From Geosiphon pyriformis uo1 (lineage: Eukaryota > Fungi > Glomeromycota): a DNA stretch of 64,000 nucleotides. Positions 1 through 64,000 of the stretch are shown piece after piece (positions within the stretch are counted from its first letter, which is position 1; the number at the start of each line of letters is the position of its first letter). The notes under the pieces were generated by a model, which searched no databases, had not been told where the DNA came from, and saw only the letters and a list, made by a program, of their open reading frames with translations. Location of the stretch: NCBI GenBank assembly GCA_016748015.1, contig JAAOMT010000630.1:263254-327253 (forward strand), in the 5' to 3' direction. Made by a program: the position numbers and the translations under genes.

Positions 1-2900
1 TTAAAAAAAAATAAAAAATTAATTTTATTTTTTATAAAAAAAACTCAGCTTTAAAACATAAAAACTAATATTAAAAACACCAAAAAAAAATTTTTGCACT
101 TTAAAAAAGTTTTTATTAAATATAATAAAGATTTAAAAATATTGTTTTTTGGTTAACTTAATTTTTTTAATTATTTAACAATAATAAGAGAAAAAACAGA
201 AAAAAAGATAATTTAATTATTAACTTCTTATTAAAAACTTTAAAAATTTAAAAAAAACAAAAATTATATTAAAATTATTTAAGTGGGTTTTTTAACAGAA
301 TTTTAAAACAAAAAAAACTTTTAATTAAAAATAAAAACAGTATTTTAGAATTAACAAAAATTCAGTTTATTATTATATTTATAAAAAATATTTTTATAAA
401 ATATTATTATAATTATAAATATTTTATTTTAGTTATAATTATAAAAATACAAATTTTTTAATTATTTTTTTAAATTTACTAATATATTTTTTTTATTTAA
501 TTTAATAAATAAGATTTAAATATTATTTAATAAAATAATTTAAAACAAACATATATTATGTACTTAATATATATAATTAATTATTTAGATTAGTTAAAAC
601 AATATTATAAATCTATTTTAATTAAAATATTATTAACAATATTTAAAAAAAATACATATAACTTATATATTTTAAAACAAATACATAAGTTTTTTACAAT
701 TTTAAACAAATTTATAATGTTATTTAAAAGTCAGAACTCAAGTTTATAAATAATAAAAAACACAAAACTATTTTAAAATATTAAGTTACTTTTTATAATA
801 AAAGTTTTAAGTTTTAAATAAACCAACCAAATTTTATTTTGATAAATCATATTTAATATTCAAATAAATTTTACAATTTTATTATCAACTACTATAGTAT
901 TTTTAAAAATTGAAAAATTTTTTTAATACTAATTTCTAAAAATAAAATTTTTATTTAAAGTTATATATAAACTAATATTGTTTATATATAAGAAAAATAA
1001 CTGTAAAACACTCAAAAATAACTGGCACAGATCTAATATAAATATTCAAAAAGTTATATGTAAATTCCAAAGACTTTTATAAATCTTAAAATTAGTATTA
1101 TATAAATACAAATAATTAAAAAATTCAATTTTATTACAATAAAAACACAGAACACTACAATAATACCTATTATAAAGCTGTTTTTAAATAGTAATTAACA
1201 AATATTAGTACAAAGATTTTATAAAATAAAAATGTAATTTTATAATAAATTTACTTATATGGCTTAAAATTATATGTAAATTAAGATGCCAAACCAAAAA
1301 TAATTTTTTTTAATTAATATTTTTCATCAAAATTCTTTATAATCACATTAATATTAAAATTAACTTTCTAATAAGCTTAATATAAAGCTTTGAAAATATT
1401 CTAAACTAAATAATATGTATTACTTAAAACAATTATGTTAACTGTTTTAATATATTTTTTATAAATATAAATAAAAAGCATAAGACCAATTAAAAGCAGT
1501 TAGCTAATATATTAACTCTTATATTAATTAAAATATTAATATAAATTCTAATTTTCAACCAAGTAATACTAAAATTTTTATTTTTTATAATATTTGTAAT
1601 ATAATATCTTTCTAATTAGTAATAATTATAAAAATTTGGCAAATTCAAATCTAATTTAAAAAAAATAAAGTTTAAAACAGTCTAATTATTGAAATATATT
1701 ACTATTAAATTAAAAACAAAACAGATTTTAAGATTAAACAATTACTTACAACTTTATAAGTATTAAAAAAACAAATCATCTATTTTAACTTTAATGTTCA
1801 AATTTATGTTAATAAAAAATACAATTTTGTCTTTAATTTTTAATAAACCAAAATTTCTTAAAAACTTATTTATATAAACATTAATAATATTCAAATTAAC
1901 ACTAATAAGACTTTTTTTTACTAAAAAAAACTTATTAAAACCAATTATATTAAAAAAATATAAACTATTAACAAAGAAGAATATGACATAATAAATAATA
2001 TTAATATTTTAAAATTAATTAATTATTAATTTTAATAAATTAAATTAAATTAAATTATTTTAGATTTAAAAATAATTTTATTTATAAGTTTTTTTGTAAA
2101 AAAGTTAACTTTTATTGTAAAGTTAATACATATATTTTGAAAAATTAAAATTAAAATTTTTTATAAAAATTAATTTTTATTATAAAATAATTATTAAAAT
2201 TTATTTAAATAAAAATTAATTATTTTATTATTATATAAATTAAAGCAATATAAATTAAAAAAAAACAAATAAAAATTAAAAAATAATCTATATTAAATAC
2301 TTAAACATAAAAATAAGCAATAAGAAAAAAAATAAGAAATTAAACTTTAATTACTTAATGTTTTTTTTAATTAAAAAAAAAAGGTAATAACTTTTATTTT
2401 AAAAATAAAATAATGATTTTTAGTTATAACAACATAAATAAAACCTTTAATAAAAGTATTTTTAATTAATAAAAGTTATTATTATTTTAATATATAATGT
2501 TTTATATAAATCAAAAATATTTAATTTGTTAAAATTTTTAATTATCATGTTAATAAAAGTAATTGATTTTGTTAATTATATTAAAAAGTCAAACAATAAA
2601 AAACACTGTAGGCATTAAAAATTAGTAAATTTATATTATATTTGTATTTAAAACCAATTATTTATTATATAATATAACTATTTAAATTTAAAAAATTGTT
2701 TTTTAGAAAAATTATAGGTAAAAAATATAAACAGCATTTATTTAAAATTGTATTTTATGTAAATAATGAACAAATTAAAAAAAATCAATCAGAACAATAA
2801 ATATCTTAAAACACAATTGCTTTTAATAATACATGTATAATAATAATTTGTTACGTATTTTAAAATTAAATTTTAAAATTTGGTTACAATAAAATTTGAA
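1..2900. repeat. Extremely AT-rich, G/C- and CpG-depleted degenerate block, probably a hypermutated repeat/TE or gene relic
   Basis: No ORF of 60 aa or more. By eye I found no CpG before about 2854. Non-tandem, coding-like texture rather than a simple satellite. Confidence 0.5.
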
Positions 2901-2955
2901 ATATATAACTTGAACGTTAGAATTCTATTTGGATGTTTTTTTTTAATACATTTAA

Positions 2956-2958
<3 letters not shown>

Positions 2959-2996
<38 letters not shown>
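2959..2996. repeat. (TTA)n microsatellite
   Basis: Perfect TTA run just downstream of the PACT gene stop codon. Confidence 0.9.
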
Positions 2997-2998
<2 letters not shown>

Positions 2999-3052
2999 TT
3001 GCATCAATATTTGGAAATTAAATTAAAATTTGAATAGTGCATTACTTTATCG

Positions 3053-6000
3053 TTATTGCTGCTTTTGCCGTTGTATAAAACGCTTTAATTCGCGGGATTG
3101 AGCCCAAGAATTCTTTAAAATCCTAGAAATAAAGGACAGATATTTGAGATGCTTCTATTTAATTAATGAATTTCAGTTATAAATAAGATATTTAAACTGG
3201 AATTACCGCATTCGTTGAATAGCTATCACGGCTGTGACTGCGCTGCGAAATTTAGCTAATGATCGTGACGCTTGGGTAAGTGTAGTAAAATTGTACAGAC
3301 TTGAATGTATCATTGAGGCCGCGGTTTCACTAATTAATTTATTATAACTTTTTAAAATTTCGAAGTATGATAATATTTCGCAGTTTCAATTTAAATATAT
3401 TGAAAAGACTCACCACGACTCAAACCCACCAAGAAGTAATAGAATGAACTTTTTTTGGTAACTAAGATCCGCTCGCAACCCAGATTCACGTGAAAACTTG
3501 GCTTTTTGATACTGCACCTCTTTAGCAAGAAGAGTTAGTTCATCTGCATGCCTTTTACGTTCTCGGTTCAGCTCAGACTTTAATTTTTTTTGGTATCGGA
3601 CTAGTTCCGACTATCAAATTCACGCGATTAAGAATTAGTATGAAATACAGAATTTTTTGCCAAGTCTCAATTGAGTGCCCCAAATTGTTGGAGACCCAAG
3701 TGGATTAAAATCCCTAGTGATGGATATTGACTTTTTAACTTGCCTTAAAATCATCTTGTGGTCCAATGTTACAATCCGCCAAATTTAAATCTAATGACCA
3801 AACACCACTCCCATTCAAATGAGTTTTTTCTATCATGACAAGCTGTTGTTTTGTAATTTGAATTTCTTCTTCAAGCGCGTTTATCTCAGTGCGTGCGGCC
3901 TCCTGGGTTTCTTTAATGCGATTGTTTGCAAGAGATAATTCTCGATTGAGTTGTTTAATTTCTTCTCCATCCAAAGCCTGGATGAAGAATTAGGAAATGC
4001 CATTTAATCAAAAATGACTTTGTTCCGGATCCAGGATAATGAGAAAATTGAATAAGCTTACCCCCTTACGTTGGCTAATTATAGATTCCAATCTGGAAAT
4101 TTCGATCTGATGCTCATTTCGTTCATGAGCGAGTGTGTCTTGTAATTGTTCAAGTTCCTCGCGGTGTCGATTGCACTCTTCCTGAACAACCTGCAATTCA
4201 TCTTCATAGCGTGATAGTTGATCTTTTTTGTCTTGATGATCACGCCTTTCTGATTGCAATTGTTCAGTCAGATTTTGTATTTCAACTTCAAGAGCCTTCA
4301 TATGTTCTTGATGTTGACGTACTTCTCTTTCAAGATTCTCTTTCATCTAAAAGAATCGTATATTTAGAATTTTTTGATCAATATGATTAAAGAAGCCAGG
4401 TAAAACTCACCTCATCAACCATCATATATCTCCGATTCAACTCTGTTTTCTCTTTATTTAAGGTAATTTTTTCCTTGGTTAATTTAGTCAACTTGTCTAT
4501 AGTATCTTGCAATTCTTTTTGGAGGTCTGCGATCTTTTGAGTTGCTCTTTCAGAGTTAACATCTTTTTCTACATTAATCGATGTGAGGCTTATAAGTTGA
4601 TGATGGAAGAGATGGGTAAAGAAAATCATAATTATAGCAATAATTGATACCCTTCTGCAGCCGTCGACAACGAGTTTCCAATTCGACAATAGAAGAATTT
4701 TTTTTTCGATACCGCTCAGATTCCTATTCACAAATTCTTTATTAGTAGCCATTAGGCACTTTTTTAATAAAAAATTTTTATTTGAACCATCTTACTTTAT
4801 GGAAGTTATCCAATTGTTGTTGTAATTGGGTTTTGTCCTTGGCTAACGAAGCCTTTTCTAATGTTAGAAGCTTTTTGCTCGCCATTGCAGATTGAATTTC
4901 AATTTCTAGGTCTTTGATCTTGGCGATAGATTTTTCAATCTCCTAAAAAAATAAAAAATTGATGAAAGATATATTCATCCTAATATCATAAACAAAGCCT
5001 AGTATTTTATGAATATCAAATGTATTTATAAACTACAAACTTTTCGATAAGAGTTGATATCCTTTTCATAGGACTCTTTTTGTAATTTTAATTTTTTGTT
5101 CAACCCTTCTTTTTCTTGCTTCCATGTATCCTCCGTTTCTTTTTGGTTTGCATCAATTATCGCTAATTGCTGAGCCTTGGCCTTTGTAATAGACTCGGTG
5201 AGTATAGCACGTTCTTTTTCCCAATGAAGCTTCAAAGCATCAATATCTCGAGCATTTTGATCTATCATAGCTTCGTGTTCACAACGCAATTTGCCTTCAC
5301 TCTCAATCCGTTTTTTGAGAACCTCATTTCCTTCCTTATATTTCTTTTCAAATTTTTCACCACAAAGTTTAAATGACTGCATCTTTGCTGAAAGATTTTG
5401 AATTTGTAATGTCAAGGTTTCCACCTCGGTTCGTAGCTCCTGTTCTTTGCTAGAAGCTGTAACCTTCATTTCTTTCATCACTATTCGCAATGATGTATTA
5501 GCCTCAACTTCTTGTTGCCAAAGTGTATGAACCTCTTGTAATTGTGATTGCAAAGCACCCAGACCGTTAGGATCAGCTTCCCTTTTATCTACATCAATAG
5601 GATTTATTATAGTGTTCAACGCTGCCCGTAAGCTTTGGATATCGATTTCACTGCGTTTGAACAATTCTATAGTTGCTTCATAATCAAAAATTATTTGACT
5701 CTGAGTTGCAACCAATTTTCTTAATTTTTCCAAATCTTTTTGATGGGAATCAACTTCTTGGGAAATTATCTCAGAGTTACGGACAGGCTTCGAAAAAACT
5801 TTTTCTTCATCCCCGGAAGCGGTTATTAATCCGGCTAGCTGTTTCATTTGCATGGCCAAGTGCATATTATTTGCCGTCAATTCATGAACACCCGTGATTA
5901 GCGCGCCAAGTCGATCTGTTTGATACGCATAATTTTCTTTTACAGCCTCGCTGTTGCTCTTGAATTCTGCTTTATTGAGGATGACGAATGATGATATAGC

Positions 6001-9000
6001 TCAATTATTTCTAGAGTTGAGACCAAAATATATCAAATTGCAGAAATTAAATCGAATTAAAGACCTCTCAGAGCCTTTTGGAGAGATCCAGTTAGGATTT
6101 CTATTTTTTTGGCGGTATTTTGCAAATTGGGTGTTATTTGTTCAAAGAGATGAATTATTTCTTTTGATTCCGTAGACCGAGCTTCTTCATCCATCACGTT
6201 AAAGGCAAGATTTTCAATGCTTGATAAAAATTGGGCGGGGTGCTTGAACATATCATTTCCAGCAAGGACAATAGCTTGCAAGTCCTCTCGACTAATCACC
6301 AAAGTATCATCTGTCGGTTTTGACGAATTACGAGCAATGTGACTCAATCTGGTGTTTTGTCTTTTTTGCTTTTTCGAAGGAGAATCTGTTAAAGCTTTGG
6401 AAGCAAGCCTTTTCAGAACATTGCCGCTATCCACCATCATCCGCTGCATTTGAGAAGCTTGTTGAGAAAGTCCTTCAAGCAAGTTCTGTACGTTTTTCAT
6501 ATGTTGTGATCCTTTGATTGGTAATGTAACTAAATCATTACAATCTTGATTAGCTCTCAAGAAATTATTTTGCTGTGATACGACTCGAACTAATTGATCA
6601 AGGTATTGCGCCGTCTGCATATTCTGGTTCAAAGTAGCCTCAATTTCTTTCTCCACACTTGTTTGAAAGAGAACATTTATGAAGAAAAGAAACAAGAAAC
6701 GTATTAAAAAAGTATTAATTGACTGAAAACTCACGTCATGCTGTGGTTCGATTTTGCGCCGGTGATGGTAGAGGTAGTAGTGGACATCATATTCATTTCC
6801 TTTTTACCACCACACTGTCCACACTTGTAATTTTCCAGTTCTCTGATGTACTCTTCCCTTCGATTAAACTCTTCTTGGATAATGTTCATCGACTTTTCTG
6901 TATCTTCCATCAATTCTTCTATGCTGCGTATTTTCTGACAGGTCTCTTCTAGAGCGCTGGAAAGACCACGAGCAACTGCAATCGCTTGTTCCAAATCGAT
7001 ATTTTTTGCTTCTAATCTCTGGTTTAAATTACCTATTTGAGATTTTAAAGATTGCAAACACGGCTTTAATGATCTCATCTTTGCATTATTACGTGCAGGA
7101 ATTGATCCATGGAAAGAAACTTCAGCATTGGTCATACGTGGGAGTTCACGCGAAAAGGAAATATTCGAGGCCTAGAGAAGACAAATGATTAAGCACAATT
7201 TTTGAGAAATCTATTCTTAATGCTTAAATATCACAGCATACATTTTCCATCCTCAATGTTAAGGCGTTACCCAACAAACCACTGATGCCTTCAATGATTC
7301 CACCACGAGTGCTACGTCCAGTACGAATAGTGTAAAATAAGGATCTAGATTTGTTTTGCTCCTTTATTAATTCTTCTTCCCTCATTTTCAATACTTTTTC
7401 TAATTCTGACTTTTGATAGTCAAGATCTTGAATTCTCGCATCTTTGATATCATCTTGAATTTTTAGAGCAGCCTCAGTTATTTGATATTTAAGTTTTCCA
7501 ATTTCATTATAGGCTACATCCAACTTAGCATTTAACTCGTCCAACAAAAGTTCATACTCATTCACAATAATATGAGAACGTGATGAATTCTTTGATGTTT
7601 CTGGTAATGTATCATTATTTTCTTCCTGAAGTTGTTCGATGAGTATCAATTTGGATTTCATGTTCAATTGATTCAGCTCTAATTTAGATTTTAGCTCAAT
7701 CACTTCATTTTCTCTCAATAAAACTTGTTTCTTGGCATGATCCAAAGCCAATCTTAAATTATCAATCAAAGAAATTTGGCTTTCTTGGCTGGCCAACCGA
7801 GAAGTTAAAGATGCCCGTTCAATACGCAATGCCACGATTTCACTTTCCAAATGCAACAATTTCTCTTCCTCTAACCGAAGATTTATGGCCTCGCTATTTC
7901 GAGGTTGTACAATTTCGGCGGATGAAGGATCAGGCATTTCAGTCAACCGAATTTCTAATCGCGATTTTTCATCATCGAGCTGGTGCTTATCATGATTCAG
8001 TTTGTTATTCTCAATTTGAAGGCGGGCAATCTCATCTCTTAATAGACCCTTATCTTCTAATATATCATCATCGGGATTAATTTTCGTGTTTACTACAATC
8101 TTCTCGTAACTGGGGATAATGTTTGTATCATCGGGATCAGATAAAGAGGTGCGTTGAGTTTCCAAGTTTCGGACCTCAGAATTTAATTGGTCAATGTAGA
8201 CGATTAAATCATCTTTATATTCTTCCAACTCTTCTGCTTTTTTCAGCAAATTATTAGCTTCTACTTCTGTTGCTTCCATTTGTTTTTCTAGATTATTCCT
8301 TTCGTTTGTGACTGTTTCGATATCTTCTCTAAGTTCTTCGTTGATTTCTTTTATCTGTCTAATAGCCTCGGCCATTTCAGTACGTTGTTGGGCAAGCTCA
8401 TTTTTCTTCAATTCATATCGATCATTTAAAGAAGACAATTCTTTGTTTTTGCTATTTAGTGTGTTCGACAAATCATCCACTTGTGCGGATAATTTTTCAC
8501 GCTCCAGAGTTAATTCATCTCGACGGGATGAGTGCTCATTTCGTTGATTTTCTAACCATCGCCTCTGCTTCTCCAAATTACGCACTATTTCACCCAAATC
8601 CTTGAGGCGAGGCTCTATCCTCTTTTGCTCGCTTTGATATTCTTCAATCCATTCTTGTCCTTGTGCCCGAGCCATGGCCAATTGTTCACCAAGTTGTCCT
8701 ACCTCATCCTCTAAACCACCAATCTGTTTTTCGGCCTTTTCTTTTGTATCAATCAACTCAGATTCTAATTTTGAATTGATCACTTCTAGACGTTCAACTT
8801 TGTGTTTTAGCTTAATATTTTTTCCTTCTAGATCACCAAATTTATTTTTAAACTGTTCCAACTGTTTTTTAAGTTCATTATTTTCTTCTTGAAAAAAATC
8901 TCGTTCCTCTTGAAAGGTAGTGGTCTGATTTTTAAGTTCTTTCACTTTATCCTTCAATTGAAATATTTTCCCGTTAGAGACCTCCATTTTATACTCGGTT

Positions 9001-9542
9001 TCTTTGTGTTGCTTTTTAATTTGAAGTTGAAATTCCCCCAGTTGACCTTCAAGTTGTTCTAATTTTAGATCAGAGGTCAATTTTTCTTCTTCAATGGCCA
9101 ATTTTTCTTCTTCAGCCAGTTCTTTTTCCGTTTCAAGCTCTTCGATGCGTGCTGCCATATCCTGAGATTCTTTTTTGAATTGTAACAATTGGATTTGCAA
9201 AGTTTCAATTTGCTGTTGGGAATCTTGAGGGGAAATTTGTGAAGGGCTGGATCTTAAAGAATTGTTAACTGTCTCCTCCTGGACATTGTGATTATGCTCT
9301 TCTTCAAACTCGGGAGAAAGATTTTGGTCAAAATGGTTGCCTTCCCCGTTATCAAGAGAGTCAGAGAGATGTTGAGATTCAACCTTCTGTGAAGCACTTT
9401 GAAGCTCAAAAGCAAGCGTGTCAGGTGTAAAGAATACTTCTTTGTGATTTTCTTTTGTAAGTAAATGGGGTGGAAAGTGAGAAGCATGTTCCGTTGGAAC
9501 TTGTAATGCGTTTTCACTGTAGTTTAAGTCTCCAAAATCCAT
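3053..9542 (-). CDS. pcp1: Pericentrin/Pcp1/Spc110-like centrosome or spindle-pole-body coiled-coil protein with C-terminal PACT domain (multi-exon)
   Basis: Chain of minus-strand coiled-coil ORFs (7224-9656, 6731-7135, 6057-6734, 5026-5880, 4387-4752, 4008-4346, 3735-3974). Hand translation of the small 3' exons gives QKAKFSRESGLRADLSYQKKFILLLLGGFES and LAKFRSAVTAVIAIQRMR, the PACT and calmodulin-binding signatures. Ends ...FIQRQKQQ* at 3053. Likely start MDFGDLNY at 9542. Confidence 0.85.
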
Positions 9543-10984
9543 TAGTGTTTGCGCGGTTAATTCAAGTTTCCAAGTCCTGACAAAAGTAAACAGTAGAAAG
9601 TTGGTACTACATTCTTTGCATAATCTATTTTCTGACAAGATAAGCCAGACTTTCAATAATGTGTAATCTATAATAAAGATTAATTAGCCTTAAAAAGTTA
9701 AAATTATAAATTTATTTATATAAAAAAGAAAAAAAAAAAGAAAAAAGAAAAAATGCAAAATACCTATTATTCAATGAATAAATATTTCAAACAACAATAA
9801 TTTATTTCAAATTACATAATACTTTATTTTGATATATTAATAATATATGAAATTTTTTTTAACTTTTAATCAATCAATTTTTTAAAAAAAATATTTTCAT
9901 TTATTTAAAAAACATAAATTCATTCACAATTTAAAATGATAATTTGAAAATTTTGACAAACATAATATTTTTATACATTGTTCAAACTTTTAAGAAACTG
10001 ATAAAAAGATGATAATTTAATTTTTGTTAAATTGAATAGTTTTAATTATATAATTAACAAGTTTTAGTAGTTTTTATATTGTAAATAAATAAATAATTAA
10101 TAAATAAATAATAAATAATAAATAATAAATAATAATAAATAATAAATATAAATATATATATATATATATATATATTTTCAAGTAATTTATTTACCGTTCA
10201 TTATATGATCTTTTAAAAAAAAAAATTAAAACGAGATATTTCTTTTTTTGTTCGATCGAACAAAATAAAAAAAAAATTTTTTTCTTTTTCCGGGGTTGAA
10301 ATTCTTTCGATTCAAAAATATTGTGTTAATTCATATGAATGAGAAATACATTTTTAAATCAAGATTTTCAAATATATGAGTAAAAAAATATGAAATTTAA
10401 TTTAATTAATTGATTTTAGACTAATTTATCAAATGTTCCAAATTTGATTTAATATTTCGCAAAAATTCTTCCTCGTGTAAATGACCACACATATTTTTTA
10501 TATTTTAAAAACAAGAAATTCTCCCAAAATGAAATTTCTGTCTAGCTTAAATTTTATCGAGATTTAAAAAAGAATTAGATAATCTTTCAAATAAATTCCA
10601 TGTTAATCCATGTGAAAGTTAAAGTTTATCAACTTGCAGGAAGCCCTTTTTTTGATGACAAAATTGACAGATTTCACAAACTTCTTGCTTCGAATCTAAA
10701 CCCTCGACGTAACCTTTTTTTAATTATGTTGCATTACATTAAAAAATTCATTAAACAATAAAATTAAAGATCCCAAAAAAAGGTTGAAGAAAAGGCTAAA
10801 GATTCAAAGTTTCACAACATAAAATGATGTTGATTTAATGATGTTCGAATCGATCGATTCGGAAAATCCAAAGGAGAATTTTTTATTTTCCAGGTTTCGT
10901 TAAGTAAATTGTCTTTTTGCTCAACAAAAAATTAATCGTCATATTGTTGTTATTTAATTTACTACTTACTTTTCTTTCCATTAT

Positions 10985-11052
10985 TCAAATCAAATCAAAT
11001 CAAATCAAATCAAATCAAATCAAATCAAATCAACTCAACTCAACTCAGCTCA
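10985..11052. repeat. (CAAAT)n/(CAACT)n pentanucleotide repeat
   Basis: Direct reading. It generates the spurious ORF 10917-11114. Confidence 0.85.
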
Positions 11053-13179
11053 ACTTACTGTTTCAAAAAAAAAATTTTTTATCATTTTCCGTCTTTTATT
11101 ACTTAACTAAATAGATGTCAAAATATTTGTAAACAAAAATCATACAACAAATGAGATTTCCTCTTATAGGAGGTAATGGATAAAAATAGGATAAACATAA
11201 TCCAATTATAATGTATCATAGCCAAGAAAAACTTGATTCTTTGACAGATTTGAAAAATTGAGATTCAAAAAAAAAACAAAAACAAAAACAAAAACAAAAA
11301 CAAAAATAATAACAAAAACCAAACTCTCCTACCCCCTTCAAATTTTTATTACATCATTTTAATAGTTAATAATAGTTCTGTTATATTTTTAATGGTAGAA
11401 ACGATATATCATTTTCTTTCATCATTTAATCAATGTGATGTGTATTTGCTTTTTGTCGGTGGATCGCTTCAGAATTTTTTTTCTTTTCTTGTTTACTACT
11501 TTATTAGAATTCATTTATTGAAACTATTTATACATGTTTTGGGTAGTGTAAAAAGGTAATCTTAAAAGAAAAATCAATCATTTTCAATGCATACATTCAA
11601 TGATTACAAATTTTGATTGAATACTTACGATTTTGCACATTTTCTGAAAAGTTAAACACAAATTTTGATTTCTTGTAACCTCTTTGACACTATATCTGGT
11701 AAAACAAAAAGAAAAAAAAGGAAAAAGAATGAAAGAGCCACAGTTACACTTATTCTAATCAAGATTAAAAAATCTTGAATCGGGTTTTTGATTCAGAAAA
11801 TTGTTCGAATCAAATCAAAATCAAAATCAAAATCAAAATCAAAATCAAATCAAATCAATTATTAGTGAAATGTATGCATTTCGAAATCTTTATTTGCAAT
11901 TCAAAATTACCATAATGTGTATCACTGGGAGTCAATGATAGGCTTGTACTTTACACTTTTTTTTAGCATTAATACAATTAAAATAATATTTTTAATTCTT
12001 TTTTTATTCTACACCAAAAACTTGTTAATTTTCTTACCAGATTTAAAAATGATAACCGATAGAATAGTCCCACCGAAGGATACACATATTTCATTAAAAA
12101 ATTGTATCATCATAATTTATTTTGTAACTCGCGATGTGTCAAGTTATGAATCAAAAATCTAGATATATTTAATCTAAGGAATAAAATATTATTATTAATA
12201 TGTGTGTGTGTTTTGTCCATGCGACGAAAATCAAAAAACTTTTTTTACTCTTCTCATCTTTCGAGAAATATGAAAAGCACTGCTTACCCCGTACAAATAA
12301 AGTCAGATTTAGTAAATGTGATTAATATAAACTTTTAATCAAATCTCAATAGGACTTCTCCTTTTATTCTCTTATTTCTTGGTTGCTTTCATTTACTTAT
12401 GTCCAATATTTCAAAATATTTTGCTCCTCGATTTTCAAACACTTTATAGTTTCCCCACCGATTAAAGTTTTCAAAAATTCAAACATTAAACAAACACATT
12501 CAAACATTAAAAAACGAAACGAAACCCAAACGAAGTTACGAAACTCGATTATTTTCAAAAATAATAACAAAAATCGTCTACGCGTGGAAAATCTACCGAT
12601 TTTCACTTTTAATTAATTTCATCATCATTGTCTTGGTGTAAATTTTAACCCCAAATCTTTAATTAAATTTTTTCATAGCCTCACACACGTATGAACTCTC
12701 GCTTCTCGGTCTTTCATAACCTACATATCATCCTAGGATTGTTTGATTATATGCCTCTCAATTTCTATTTGAAAAATCTTTGACGCCAAAATGAAATCAA
12801 TCTCCTAGAAAAAGCAAGACTTACAACCTATTATTGATCAAAATTGAACATCATTTAATTCCGTCAACAGAAAACTCGTTCTTAATCGAAAATTAAATAA
12901 TTATCAAGTTTACCCGAAATCTTCCAACATTATGGAAATCAATTTTTTGGGACGAAAATCAATCAGATGCTGAAAAACTAAACCGCTGAAAGAGTTCAAA
13001 GAAAGTCGTTATATCACATTTCCACACTTAAAATTAATTGTTTATCCATACAAAATAAGCTGTAAAAAAAATTCACACAGAAAATTTCTTCCTAATTTGA
13101 CCTCAAACTTTTTTCATTATTTACATTGGGCACATTTTCGTCCATTATAATATATAGAAACTTCTTAACCCCTAAAATA

Positions 13180-13448
13180 ATGAAACGGTCGTCAAAATGC
13201 AAAGAGACTAGACTAATGCTAGTAGCCAAATCTATTTTATCTACTAGCATTACTCGTTATAGTTACCCTACTATTTCGGTCCACAATTCCTCGCCGATGA
13301 TGGTGATATGGCAAAGGATCGTCTCTAAATTTCATCCCCATAAAAACTCTTCCTCTTCTTTACTGTTTTTCTTTATAATATTTATTACCGTTTTAACATT
13401 ACCATCTTCAGTTTCAGCTCAAAATAAATCATCAACTTCTAGTAATAC

Positions 13449-13499
<51 letters not shown>

Positions 13500-14820
13500 C
13501 AATAAAAATAATAACCCAATATTGACAGAATCTTCATTTGCCTTACCTTCTTCATTTCCTACTTCGTCATTATCTCCTCAGTCATCATCGGGAGTTATTT
13601 TTGTCTCACCATCCACCTCTACTTTTTCATCATCATTATCACAAAAACCGGAAACTTCATCGTCATTATTAACAAGCACCGTTGCCTTTTCTCCTCCTCA
13701 AATTCCTTCCACTTCTTCAACTTTTTTTTCAAAATCTTCTTCAATGACTACTCAACCAAAGACTTCTTCTGAACCATCATCAAATTCGTTAGATATACCA
13801 CAAAGTAATTCTGACTCGTCAATATGTATCACAAATTGTGTAGTACAATGGACTGTGACTGTTGCAATAGGTGCATTTTTTTTCGGGATAGTAATCTGGC
13901 GTATTTACCTTTGTTGCGCATATCAACGCAAAATTCATGAAAAACATAGGACTCTTAGACGTCCAGGTTATCATTCTTCTATTCCTCCTTCTTCTCCTCT
14001 TCTGACCGCTATTCCAACCGCTCTTCAGTCAAAACGGATTTCCACTTATTCCAATGATAACATGAGTCATGGATCAATGATGTTATTTCAACAACCAGGC
14101 GCAATACCAAGAGTTTATAATCAACGTGCATCAATGGTTTCCGCGAAATTTCATCCTACTTCTCGACCACATTCTATCATCTCGATCAATAATCAGATGA
14201 CAATGAACGCTCCGCGTAGATATTCTACCACATCTTCAAGTTTACCACCACATCGTAAAAGTTTTTACGCAGCAGAACGTAACTCAAGTAGTGGATTCTT
14301 AAATTCACGAAATTCTTTACTCGTACCACAATCATTGACACCAACATCACTCAAAGACCGTGATTCACCAGATTTAATGTTCTCTAACTCTTCAAATCTT
14401 TCTTCAGACACTTTCATAGAGAATATGACATATCTTACTGAGAAACAACTTAGTGATGGAAATAGTAGTGCTCATAGTTTGACTACATCCTCAATAAATA
14501 ATGGTGGAGGGTCAGAAAATGGTCTGGCAACGAATAACAATGAAATGGCAAATTCAACTTCACATTCTCGCCAAAATAGTCAAAGAAAATCATATCTTAT
14601 AGCGTCACGTGATGTGGAAATTTTGATCGATGAGAACAATCCTGCTGTGGAGATTTCTTCGGAAAGTGATTCTTCTTTCTATCAACACGAATATGAAATG
14701 GATATTGAGCAACAAAAATCACATAGTCAAAAAATTTCTCGTGCACTTCGTAATTCAATGCATTTAAACCACATCCTTGGTTTGGAGACCGATGACGATG
14801 ATGATGAGATTGATGATTAA
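13180..14820 (+). CDS. Type I membrane protein with Ser/Thr-rich ectodomain (Mid2/Wsc-like cell-surface sensor architecture)
   Basis: Intronless ORF. Hydrophobic signal-like segment LLFFFIIFITVLTLPSSVSA-Q, poly-Asn, S/T/P-rich stalk, one TM (WTVTVAIGAFFFGIVIW), juxtamembrane YLCCAYQRK and a long Ser-rich cytoplasmic tail. The true start may be the later MMVIW. Confidence 0.7.
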
Positions 14821-15605
14821 TCAGAATTGTTACAGGACAAAACATTGAATCAATTATGAGGTGAAATCTTTTGATTTTACTACCCATCCTTGATAGAAAT
14901 TGGGATTTTTTGAGTAAAAAGTGGTTCCATGCTTAAGCCATTGGGACAGTAACATTGGGAACTGTAATAGAATAGTGTGTATTAGTAGCACAGAGTTGAA
15001 CATATTGTACTTGTACATAATATAATAACATAGTATTTATCCAAAAAATGATTTTTGATTTTTTTTTTTTTATATTTTTTTGTTTAAAAGCATTCTCAAT
15101 TTTTTTCTTGTTCTGGAATCAAGAAAAATCTCTTTATACCAATATTAAAAAACGCAAAAAAAAAACGCAATACTTTAGTGAAAAAGTGTGATTGGTTCAG
15201 AATGATCTTTGATTTATTGAACATAAAAAAAGGGTTTTAATTGGTGGTTTATTGTATTCTATTTTCTTTTAAACGCTAACTTTAATTCAACTCAAAAGGT
15301 ACAATAGGCACCAAAAGTAACGCCCCATTTTTTATATCGTTACATATGCCTACTGTGCAAACTTTATTATTAGATGTACTAGACCAAAAGCACAGCGAGA
15401 ACTGCATATTTACTAATATATTCTCAATAATTTGAAATATGAAATTATAGAAAACGCTGTTTGTCAATAAGAGATATATTAATTTTAGCATAAAAATTGT
15501 CAGGTGCCCAACGAAATTATAAATAGCAGATCCTTATAAATTAATTAGTGTGACACAACATTTACGTGTTTATACAAGCCTCTTCTGACTCAAAAGTTAA
15601 AAAAT

Positions 15606-16337
15606 CATAATTTCGATTTCTTTTCATCTTTAGAATCAACTCGAAGAATGCCTTCTTGGGAAACAGAAGCAATCAAACGTCCATCCTGTGTATAAATCCG
15701 ACCAAAAGCTAAACCACGACCAGATGAAGCTCGCGTTGTTTCCATTTCGTAAAGTAGCCTATGTTTCACTCAAAAAATTTAATATTTGTGAAAATTATAA
15801 AGTAAACCTTCTATAGACTTGCCATTCATCAGCCCTGAATTTTGAATCATGATACCAAATTGAAGAGCATAATGAGGCCATCATTCCAAGGCGCGGTTTA
15901 GAAATGGGAGATAATCCGTGTGGCTTTGCAGCGGTAAGTAGTATGCTAAGAGAATAAGAAAAGAACGAAACCCTCAAAATCAGTATTTGCTCAAAATATT
16001 TTAGATTTCAATAAACTTATGCCTACTGGTAATCAGTGGCATATGCAAGAACAGTTTTGTGAAGAGATAAATCATCGCGTAAGCTTTCTTTCGCTTTAAT
16101 CCACATTAACTAATGTAAAAATTTTCGATTAAATTCACCAATAAAATAATAATAAACTAAAAAAGTAAAAATAATCAAACCTGCTTTGTACTTTTCTTCG
16201 GATACAAAACATCCTCCACGCTCATTAAACTTATATGACGAATTTCAAAAGGTGAATCCTTTCGATATATGTATATATAAAATGATAATTTAATAAGAAT
16301 TTAAAATCTGCCTTCAGTCATTATTCATTCTGATTTA

Positions 16338-16373
<36 letters not shown>

Positions 16374-17111
16374 ACCTCTAATTCCAATACTTTTTCAATA
16401 TATTTGGAATACCATTTCGGAACATCCGGATGTTTAACCAACCCTTTCATTAATTCTTGTTGACTGTCATTGAATCATGGTTGGTAGAAAATGATGGATT
16501 ATGTTTATGATCTTTTCGCGAATAATAACCAGAATCTTAAATAATCAAGAAAAGTAAATTTTATTTTACTATAGTTACGAAATAAATGAATCTGGCCCAC
16601 GACATTCTGGCATCGGTTGCTGATGTTCTACGCCAGTTGATTCAGGAATTGCAAAACTACAAGTCAACGTAAAAATGCAGCGTCCTTTCTGTTTTGCTAA
16701 TACAGTGCGAGTGCAATAACTTTTTCCTGAAAGAACAAAAATATTCTGCTAAATCAATTTGTAAAAAAAAAAGTTCGTGATAATTCACCAACCATCTCTT
16801 ATTCTTTGAACTTCATATTGAATTGGAATTTTATTATCCCCAGGTAAAATAAAGTAAGAATGTAAGGACTATAAAATTTTCAAAAGATTGTTTTTAATAA
16901 TGAAACATTAGAATTTTCCAATCTTTATTCTTACATGAACACTTTTTTCACGAGGAACTGTTGCAATAGCGGCAACGAGTGCCTGCCCAACAACCTGCCC
17001 ACCAAAAACACCTCTCGCGCCAATCGGAATCCATAAATGTCTGCTTCTGTAATAATTTATATCAATTTCTTCTAATTCTAAGGCACTTTCAAGAAGATTC
17101 TGATATTCCAT
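15606..17111 (-). CDS. TES1: Peroxisomal acyl-CoA thioesterase II (TesB/ACOT8 family), multi-exon
   Basis: Motifs GARGVFGGQVVGQALVAA, SLHSYFILPGD, RDGGKSYCTRTVLAKQKG, FRADEWLLYEME and GRGLAFGRIYTQDGRLIASVSQEG. C-terminus DEKKSKL* is a PTS1 signal. Confidence 0.92.
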
Positions 17112-17353
17112 GTTATATTAATTAGATATTTTTTGTGATGGAAATCTAGAGCTTTGTTTCTTGTCAACATATCAGCTGATTGGTAGGGCAAAAATTACCC
17201 AATTCATTGAAAATCTCGGACTAGGTCCCAGAACATCCGAAGGGTTTTCTTTAAATTTTGTCATATACTCGAAATATTCAACGTGAAGGAATAGCGTTCT
17301 TTTTTTTAGAAATATGTTAAAATATTAATTAACAAGTCCTATTTGTCAAATTT

Positions 17354-18585
17354 CTAAACCATGCTATCAAATGCCCCAAGTTTCAATCTCAAATTAGGTC
17401 TCTTCTCTAACGAGTGCAGCAATCCTTCTACTGTAACATTAAAATGTGCGAATACATCAAAGTTTAAAAACTCATGAAACGGGTTCACAATTTCTAATAC
17501 TAGTAGGCAAGGGAGTTTTTCTACAATTTTGGCGACCGACTCATTGTCAATAAGTGGAGATTTATGGGAAACGTGTAGGGCAAGATGCTCCAGGGTGGGA
17601 CAGGTCTCAAGAAGACGCAACAAACCTAATGAGGAAAACCGCATGTTATATACTCCCAAATTATTACCATCATCCAGATGGCGCCCATTATCATCCATGT
17701 CAAAATAGAGATGAGATTCAACGTAGATGAAAGATTTCAGCTCAGGTAGTGTATATTTGCGAGAATGGAGTTTGCTTGGAATGCTTGTCAAAAATGGTCC
17801 GTCATCCAAATCACAATTTTTTAGTAATAGATGTTCTAAAGACTGGGATGATTTTCCCTCCAATATGGCAAGTATGATTTCTCCCGTAACTTGTCGACAC
17901 CAGATAGTCAGGCTCACCAAGTGGCAACTTTGAAGAATATGCAAGATTCCATTACCGTTAAAATATCGAGATTCCTTATAAAAAGATGATTTTCAGCAAA
18001 ATTGAATTTAGAGTCAAAAAACTAAAGATACATAAAAATACAGACCAGAACCAGTTTTTTAAGTTGAGGACAGTACATGCCAATTGAAGTTGACAATGCA
18101 TCGTTTAAGAAAGGTGATGACCCATGTAAAGAAATCTCCTCAAGGTTTGCTCCAATTTTTTGGAAGAAATCATACCATTGACCAGATATTTGACACTCTC
18201 TAAAATCCAAATCTAATGTAAAGGAGGTTAACTTCCATGGGCCATCAATGAATGCTAATCTCTTTAACAAAATCGCGTTTTGCTTTGACCGCTGTTCATC
18301 AGGGGCTCTTAATGTTTTAGATTTTATCTTTATAATCCTAATAAAATCAATATATTCCACAGTCTTTACAGGGGAGTTCAATGCCGAGCAGAAAGACTCG
18401 ACTTTAAAAAAGCTGTCAAGCTGAACATCACGCCAAAGGAGCGGGACTATGTTTCGGAAGAATTGCCAACTAACAATAAGCCAAGGTTGAAGTTTTGTGG
18501 AAACGTCATCGTGAAGCAGTTCAAAGATTGAGTACCAAACCTCGTCAGGAAATGAGGGTTTAGTTATACTCGTTGAAACTTGCAT
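17354..18585 (-). CDS. F-box/LRR (RNI-like) protein, 2 exons
   Basis: N-terminal FPDEVWYSIFELL...VSWQFFRNIVPLLW F-box-like motif, followed by LRR-like repeats (CPQLKKLVL, CPTLEHLAL). Confidence 0.75.
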
Positions 18586-18727
18586 TGTACAAACTCTTGT
18601 ATTTGTGAAAATCTAGGAATCAAATAATTTTTGACGATAATAAAAGTCAAATAATTCTGCCACTGCATAATTTACATATTTGAACTTATAGATACCAAAT
18701 TTTAAATCCCCTAACGCTGTTTTCAAT

Positions 18728-20232
18728 ATGTTACATATAGAAGATGACCTTCAAACTAGTCTAATAAAAGAACTTGAAACTCAGGTCTTTTAATATACTT
18801 TAATTTTATTCTCTTCTCTTTTTTGAACCAATTATTTGTCAACTGTAGGAAAGAGAGTTGCAATGGTTGTTGAATTCTCAATTGCCAAACGCTATTTTGG
18901 AATTAAAGAGAGGCTTAAGGGTTAATATATTTTTTCAAATAAGTTTTGCCTTGAGTATTTAGAGGTCTCTCATAAACTTGAAGCCTGCCGTGTTGGTTCT
19001 TGTGATAGAAATGTGAAGCTTTAATTAACTCGCAAGAACACGGTAAACAATTTTTAAATATTCAATTTTGTATAATTCTGAAACGCCCCATTAATGAAAC
19101 AGATCGAATTCAGAATTTATCGGAACTACCACTTTGGCGGTTTCTTCAAACAAGTATTTTTTCAAAATTTTGATTTAATTCACAAGAGATCACACTAAAA
19201 CTTTAGAATTCTTTCATATAGTAATGATACGCTTAAAGGGTTTGTCACTCTGAATAGGAGCGCGATTCTAAAAGGGGTTGTTAAAGAAATTTATTGAAAC
19301 TTCGAATTTCTGATCTTCAGAATATTAATTAATATTTTTAATTAGGAATTACAATTAAAATTGCCAAATTATAATCGTGGCAATTTACTTAAAGTACAAA
19401 TAAATGCACTAAAGCCATATTTTGTTGAACAGGTAAACTCGGAATTTTCAACCTTGAAAACTTTTGTCGCAATTATCTAAGACTATATATTCATTGAAGT
19501 TAGTAGATGCACAAAATTATTTTACAATGGCGTTGGATGCTCTCGACTCTCTTAATGAGCCTTATTCTAAGCAGAGTATTACAGAGGTGGCAACAAAATG
19601 TGATCCAAGCTAAGCATTTATACAACCCGAAAAGTATTAAAATCCCAGTTCAACTTCAGATTCTAGAGAGCGCCCTCAAATATATTACTAACAGTCGAAA
19701 CGTGTTGAGCAGTGCTAACGAAGACCGGAATTTCCCTTATAAAATATGTGATCCTCAGGTATTTATTTAATGCCTTATAAACTTTACCTAGATAAAATAT
19801 TATGTATTGACTCATCTGTTTCAACCCTAAATAGATGTTCAATCCCCCACTAGCTGATGATTTTATAATCGAGTTTTTTGTTGAAGGTGCAGAGATCGTT
19901 ACTTCGGTTTATGCTCTTCAATATCAAATACCGGCCACACCCACACCGAAGTTGGTTCAGCTTGGGGGTATTTTAAGTTCAAAACAACCGGCAAAAGTTT
20001 GGTATCCTTTTGTGACAAGACGAATATTAATGATCAGGTTATCGTGTTGGAATAATATTTATTTCCTTAGTTTTTCAAAATGTGTCACAGTAAATATAAA
20101 GATAAGCAGGCAATTATTCTGGATCAGATCTCTGTGAGATCCTTAGATCCGAGACTTGAAGAGATTGTGGAAGGATTGCGAAAGACAGAGAGAGAATGTT
20201 TGGCATGGAGAGCTAAATTGTCTCTATTTTGA
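18728..20232 (+). CDS. RAV2: RAVE complex subunit 2 / Rogdi-like protein (multi-exon)
   Basis: Spliced translation MLHIEDDLQTSLIKELETQ-ERELQWLLNSQLPNAILELKRGL...TTLAVSSN-NDTLKGFVTLN...PYFVEQ-LVDAQNY...MFNPPLADDFIIEFFV...DQISVRSLDPRL matches Rav2/Rogdi family motifs. Confidence 0.78.
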
Positions 20233-20347
20233 AAATTCTTTATAAAGCACAAAGATTAGGTATTTCTATTCGCTGGTAGGGAGTATATATAAACAGTTTT
20301 AAATTTATATGTTTCTATATAATAATTTACAATGTAAAGAGGATTGT

Positions 20348-21459
20348 TCATTTAGAGCCATCATTTTTATAATTGGATTTTGAAAATTTAGAATAATTGC
20401 TATTTAAAGCCACGAATATTTCTGAAGATTGCAGAGCCCCATTTCTTTTTAGAAGAATAATTGTAAAGAATTAAAAACCGAATATTTACGTGGTTAAAAA
20501 TCTGTGAAAGAAATCATTTCACTCACGATATAAGTACTTGCTCCACAGTGTCTGGATCGAAATCCGCCTCTCCAATTTGCTCAGTTATTTTTACCAAGTT
20601 AGCTATCAGTGTGCCATTTTTGTAAACTAGAATAGCGGGTAATCCCACGGGATCGAACTCTAATTCTCGAGCCAAAATACGCAGAAATTTCACCTGGACG
20701 TATTTTCGAGCAAGAAGTGCCAGACACTCGTTCATACGTCGGCACTGTGGAATGAACTTTTCGGGAAATTGATATATGATTTCAGATTAGAAAGACAGTT
20801 CTCCCGCCGTCTAGTGTTTTTCATTTTTCAAAAAATATATGGGAACTCACATTTTCATATAAATGCAAGACAATTGCCACATTATTGGCTTCGTTGTCAA
20901 TTGCTTTGACATACTGATTGGCGGAAATCTCTTTGAGACTTCCGAATCGAGGATTATCACCTTTTGAAAATTCACCAACATTAATTTCTTTTAATCTTTT
21001 CTCCCTGTACTTTCTCAGAGCTTCTTTTTCTTCTTCGTCAGAACTGAGATTTTCAAATTCTTCAAGTAGCGCTTCATCACTGTTTTTTTTTAGTTCATCT
21101 TCACGATAACTCGTAGTGGTAAAAGCTTTAGACTGCATATGTTGATTGTGTGAAGCGATTGAAGCAACTTGACGTTCTCGGATCATTTGCTGATGGAAAG
21201 CGTGATCAGCCAATACACCTTTCGGACCAGTTTGGTGACCGCCATGTTGTGGTGGAGCCTGAAATGTCAAACTATCTCCGATAGTCTGTTTAGAAGCACT
21301 CATGAATAAATCTAAAGTGCTCTTGCCCTTTTAAAACACTATTCTTACTTGGTTTTCCTCTTCTCCTTCAGATATATCTGACCCTTCTGGTGTTCTTTGA
21401 GGCTCTCCTACTGCATCATCTATAGAAGTTCGAAGTAAACTCTCGACCAAGGCATCCAT
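20348..21459 (-). CDS. Phosducin-like protein (PhLP1 subgroup, G-beta-gamma chaperone)
   Basis: Contains the TGPKGV G-beta-binding motif and a thioredoxin-like C-terminal domain (VLHLYEN...LARKYVQVKFLRI...LPAILVYKNGTLIANLV). Starts MDALVES at 21459. Confidence 0.88.
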
Positions 21460-21609
21460 AGTTTTAAACAATCTAAAAATAAGATATCAATTATATCTGG
21501 TCTTATCAGATTTAAAGAAGGATCTGAATTATCACATGATGTAAATAACCGGAATTGAGACGGAACCCAAGTAGATAAACTTCACTGTTGGTTTTTAGTT
21601 CCTAGCAAA

Positions 21610-24600
21610 ATGGGCGTACGGCGACCTTCTAATGGACACGTCTCACCACTTGTCAATGGTTCGATGTCTTCGAACGGGCCTGTACCTTCTTCCTCCTCGG
21701 CGTCCCCTCCTATAAATGGCTATCAAATACCAAACGGTCATTTCCCAAATTATGAACCAGAACGACACTCTTATTCATCCTCAGATTCGAGTGAGCATTC
21801 GCCTACTGGTTATTTTTCAAGAGGCTTCGATGTAATTACGTACAAAACAGATGATTTTTATGTGCGCGAAGCGTCCTCCTCGTCGAAGGGTCGTCCCTTA
21901 CCAACACCTATATCAACTAATGTTGGAACACCTCCAAGTCCTGCTAGCGCGCTGACTCGTAGAGATCATATACCGGCTCATACCCATGAACGATCTAGGT
22001 CTACCTCTATGGATGAGGAGTTTGATTACGACTCATGGACTCTTGACAAAGTATTAAAGTGGCTGGAGGACAACTCTTTCGGCGAATTTCGGCAGACTTT
22101 TCTTGGTATACTGAATATTGTATGATAGATTTTTGTTACTTTTTTTTTTAGAAATCTAACTATGATTTGCAATAAACGATTAACTACTTTAAACAGAAAA
22201 AGGCATATGCGGAAGGGAGTTTATTGGATTGAGTAGCTTTAAAAAGATGAAAGAACTACAAAAGAGTACCAGTGAACGAAATCGACTAATAAATGCTATA
22301 CGAAAAATCGGGGAAAAGCCTAAACGGGGCTCAATTTCAGATAGAGTAAACTTTGCAAAGATTTAATGATTTTGCCGAAAATTTCCCCAATTCTCATCAC
22401 TTTTTTTCAATCACCCATAGGGTATTCCAAACCTATCTTGTAGCCCACCTGCTGAATATTTGCCTAGCCCTTCTTCGGCTAATTCTTCTTTAATTGGGCA
22501 AACATCACCTACAACACCTATTAACTCCATTCCTTCTCCCACTGGAAAAGTCCCCGAAATAAATCCAAGAATCTCTTCCATAAATTGGAAATCAAACGCA
22601 AATAATACATCACATAGCCGCAAAACTGATGACACAGTGGCAAGCCCTCGGTCTCCCATTAGTAAAGAAGTTGACAACGTGAGAAAGCCTCCCAAAAAGT
22701 CTCACAGTTATCCTGTAAATACTTTTTCCTTCCCTGTTTATATGTTGAGGAATAACCATAATATATTTAATATTTATTTTCTTAGTCTGTTGTTAAACTT
22801 TTGGAGGGAGATGAAGAGAATAACAAAAATATGGAGGAATCTCCTAGAGTTGAAATTTTGGCCACGTGCGACCATTCAGTGTTTCGAGTGATAGATGTAA
22901 CTGGTATTGGAGATCCTTTCGAAATCAAAAAAAAAATTTTTGATCAATTAAACATTGATGGAGAGAGAGAAAAGTATGCTTTGTATTTGACCGGGACGAA
23001 CAAAAAGGAAATTGGTTTGTTCATCAGATTGGTTGTGAACCTGGGATTTTTAATCCACAAAAATAATAAATTTTTCTTTTGAACCAGGCCCATTGATTGA
23101 TGATGAAGAGTTGATTAAAAAGTGCAAATCAGTAGATGATCGGGATACTATAAAGTTTTTTATCGAGAGGGTTCAATCACAGAAAATGTCTTACACTTCT
23201 ATTGTTGATACATCGCCCAATAAAATACAACATTCCACGAATAAAGAAAATAAACCATTTTCACACTCTGTGCCTGAACTTGGCAGAACCTCATTTAACC
23301 AACAAGCCCATGATCAACGTAATACAAGCCTTCAATCCAATCTGCCTTTCCCTGGTGGGTTTGATCCAGCCCTAAGAACCCAAGTTGCTATATTAAGCGG
23401 AATACCTGGAGAGAACACTCCTGTACATGAAGAACCAAAGGACTGGAGAAATATAACATTTCCAATTCCACAACATTATGAGCACTCACAAAAAATTTCA
23501 ACAAACACTCCGCCAAAATCATCAGGAAATGGAAATCGAGGACTTGTGTCTATGAAACATTTACAAGATCGTAAATCTCAAGAACCCTTTCATCAGCCAT
23601 ATACATTAAATAAAGGTGATCGAAGAAACCCAGGAGATGGAAAGGCAAACTACCCTAATGCAGTCCCAGAATATCAACATACTCAGCCAAAACCTCCTCG
23701 TTCACATCCACATAGCTTACAACCTGGTAGACCTAATAGTGGTCACCAGCATTCTTCACAATCACACAATCTTAAACAGAGTATGAATCATAGTAAATCC
23801 ACACCTTTTTTCGTTCAGTCCACATCGTTAGAAAGTCACAAACAATATTCTATATCAAAAGACAATCAACTTACTGAATTTAAGACTGGAGCGGTAAATG
23901 CTTTGGGTAAAAAACAAATTTCGCATTTTTGTAAGTGTTCTAAATAATGAAAATTACTAAAATTACTTTTTCAAATGGAGGTTCAGTTGATGATGACAAT
24001 AATGATCGTGATAATGATGGTGATGATGATGATGATGATGATGACGATGATGGTGATGATGATGATGATGATGAAAAAGAAGCCTCATTGGAAGAACCAA
24101 ATCTATGGGAGAAAATAACAATACCTGACGTAAAAGATGCACAAGAAGAAGAATCTGATGATGATCTCTTTAAGGTTCCCCCTAAACCTACTAAGGCCTT
24201 AGTAGAACAAAAGTCTGGAGAAGAGTCGGAGATTTTGTCGACAAAAGCTTCTAATGGTTTCACTTTATTCCCAATTATTAAAGATAAAAATCGTGAAATA
24301 CGTAGTATCATGTTGAAAACCACCCTTAATAGCAAATCAGTAAACCCACCAAAGAAAATTGGTTTCGTTGAACCCGCAGAAAACCCTCAGCCTAATGAGC
24401 TGGAAATTCTTACTGCTCCTCAAGAAAACCCTCAGCCTAACGAACCGGAAGTTTTTACTGCTTCTCAAGAACTCAAGAATCTAGAAGATTTAAAAACACA
24501 AGTTGATGGAGGTGTAGAAGGCCCTTTTCAATCAAACTCTATCTCAGACTCTCCAGATCAACCACGCAATCCCAAATTAGCGCGCTCTGTCTCGCGGCGT

Positions 24601-26147
24601 CGTGGAGTCATAGAATCCTGGGTGGTAAGGCCATCGGCAGAAGATGTCCTTGAAAATTTGGCTGAATATTTCCCAGGTCATGACGTTGACAAAGAAATCT
24701 TGGAAGCACATGGGACTATAGTTAATCCCCCAAGTTCATCGACCGGCAACCGGAAATTAAATCGAGGAAAATCTATTCGCCTTGCAGCTGAACAACTTGT
24801 TGAACGTGAACGGGGAAATAAAATGGTCACTGCAGCTAAAGCTATTCAAGCTACTTATAAATTACGGAGGAAACCCACTAAAATAGGGGCGAATCGTACT
24901 AAACAAATTCGACCTGAACACTCTTTACACATTACCCAAAATTCTCAAGGGAGTTATGAAGGAAATTCTGGAGAGGCTGTTAGTAAATTTAATCAAGAAA
25001 AAGAAGGTGACATTTTTTCATTGAGTCCTAAAAAAAACTAAATTTTATTTTCCTATTTTCACTTATACTTTTGCATTAAAGTAGCCAAGATAGCATGGGT
25101 GAAAGGTGAACTCCTTGGTAAAGGTACTTTCGGAAAAGTTTATCTTGGCATAAACATGTCGACTTCAGAAATGATCGCGGTGAAGCAGATAGAGCTTCCA
25201 AAGACAAGATCTGATTTATTCAGTGACAGACAAGAAAAACTGGTTAAATCCTTTTACGATGAAAGGCACCTACTTGAGGAACTTGAACATGAGCACATAG
25301 TTCAATATTTGGGCTATGAAAGGACTGTGGATGTTCTCAATATTTTTCTTGAATATGTCACAGGTGGCTCAATTGGAACATGCCTTCGAATTAATGGCAA
25401 ATTTAAAGAATCTGTCGTGAGATCTTTTACGCGACAGATTCTTCTCGGATTGGAATATTTGCATGAAAAATTTATCGTACATCGGGACATAAAAGCTGAC
25501 AATATACTTGTCAGTGAAGAGGGATGCTGCAAAATTTCAGACTTTGGGATATCAAAGAAAAATGAACAAGCACTGGCATATGTTAATATGTCAAATATGT
25601 CTTTTCAAGGTACCATTTTCTGGATGGCACCCGAGGTATTTACAAATACTGAGGGATATAGCGCAAAAGTTGATATATGGAGCCTGGGATGTGTCGTAAT
25701 CGAAATGTTTACCGGTAATCGACCTTGGGCTGATTTCCACGAACTGGCAGCTATGTATAAATTGGGGAGTGAAAAAAAAGCGCCTCCAATACCTAATGAG
25801 TCGCAGATATCACCTGAAGCCAAGGATTTTCTCGAAAATTGCTTTATTATGTAGGTGGTTTTTCTCCGTCTGTTTATATACTTATAGAATTGCTTTTAAC
25901 ATAAACAATATTCATTTCATATCATTTTAATTTTTAGAGATCCTGAGCAAAGACCAACAGCAAAGCAGCTATTAAACCATAAATTTGCTGAGGAAGACCC
26001 GAATTTTCACCTAGAGGTAAATAGATTCAACGACAACGACCTTTCTATCTTGATAATATCTCACCATATATTCTTCCCCTTTAGAAATATATTAAAGTGC
26101 CCCAAATAGTCCCATCAAAGTCTACACAGAACGAATCACCTTCCTAA
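21610..26147 (+). CDS. BCK1: MAP kinase kinase kinase, Bck1/Mkh1 type, with N-terminal SAM domain
   Basis: SAM-like WTLDKVLKWLEDNSFGEFRQTFL...RNRLINAIRKI and the Bck1-type motif WVVRPSAEDVLENLAEYFPGHDVDKEI. STE11-family kinase domain: WVKGELLGKGTFGKVYLG, HRDIKADNIL, DFG, GTIFWMAPE. Confidence 0.88.
24379..24468 (+). repeat. 45-bp in-frame tandem duplication within the MAPKKK
   Basis: GAAAACCCTCAGCCTAA... occurs twice, encoding ENPQPNELEILTAPQ and ENPQPNEPEVFTASQ. Confidence 0.85.
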
Positions 26148-27136
26148 ATTTTTCCTATGGATCTTTTCTTGGTCTTTTGATAGAAAATTCCGTTTCAAAG
26201 TATTGGCATTTTCATTTCCTTAGGGTTTTCAATTGTAAAGTCTTGTCTATTTTGTAGACAACTCAGACTTCAATTATAATTTATATGTACATATTTCGTT
26301 TCCTTCTTGTATACGTTTTTTGTTCCAATCGTATTCACGATGCTAAAAATATTACACCTATTTTTATCATAATAGTTTTTTCAATAAAACCACGAGATCT
26401 TGATTTTTTTTTAAAGCTGTCTAGCCGAGGTTTTATTAAATTTTGGGTTAGTTATCCTTACAACACAATTTCAAAAGCGAATCGCTCTTATTTCCCTCTC
26501 CACCTAATCGCGTCACACTTATTTACTCATGGAATTAATAGCTTTGGTTTTGATAACCGTTTTTTTAAACGCATTCCTCTGGTTGACGATTTATACTTGA
26601 ATGCCTGGCTTTCTTTAAAAAAAACGAGCTCCCTCATCAACAAGTGTAATTATTACTCCAGCATAGTCCATATTAAGGGATTCTTTTGTTTTCATGAGCT
26701 GTACCATCGTTGAAATTAGTGTGGATTGAAGACAATGAGGCTTGCATTATGCCAATCTTGATGTTTAATTCATTTTCCATCACGACAAATATCCTGGACT
26801 ATGATCAAAAATGCCTGAATTATTGTATTTTAATAGAATTATTATATAGAAATGGGTTTATTAATATTATAGAAACACAGGCACTCAGCAAAAATCGAAA
26901 TTTGATTTCTCAAATTGAAGGAATTAGAATTTTAAACCGTTGATTGAAACCCTATTAATCGAGCTCTGACTTTGACGATTTAAAACCTGATCTGTTTTAA
27001 AATTTTATCACATTGCTTTTCATTCGTAGCTCTGTGATTACGATTAATATTCTTATGCTTATTGCCTAAGAAAAAAGATCCTGCTTCTTTTCGTTTTAAT
27101 ATTATAATCTGATATATAAGGGAAGACTTCCGGTTG

Positions 27137-28314
27137 CTACTTGGATTGAACATTTCCTAGCGTAGATGCAACTTTTGTTGCCTCTTGTATAGTTCTTGCT
27201 AACGTGGATCTAATTTTTCCATCTTCCATTGTAAGCAATCCTGCGATGGTACATCCCGCTGGGGTTGTCACGCTATCTTTGATTTCGGCAGGATGCTTTC
27301 CAGTTTGCAGAACCATACGAGCAGCTCCTTGTAGGGCTGTAAAGGCAAAACACGTAAGAGGAATAAAATAAAAATTTTCGAATTCTAACAAATACCTTGG
27401 GCTGCTAGTTCTAGAGCAACATCGCGTGGAAGCCCCATCATGACCCCCCCATCAGCGAGAGCTTCTAATACAACACTGAAAGATATTTGGCGGTGATAAA
27501 ATAATCATGTGTTCACAATCAAGGCCGAATTGAATCGAAAGAGTGAACTAACCAAGCGAAAGCTGGTCCACTCCCTGATAGGCCAGTGACTGCATCCAAA
27601 TGTTTCTCATCTAAAAATCGTGATCTACCTAAGGCAGAGAAAACCCAAGATGCAAACGCCTTTTCCTCGGTGCCAATGCTAGTCTGACAACTCAAAACTG
27701 TCATACCTTCACGGACCTGGTGAAATATTATATAAGCAGGGTCACAAATATGCTTAAATGTATCAAGAGACAATCACATACCCTGCAACAAGTATTGGGC
27801 ATGGCCCGTATGATTTTGGTGGATCCAGGTAACCATTCTTTAAGCTGTTCTATTTGAACACCTGCCAAGATGCTAATAAGCAATTTGTTCTCCAAAGCTT
27901 TGAACATTCCATCTTCAGTCAAAATATTCTTAGCAGTTTGAGGCTTCGAGCTGTTTCGACGCATTATTGATAAGAAATCTTAGCGTACATATAAAGTAAA
28001 AAACAATTGAAGCTGAATTATTTCTTAAAAAAACCGCAGCTACGATGAACCAACCATAATAAGATGACCGTTGCTTGGGCTGCACCCTCAACATTCTTTC
28101 CGGTAAAGATTTTGAGACGAGCGTCATCAAAAACCCGGGCAAGTCGTTGGGCAGATTCTTCTTGCGAAACGCAAGCAATAAATTCGCGTGGGGCGAATGA
28201 AGTTTCGGAATTTGAGGACTCGTAGTCTCTAATACTGTCTATAATGCCTGACAGTATAGCAACGCCCATAGTACCACACCCAAGAACACATACAGTTGGA
28301 TTGTTCAAACTCAT
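27137..28314 (-). CDS. PRO3: Pyrroline-5-carboxylate reductase
   Basis: Motifs LGCGTMGVAILSG, SILAGV, IIRAMPNT, DAVTGLSGSGPAF, EALADGGVMMGLPR and HPAEIKDSVTTPAGCTIAGL. Confidence 0.95.
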
Positions 28315-28466
28315 ACTATCTTCTAAATTGCGTGTTAAGAAGGACCCTAATACCAGAAATTTTTATTATGCATATATATAGCCAATAGCGTGTCCCAACT
28401 TAAATCATAAGACTTGATCATCGCTATAAATAACGCGCGAGTTGAAATCAATCAACTTTTAGAAAA

Positions 28467-29584
28467 ATGGATTCCTCTCCTTCACAAACACCTCCTTCCC
28501 AACGTAAAGTCCCTGCTGGTTCGTCTTCCAATAAGAAGCGCCCTAAAATGCAGAAATCGCTTTCAACTCCCGGAGGTGTGAACGCTAGCTTGACTACGGG
28601 CAGAGGTGGGAGAGGATCAAGAGGAAGCGGACGTGGTGGAGGCAGAGGTAGCCGTGGAGGAACAGGTCGCAAATCATCCAATCCACGAAAATCCTCCCTA
28701 CAAACAACAAGCGTACTCCCAGAACAAGCCTCAGGGTCAAATTCAGCAGCGGCAACTCCTGCTCCCACCATTCCAAGCATACCGTCCACTCCTCGGGATT
28801 TTTCCGTACCGCCTACTCCACGTGGAGAATATTTTGAATTTCAAACGACCACCAGTCCAGAAAATGCTCTCCTCGAAGAAAAAGAAAAGTCCGGAAAGGA
28901 GGAAGCAGATGATGAAGAGGAGGAGCATGATGAGTTCGCTATCGATCTTGATTTACACATGCAGGCACAACTTAAGAGATCCAAAGAAGAGCTAAGGTAG
29001 GGAAAACGTTTTTTAAAAGCTTCTTATTAATATATTAGAAGGAAGAGAAGATGGTCTGGTGGAGAAATGTTCTTGTTCTATAATCGTTTTTTTCATCGGT
29101 GAAGGAATGTCAACATTCCTTTCATAGGGCTTTATTAGAAAATTTTTCTGAAGAACAATTGCAACGATATGAAGTGTATCGACGCTCTTCTTTGAGTAAA
29201 CCAAACGTTAAAAGGGTATGTATTTAATTCAAGGTTTCATTGTGGAAACAGCTCAAACTCATATTTATTTCATCAGTTGGTCGGTCAAGTGCTCAATCAA
29301 CCTTGTTCACCAACAATGGCATTTGTGATCGCCGGATTTACAAAAGTTTACATTGGGGAGATCATTGAATTAGGTATAATTGTTTCAAAAGTTAGGGCAT
29401 TTAATTTATACCTCAAATTAGAATCTGACTTTTTAGTTCCTTTTTAGCTCGAGAAGTGCAAAAAGATTGGAATCAATCGGGAGCTCTCACTCCAGAACAA
29501 CTTCAAGAGGCTAACAGAAGATATAAAAAAGAAAGTGGAATGGTATTAAACCATTATCAAAAACGATTGTTCCGAAATCAATGA
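28467..29584 (+). CDS. TAF11: TFIID subunit 11 (histone fold)
   Basis: Spliced exons give [66 protein letters not shown]...LTPEQLQEANRRY. Confidence 0.9.
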
Positions 29585-29809
29585 AGTAGAAAATTTAGAC
29601 TTTGGTATTTTGTCTGTTTTATTCTAAAAGAAAATAAAAAGAGCGATAGTCAAGTAATGAAAGAATGCCCGAGTATTCTAGAGCTAAAAAAATATAGAAA
29701 ACTAAGGTAGATATGCTGGTCATTAAAGATTTAATATTAAGGCAGAATCGCAGATAGTGTTGATGTGAAAGAATCGCTTGAAGTAATAAGCTTTTTCTCG
29801 ATCTAAAGT

Positions 29810-32800
29810 TTACAATCGTTTCAACACAGACCAAGCCCGCGAAGCCCGATTTTCAAATTCTCTTTTTTCACAACTTTCAACTTGATCGTTGTGTTCGTAA
29901 CCAAGATCTTCACATTCCTCAGCACCACCCACAAGTTGAGACAGTGCATGGAACTGCTTCATAATTTCACTTCGCGGTTTTGCAATATCATTAAACCCCT
30001 CAACTTTGGAAAGTCGCCGCATATAAAGCAGCCATTGTTGAACACCTGGTTTCATACGTGTCTCGATGTCTAGAGTTTCAGGTAATTTTATATCCTTTTT
30101 ATCCGCCACGAGTTCCTCCATTATTTTCCAGCCAAAAATTCTCGCCTCCAAAACCATCCACCCAACACAGAATTCGGCCAGATCATGAATTTCACGTTCG
30201 ATTTTATTAATTTCGTAATCTTTATCATCAGGGAACACAGACACTTCAGGTATAGTTTTCTCCTCTTTATTTCGTCGAGTGATGGCTGCGATGGTTTTTT
30301 CGGCGCATCGAACAGAGGCCTCCACCTTCCCATACATCATCAACGTATAAGAGAACAATCCCAATGCAATCACTTGTTTGTTATTATTAGTATCACTCTT
30401 TGGATAGTGTTCCTTAAGATAGTTGACGAGTTTTTCGCCTAAAAGATTATTTCCAGTTGAGAAGGCCTTAACTGCACAACCAACCAAAGCGTACCAATGT
30501 GTCAACGAAGTGAAATTTGTAACATTGAGGAGCTCGTCAAAAGAGAAAGACTGGCGATTTTTGGTCTTCTTTTTTCCATGACGCATCGAAATAAAGTTGG
30601 AATATGCATCTTTAAGGTGGAACAGGGCTTGGGCATCGGAGATGTGATTAAGTGGGATTGTGCCAGTCACTATATCCTCAAAGGTTTCTTTTGCGACTTT
30701 ATTTTTTCGAAGAGCTTGTTCGGCAATCCGATTTACAACCCCTCGCCAAATATTACTTTTTTGATCACAATTCAGTGCAATCTCGAGCCATTTTTCCTCT
30801 GAATTATTGCGCTCGTTTTGGGCACGCTGCCAAAAATGAGAAGCTAACTTTTCAGCAATAAAATCAATTGATTGGAAACCAATAAATAATTGTATTGCTG
30901 CATCTGCATAAATACGTGATGTACTAAGGTATGTGGAATTATAGGTAGATTGACAGGTTTCTAAAAGATTAATCGAGCGAAGGCACGTGTATAAAATTGA
31001 GAGTCGAGACACCTTATCATTGCCTTTATTAGGCAAAGACAAAGACTTTTCGTTAGAAACGGAGGTCATTCGATTCCAAACTCTGAATTAAAAACCCCCC
31101 CCCCCCAAAAAAAATTTTTTTTTTAAATGCTCACCGCCACTTAATTCCACTTCCCCTAATCTGCTCCATAGTCCAACTTCAGTAGGTCTGTATTCGATAT
31201 CATGAATGACCGAACGACTAGAAATATCCCATCCAATGAATCTCCTAATGAGAAGCTTGAAGCATTCAGTCAAAATACCGATAATTTGGTTAAATAAATT
31301 TGAGGGAATTGGCGATGCAAGCTTATGAAGCGAACGATAAAGTTCTTTTGCACTCTTATTCTTAGAGGCCAAGACTGAAGCAATAACCTGGGTGGATTTG
31401 TAACCACAGGATTTATTGTAGAAAAACGAAGGTCTTAATATATAGGTGAAGCACAATAGGAAGGTAAAAATTCGTATAAGGTACCTGTTTATTATAATGG
31501 GTAGGGCAATTCAATTAGGAGTTCGAAAAGAGGAGCATTTGGTAAAAATACAGAGAACAAAATAAGTACCATAGATCGATGGCAAGTGTTCCATCATTTG
31601 TAGAGAAACTATTTTTTAAAGAATTGGGACTCTCTTGTATAACATTATCATTTGAATAGCTCATAGCACGACCCTCATGTTTATGAGGGCCAATAGAGTG
31701 ATCCGCACTAACTCCAGAATTTCCATATTCTGATGGTGGTGCAAAGAAGGTAATGCACATGAACAATGCCATCAATGCTCTAGAACCAGTATTTCCATTT
31801 GGTGGAGTGGGAGGATCAAGCGAATTTTCTGAATCTTCCAAGGGAGGACCTGAGCAATAATCACTACCCTCATTGGATGAATGGGAATCGGACTCGTTTT
31901 TTGGGACGGTACGTGTACCCAGGTACGTATTATAAAGTTCAATACCACCAGGTAGTTGTGCAATTATTTTTTTCAAAATTTCATTTTGATCCTTGAATTC
32001 TTGATTGTTCTTTTTCAAATGAATTATATACTCTGTAGCTTTTCGGAGAATGGTTGCTTTATTCAATTTGGTAGCGGCAGGAATACCATCAACTTCGTCA
32101 TCCTCGTCCTCGTCTTTATTGTCTTTACTTTTCAAATGGCATAAAGCGGGTACCACATTCTTAAGATCATTAATGCGATCATTGATATTATTTCGATAAC
32201 GACGTTCAATCGCATTATGGGCAACTTTTTTTTGCTGCTTATTAGGTTGTGATTGCGAATTATTGCTCGGCTGCGATCCCACTGGCTTAAGTCGATTTAT
32301 AGGAAGTTTATTGAGAGTACTTATTATTGGAGGGTTCGGTGATTCATCACGTGTTATTGATACAACGGGAAGGTTAGAGAGTTGTAAGACTCGATCTATG
32401 GGTAGAAGGCAAGTCAATGCATAATATGGATTCGTTAAACTGTAGATCAATTTTGAAATTTTCAATAAGAAAAATCAAAGCTTATACCCATTAGCCCATT
32501 TTGTAAATCGGCATTATTCAAACCCGTAAAAAAATTCGAGTTCGAGGGTGAGAGCGTTTGTGTTTGGCCAGGCCACACTCCTTGACCAAAGGTTGAAAAA
32601 GCAGTTGTGTTAAAGTTAGATGGAACTTCGCTCGGTGAACTTGGCAGAAAAATGCCTTGAGTGTCAGTAAGAGGAGTTGTTGAATCTAGACCTAATAAAG
32701 GAGCCCTCAGTGTTTGTACATAAGTATTTACAGCAGAAGTAAGATCAACGGGTTCATCTTTGGTACACTGCTTCTTTTTAGAAGTGATTCCAGCAGGGCT

Positions 32801-33412
32801 ATTAATTAAATTTTTGTAAGCATTGGCGTTATTAGATGCCTTGCGCTTTTTAATTTTATATCTATTGTCTTGATTCGCAAAGAGATGGTTTTCGTCAACT
32901 GTTTGACATTTATTTGAAGTCTCTGCTTGTTGAGCCATGGCAGCTGCTATATCCATTTTGTTTGGTAATAATTGATCAAATGAATCATCAAAGCCAGAAA
33001 AATCATTTAATTCATCCCCGGTTGTGTATGAGTGAGGCGAGTTAATTAATGACTGAGATAAAGCTATTGTATCTAGGGGACTCAACGCAAACAAATCAGG
33101 GGCGAAAAGGGCAGCATGTTCAGGTGAAGAAACTGACTCATTTTCAATTTTCCATTGCAGATTTGAATAGTTCGTAAAATCATTTTGTTGGGAGGAGTTT
33201 CCCAAGTTAGTCGTATTTGCGGCGATTAGTGCTTGTAATTGAGCCTCAAACCCAGCGTTCGTGATGTTGGAAGAAGCGGGACTCGAACTTTCAAGAAGCG
33301 AAGAATTTGTAAGGTTGTCAAAATAGGTTTGGCACATTAAGTCTTGTAGGTCATCGTTTGTGATCGACTGCATTGGGAGTGTGTTGAGTGTAGAATTACT
33401 TTCGTCCATCAT
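29810..33412 (-). CDS. SRE1: Sterol regulatory element-binding protein (SREBP): bHLH-ZIP, membrane hairpin and C-terminal regulatory domain
   Basis: bHLH KKVAHNAIERRYRNNINDRI carries the SREBP-diagnostic Tyr, followed by KLNKATILRKATEYI. TM1 is SRALMALFMCITFFAPP, a second TM lies near 31450, and a long helical C-terminus follows. Confidence 0.9.
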
Positions 33413-33613
33413 GATATTTACAAATTGCGAAAAATTATCCCGTATTTTACAAAATATCAAAGTTTTAAATAGGTTGATTTTAATGTTAAAAATTAATTTT
33501 TTGGCAGGGTAGACATTAAATAATTAGTGAAATCGTTATCATTTGTTGGTTAGAGGAAAAGAGTAGCGGAACTAAGAACCAATCGAAGGTATAGTGCAAG
33601 ACACTTAAAGACT

Positions 33614-33696
33614 AAAATCACGTGATTTTTCCCCATTTTTGAGGGTAGAATATATATTAGGCGGTTTTATGCTATTTTCCGGGAAAATCACGCAAC
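33614..33696. promoter_or_regulatory. Palindromic E-box AAAATCACGTGATTTT plus SRE-like ATCACGCAAC upstream of SREBP
   Basis: Perfect 16-bp palindrome at 33614-33629. ATCACGCAAC at 33687-33696 has one mismatch to ATCACNCCAC. Both lie 200-285 bp upstream of the SREBP ATG. Confidence 0.6.
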
Positions 33697-34378
33697 TTCA
33701 TGCTAATTATTGTGATTGTGATTTGTTCTGACTCGTATTTTGGCATTTTTTGTTTGCATGATAATTTAATTTGGGTAATTTGGCTGAAATCTTAAAAATA
33801 AAATTGGAAAATGTATAGTACTATTTTTTTTGTTAAAATATTATATTTATTTTAATGATTTTAAAATGATTTTATAATTACATACATATATATATTTATA
33901 TTTTAATATTTTTAAAAAAATTAAAAAAAAAGCAATTAAATTATTATAAATTAAAGAAAGATGTTTTTTTATGATGTTATAAAAACCAATATTTTTTGCT
34001 TTTGCCAAATTAAGAAATTACATTTATCAACAAAGTGTGGATTTATATATTCAAAAACTAAATATGTCTTATTATAAATACAGCTTATGCATTTTTTATA
34101 TTTAAATTTATATTAAAATTACATTAAGCTAAAACAATCCGTTTTCTTGCAAGTCAGTATGAGTCGAAAACGTTTGTGCATTATTAAGGAGAAAGGTATT
34201 ATTATAAACAAATCATTGTTAGAATGACTCACCTAATCAATCATTTGCTCTTTTCACTTAATATAGACTTTGTGTTACCTTTTAAAACCTATCAAAAGGA
34301 ACATGGAACGCAGCCAAAAGAAAATAATTTTTTTCTTGTCTTCTCTTTAAAAATTTCAACAGATCAGCTGGCGACAAG

Positions 34379-36842
34379 ATGTCCTCCACTACTTATCGAA
34401 CTCGAAAATCTTCTCCACAGAGTAGTGGGTTTCCTACCCCGGCACAAAGTCGTGAGACTTCTTCTGAAAGAGGCTCAACTGTAAGTGATACAGCTCGTCA
34501 AAGACAGTCAAAGAAGGATGAGGTAATTTAGAAACCAACATCCTAAACTATTGACGGTCTTTGGAGTTTTTACCACTGATCTATCTTAGGGTGCTTTGAA
34601 CTTACACTTACAATTTTTTACCAACTTTTCTGTAGGCAATACGCAAAAAAGCCGAACATGACCTCTCAAGCAAAAATAGGCGCTCAAGAAAACCAAGACA
34701 ATTATCTAACAGTCAAAAAATGGATGGAACAGTTGCCGCCTTGCGACCAACTCAAGCTCTTACTGTTCGGGAAAATTTCTTGGTAGAAGAGGCAGCACAG
34801 TTCATGGCTGCCAAACGTGCCGACTGTGTCCTCGTTATTGACTCTGAAGAACACTTATCGGGTATTTTCACAGCCAAAGATCTGGCTTTTCGTGTAGTGG
34901 GTGATGGATTAGACGCAAGAACTACCACAGTAGCTAAGATCATGACCAGAGAGCCAAAATGTGTAAAGCTTGATACGTCGGCTACATTTGCTTTAGAGAC
35001 GATGGTTGACCGGGGTTTCAGGCATCTTGTATGCTGAGTATTTATACTATTAGTTCTTGCGATCTTTAATTATTTGACTAATCATTTCTAACAACATCAT
35101 CATATCATATTTAAAGCCGATTTGTAACGAAGATGGCGATGTTGTTGGTCTGCTTGACATTACGAAATGTTTATATGAAGCTCTTGAAAAAATGGAACGT
35201 GCATATGGTTCATCAAAAAAGTTATATGATGCACTGGAAGGCGTGGAAAAAGAATGGTCTAATCAACCGGCTCACATAATACAATATCTTGATATTTTAC
35301 GTGAAAAGATGTCTTGTCCGGATTTAACAACAGTGTTGGATGAACGATCGGTACCTGTTTTCGTCAGTATTCGTACCTCCGTGAGGGATGCAGCCCGCAT
35401 GATGCGAGAACACCGTACTACAGCTGTTCTAGTAATGGAACATGATGTGATCGCTGGTATCTTCACTAGTAAAGATATTGTATTAAGAGTCATCGCGGCT
35501 GGTCTTGATCCTTCGACTTGCCCTGTGGTCAAAGTAATGACACCACATCCTGACACTGCTTCATCAAATACAAGCATCCTTGATGCTTTAAAAAAGATGT
35601 ATGGTAAAGATCATATTTTTATTAAAAAATTAATTTCCGATATGGAGTCGAAAGTTTCTATGCACCTTCTCCTTTCAATAGCAAGTTTTGTGCCCTTTGG
35701 TGAATTTCTTTTTGCCAAATGATACCATATACAGTCCTTGTTATCCAAGGGGAGAGATAAGAAAATCATTTCAAAATTTTATTTTTAGAGGAAACAAACT
35801 TCAACAGTGCTTTTCTCACTGAATTCTGAACTGACATATTACACCGCATTTTCATTGTATTAAGAATAGAATTTTGTTTAATGATCGGTGCTAACAATTA
35901 TCTTTTTGATCGCTAGACGGTCATTTTCTAAATCTTCCGGTTGTTGATAGCGGTCACATTATGGGAATGGTTGACGTGTTAAAACTAACTTATGCAACCA
36001 TGGAACAGGTAAATAAAAGCCCGAAATTCCTTTAATTTTGGGATTATCACTAATGAGTTTACCCTTTTGCTTGTTTACAGATGTATTCCATTCAAGGGCA
36101 AGATAATCATGAGTCTAGCGCTGGTCCAATGTGGGGACGATTTTGGAATTCTTTGAATAATGAAGATAATGAATCAGCCGTTTCAGATTCTATATCACCC
36201 TCACAAAGTGCCTCCAATATACCTCCCCCTTCACCAGCCTCTCATATGAGAGGCTCAGGTCACATTTCACCAATCCCCGAAATTCATCCTAGTGAATCTG
36301 CATCAGCTATTGATGATAGTGGTTCGATGGCATCTTTTGTCAGAGGACATGATGAAAATATGTTCACCTTCAAATTCAAATCACCAGCTGGCAAAACTCA
36401 TCGATTTACCGTCGATTATCATCATCTCTACGACCTGAGAAACCATGTTGCCTCAAAGCTTCCGAAGACGATAAAAGCTTTCACGTTAGCTTACGTAGAT
36501 GATGACAATGATCAGGTTATCATGTCAAGCGATGAAGATGTGATCGACGCCGTGAAAATTGCCCAGCGGCAGGGTCTTTCTCGAGTCTTATTGCATGTTA
36601 ACGAAATTGAGGAAAAGAAATCCAGTTCAAAGTCTCGAGGTAGTCGAACACAAAGTGAAGAAGAATATGGGGAAGATGATTCGCAAGACAAGAAAAGTAG
36701 GAGGAAGAGACGAACTAAAAATTTTGAACGTCAAATTCCACCACCGCTGCCAGCTGGAAACGATATTATACTACCTGCGGCGCTCATAACGCTTGGTATC
36801 GTCATCGTAGGAGTATTTGCTGTAACAAAATTTGTACGCTAA
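34379..36842 (+). CDS. CBS-CBS-PB1 domain protein with C-terminal TM anchor (Mug70/CBSCBSPB-like)
   Basis: Motifs RQRQSKKDEAIRKK, two CBS pairs (GIFTAKDLAFRVV, GIFTSKDIVLRVIAAGLDP), EGPMW-like AGPMWGRFWNS, PB1 (FKFKSPAGKTHRF...YVDDDNDQVIMSSDED) and a hydrophobic tail. Confidence 0.9.
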
Positions 36843-37510
36843 TCTTTTTAAATGGCAGAAATGTCAATATTTTCAGCTTCACAAAAAATCATTTAATCAC
36901 AAGTGGGAGATTCAAATCGGTTAGAGTATGTTTTTCTCTAGACTGTAATATTTATCAAACCTTGAGCCGCCCATTTCTTTCCTATTATATATTTTCTGGA
37001 TCGCAAAATTTCCCCATTTTATAGATTATGGACATTTTGGAATATTTCGAACCTTTTGCTTTTCAAAAAGTTTTCCTTCCCAAGTTGTTAACGTCAAAGG
37101 CGTCCATTTTCCCTAACATTTATTTATGTTTAGTTTTCAACTATTTTTCTAGGATTATTATCTTTGTATATTTCTTTTTTGTCTTTAGAAGCAGGAATTT
37201 TTATTTCAAAGAACCCTTCATCTTCGCCAATCGATCCTGACACCACACCATTTATTCATCATCTTTTTTAAATGCATATTGCACCTCTAAGGCTCATAGA
37301 ATGGTTGATGATGTTGGGTGGTACAAAAGAAAATTACGAGCTTAATATTTTCAAGAGTAATTAATCACTATATCTAGTTCATCGTTTTTATAAACCAAAA
37401 TTTAGCCATTCAATTTTGTTTAATGCCAGTTAGTAAAATGAATTAGCCACTTGTATGTATAACAGAATTTGTTACTCTAAACCAAAGTGAAATGTAAACG
37501 TCACTCAGTT

Positions 37511-37830
37511 ATGACATTTGTGAAAATATTTCAGACCGCCATAAATAGTCAACACCTTACCAGAAAGGTCCGTGTCTCTAACGCCAAGCAGAAAGAGGAT
37601 CTCGAACAAAAGTGGCTCCCCTCTTCTAATTTCTAACACACAAACTTCTCAGCAATAATATCAGTTCGTGCTCTGTTCTAATTCAGGTAGATGGAGGACT
37701 ATTTCGCACCTCTTGCTGAGTGCGCCTCGGCGGAGTGAGTGCGTTTCAGCGAATTAGCTGAATCGGGGAACTGCCTTAACTTCGCGCTGAGGCAACAATC
37801 ACCTGGTCACTTGCTGCCCGCGGGTCGGGG
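37511..37830 (+). pseudogene. tnpA: IS607-type TnpA (serine recombinase) remnant
   Basis: RVSNAKQKEDLEQ at 37571-37609 matches the serine-recombinase catalytic motif (Y-x-RVSS-x-x-QK-x-DLERQ). Weaker frameshifted traces follow (VA.L, GLF, VRFSELAE, QSP). Confidence 0.65.
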
Positions 37831-37948
37831 AAGGTGGGCAAGCGGAGGCACTCCATCCACTTACCGCTAATATTTTGCTTTTGTGTTTTGTCGTTTCTCT
37901 GTTAAAACGTATTACTTACCACGATGTATTCTCATTATTATTAAGGAG

Positions 37949-38819
37949 GATGTCAAATCAGTTAGGTCTCTGGCCGTTTTGAAACCCTCAGAAGCAGCTA
38001 TGGATGGGCTTGACGAAATTTGCCTTTAATACCGTAGTCAGGTGGAACAAAAGGCTTTGTGTTATGTTGAAGCAAAATGGCATTACGAAAAAGAAATGGG
38101 TGAAGCTTATGATAGTTTAACAAAAACGTCTTCTTTTTGATAATCTTTTGGCTATCTGGGGGAACAAATGTTTTGTAAAGCTGTTATCCATTTTGGCATG
38201 CTCTTACGAGGTTGTTTAGTTTCGGCTCCTGCTAATATTACTGATAAAAGCATCGATCAGATGCTGACAGCACGAGACGAAATTGTTAAACATAATACAT
38301 AGGGACAACAAGGCGCGGCAACACATCATATTTCTTTCTTCACTTGGTATTCCCCTTTAATAGGGTGATTAAAACGGGGTCGATGAGATCGGAAGAATTG
38401 TTCCTCCATCCAAGTATATGGATAACCTGATTTCGAAAAAGTTAAACTAGCTTTCTGCTCAAAACTTAAAAAACACAAGATCCAGGGATTTGACAAAGCA
38501 GTCTCGCACATGCGACGAAGGATTATGCGTCTGCAGTGAAATCCACAGGGTGACGATTGTATTCTTCACTCGCGGGTTGGACCCAATCGTCATCCTGCCG
38601 TTTGAAGTGTCAGACATGAGAAATCGTAAGGGGAAAATACTCTCCTTGGATACATTAACGTGTTGTCATCCAAAATGAGGCTTATAAATTAAAGGTTTGT
38701 AGTTGGTGTGGTAGCATACAAAGCGGGGTTTTAACGGACAGAGATGAAAATGGTGCTCGGGGATCCTTCTCCAGGCATTGCTTGAGGGACATGCAGGAAA
38801 TAGTAATCTTACTAAGTAA
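37949..38819 (+). pseudogene. tnpB: Fanzor2/TnpB (IS200/IS605/IS607 OrfB-like) RNA-guided nuclease pseudogene
   Basis: Collinear motifs across frameshifts: QLWMGLTKFAFNTVVRW (37995-38045), SFFTWYSP (38333-38356), MDNLISKK, DKAVSHMRRRIMRLQ-SEIHRVTIVFFTRGLDPIVILPFEVSDM (RuvC-II Glu at 38604), VVIQNEAYKLKVCSWCGSIQ (38662-38721), DRDENGARG-ILLQALLEG (RuvC-III Asp at 38743). Confidence 0.88.
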
Positions 38820-40442
38820 TTCCTAATAATACCCACTATTTATATGTTACAATTCATCCGCAATTCTGTAAACTTGAAACTCAAATTGATTAACAAGCTA
38901 AAATGAAGAAAATATCTTCGCAAAACATTGATTTGTTTAAAATTATAATTTCATTTACCGTATAATAAAAATTGATTTTATCATAAATTGTCTGAATTTT
39001 AATTTATTTTTAGGTAAAAGGGGTATTTTGGCGAAATTAATAAATTTGTTCAGGGTTGTGATAAAAATGCTCTACTTTCACGTGTCTTATTCTCTCACGC
39101 GAATTTATTTCGCTAACTTTGCCACAATTTACCTTATTTATCAAAGTGATTTTTTGATTAAAAATATTACCGAGTAAAGTGCTAAAGATAATTAAATTAA
39201 TTAACAAATTTTTGATCATTTGTAATTATATTATTTATTTTATTTATAATTATTGTTAGATTAATTCAATATTACTCAAAAAAATTATGATATTAAAAAA
39301 ACCATTTATATATAAATGATCATAGATTAAATAATTTAAGATTCGTTCATCAGACCATTACGCATTAATTTAAATAAACATTAAAATCTATTTGTAAATT
39401 TTTTTTCTTAATTAAATTTCAAATAATATTTTTAAAAAATATTTCCAAACAATATTTTCAAATTGTTAAATTATTTTTAAAATCAATGATTAATTATTTT
39501 ATTTCAAAAAAAAATTTTTTTTTATTTATATACTTTTAATAAATTATAATTAAAATTTGTAAAATAATTAGAAAAAAATTTTTTTTTTTTTAAAAAAAAC
39601 CCCATTAATTTGATTAAATTATTAAGAAATTATTTTTAAATCATTTAACTAATTGTTTAATCACGTAAAAAAATAATATTGCTTTCATTCATTCATTCAT
39701 TAATTATTATCATAATGCTTTCTAAAGAATAACTTTTAATAAAATGACCAATTTTTTTTTAATCAAAAATAGTTTTGATTAAAAAGAGACAGAATTTATA
39801 AAATTGCCAAAAGTTAATTATAATTTCAAAATTTAAACATTTAACATTCGAAAGAATTCGTTCAAGTTTAATGTAAACATTTTAATAAAAATTATTGTGT
39901 AGTTGATTAAAATTAATATATATTCATTTATATAAAACTCTGGGAGATTTTTTTTTTCTAAGTTATGAATGAGTTTACTAAATTTATATTTCAATCTCAC
40001 TTTTCATGAAACGTCAGTTGTCCTATTGTGATAGCATATTAAACATTAGAATAATTTTTTTCACCCAAAAAAAAAAAAAAACAGTATTCGCTCCTTCTTA
40101 AAAGAAAATTTTGTTGATTTACAAATTTTACATTTAGATGGCCTCGATTTGCCATTTTCATTTGTAACTACTCAGAGAATGGTTTACAAAGTTGTAAAAT
40201 CCCAAGTTTTCGCTTTTATCAAAAATTTCCCGGAACTACCTTTCGCTTGAATAGTATTTTCTCAAATATTCCGAAATGAGAGATCATATTTAATTATAAT
40301 TTAAGAATTTATTAGCGAATGAATCTTTGAGACACGATTTCCAATAAATCCATTTACCATCCTAAAATAATGATCCCAAAGATTAGATTTTTTTAAAAAA
40401 ACGGAACCAAATTTTTATAAAAAAAGTTAAAATACCTAGAGA

Positions 40443-41245
40443 TCAGACCAATAGTAATCCACGAGCAGCCTGAAATACAACCTCGGAATGTATCTTCACC
40501 CAAAGTAGTTCCAATTTATGCTTTTCTTCTTTCTCATGACAATAAAACATTTGTGCCTGAGTATTAATCCAGTTATCCCTTACAATCTCTAAATGTAGAC
40601 CAGAAGAACATTGCTCGAGATCGTCAGTATTAAATTCGGCTATCTTCATACTGTTTTGACGAAACTCGAATCGATAACGAATGATTGTTGCGGAATTACA
40701 ATCAAAGTTCAAAATGGAGTCTTGAAGGGTAACAGGTGTAAAAGTGAAGATGCCAGATGGAAAGCAATCGTGTAGATCTCCATTCAAATCGGTTTGAGGT
40801 TCGTAACCGAGTTTTATGTCGGGACCGGCGTGGATATTCTTGTTCTGAAATGCGACAGCATTGATTATTATTTAAATAAAGGAAATGAAAATTTGAAATT
40901 GGCAATCTTTGAAAAAAAAAATTGAAAAATTGAAATCAAACGAGAAATAAAATACCGGAGAACAAAGAGACCAAGTATTATCTCGAGATAGTACTTCTAA
41001 TATAGCTATTTGAATCAATTTTCGAAAACTTTTCGAAGTTCGTTGAAGAACACATAATTCTTTGTAATTTCTAAAAATAGAATTTTCATTTGCACAACAA
41101 TGGTCATTTTCAATGGTTTATATTAATGGATAAACCTTTCTAAGCGACTCACCACGTATAAAACTTTCCTTTCCCTTTTTAAGGAGTGTTTGAAAATTTC
41201 TAACCAGAGTTCATTTGGCAGGCTTGGAAATCCCGATAAGGACAT
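40443..41245 (-). CDS. F-box-like protein, lineage-specific (3 exons; 3' end uncertain)
   Basis: Spliced MSLSGFPSLPNELWLEIFKHSL...RNYKELCVLQRTSKSFRKLI joins ORF 40443-40787 in frame via GT-AG introns. Confidence 0.62.
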
Positions 41246-42039
41246 TTGAGGGAAGAGGGATAAGATAATATTTTAGAGGAAATTGGGTGATAGTAAAAAA
41301 GGTTGTATTTATAACGGCCAGGAGATGATCTTTGCGGTTGATGGAAGAAGAAGTACAGACAGAGGTCGGACTAAGAACTGGTTGAATTTTAATTGTGGAT
41401 TAGCCACACGTGGCTGCAGCTGGATGATCAAATGATTTGTTCAATCACGTTGTGACACACCCAGGAGCAAAGGAATGTTGTAGAAAAGCATCATAATTAC
41501 ACATGGATATACGTCATAAATGCGCTTTTAGGATTGGAACCATAAACCATTTTCATTTTTTTAAATGAATAGAGCTTTAAACTTTAAAAAGATTTTCATT
41601 CAAAAATATCCAGAAAGAAAGAATGAGTTCAAAAATTTGATTAATTCTGATTCTGATTCTGATTCTGATTATTATTTTCAAGATTAGAGAATATAATTTA
41701 AAAGCTAATAAGTTTAAGTTATCGATATGTACAATGATCGTTAAAAATTTGAAATGAAAATTTAAAATAAAATAAAATAAAATATTATTACCCTTTATTT
41801 ACAATTTAAAAAACTTTTTTCTTTCAAATCTTTTAATAAAATGACTAAATAAATTTTTTTATTTGTAATTTTACGTCATTCATATAGAAATTTCATCAAA
41901 TTATAAAAAATATTATTACAAAAAGATATTGAATTTTTTGAATTTTTTGTTTTTCTTTTTGTATTTGTTTACATGAATTATATTATTAAAATGATTTTTA
42001 ATCTTAACAAGCGGTAATCGGTTAAACAAATGGTTTTAA

Positions 42040-42070
<31 letters not shown>

Positions 42071-42820
42071 TAAATCAAATATAAATTTTTATGAGATTAG
42101 GAATAATTGCAATTAGTAATTAAAAATTAATGAATTTGAATAATTTCGCATAATCAGTTTTTTACCTTAATGAAATGAGTGAAAATATACGGGGGAATTA
42201 TATCCTCCAATATTCCAAAAAAGACTTCTTGTACTTGTTTTTTTTTCTTTATATGAGAAAAGCTTAATTTCTTTTACAGCCAAAACTGAAAATTCCTCAA
42301 TTTGCTTTTTTCTTTAAACATCATTTTTATATTCCCCTTGAAAACTTTATACAAGTATTTGTTATTGTTAACATTTAATCTTGTAAAGTTTTTTTTGAAC
42401 TTGAATCAAATATTTTCTAGAAATCCACGAAAACCATCTAATCTGAATAACTTGATTCAAATATCCCCAAGTGATTAATTGAAAAAAATGATTTTTATTG
42501 AATTTACTGAAAATCCTGTACAAATGCCCTGAACTAATGTTTGAAATCCTAACTAAAATATTTTCGCAGTTTTGGAATGTATTATAAATGTACGATTTAC
42601 CAAGAATGATTTGAAAATTTCAAGTTTCAATTGAAATTTTTTTTGATACATATTGTAATCGTGGATAATTTCTTTTACTTTCAAGATCCAAACGAACCGG
42701 TTGAAAAGAGTCCTGGGTATCTCGATCGATGGGATGTAAAAAAAAAATTTCAATAAATATAGATAAGCTTGCCTTCTTGAACTATCAACCGTTAAATCTT
42801 TGAAGGTATAGCGAATTAAT

Positions 42821-44098
42821 TTATTTTTCTTCGGTCACAGGATCACGAAAATCTGTCAGACCAGGAATTGAGATTCGAAATTGTTCTCCGTTAGAACAAT
42901 TATTGATGTCAATAGGAATATAGTGTTCTAAAGTTAAACCTTTTTCTGTTCCAACATCTTTTAATTTACCATTGACAGGGGAGGGTTCCGAAACATCGAC
43001 CTGTGAATGCCTTACCAGAAGGACAATAACAATACTGTCGACCATATTTACAGCTAAAATACATTTAAAAGATTAGACTTATGAAACCAAACGTTAAATT
43101 GTTGTTTTTTTTTTAAAAAAAAAAACGAGATAAAAATAATAAATATAATACTTACACCACTGCCCTGCAGCTAAAAAGAAGATCAAAGCCCTAATTAATG
43201 GATCATCCAACTTCTCATTTCTCAAATTCAAAATCACCATAGGAATTCCAAGTGTAATTGCGCTCAAGATTCTACTTTTGTTATCCTTCAAGAACTTTTT
43301 GAAAACTGGCGAGGTCAAACTATTTCGCTGCCGAGATTCCACACGTAAATTTAGAAGAATGATGAAGAGGCATGAGAGATAGAATAAGATTGTAAGACCA
43401 TTTGAAATTAGGAATAAGATTTGGTTTCGGAATTCGTTAAAAAGTTCGATTTGCCAATCAGTATCAGTCCTTTTCCAGGTTTGACCCCAGAATCTAGAAA
43501 AATATTTTATGTAAAATTCCGAGAAGTAGTTGGAAAATTCAAGTTTGAGAAATACTTACGTCGAAAGAATGGCTAAAGTGAATGAACCAAGAATCATCAA
43601 CAGCAACAATAAACGGATAATGTATTTTATTGCCTTATCTTTACAGGGAATCAAGGTTTGAGTTCTTGTAAAGATGTAAAGCAATGATAACATGGCTGCG
43701 ACCAAATAAAATCCAATGGATATTTCTCGTAGTATAGGACTCCAAATCAAATCATTGACCAAACCACAATAGCTTAATTGAAATGAGTTGATAAGGAATA
43801 AAATCCCACCAGTTGAGTAAGCTGTGCCAGCTAGAATATTTATCATTACGATTCTTTCCAAAACAAAATGAAGAATGTGAAAAATTCATATTTTTTGGCA
43901 TTAAATTACATCAATTAAAAAAATGGGTTTAAAATACCTGTTAATTTTTCCTAACGAAAGCAACAAAGTAAAGCTCACGATTGTAACAAGACCAATCGAG
44001 AATGGTGGTATTGCTTCGAGAACCACGTACATTTGTGTTTTAATAACATCAACGGTTTTTTCCTCAGTCAAAACACCGCACGAGTTGGTTTGGCTCAT
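42821..44098 (-). CDS. Orphan 7TM (GPCR-like) membrane protein, paralog A, 4 exons
   Basis: ORFs 43901-44098, 43556-43861, 43094-43342 and 42821-43045 splice in frame. Seven hydrophobic segments. Shares intron positions and motifs with the genes at 51.5 and 55.4 kb. Confidence 0.75.
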
Positions 44099-44116
44099 TA
44101 TGATTAATGAAGATTA

Positions 44117-44335
44117 TGGTGGGTGGTGAGTGGTGTTGGTGGTGGTAGTGGTGGATGGTGAGTGGTGGTGAGTGGTGGTGAGTGGTGGTGAGTGGTGGTG
44201 AGTGGTGGTGAGTGGTGGTGGTGGTGGTGGTGGATGATGATGATTACGATGATAATGATAATGATGATGGTGATGATGATGGTGATGATGATGATGTTGT
44301 TAATAATAACAACAATAATAATAATAATGATGAAG
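44117..44335. repeat. Compound repeat: (GAGTGGTGGT)n, (GAT)n and (AAT)n immediately upstream of 7TM paralog A
   Basis: Direct reading. Produces spurious poly-His/Ile and poly-Trp/Met ORFs. Confidence 0.9.
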
Positions 44336-45035
44336 GTAATGCCCAAAGACCAAAATTGTAGGAAAGTTAAATGCGAGAAAAATTTATAATAATAAAAATC
44401 ATTCAAGTATGAATCTTTTATAAGAAGCATCGATAAAAGAATATCTTTAACGCCAAACATGTTTGTCAAATATTTACAAATCCATATAAATTAGTGTTTA
44501 TTTAAAAATCTGTGGGATATAATTAATGTCGGTAATAGTTAAATTTTAATTCGGATGTTGATAAAGATATTATAAATTTTGGTAAATATTTTTATTACTA
44601 TTTGATATCCGTGAAGCTTTTGGTGAATAATCTTGGATCAACAATAAGTCTCATCTTTTCTTCGTATACAATGTATAAAGGACTCATTTAAGTTCATGAC
44701 ACGAGGTAAAAATTTCGAATTTCTCTAAACATTATGATAAAAAATTATTGGTAATTCACAAGAGAAACAAACAAATTTATTTCGAAACAAAAAGAAAAGT
44801 ATTGTTACACAAAATATTTTTCTCTTTTGTAGGCTTCACCCATTGAAGATTTAAAAATCAGAGTAAACAAAAATTCTAACGTATAATTTTTTTTATCAAA
44901 GTGATTTACGAATTACAAAATGATTGTGTGTACAATGAACAATGACGAAAAGCTTTAATTATGTGATTACTTTTTTAATAATTGTTTTAATCAAGCTATT
45001 TATTAAAATACAAAAAACTCGGTTTTGAATTCTCC

Positions 45036-45072
<37 letters not shown>

Positions 45073-45427
45073 TATCATCATCATCTGTTACTGTTTACAG
45101 AAAACGGATATGAAATTACCAGTTTTGGAATATTTTTTTCTTGTATATCGAAAAAAAAAAAACCGAAATATCCGATCTTTAATGGTGATTATCTATATGA
45201 TGATCTAAAAATAGATGATATTTTTAGAAAACCAATCACACACACATACACATATACATACAACAAAATAGTTTCAAAATTATCTTTTTTTTTAATGAAA
45301 AGAGATCTTTCAGTGTTATTCCTAGAAAAAGATCTCTAAAAAAAATTTGAACAATCGACTTTTATATGGAATTATATCCTCATTAATTTTGGATGATTTA
45401 TTTGTTTTAAAATTATAACGAATTTTG

Positions 45428-45460
<33 letters not shown>

Positions 45461-45652
45461 GAGTGCAGCCCAACCGCTACCACCTATTACAATACAATCA
45501 CGAAAGATTTCAAAATAAGCGTGGTTCATGCTTTTTCTACACATGACCAGCCATGTATTTTGTTTTTAATAACAAAAAGGATTTAAACATAGGAAAATCA
45601 ATTTAAAATTTGAAAATCTTTGAATAAAAATTTTTAATAAAATTTATGTTTA

Positions 45653-45683
<31 letters not shown>

Positions 45684-47346
45684 TTCATTTAATTCAATTC
45701 AATCTTAGATTTTAATTAGAAAAAGTAATTATTTTTATTTGTTATTAAATAAATTTTGTGATAAAGAAATTATTCAAGTTATTTAAATTGTACAATAATA
45801 AATTTTTTTAATCTTATTAATTTTGATTTTATTCAAAAAAAAATAAAAAAATAAGTGTTTAATTTCAATCTTTATTAATTCTGACAAATAACTTATTAAT
45901 ATATATACAACTTTTTTGGGAACATTATTTTTTTGGAATGAACATTAGGAACAATATTAAAATTTGATAAAGTAAAAAGACTATAAGTTCAAGAATTGAT
46001 TGGATAGTTGTTGTAGCATAATCTTTTGTAATTAATGATCATATTTCTTATTACTCGATAATTAAATTTCGATATCCGAATAAAGGTTTTGATTTTTGAT
46101 TTTATGTTTTCTATCTATCTCAAGACAATGAAATGAAATTCTAGAAAAGAATTATGCACATTTATTTATTTTCCAATTTCTATATCCAGATTGTAGATTA
46201 CCAAGTACTTATAAATTTAATTCACGTTATCTCATCAATAACATCAATAACATCAATATTTGAAATTTAATTATTTCAATTACCACAATTTTTATATTCT
46301 CAAAATTTGAAGTAATCATAATTTCTCTTTGAAAATGCTAATTACAATCAATTATCAATAATTGAAATTTTATTTTAACCAAATAATTTTTAACTTTAAT
46401 TAAATATTATTATAATTATCGAATTTTGAAATATATAAGTGATAATTTTATTAAAAATACTTTGAAATGTATAATTCAATGTTAAAAACTTGACAAAAGC
46501 AAAAAATATTACCCAAAAGTTTGAGAATATTATATGACAAAATTTTTCTAAAATTTGGTTATTAAAATTCATTTTTTTCTTTAAAAAAATAAGATTCCAA
46601 TTCTACTTAAAATTTTATTAAAATATTAAATATATGTAAATATAATCTATTATATCATCCAATTGCTACCAAAAAAATAAAAAACTTTATCATATCAATA
46701 CATTTTTTTTATAATTTTTTATAATTAAAAAAAATTATAAAGAGTCGAGTAATATTGATTAAATAAAACTTGAAAAGCTTTTAACTTTATTTAAAAAAAC
46801 GAAATAAAAAACAAAAGAACTTTATAACACATAAATTCTCTTAACCAAATTTGTTTTTAACTTTTTTGATCCTTGCAAAAAAACTAATAGGGTTTAAAGG
46901 TTATTTAGTCTATATTTTTTGGTTCATTCTAAAGTCCCTTCATAAAAAGGGAATTTTAAATTTTCATCAAAATCAACCCAAAACTTTCTAATATCAATAG
47001 GGATATCAGCATCAGCCAAAAAGTTTAAAACATTATATGACTTCTTAATTTTAGATTTAAATTGTAAATGAAATTAAATTCAATTAAAACATGAAAATAT
47101 TTTTCGCCCCAAATGAATTAATTTCCAAGTATTTTTAGTTTATTTCGATATTTTAAAATATTTTCTCTTTCGAAAAATATTTAGCCAAAGAGTTTTGATA
47201 AAATGCAAAGCTGGTTAAGAGTGAGAAATTTTTATTCTTCTTGAATATTCTAAAATATTAAATAATTTTGTTTAAAAATTCTCCAACAAATTGAGTGGAA
47301 ATACCGACAAAAGATTTTAGGATTACATAAATTTTTTTCAAATCCT

Positions 47347-47425
47347 CTCTCTTCTTCTTCTTCTTCTTCTTCTTCTTCTTCTTCTTCTCCTCCTCCTTCT
47401 CCTCCTCCTTCTCCTCCTCCTTCTT
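47347..47425. repeat. (CTT)n/(CTC)n polypyrimidine microsatellite
   Basis: Direct reading. Confidence 0.9.
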
Positions 47426-48653
47426 TCTCTCTTCCCTTCCCTCTAAATTTTTTATCATTTTTTCATGTCATAATAAAAACCATGACATTTGGTCAGAATA
47501 TTTTTTCTTTAAAACAATCGAAATCCCTCGATCTGAATCATGACCAAATTTAGTAATCATATTTTACAAAAGTGATTACAATAATCAGTATCCTTAACCA
47601 CGTTTTCCCAAAATCTTGAAAATCTCTACATCAAAAATGTACAAAGTTTATCCACGATTAAATATCAAAACAACCATAACAACAACAACAACAACAACAA
47701 GAACAACAACAACAACAACAAAAACAAAAACAATCATTGAACCTGCAAAACCCTTTCATCATTTCTAAAATATAAAAGTCTTTTACAAATAGCCCGATGA
47801 CGCAAATGAATTAAACCGTGTACTTTTAAAATGGGACAAATCAATGATCGTAACAATTACATCACCTCCGAAAACACACATACATTGCTCAACGATCTTG
47901 ATTTCAATTTGTCAAAACTTTTTGAGGTCCTCGAGAGACTGTTGTTGGAAATTACACGACAAATGTACCGACTGACTCGCGTGGACAAAGTTTCTAAAAT
48001 TATTATCATGATGATGATCATTTGGGAAAAATTATTCAAATGTTTATCAAACTTCCATCTGGGGTCAATCCAATCTCAGCTCGTCATCTACTGGTTACTC
48101 TCTCAACAGGGAAATTTTTAAACTAAAAAAAAACATGATATAAAAAAGGTCTGCCTAGGGCTGAATATCTCTTAATGTAAAAACAGTTTGCAGCTGTAAT
48201 TTAAGCCTCTTTATTCCTAATCCTACCTCTTTAATCAAAAAATAAATCAATTCCAATATTTATTTTTTCGGATGGCTGAATCTCGGCATTCAAATTAAAA
48301 AAGTTTGTTTAAATGATTTTATGCTAAATTTTCTTTTTTACCTTTTCACCAATAAATTATAAAGCAAAAATTATATTTTTTCTAGTAGATTCTCTTGATA
48401 TTCTGTGATTGCTATTCGAGGTCTAATAAATGTTTCGTATGTTCACGAAACAACAATTGAGAGCTTGTATTTTTTTTTATTTGCCGACAGTCACCGAAAA
48501 TTTGCCTAATCCCGTATTCAGAGTAATATTGTAAAAATTTATTTTTTTTGATTTTTATGATGCCATTAAATTTATGCTTTTTAGATTCTGGTTAATTGTA
48601 TTTGCCCTCACTTCGAAAAAGTTTTTTGCATCTCTTGACTAAAGATCATCGAA

Positions 48654-49121
48654 ATGCACTCTACTAGAACCGATCAAAATCCTTGTGATCAATTTTATTC
48701 CTATCAATTGTACGACCACCATCATATTAATAAAGAAATGACTCATATTACCCAAAACGAAGCAGCAGCAACAGACTGGGCATCTAATACCCTGCTGCAA
48801 ATATTTCCATCACGAGAAATTTACAGGAAAAATTTAACGACAAAAGTACGATTGGATAAAATTTGGAATTCAATAATTCCTAACAATAGTCGGAAAGACG
48901 TAGAACAGCAAAGATTCGAAAATCAGAGTAATATCCCCATTGAAAAATCTGGAATTTTAACCTATTCTTCAACAGATTCTGATAGTTCTGATAGTACCAT
49001 TGATACTCCAAATTCTTGGTCTTTACAATTTAATGGAACCTTTGAAGATTGGAATGAGGATAATTTCGAAATTCCATTATTCGATTTTCAGATTTATAAT
49101 AATGCTACAACTACAACAACG

Positions 49122-49156
<35 letters not shown>

Positions 49157-49934
49157 CAACGCCACCGCCACTGGCAAAACCAAGGAGTCGATAAGACATA
49201 ATTGGAATATAAAAAACAAGAAATCAATTTCCCTTATGCAACAAAATCCCACTCCAGACTCAAATTTGAATGACATAACTCCAATGACCAAAATTCAGCC
49301 TGCGCATTTATCAGACTACTCAATTGATACCGATTCATTGAACTTGTCACCTAAAAATAGGACTTCATTTTCCTCCTCAATAACCTCATCAACTATTGGC
49401 CTATTATCTAATGGCTTCTCATCAACCACAACCCTTAATTCATCACCTCAACAAGCCACACTAAATATAGACCGTCTAGCAGCCCTTCGTATCATCAAAC
49501 CTTCTCATCCTTACATTCGACAAAATCGATACCCACAACATAACCTTATAGCCTGTTCAAAGATTGAGGAAGAATTAAAACTCGATGATTTTTCGGAATC
49601 TCACCGGCTAGAAGCCATTGACTTTATTTATGACGATTCTGTCCTATTTGATAGCTCAAATAATGAAAAAGCACGTGCTTACCCTAATGCTCCTTTTCAA
49701 GATGAAGAATTAAAAAATTTGATTGCTGGAAAGTGGTTATTCTTTGCCGGATTCTTTTTTTTTCCATTATGGTTTATTGGTGCAATGTATAAAAAGCCAG
49801 GAGCTACACCATCAGATTTCATATGGAGACGAAGAAGTCGGAAAGCTGGCTTATTTTTTGTGATTGCAATAGGATTAATCGCTCTAGGGTTTGTTATTAT
49901 GAATCCGGATTATTTTGGAAAGAGGGGCAAATAG
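48654..49934 (+). CDS. Uncharacterised protein: long low-complexity N-terminus plus C-terminal two-helix membrane domain
   Basis: Intronless 426-aa ORF with poly-Thr. C-terminus GKWLFFAGFFFFPLWFIGA...WRRRSRKAGLFFVIAIGLIALGFVI resembles a widespread fungal LFxxGFxFxPxWxxGA tail module. Confidence 0.7.
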
Positions 49935-49991
49935 GATGAGTAAATAATTAAATTGGCGAGTGTGGGAATGGACATTGAAATTAACCAATTT

Positions 49992-50029
<38 letters not shown>

Positions 50030-50644
50030 CGAAAATTACTATTTCGAATTGGGATTTGAGTGTAAATGATCATCAATAATAGATGACAAATTCTAAAGAC
50101 AATTTATTCAAAATGAAATAATACCGATGATTTGTTTTTTTTTTTTGGAAATTATATTTTAGAAAATACATTATGAAAGTTATATATATTATTCAAAAAT
50201 CTTTAAATTAATTTGTAAAATACAAAAAATAAACGTATGTTTGGTTGAAATCGAGAAATGGCTAAAACGGACCGTTATTGTATTATTTTAGCAAAACAAG
50301 AACTTTTTAACAAAATATCAACTTGTGAATGCTTTATTTAGCATAATGAATATGAATTCTGAAAATGTCATTTGAAAATATTCGAAAATACAATGGATTT
50401 TTTTTTATCCTCAGTTTAGATATAATTTATTTTAAAGAAATATATTGTAAAGAGTTTTTAGAATATAATAATTTTTTAAAAAAAAATCTTTTTTTTTGGG
50501 TTAAAATATTACAATATATACTTTTAAAAATTGTATAATATATAATACCGGGTACAAAATTAAAAAATTAAGTTATTGTTTTCATTTTTTTTTTTGATTA
50601 TAAGAAGAAAAAAGAATTTCTAAAAACTAAAAAAAAAAAAAAAA

Positions 50645-50707
50645 NNNNNNNNNNNNNNNNNNNNNNNNNNNNNNNNNNNNNNNNNNNNNNNNNNNNNNNN
50701 NNNNNNN
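50645..50707. other. Assembly gap (N run)
   Basis: Run of n characters. Confidence 1.
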
Positions 50708-51516
50708 TCAAAACGGAAAATATTTTTAAATATAAAATATTATTGCATAATCGCTTTCTTTTCAAACCTTAAATTTTAAACACTTTTTCTTTTTCTTTTT
50801 CTTACTTTATGATAGATTATTACAAATTGTAAAATATCTTTTATTTAATTGGTTCGATTTCTCATAGTAGTACTAATGTTATCACACATGAATGGTGTAA
50901 CAAATTTTATCTTAATTTGATTAAATTCTTGGAAAAAATATAGTTTTATTTTATTTTATTTTTAAAGAAAAAAAGTATTAATTCGAAATTTTTTTTTTAA
51001 TTTAAACTCTCGTTTCTAAATAAATAATTCTTACAGTTTTTTTCACTGTTAACTCTTTGTGTGAGTTAAATTTAAATTTGATTGCTAATCTTCTGAGTTA
51101 CCCTTTTGATTAAATCTATTGAAAAAGTACTGATAACAAAATTGGTGAAAATTTTCTCTTCCTTTTTTGGTTCATAGTGTCACTATGTCAAACAAAATTG
51201 AAGAGATAAAGAAAGTCCACATGATTTTTAAAAGTTAAAAATTAAAATCAACCGATAACGTTGAAGATTTTTTTCAAAGCTTGTAATATCAATACAAGAT
51301 GTTCATTATGGATATAAAAGTCCTTCATTGAGGAGATACTTTTTCTCATATTCTTCAAAACCATTTACCCTTAACGATCTTTGGTTCTTGTGAAAATTTT
51401 GACTCTTTCTTTCTTTCCTTCCTTCTTTCTTCCTCCTTTTACCCTCCCTTCTCTATTCTTCAATCTCAATCTTAAGCTCTTGGTTATAATTACCTGACTT
51501 TTTAAACAAACCAAAA

Positions 51517-52147
51517 ATGAATTCAACAGCCTCTGACGCCCCTTTAAACGCGACTTCAGCAGGAAATATTACCGCGCTATTACCTCCTGATATTTTTACG
51601 AATCCATGTGGATTTTTACCACCAGATGTTATTGTTTTAATGGTTAGAATTAGGATGTACGGTGTCCTGCAGACAGCTACACCGTTAGCAATGGGATTAG
51701 TGTCATTGGTCAGTCTGCTTTTGTTAGCTTCGTTGAATCGATTGAATAGGTAATAAAAAAAAACATCTATATTATTCACAATAATTGTCGATTAGACTCT
51801 TACATTTTTTTGATTTTAAAATTTTTTTCAGATATACAATCCTAAATATCGTCACTGGCTTTATTTACATGTTTGGCGCTATATTTGCCATAACCAATTT
51901 AATCCAATTTGATTTCTGTGCTCTGACTCAATTATCAATGTGGAGCGCTTTCACGTATTGTTTATCCTTCGCTCTTTATAACATTGGTGGATTCTTGATT
52001 ATGGCCTATATTTATTTACAAGTCATTAACAAAATGGCCATCGAAAATGTGGTAGCGTCGAATTCCGCTCGAATTGTTTTATTGATTTTGATTTTCTTAA
52101 CTCAATTGTTGACTTGGCTTGCAAGGTAAATCACTAATCCTTTTTCT

Positions 52148-52211
<64 letters not shown>

Positions 52212-52915
52212 CTTGATGGTACACTAACAATCTACTTATCATAAAATGATGCACACAGTTATGTTGGATTGAAATTCTCCAAAACTCCAACAAACTATTG
52301 GAAAGTTGCTCAAACCCAGAAAGACCTCAACACAAACCTTCTTCTATCTTCACAAATCGTCTCAATTGTATTCTACACCGTGACATCTGGACTTGTCGTT
52401 AGAGGATTACACAAAAACTCAAAAGATTTCACAGGAACAACAAATGAATTTATGAAGTTGATTTTCAAGAATAGCGAAGGTCGGCTCTTGATTTCGTTCC
52501 TATTTGGCATTATAAATGCAATATTGGGATTCGCAAACACCCACACCAAGAGTTACAGTATTATTGGGCTGATATTAATATTAACTGGTCTCCAATGGGG
52601 TAAGTGACGTTCAATTTCTTAATTAGTGTTTGATCCCCCCCCCCTCACGAACTTTGTGAAATCGCAATTACTAATAGTTCTAATTTTTTCCCAATCTTTA
52701 CAATAGGTATAAACATGACCGATAGCATCATAGTAGTCGTGAAAGGTTCTTCAATGGATAAAACTAATCCTAAACAAATATCGGGCATGGTTATAAACCG
52801 AGAAACGAATAGAACCAGCGTGATTAACACCTCCTCTGGAACTCTTAGCGATAATACTGCTAATGAGAAAAGTGGAGCCATGGTGGAACACATGAGTATT
52901 GATTTAAGCAGTTGA
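51517..52915 (+). CDS. Orphan 7TM (GPCR-like) membrane protein, paralog B, 4 exons
   Basis: N-terminus has three N-glycosylation sequons (NST, NAT, NIT) and no signal peptide. Seven hydrophobic segments, TM7 motif QWGINMTDS and a Ser/Thr-rich C-tail. Confidence 0.78.
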
Positions 52916-53992
52916 TCCTAAAATCTTAGTAAAGTTAAATTTTCTCACTAAAGCCAAAGACTCGAGTTCATTGTATAAATAATTTTTACATTATAAGTCT
53001 TATCATCATATTAATATCTTAATAAAAATTACAAATGAATGATTTGATATCAAATAAGTCTTAACAAATAAGTTTAACTTTGAACCAAGATGTACAAAAA
53101 GGTGACGATAAGCAAGGATGACAAGCAGTTCTTTGACTTTTGATATTCGTTTATAGTGATAGATTTGTAATATGATAAATTTTGGATGAATTTCTCTTTT
53201 TGACTGTAATTTACTTGATGAATCTTGATCCGTGGGTAGCTTCAGAGAAAAAAAAACGAATTTCTTGTTATTATTAATCTTTGAGTTTTTTCAAAAAAAA
53301 TTTAATTCTTTTTAAATTTGTACATCCTGAATTATCACAATCTAAGCTAAACTAAACTAAATTAAACTAAACTTGTTACATGTACTACGGAGAATTTCAA
53401 ATTCACGGAATATCATTACATATACACACATACACACATACACACGCGTGTAAACAAGATATACACCGGAAATTTTTTTATCGGAGAATTTTAATTAAAC
53501 AAAGATTTACATTTGTCATATTAGTTACCTAGCGAGAATATTTTTTCACTATACAAAAATTTAAAATCTTTGAATTTACCTTTGTGATTTTTTTTTTTGT
53601 CAAGGTTTTTAATCACCTATATATAGCAAACTACTATCTTGAATAAATTTTATGAAAACTGAATTTCTGAGTGAAAGACAAAAAACTTGATTGAAAGATA
53701 AAAGTTGGGTAAAATGAATGAACAATTCTTCAAACAACAAAAAGAGGTTTAACAAAATTTTCAATTTAAAAGAGTTCTTGAACATATATATATATATATT
53801 TTTTTAATATTTCATTTTGCTCAAGAAAATCATATTAGTTGATAAAATAGATCATCATTCAATCTTTTATAATATCAAAAAGCGTTCTTGATAAAAAAAG
53901 AATTTTCTTAAATTACACGAGTATTTTTGATGAAAATTGTAAATAATTAATCTCTACATAATAAATTAAAAGATGGAATTTATCAACTTTTC

Positions 53993-54034
<42 letters not shown>

Positions 54035-55367
54035 TGTTTATCTCAAGATACTTAAATTATGTACTAGGAACATTAATTAATAAAGTAAAAGTAAGATAAA
54101 ATAAAAAATTTATTATAAGTTTCAGATTAAAATTATTTTGATTTTTAAAAAAATTCCCTTAATTTTTTAATTAGTGATCATCTAAATTATAATTTAAAAC
54201 CTCGGGTTCACATTTTTTTTTTTTTTTTTTTGAATATACGAAACAAGGTAAAAATTAAAACAATTTTTGAATCCCCTTTTTGAAAAACTTTAATTAAAAA
54301 TTATCCGATAAAAAATAAACAAACCTGAATATTTATTTGTTAAAAAAAAAAAAAAAAAATGTTTTTTTTTTAAGCTAGGTTCTCCGATTTTAACTTTTTC
54401 CTACACTATTGTTTAATCAGATTTACATGAAACGAAATGTAATTACAGAACTAAATATTAGGAATTAGTTAATTAGTTAGTTAGTTAGTTAATTGTGATA
54501 GATTTTTATTTTAATTGAAAATTAAAAACTTGTGATAACATTATTTCAAATCTCTTTTGTTCATAAAAAAAGTGATTGAAAAAAAAATATTATCAGTAAA
54601 GAGTTTTATAGAAAAATATTTTATACTTTTACAATTTATTGCTTTTTTCAAGCCCTTACTTCTCCTCCTCCCCCCCCCCCCCAAAAAAAAAACTATTAAT
54701 ATTTTTTCTAGGTTCCAGAACTGATATATTTTTTTTAAATATTCAAGTTAAAAACAATTTTTTGTTTACTATTTTCCAATCATTTTTCTCGAAACATACA
54801 TTTCCAAAAATCTATCGGTTAAATTCAAATCTGACACAGTAATAAAGATTTATTCAAGATACATGCAATTCTCTCTAGGTTAGAAATTTTTTTTTTCGGT
54901 TTCAGCATCAGTATTAGCATCGTCATCATTCAAAAACCCCTAACATAATAGGTAAATATTTTTCAAATCTTACCATTAAATCAGCAATCGAATTTTTTAT
55001 ATATATAAATAAATAAATTATCAATAAATCAATAAATCAATAAATCACATTTCTAAAACACGGATACATAGATTCACTTCAGAGTAATCCCCTTCAAAGT
55101 TCCTTCAATGAATTAATCAAGCTATGGCGTAAAACCGGTCCACTTTAACAATTCAAAAGCATTCAGTGAGTTATCATGAATCAAAACAAATGACCTGATT
55201 TTCTCTGATTTTTTCCGGAATTGTCTGGTAAAAAACTAGCATGAATCCTTTGACTCTTTAACTTTGAACGATATAAGCTCGTGGAAAGAAATTTTAGTTA
55301 TCAACCTGGAAAATGAAAGTAATTTAACACGAAAATCTCTGCTCAAATAAATGTAGCGCTTTTCAAA

Positions 55368-56517
55368 ATGCCGATATCGCTAAAGGTTCTCATCGCAGTA
55401 CCACAAATCACGCAAGGTGTTGTTGCGATAATGAGTTTTATGATTTTGTTGGCGGTTAGGAAACTCAATAGGTAAAATATTTGGCGGAATAATATTTCTT
55501 ACACATCTTCTCAAACTCGGAGGTCAATCTTTTTAATTCTTCAACTTGATTTAATCTACTACCAAAGGATTGTGTTCATAAATATCGTATCTGGCCTATT
55601 ATTCTTTTTAGCTGGACTAGTTCTAATCTCGTCCTCCTTCAATATCAATCTACCTTTGAATCCAGCTATCATCATTCTTTATGCTATCACCTTTATAGGA
55701 GGAATGGTATTATGGCTAGTGTATATTTTTGCCAGAAGTTATTCGTTGATACCGGGAAGGGAAACATGTTTTAGAAAATTTATTCAGTTTTTATTGTTTT
55801 GTCCAATTTTCGTTATCACTGGGCTTTTGATTCTTTTCTTGTAAGTATCCTGAAAAAAAATATTTTAATCAAGGAAATCACTATTTTCTAATCTTTTATA
55901 AATATTCTGATATGACCTAACTCCTATTCCAAACACTTTTGCAAAATAGAATATATGGACTTTCTGAAATAGAAGATGGTGAGCTAGTTGAATACCGACA
56001 TCCAGAAATAAATCAACTCTTTTTCTTGCTAGCGATTGGATCCACAATCATTTTCGACCTTATCTGTTCTTTAATACTCATCCTTAGTATTCGACATACA
56101 CTTGGAATATCGTCTGGACATGCAAGCGAAATTGTTAAATTAGTGTTAAGAAACTCGGAGATACGGTTGTTCGTTGGTTTAGCGTTGGGAATCACATTTG
56201 TGATTTTAAATGTAATTTTAAACGTGATGCTGAATCGAAAAGATGGACCACCAGCCGATGGTATTATTAGTTTTTCGGTATGGTTGATTGCTGTCAAGTG
56301 GGGTAAGTGATGAGAATTGGGTTCGAAAATTTGAATTTTGAAAATGGAAATAGCTTTTAGTCTTTTCCAGTTAATTTAACCTCCCCTCCCCCCCCCCCCC
56401 CCCCCCCCCATTTCCATTTATTCAGTGATATACATGGTGGATAGTTTAATAGCCCTTATCGCAACCCCATCAAATTTGGTCATTTTCACCCCAGATTCTT
56501 CACTAAACATTCCATGA
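55368..56517 (+). CDS. Orphan 7TM (GPCR-like) membrane protein, paralog C, 4 exons, short N-terminus
   Basis: Exon 1 MPISLKVLIAVPQITQGVVAIMSFMILLAVRKLNR is missed by the ORF track. It is followed by 55572-55844, 55939-56310 and a last exon (V)IYMVDSLIALIA...NIP*. Same intron phases as paralogs A and B. Confidence 0.72.
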
Positions 56518-57956
56518 GATGATAATCAACAAATAAACCTTGGGAACCAAATCAACAAAATTACACAAATAATCGCGCTTCTCATGAGATTTTTGACTTG
56601 ACACCTACAAATTGTGAAGGAATTATCACAAACACCTTATGCAGCAGATTTACAAAAATACTTTTCAAAAAAGCAAAACGCTTGTTGGGAATTTGGAAAT
56701 TAGTAATATCAGGATATTATTAGTTTTTCAATTTCAAAGAAACTTGTGTCGTCTGTTAACGTTACAACAATAAAAGGGACAAAATACTCAGAAATAGAAT
56801 AATTTAATTTATCATAATTTGAAGAAAGAATAAAGGATATTATTTTAACGAGAATGATGAGAATGGAGATTCATGACTGAGTTGAAGCTGAAGTATTATG
56901 AAAAAGATAGTAGTGCATTGGATAAGGAACTCAATCACCAGAAACATCCTTGACAATTAATATATAGAGGATGTCAGTTGATGCGTGAGAATAGGAATTC
57001 TAAATTATCTTGAAAAATTAGGTTTAACTTTACTGTACAGTTTCAAAAAGGGGATGGTATAATCAAAAAAATTGATACAGTGGAATTAAAAAAATTCATG
57101 CCCAAGTTATATAGTGTCTTAAGTTTCTAAAATTATCTCATTAGCTTTTTATCATCAGAGATGAATACAATGCTATTTTGAAATAGTTCAATTTTAATTG
57201 GTATTTTTAAAAGATACACCATAAGTTGCTGATTTGTAAACCTCAATTTATACCCTTAAGTAAAAAATCTACCATTCCATATTATAATTCAAAGAGGAAA
57301 ATCTTTACTTTTAATTATAAAGTTTTTCATTAAATTAACAGATTTTAATTTTTTCCTAAAGTGATCACAAAAAAAACAATTTTAAATACTTTATATTCTC
57401 CAAATTTTCGATTTAAAAAAAATCAATAAATAAAGCAAAATTATTAGATTATTTCCAATTTGAGATATATTAAAAAAAAAAAAAAACAAAAATTTTTCAT
57501 TTCTAAAAGGTTAAAAATAAAAATAAAAATAAAAATAAAAATAAAAATAAAAACACTAAAAATTGAATAATCTAGTGATTACTTTTCGAATAATATCATT
57601 TTCAGAAATCTGATCAATTTTCCTTTCCAGTGAAAAAACTTTTATGCAATCTCTTAAAACTTTCCTATATATATATACAGTATATTTATATCGAATAAAT
57701 CAAAAAAAAATGCGAGATTTTGAATTGTAATTTTTTTTCCCATTTGAAGTAATGTGATAATATCAATAACCATCTTTTTAGTAAATATCAATGAAAATGA
57801 ATCAAATGATGCCTTTGATCTTTCAAGTCCATTTACATTAATGCATCGTTAAATAGAAATTTTTTTCATTTTTTTTTGTATAATATAAATAAGCGTAGCT
57901 TTGTTGCCATTAAAAATAATTATTCCAATTTGTTTCTTTTCAATTTTCCGCTTGAA

Positions 57957-58562
57957 ATGACGAAAAAATTTATTTCACCTCTTTTCAGCTTCTTTTTCAT
58001 CTTTATTCTCATGGTTATTCATATCACGCCAAATGCAGCTATTTCAACCAACAAATCTGTTAAATCACGAAAACCTCATAAAAGTCATAATCGCAGGCCA
58101 GTCCAATTTTACCAGCCACGTAAAGCCTCAAAAAAGCCAGTTAAAAGGCCTCGCAAATCTGAATATTCTATATCAAAACGATGTTTTAATGACGATGAAA
58201 TTCTAGATTATGATTTTTATCCATGTTATCCGGAAGATTATTATTGCTATGATGATGATGATGATATATACCCATGTTACGATGATTTTGATTATGACGA
58301 TTGTGATTACTACCCTTGCTCTGACTATTCCGATTACTATCCTTTTTTTGATGATTATAATTGTTATTCACCCCAACCTGATTATTGTGAATGCTATCCA
58401 CATCCAAACCCATATCTGATTCCAATTCCTGTACCTTGCCCCGAACCATGCCCAATTGAATGCTGCGTTCCTTGTCCTCCAGTACCTTGTCTCGAACCAC
58501 GTCCATGTCCAATACCTTGTCGCGATATTTGTTTGCCTGAACCATGCCCTATCCCATGCTAA
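57957..58562 (+). CDS. Secreted Cys/Tyr/Asp/Pro-rich protein
   Basis: Signal peptide MTKKFISPLFSFFFIFILMVIHITPNAA, then a Lys/Arg-rich segment ending in KR, an Asp/Tyr/Cys-rich segment with recurring YPC, and a (PCPEPCP)-like tail. Confidence 0.78.
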   Translation: MTKKFISPLFSFFFIFILMVIHITPNAAISTNKSVKSRKPHKSHNRRPVQFYQPRKASKKPVKRPRKSEYSISKRCFNDDEILDYDFYPCYPEDYYCYDDDDDIYPCYDDFDYDDCDYYPCSDYSDYYPFFDDYNCYSPQPDYCECYPHPNPYLIPIPVPCPEPCPIECCVPCPPVPCLEPRPCPIPCRDICLPEPCPIPC

Positions 58563-60140
58563 AGAGAGCATTATAAAAGTGTTTGTATCCAAGGTATCTA
58601 GTTTAAAGTTTATAACAAATTTAAAAAGTAGTATAGTTTTATAATTTGAATTTTTTTTTTGTACTCTAGTAAAGTATTGTAGTTAATCAATATCTTATGT
58701 ATTTTAAGTGGGAAAAAGGAATTTATCTTTGCCCAATAAAATAAATGTCTTTATTGGTTATTTTTATTCTAAAAAGTCAGGTATCCTGAGCTTATATTAT
58801 TATGGAGTCATATGTTTAGAAGAACATATCACAATCAACCTCAGAATCTAATCTTCTTGTTTTAGAGGATATGAGAACGTTTATATTTTAGCCTTCTGTA
58901 AATTATTGACTTGATCATTTATTCTTTTTAAAAAATATATAAACAAAGACTTTACAAAACTATAGAAAAAATAATTTATTTGGGAGGGAGAGAGGGAGGG
59001 GGAGGGGGAGGGGGAGGGGAAGGGGGTTAAAACAAAAAATTTTATATTAACTAAGTAAGTTTCATTAAAAACTGATTGTTATTTTTAGAAAAAGAATTTT
59101 GGTTTCATTATGAAATGTAATATTATTCAAAAATCAAGGTTAGGAATTCAAAGATTCATTGGAAAATATTTTCGAATGTTTACAAAAGAGCGTATATCAA
59201 TAGATGCTTTTATTTAAATCAAATGGTTTGGTAAATGATTAAATCAATAATTATTAACTAAAAAAGGGTTGGCTAATTATATTATTATTGTGTTTTTTAA
59301 ATTAGATTATCATTATATTTACAATTTATAATATTTCAACTTAGTTTTTATATATTATTATATTATAATTAATTATTAATTATATATGAATTTTTTTATT
59401 AACAAAAAAACTTTTAATTTAATTAATATAAGTTACTATTTTTTAACTTTATTTATTGTTAACTTTATTGATGTTTTTTTTTCTTAATCTAAACTCTAAC
59501 CTGTTTTTAATTTCATTAATCATAATTTATATTATTGTTATATATATATGTATATATTTGTTAATTTTACAATATAAACAATTATATATTTTAATGTTTA
59601 ACAATATTCAATATTTCAATATTTCAATAATTTCTTGATTTTACCATTTTTTCAATATAACTAAATAATTGAGTTACAATAATTTATTGAATATATATAC
59701 TTTTTATTACGTAACAATTAATTGATTGATAATTTAAGTGTTTTGGGAATTACAAAAAAAAACAATAACAACAACACATCCCCCACATGTCAAACGTCAA
59801 AAAAGAGCTAGTTTGGCAACGGCCTTTCAAAATGACTCATGGATTTTAATTTTTTATTCAGGTGTTGAACGCGTTAATACATTGAAATTATATGATGAGC
59901 AATCATAAAAGAAATAAAAACAAGGGGTTAAAACTTGAAAGGCTAAAATTCAGGATAGTTTCCTTAATAATGAAATCGATTAGGTCATTATCATCAACAT
60001 CTAATCAGAATAGATTATTCTTTTTAAAATGTGCGGGACTTTCCCTCTATATTCTCAGCATAAAGCTTTTTTAGATTTTGGCTATAAAAACTCCTCGGCT
60101 TATCGCTTTGCCTAAGGGCCTCGAGAAAAAGATTGTTAAT

Positions 60141-61681
60141 ATGTCCGACATTTCTAACTTTCAAATAAAATTTTGTACAGAGATTGGAAAATTTCTAGAG
60201 CAAAACAATACACATGATGTAATTATTCATGTCGGCCAAGAACCAAACATAAAAAAAATATAAGGCCAATTCTCTTGTACTGTGTGCAAGGTCGCGTTAC
60301 TTTCGCATCGGTCGATCAGCTGATTGGGAAAAGAAAGAAGATGGAATCTTTGTATTCAAAAAGCCAAAAATTTTACCAGAAATGTTCGAAATTATTTTAA
60401 GGTATGTTCTTAAATATTTAGCGTTTAAAGAACATTTTTAAAATATGCTGAAAATTCATTTGCCTTTTTTAAAAACGGAATAGATTTTTATACAGCGCAA
60501 CTGTTGACCTGAAAGGTCAGGAAGGTCCAGAAATTTTGAAACTTTTGGTTGCTGTTGATGAATTAGAATTGGATGATTTATCGGCTCATATACAACAATA
60601 CTTGATCAAAGAGAAACATGAATGGTTACACCAAGATCCCGTGCAAGTGCTTGATATTGTTTTCCGCCATGAAGCGTGTCACAGCCTCCGTGATTATTGT
60701 CTCGAGGCTATTTGTGAAAACCCGAAATTAAATTTTGAATCAAAGGGTTTTCACTCTATCGACAGATCAATTCTTTTAATGCTCGTGAAACGGGATGACC
60801 TTGACATTGAAGAAATAAAAATTTGGGAGTATTTAATTGATTGGGGTACAGCACAACACACATCTTTGAAAAAGGAGGTTTCTAAATGGTCTCGGGAAGA
60901 CTTCATGGCAGTAGCAGCTACCTTAGAACCACTGCTACCTCTAATCCGATGGGAAGAGATTAAGTCATCTGATTTTCAGCACAAGGTTTTCTCTTATAAG
61001 CGGGTATTCCCTGAGCCTCTTTTTGACAACATCATTGAGCATTATCTGAATTCGAGTATACCAATTCAATCTACTTTGAAACCTCGATTACGAGCTCAAA
61101 TTGACTCCACTATAATTGATAAGAAGATCGCAAGAGTAATCGGTAATTGGATAGCAGGAACGAACTCGATATCAGAGCAAAAGCATTCCTACAAATTTGA
61201 AAACTTTTTTCGCGCCAGTCGGCATGGATTTGATAATGGAAATTTTCATAGTAGATGTGATAATAAAGGACCTACATTCACTATCGTAAAGCTTTCATCA
61301 AAAAATATTATTGTTGGCGGTTATAATCCTCTAAACTGGAACAGTAATGGAACTTATCAAAATTCGAATTCTACTTTTATTTTTCAGTTTTCGGATTCGA
61401 GTAGTCAATCAGGGAAGATTGGTCGAATTACCACCAATTACCAATATGCTGTTTATAATAATCCTAGTTATGGACCAACTTTTGGTGGTGGACATGATTT
61501 TTATATAAGTGGAAATTATTTGTACCACAGTTCAGTACATACCTATCCCAACATTTTTTCAAGCCTTGGAAATAGTAGCCTACAAATGCAAGACTATGAA
61601 GTTTTTAAAGTTTTACAACCATTTAACTTGATTTTTTCACTTTTAAGAGTGGTATCCAACATGATTATTTCTTTGCTCTAA
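60141..61681 (+). pseudogene. BTB/POZ-BACK-TLDc protein with a single +1 frameshift (pseudogene or homopolymer error)
   Basis: DVIIHVGQEPNIK, then a frameshift in the A8 run at 60251-60258. Frame resumes as YKANSLVLCARSRYF...KKPKILPEMFEIIL. Exon 2 carries BACK (IEEIKIWEYLIDWG) and TLDc (RASRHGF...FHSRCDNKGPT...GGYNP...YGPTFGGGHD...DYEVF). Confidence 0.85.
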
Positions 61682-61949
61682 ATTTATTATATGAAAGTAT
61701 ATTCTAAAATACATTCTAATAAAGTTGAACAAAAATTATCAATAATAATTAACATTGCCAACCACTAACTATTATTATATAACTTTAATTATTGTATATT
61801 AGATGTGGATCAGGCTACAAACAACACGTGACCAGCCACAACAATTATTCACTATCCAGATTTTTATAGCTTTTTTAATATTATTAGATTACTAAATACA
61901 TATTCACTTGAAAAAAAATCCGTAGCATTAATTATTTTATTGCTACTTA

Positions 61950-62450
61950 ATAAACATGCTTCATAATTATTTTTAAAAAAAACTCTATTCTGAGTTCCCA
62001 ACGATAAATGCCAAGAATTTAAGCTTGTTATAAATATATTTTTAACAGCCAGTAAAAAAATAACTAAAAACTAATAGATTTAATTACAGATTTAAACCTA
62101 TTTTTAGAGTCTACAAAATAAAACACTTGAAATAAAACAATAATTTTGACATAAAAAACTAAGTAACAAACTGATTTACAAAAACTTTAAACATAACAAA
62201 TAACTTAACAGCAGATTTTAATAGCTAAAAAAAGCATTTTGTATTTCAAAACCAAATAATCCAAACTTTAACACTTGTAGCAGTATTAATATTTTAGAGT
62301 TTTTTATTAAATACAATTTTATTTCAAATATTAGTTTTGATAATTGCAAAGCTTAAACTTTTTGAAATCTAAAAAAAATTGCTGACTTGGTTATAAAAGC
62401 ATTCTAGAATATAATTACTTTTTTGTTTAAAAATTTTTAAATACGACTTT
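61950..62450 (+). pseudogene. Heavily decayed BTB/BACK-like relic
   Basis: Fragments EFPTINA / EFKLVI / YIF are BTB-like. TILFQILVLIIAKLKLFEI*KKLLTW has the same spacing as ILLMLVKRDDLDIEEIKIWEYLIDW in the neighbouring gene, with TAA in place of the Trp codon. Confidence 0.35.
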
Positions 62451-63676
62451 TTTTTACCAAAACAACGCTGTAAGCAAAAACAACTTTACCAAAATTTAAA
62501 AGTTTTACAATACACAATAACATATTGCTACAAACCAACAAATTTTAATTTTACAGCATAAATGTTATCAAATATTATAAAAATGTTTAAAAAAGCAATA
62601 TAGAAAATAATAGCAAGAGCAAAACCAATACTAGATATTAAAACAGATTTTGCGTTTTAAAAGCAATAAAAAAGATAAATTTAACAAATTTAATCTTAAT
62701 AAAAGCATTTAAAAAGATTTAAAATGCAAACTTTATATATAAAAGCTTAATATTGTTTTTATTAATCAATTTAACATCAATAAAACTATACAATAGATGA
62801 AAAACAATAAAATTAATAATAGCATTAAACATCAAAGCAAAGACACTTTATTCAAATATCTTAATAACTAGTAATAATTTATTAAATACTATTAAAATTA
62901 CCAATGGTTTCAAAATAAAATAAAAAAACAACTTCGATTTTTATAGTATTAGCTCAATCTAGTTAAAATACTTAGGATCTCAATATCTTTAAAAAAGATT
63001 GTTCAATGAATACCTGTTAAACTTGAAGATACAGCTGCCATTTCTGATAAGATCCAAAATTTCTGTGATTTTTTTATTTGCGTTTATTATAAAAAGATCA
63101 CTGAAATCTTTTGATTTGAAAAAATTGTGTGAATAGGTTAGCAAAAGATTTTGCGCGATTTTCAATTGTCATTGTTTTACCTTAAAAGTGAACAATAACA
63201 ATGAAATTTTTCTTTACGCGGGTGGTATTTTTATCTCTTGAATAGGTTAAAAATCAAACCTGCAATCTCGGTAAAATAAGCAGATGATCAAATATCTCGT
63301 TGGATAAATCTTATTCAAGTCTTAGAAATCAGCACAATGCAAATTCTCAAAGTTGCTAATTGGTTTGCTTTTATTCCCTCCAATAATAACTAATACCGAT
63401 TTGCGCTGCAATGCATACCTTTTATACCTTAATAAAAATAGCAAAACAGCGAAGCCAATTGTCACATTTAACTTATAAAATCCAATTCGAAAAAAGTACC
63501 GTTTGCGCTTCCATTTGAAAATAAAAAAAAAACAGGTTGAAATTTTTAATTAGGCAAAATTAAATTTAAACTGTTCAAAGTGCATAATAATTCTCCCAGC
63601 CTCATAATTGGTGTTTGGCCATAAAAACTGTCCAGCTTATAATTTTACTACAGAACTCGAGAATAAGACATTAAAT

Positions 63677-63948
63677 ATGTCTGAAATTTCCGACTTTCAA
63701 AAAAAGTTTTTCGTTGATATTGGGAAAATTCTGGAACAAGACGATGCACATGATGTAATTATTTACGCTGGTGAAGAACCAAGCATTAAAGAATATAAAG
63801 CTCATTCTCTTATACTATGCGCGAGGTCGCATTACTTTTCCACCGCTCTATCAGCTGATTGGGCAAAGAAAGAAGATGGAATTTTTGTGTTTAAAAAGCC
63901 AAACATTTCACCCGAAGTTTTTGAAATTATTTTGAAGTATGTTTTTGC
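63677..63948 (+). CDS. BTB/POZ domain protein (BTB-TLDc family), first exon; gene runs off the window
   Basis: MSEISDFQKKFFVDIGKILEQDDAHDVIIYAGEEPSIKEYKAHSLILCARSHYFSTALSADWAKKEDG...KKPNISPEVFEIILK, then a GT donor. Close paralog of the 60141 gene. Confidence 0.88.
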
Positions 63949-64000
63949 ATATTTAGTATAATAAAATTTTTAAAAGATACTAAAAGTTCATTCGTATTCG

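Follow-up and report, generated by a model that had tools for sequence, protein, structure and literature searches.

Fanzor2 proteins in IS607-type elements were described in 2013, with yeasts among the hosts (Bao and Jurka, PMC3627910), Fanzor2 has since been 'found broadly in fungi' (Saito et al., 2023, PMC10432273), and genomes with up to 122 copies have been reported (Jiang et al., 2023, PMC10530073). The characterised Fanzor2 enzymes (ApmFz2, which is mimivirus L79, PDB 9b0l; NlovFz2; MmeFz2) have the same domain order as the Geosiphon pyriformis family described here, with HTH_OrfB_IS605, a RuvC domain carrying DPG and an alternative Glu, a C4 zinc ribbon and DRD(E/V)NGA in RuvC-III, and in both an IS607 serine recombinase lies upstream. 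The characterised loci, however, are intact elements that occur in small numbers (3 to 24 copies in the cases cited; PMC10530073), whereas the Geosiphon family is decayed and numbers hundreds of copies. The published fingerprints of Fanzor and of the cyanobacterial 'pro-Fanzor' proteins are a DPG in RuvC-I and a Glu located six residues before the first CxxC (Yoon et al., 2023, PMC10711439). Pro-Fanzor (PMC10711439) resembles the Geosiphon family in its DPG, its alternative Glu and its IS607 TnpA partner, but it is prokaryotic and intact, whereas the copy studied here sits in a large intron-bearing genome with AT-rich intergenic DNA; the bacterial loci that we recovered with the same profile as the viral ones (25-48% identity) also show a long +1 overlap of tnpA and nuclease. 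In Helicobacter pylori IS607 and in the IS607-like sequences of eukaryotes, as in our family, a serine recombinase is followed by an overlapping TnpB, and no terminal inverted repeats are reported (PMC3673617). Occurrences of IS607-like sequences in fungi were already reported in that survey, which saw no sign that IS607 had transposed in eukaryotes, whereas in Geosiphon the many dispersed copies that share their ends point to past multiplication inside the genome.

The window that we analysed (the whole 64,000-nucleotide stretch of G. pyriformis DNA) holds at 37560-38860 on the + strand, possibly starting from near 37380, what is very probably one decayed copy of an IS607-type Fanzor2 transposon. 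The original prediction, made from the sequence alone, had proposed a dead Fanzor2/TnpB relic at 37949-38819; the relic is indeed there, but the element around it is longer and includes a tnpA remnant and a right end. A three-frame translation of 37900-38850 returned all of the peptides quoted in that prediction, on the + strand, in three frames and in the order given, with stops between them (Table 1). A family DNA profile of 2131 positions was built from six sister elements of the Geosiphon genome, each cut at its two ends, and gave only three matches in the window, all collinear (37560-37657, 37983-38336 and 38338-38860), of which the last covered nodes 1475-2131 with an E-value of 2e-75. 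Likewise, when 3625 stop-free translations of at least 30 amino acids from sister loci were run against the whole window, the matches were almost confined to 37556-38860, and one such piece (from L021) was 65% identical over 55 amino acids to the 38338..38657 region (E 5e-20). In addition, two intact Fanzor2-like proteins from metagenome or run assemblies unrelated to the Geosiphon assembly, P0005 (647 amino acids) and P0151 (648 amino acids), were aligned to the window by tblastn. Both matched collinearly across three frames: 37983..38336 matched P0005 residues 213-333 (E 3.5e-9) and P0151 residues 185-315 (E 9.4e-8), 38338..38657 matched P0005 residues 468-553 (E 3.6e-13), and 38659..38823 was 51% identical to P0005 residues 589-639, while 37959-38138 matched the HTH_OrfB_IS605 residues of both proteins. 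Significant and collinear matches to TnpB/Fanzor proteins, the outcome that the prediction had asked for, were thus obtained.

The zinc-ribbon and HTH profiles, proposed for the same purpose, were passed by sister copies and failed by the window copy. The only Pfam match among seven window pieces was to PF07282, at 14.8 bits (E 0.032), and this falls below the cut-off because half of the zinc ribbon has been deleted. Given that the window copy alone lies under every Pfam cut-off, its identity rests on homology to better copies.

Table 1. Parts of the decayed element in the window and the stop-free peptides read within it (positions in the 64-kb window).
Feature	Position	Strand	Evidence and remarks
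Probable left-end region	37380..37559	+	boundary uncertain; weak MAFFT alignment to left-end block of sister copies; without significance in the family DNA profile; holds the first GT..AG gap, 37453-37534
tnpA remnant	37560..37657	+	family profile E 2.4e-10, nodes 146-254; blastn against sister loci 72-80% identity
Segment unalignable with the family	37658..37982	.	325 bases; holds the second GT..AG gap, 37834-37945
Fanzor2 N-terminal core	37983..38336	+	HTH_OrfB_IS605 region (WMGLTKFAFNTVVRW) and helical REC part; two frames with stops; profile E 1.6e-66, nodes 645-1051
Peptide WMGLTKFAFNTVVRW	38001-38045	+	stop-free translation
Peptide APANIT..KHN	38225-38296	+	stop-free translation
Peptide SFFTWYSP	38333-38356	+	stop-free translation
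Deletion junction	38336..38338	+	profile node 1051 to 1475 across two bases; P0005 residue 333 to 455
Post-RuvC-I strand (FTWYSP) and long helices (MDNLISKK, MRRRIMRLQ, SEIHR..ILPFEVSDMRNRK)	38338..38657	+	frameshifted; internal deletions of 27 and 45 bases
Peptide MDNLISKK	38418-38441	+	stop-free translation
Peptide MRRRIMRLQ	38510-38536	+	stop-free translation
Peptide SEIHR..RNRK	38535-38630	+	stop-free translation
C-terminal nuclease part	38659..38823	+	alternative RuvC-II Glu and first CxxC (QNEAYKLKVCSWCG); RuvC-III DRDENGARG; reading-frame end; second CxxC deleted
Peptide VVIQNEAYKLKVCSWCG..DRDENGARG	38662-38760	+	stop-free translation
Peptide ILLQALLEG	38763-38789	+	stop-free translation
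3' non-coding right end	38824..38860	+	ends ..TTACAATTCATCCG at 38860, the last profile node (2131)

The anatomy of the copy is that of an element which has lost large blocks from its interior. Its left end was placed near 37380-37400 from a poor alignment to the left-end block of the sister copies, and the GC content of the stretch assigned to it rises to 46% against 30% in the flanks. The catalytic-serine motif of an IS607-type serine recombinase, RVSNAKQKEDLEQK, can be read at 37571-37612. The segment that follows occupies the place expected for the recombinase core and the Fanzor2 N-terminal extension, and it found no match in any sister locus at the DNA or protein level. A separate candidate reading, in which 37668-37973 would be a diverged recombinase core, was rejected, since no sister copy aligns there and the sole other genomic copy of the segment (G000:C683:514611-514903, opposite strand, 70% identity) has no Fanzor parts nearby. 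At the deletion junction about 423 profile positions are missing, which corresponds to about 120 codons (P0005 residues 334-454) and takes away part of WED together with the RuvC-I DPG, where sister copies read HAVSIDPGIRTPFTWYSP. Further downstream, the family profile alignment of 38338-38860 shows internal deletions of 27, 45, 36 and 22 bases. The second CxxC was lost within the 36-base gap (10-18 residues relative to intact homologs), so that the copy keeps E-x6-CSWC and DRDENG without the second cysteine pair. The loss of the RuvC-I DPG, of wedge sequence and of the second CxxC had been foreseen, and the jumps in the profile and in P0005 as well as the 36-base gap bear this out. The right end is sharp: similarity among 16 aligned copies stops directly after a conserved ..TTACAATCCATCCG or ..TATTGATATGTTACAATCCATCCG. 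In live relatives, by analogy, this would be the place where the omega-RNA scaffold ends, as we presume. A search of Rfam returned two sub-threshold chance matches, both outside the relic, and no family that matched the conserved right end.

The relic stretch is represented in three runs of one organism from two studies, and contigs of the runs X2 and X3 match 37425..38910 on the + strand with 0 mismatches while skipping 37453-37534 (82 nucleotides, GTATGT..CAG) and 37834-37945 (GT..AG, the position after a +3 shift of the aligned joint). Coverage of the upstream gene ends near 37340-37386, and past 38910 no contig extends into the AT-rich DNA, a picture that resembles transcript assemblies. 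In the joined (spliced) model the longest ORF starting with ATG has 44 amino acids. Together, these data suggest that a spliced non-coding RNA is most likely made from the relic, where the kind of run (RNA or DNA) is a guess and splicing is read from the GT..AG ends and the contig shapes. It could be argued from the exact contigs of two studies, with their two canonical GT..AG gaps, and from the one paralogous copy of the unaligned insert found elsewhere, that the relic now serves, with a function of its own, as a spliced long non-coding RNA gene or within a host transcript. We consider such a takeover improbable: the joined model holds no ORF above 44 amino acids, the run kinds are only guessed, and dead transposon copies are commonly transcribed and spliced without this implying any function.

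The family of this dead transposon copy can be identified from the sister copies. Read in order, the better-preserved ones carry ..HAVSIDPGIRTPFTWYSPTKG.. (RuvC-I), the helices ..MDNLISKK.. and ..LQNEIHRK.., and then ..VIIQNEAYTSKTCSWCGNIQ..CRNC..DRDENGA. For PF07282 (TnpB zinc ribbon; cut-off 26.3) they scored 52-73 bits (maximum 72.9) and intact homologs 40-75 bits; for PF12323 (HTH_OrfB_IS605; cut-off 21) a sister piece, L043:1134-1466, scored 23.6 bits and intact homologs 19-40 bits. The RuvC-I pattern [SA][IVL]DPG[IV][RH]T was present in six sister pieces and in the family alignment, and DPG was invariant in the intact homologs. The pattern E-x6-CxxC-x(9-20)-CxxC-x(3-9)-D was found in 7 sister pieces, with the second Cys of the first pair changed to Ser in L002, and the strict published pattern of the alternative Glu was matched by 27 of the 54 long database homologs. 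This pattern also bears on the catalytic residue of RuvC-II, which the original prediction had placed in LPFEVSD. The Glu of ..ILPFEVSDM.. lies at a position that varies among relatives (D, G, N, K, E), and going by the published Fanzor fingerprint the catalytic Glu of the window copy is the one in NEAYKLKVC (QNEAYKLKVCSWC), at about 38677-38679, which this copy retains. A six-frame scan of the genome with PF01385 (OrfB_IS605) gave no match, because the middle region of the family is too diverged for that model.

Comparison with solved structures gave the same assignment. The best match of the sister C-terminal pieces was the mimivirus L79 Fanzor2, PDB 9b0l (E 2.4e-9 and 3.9e-11), followed at lower rank by Cas12f-type proteins (about 1e-7) and ISDra2 TnpB (0.25), with no chain named Fanzor1 among the PDB matches at E up to 10; a PDB search with a 170-amino-acid RuvC-I piece of a sister copy yielded chance coiled-coil matches only. 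Among intact proteins the closest relatives were P0005 and P0151, which are 52-54% identical to the sister piece L002 used as query.

The nuclease relics are also linked to an IS607 recombinase. In sister copies tnpA pieces lie directly upstream of the nuclease relics on the same strand, and six-frame matches to PF00239 upstream of the relics reached 40 and 32 bits. Against the PDB, IS607-family TnpA proteins were the best matches of these pieces (ISC1926 TnpA, 6dgc, E 5.9e-7; also 6dgb and IS1535), and more than 20 sister loci contain the motif Y(A)RVSSxKQKEDLERQK. In sister copies the recombinase and nuclease readings can both still be made out in one stretch of DNA, each in a frame of its own; therefore, the upstream TnpA remnant and the nuclease relic belong to one element.

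Whether the relic should instead be called a Fanzor1 or an ordinary IS605-type TnpB was considered against these results, given that the zinc ribbon and RuvC motifs are common to all TnpB/Fanzor groups, which PF07282 does not separate, and that Fanzor1 likewise has a DPG and an alternative Glu (PMC10711439). We regard this assignment as very unlikely. An IS607-type serine recombinase directly upstream is the association of Fanzor2 and pro-Fanzor, while Fanzor1 sits in eukaryotic transposons (PMC3627910, PMC10530073, PMC10711439); a sister copy has HTH_OrfB_IS605; the best PDB match is a Fanzor2 and no Fanzor1 chain appeared; and the N-terminal motif P[YF]W..LW.P..SWF is that of NlovFz2 and Torulaspora Fz2. 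Where Fanzor1 would bring a Mariner, Helitron, hAT or similar carrier, no IS607 TnpA and large insertions, we found an IS607 tnpA and a compact core. The association with IS607, which defines Fanzor2 in PMC3627910 and PMC10530073, is present in the sister copies, and for this reason, together with the fingerprints and the best PDB match, the label Fanzor2 appears right on sequence grounds, subject to a labelled tree.

The size of the assembly (128 Mb), the AT-rich intergenic flanks of the window copy and the GT..AG gaps in the contigs over it fit a eukaryote. The assembly contains many relatives of the window copy. A six-frame scan with PF07282 gave 124 matches, about 70 of them above the curated cut-off, and a search with the 170-amino-acid sister piece gave more than 150 core matches. 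A DNA search with 37400-39000 of the window returned 62 further places at 68-81% identity, many of which lie a few hundred bases from PF07282 matches on the same strand. The copies are dispersed over very many contigs and have conserved left and right ends in common, beyond which the flanks are unrelated. These data support the conclusion that the genome hosted a large family of IS607/Fanzor2 elements of which hundreds of decayed copies are left, and the earlier claim that a nuclease family had been hosted here holds on the PF07282 and core matches as well as on 685 first-look candidates. The further expectation, that the genome may still host a nuclease and that intact sister copies would turn up, was not borne out. 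The best 77 of the 685 candidates were scored with a full-length profile of 544 positions made from ten intact outside homologs, and none of these 77 was intact, all being broken by stops or frameshifts; the longest continuous stretch among them covered about 280 of the 544 positions and contained several stops. No long ORF was present in any sister locus examined, and the searches with the 170-amino-acid sister piece and with a piece of a four-copy subfamily found interrupted copies only. Decay has gone least far in this second subfamily of four copies (L001, L003 and relatives): the last 200 codons of L001 contain just one in-frame stop, although L001 is broken further upstream. A protein of Gigaspora margarita, CAG8578432.1 (Saito et al., Supplementary Table 1, PMC10432273), is like the minor subfamily L001/L003 in ..IDPGIRT.., ..LDDLISRT..APYKKRN..MKRAQ.R.R.RIQNL.. 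and IIIPPFN.., and is nearer to it than to the subfamily of the window copy, as judged by eye from the printed table, where its row carries a dash and not a Fanzor1 or Fanzor2 label.

Giant viruses and cyanobacteria show an enrichment of Fanzor2 and IS607 (PMC10530073, PMC10711439), and close relatives of our family were found in viral and bacterial contigs, so that the copies might be debris of integrated giant-virus DNA or of bacterial (endosymbiont or contaminant) DNA and not a nuclear transposon family. There is little to recommend this reading, about as little as for the Fanzor1 assignment, because the copies occur on very many contigs and each stops at the same conserved left and right ends before unrelated flanks begin. 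The window copy itself lies between eukaryote-type genes and intergenic DNA of 15-19% GC and is covered by contigs with GT..AG gaps, and the 68-81% pairwise identity with independent lesions fits old bursts of transposition. The notion that reading across frames produced the whole resemblance by chance, for which one could cite the lack of a significant Pfam match to the window pieces alone, is refuted by collinear matches with E-values down to 2e-75 that are confined to one place in 64 kb.

The elements related to this family show an arrangement of their two genes that deserves separate description. In four intact elements from outside Geosiphon (L066, L067, L069 and L070) a complete tnpA overlaps the Fanzor2 ORF by 584-650 nucleotides, and the nuclease is always in the +1 frame. 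Overlapping ORFs of IS607 have been stated before (Gilbert and Cordaux, 2013, PMC3673617, citing Kersulyte, 2000); neither the length of this overlap nor any connection with the Fanzor2 N-terminus was described in the Fanzor literature that we searched. What the shared stretch encodes in the nuclease frame is the N-terminal extension, with the motif P[YF]W..LW.P ... SWF, which is also present in the published NlovFz2 and Torulaspora Fz2 sequences. When tnpA was recoded synonymously or its codons were shuffled, the +1 frame stayed open in only 0.01-2% of trials per element. Viral and bacterial loci were fetched with the same profile, and all 95 that keep both ORFs (45 from viral contigs, 50 from bacterial genomes) have a +1 overlap of 317-809 nucleotides; counted over bacterial, viral and eukaryotic loci, the overlap falls within 317-809 nucleotides in every one of the 100 loci with both ORFs preserved. 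Its presence in bacterial and viral loci makes the overlap an old trait of this IS607 clade. The idea that a long overlap is an adaptation specific to eukaryotes was rejected, as the 50 bacterial and 45 viral-contig loci have the same overlap and frame.

A stronger claim would be that the first 120-215 codons of the nuclease, which lie in +1 over the catalytic domain of the recombinase, are an overprinted coding layer under selection throughout the clade, from pro-Fanzor through viral to eukaryotic Fanzor2. We offer this tentatively and think it rather doubtful as it stands. Were it true, the 'disordered N-terminal extension' of Fanzor2 would be overprinted, and the evolution and expression of the two proteins would be tied together; in eukaryotes, one capped mRNA could then serve the translation of both.

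Returning to the decayed IS607-type Fanzor2 transposon in the window, its history may be pictured as follows. In intact form the element is about 2.0-2.2 kb long and has two overlapping genes, one for a serine-recombinase TnpA and the other, in the +1 frame, for a Fanzor2 nuclease of about 580-650 amino acids. This nuclease starts with an N-terminal extension, which is followed by HTH_OrfB_IS605, WED/REC, a split RuvC that contains DPG and the alternative Glu, and a zinc ribbon; the conserved right end closes the element. By analogy with characterised TnpB and Fanzor2 systems, TnpA would move the double-stranded element, and the nuclease, with an RNA from the right end plus flanking DNA, would cut the emptied donor site so that the element might be restored by repair. 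In the Geosiphon genome the family multiplied to hundreds of copies and then decayed. The window copy no longer has the recombinase core, about 120 codons (RuvC-I among them) or half of the zinc ribbon, and it carries many stops and frameshifts, so that it can make neither protein.

In sum, the relic belongs, as a dead copy, to a nuclease family that had been catalogued in fungi before, and it provides no usable enzyme. The prediction that it is a dead Fanzor2/TnpB copy is upheld by the sister profile, by the collinear intact homologs and by the IS607 tnpA link. For working enzymes one should look to the intact relatives L066, L067, L069 and L070 and not to the Geosiphon genome. The defined left and right ends would help to annotate other relics of the family. 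The dispersed, decayed copies with their shared ends are evidence that a transposon of prokaryotic type, with a serine recombinase, multiplied inside a eukaryotic genome, which goes beyond what the earlier survey (PMC3673617) had shown.

In every one of the 100 loci that retain both ORFs (five from metagenome, sequencing-run or genome assemblies (L066-L071), 45 from viral contigs and 50 bacterial), the Fanzor2/TnpB ORF overlapped tnpA, by 317-809 nt, and lay in the +1 frame relative to it. The chance of a stop-free +1 frame over tnpA, estimated by synonymous recoding or codon shuffling of tnpA, was low (P of 0.0001-0.02 per element), and the segment overlapping tnpA encodes an N-terminal extension of the nuclease. 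P0036, an intact homolog of 611 aa, retains the N-terminal motif ..DPFWSPVAQHLSDTLWCP.. despite loss of the tnpA frame, a persistence that hints that the extension may be under selection for its own sake.

Coordinates of the relic, its relatives and neighboring features
Feature	Location	Strand
Weak U4 snRNA and C/D snoRNA model matches	window 37065-37143 and 37208-37270	minus
Exact contigs over the relic	window 37425-38910	
GT..AG gaps in these contigs	window 37453-37534 and 37834-37945	
325-base segment	window 37658-37982	
Other copy of the segment (L231/L233)	G000:C683:514611-514903	opposite
Sister element with definable ends (L046, G000:C783)	L046:2468-4369	
Second subfamily, L001	G000:C701:384126-387323	
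Second subfamily, L003	C404	
Second subfamily, L058	C701:315k	
Second subfamily, L004	C588	
Overlapping tnpA and Fanzor2/TnpB ORFs	L066:2078-4148; L067:1-1999; L069:280-2167; L070:1416-3291; also among loci L072-L230	
P0036	L068:172-2007	

The relic in the window was covered by contigs of runs X2 and X3, which come from two studies, with two canonical GT..AG gaps and an end about 30-50 bases past the right end of the element. With the run kinds (RNA or DNA) being guessed, these contigs make it probable that the dead transposon copy is transcribed as a spliced non-coding RNA. The relic also contains a relatively GC- and CpG-rich segment of 325 bases that is absent from all sister copies; its only other copy in the genome is 70% identical and located away from any Fanzor remains. 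Within the 3′ part of the upstream gene, Rfam gave weak matches to U4 snRNA (16.6 bits against a gathering score of 46) and a C/D snoRNA model (20 bits against 60); both were well under threshold and probably reflect chance.

A second subfamily, comprising only four copies with 80-83% protein identity among them, carries ..SEAYTSKTCSQCGWIN..NIDRDVNGARGIF.. and is far less decayed than the subfamily of the window, its C-terminal half being interrupted by single in-frame stops. Compared by eye, the Gigaspora margarita entry in the table of Saito et al. resembles this second subfamily.

L046 and five further sister elements allowed the two termini of the element family to be delimited: the left one lies near ..TTAATAATGCCTATCAATAAAA.., and ..TATTGATATGTTACAATCCATCCG forms the right one. 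Sister copies keeping both ends measured 1422-1902 bp, compared with about 2.1 kb in intact outside relatives. The defined ends are helpful for annotating the many other relics in the genome.
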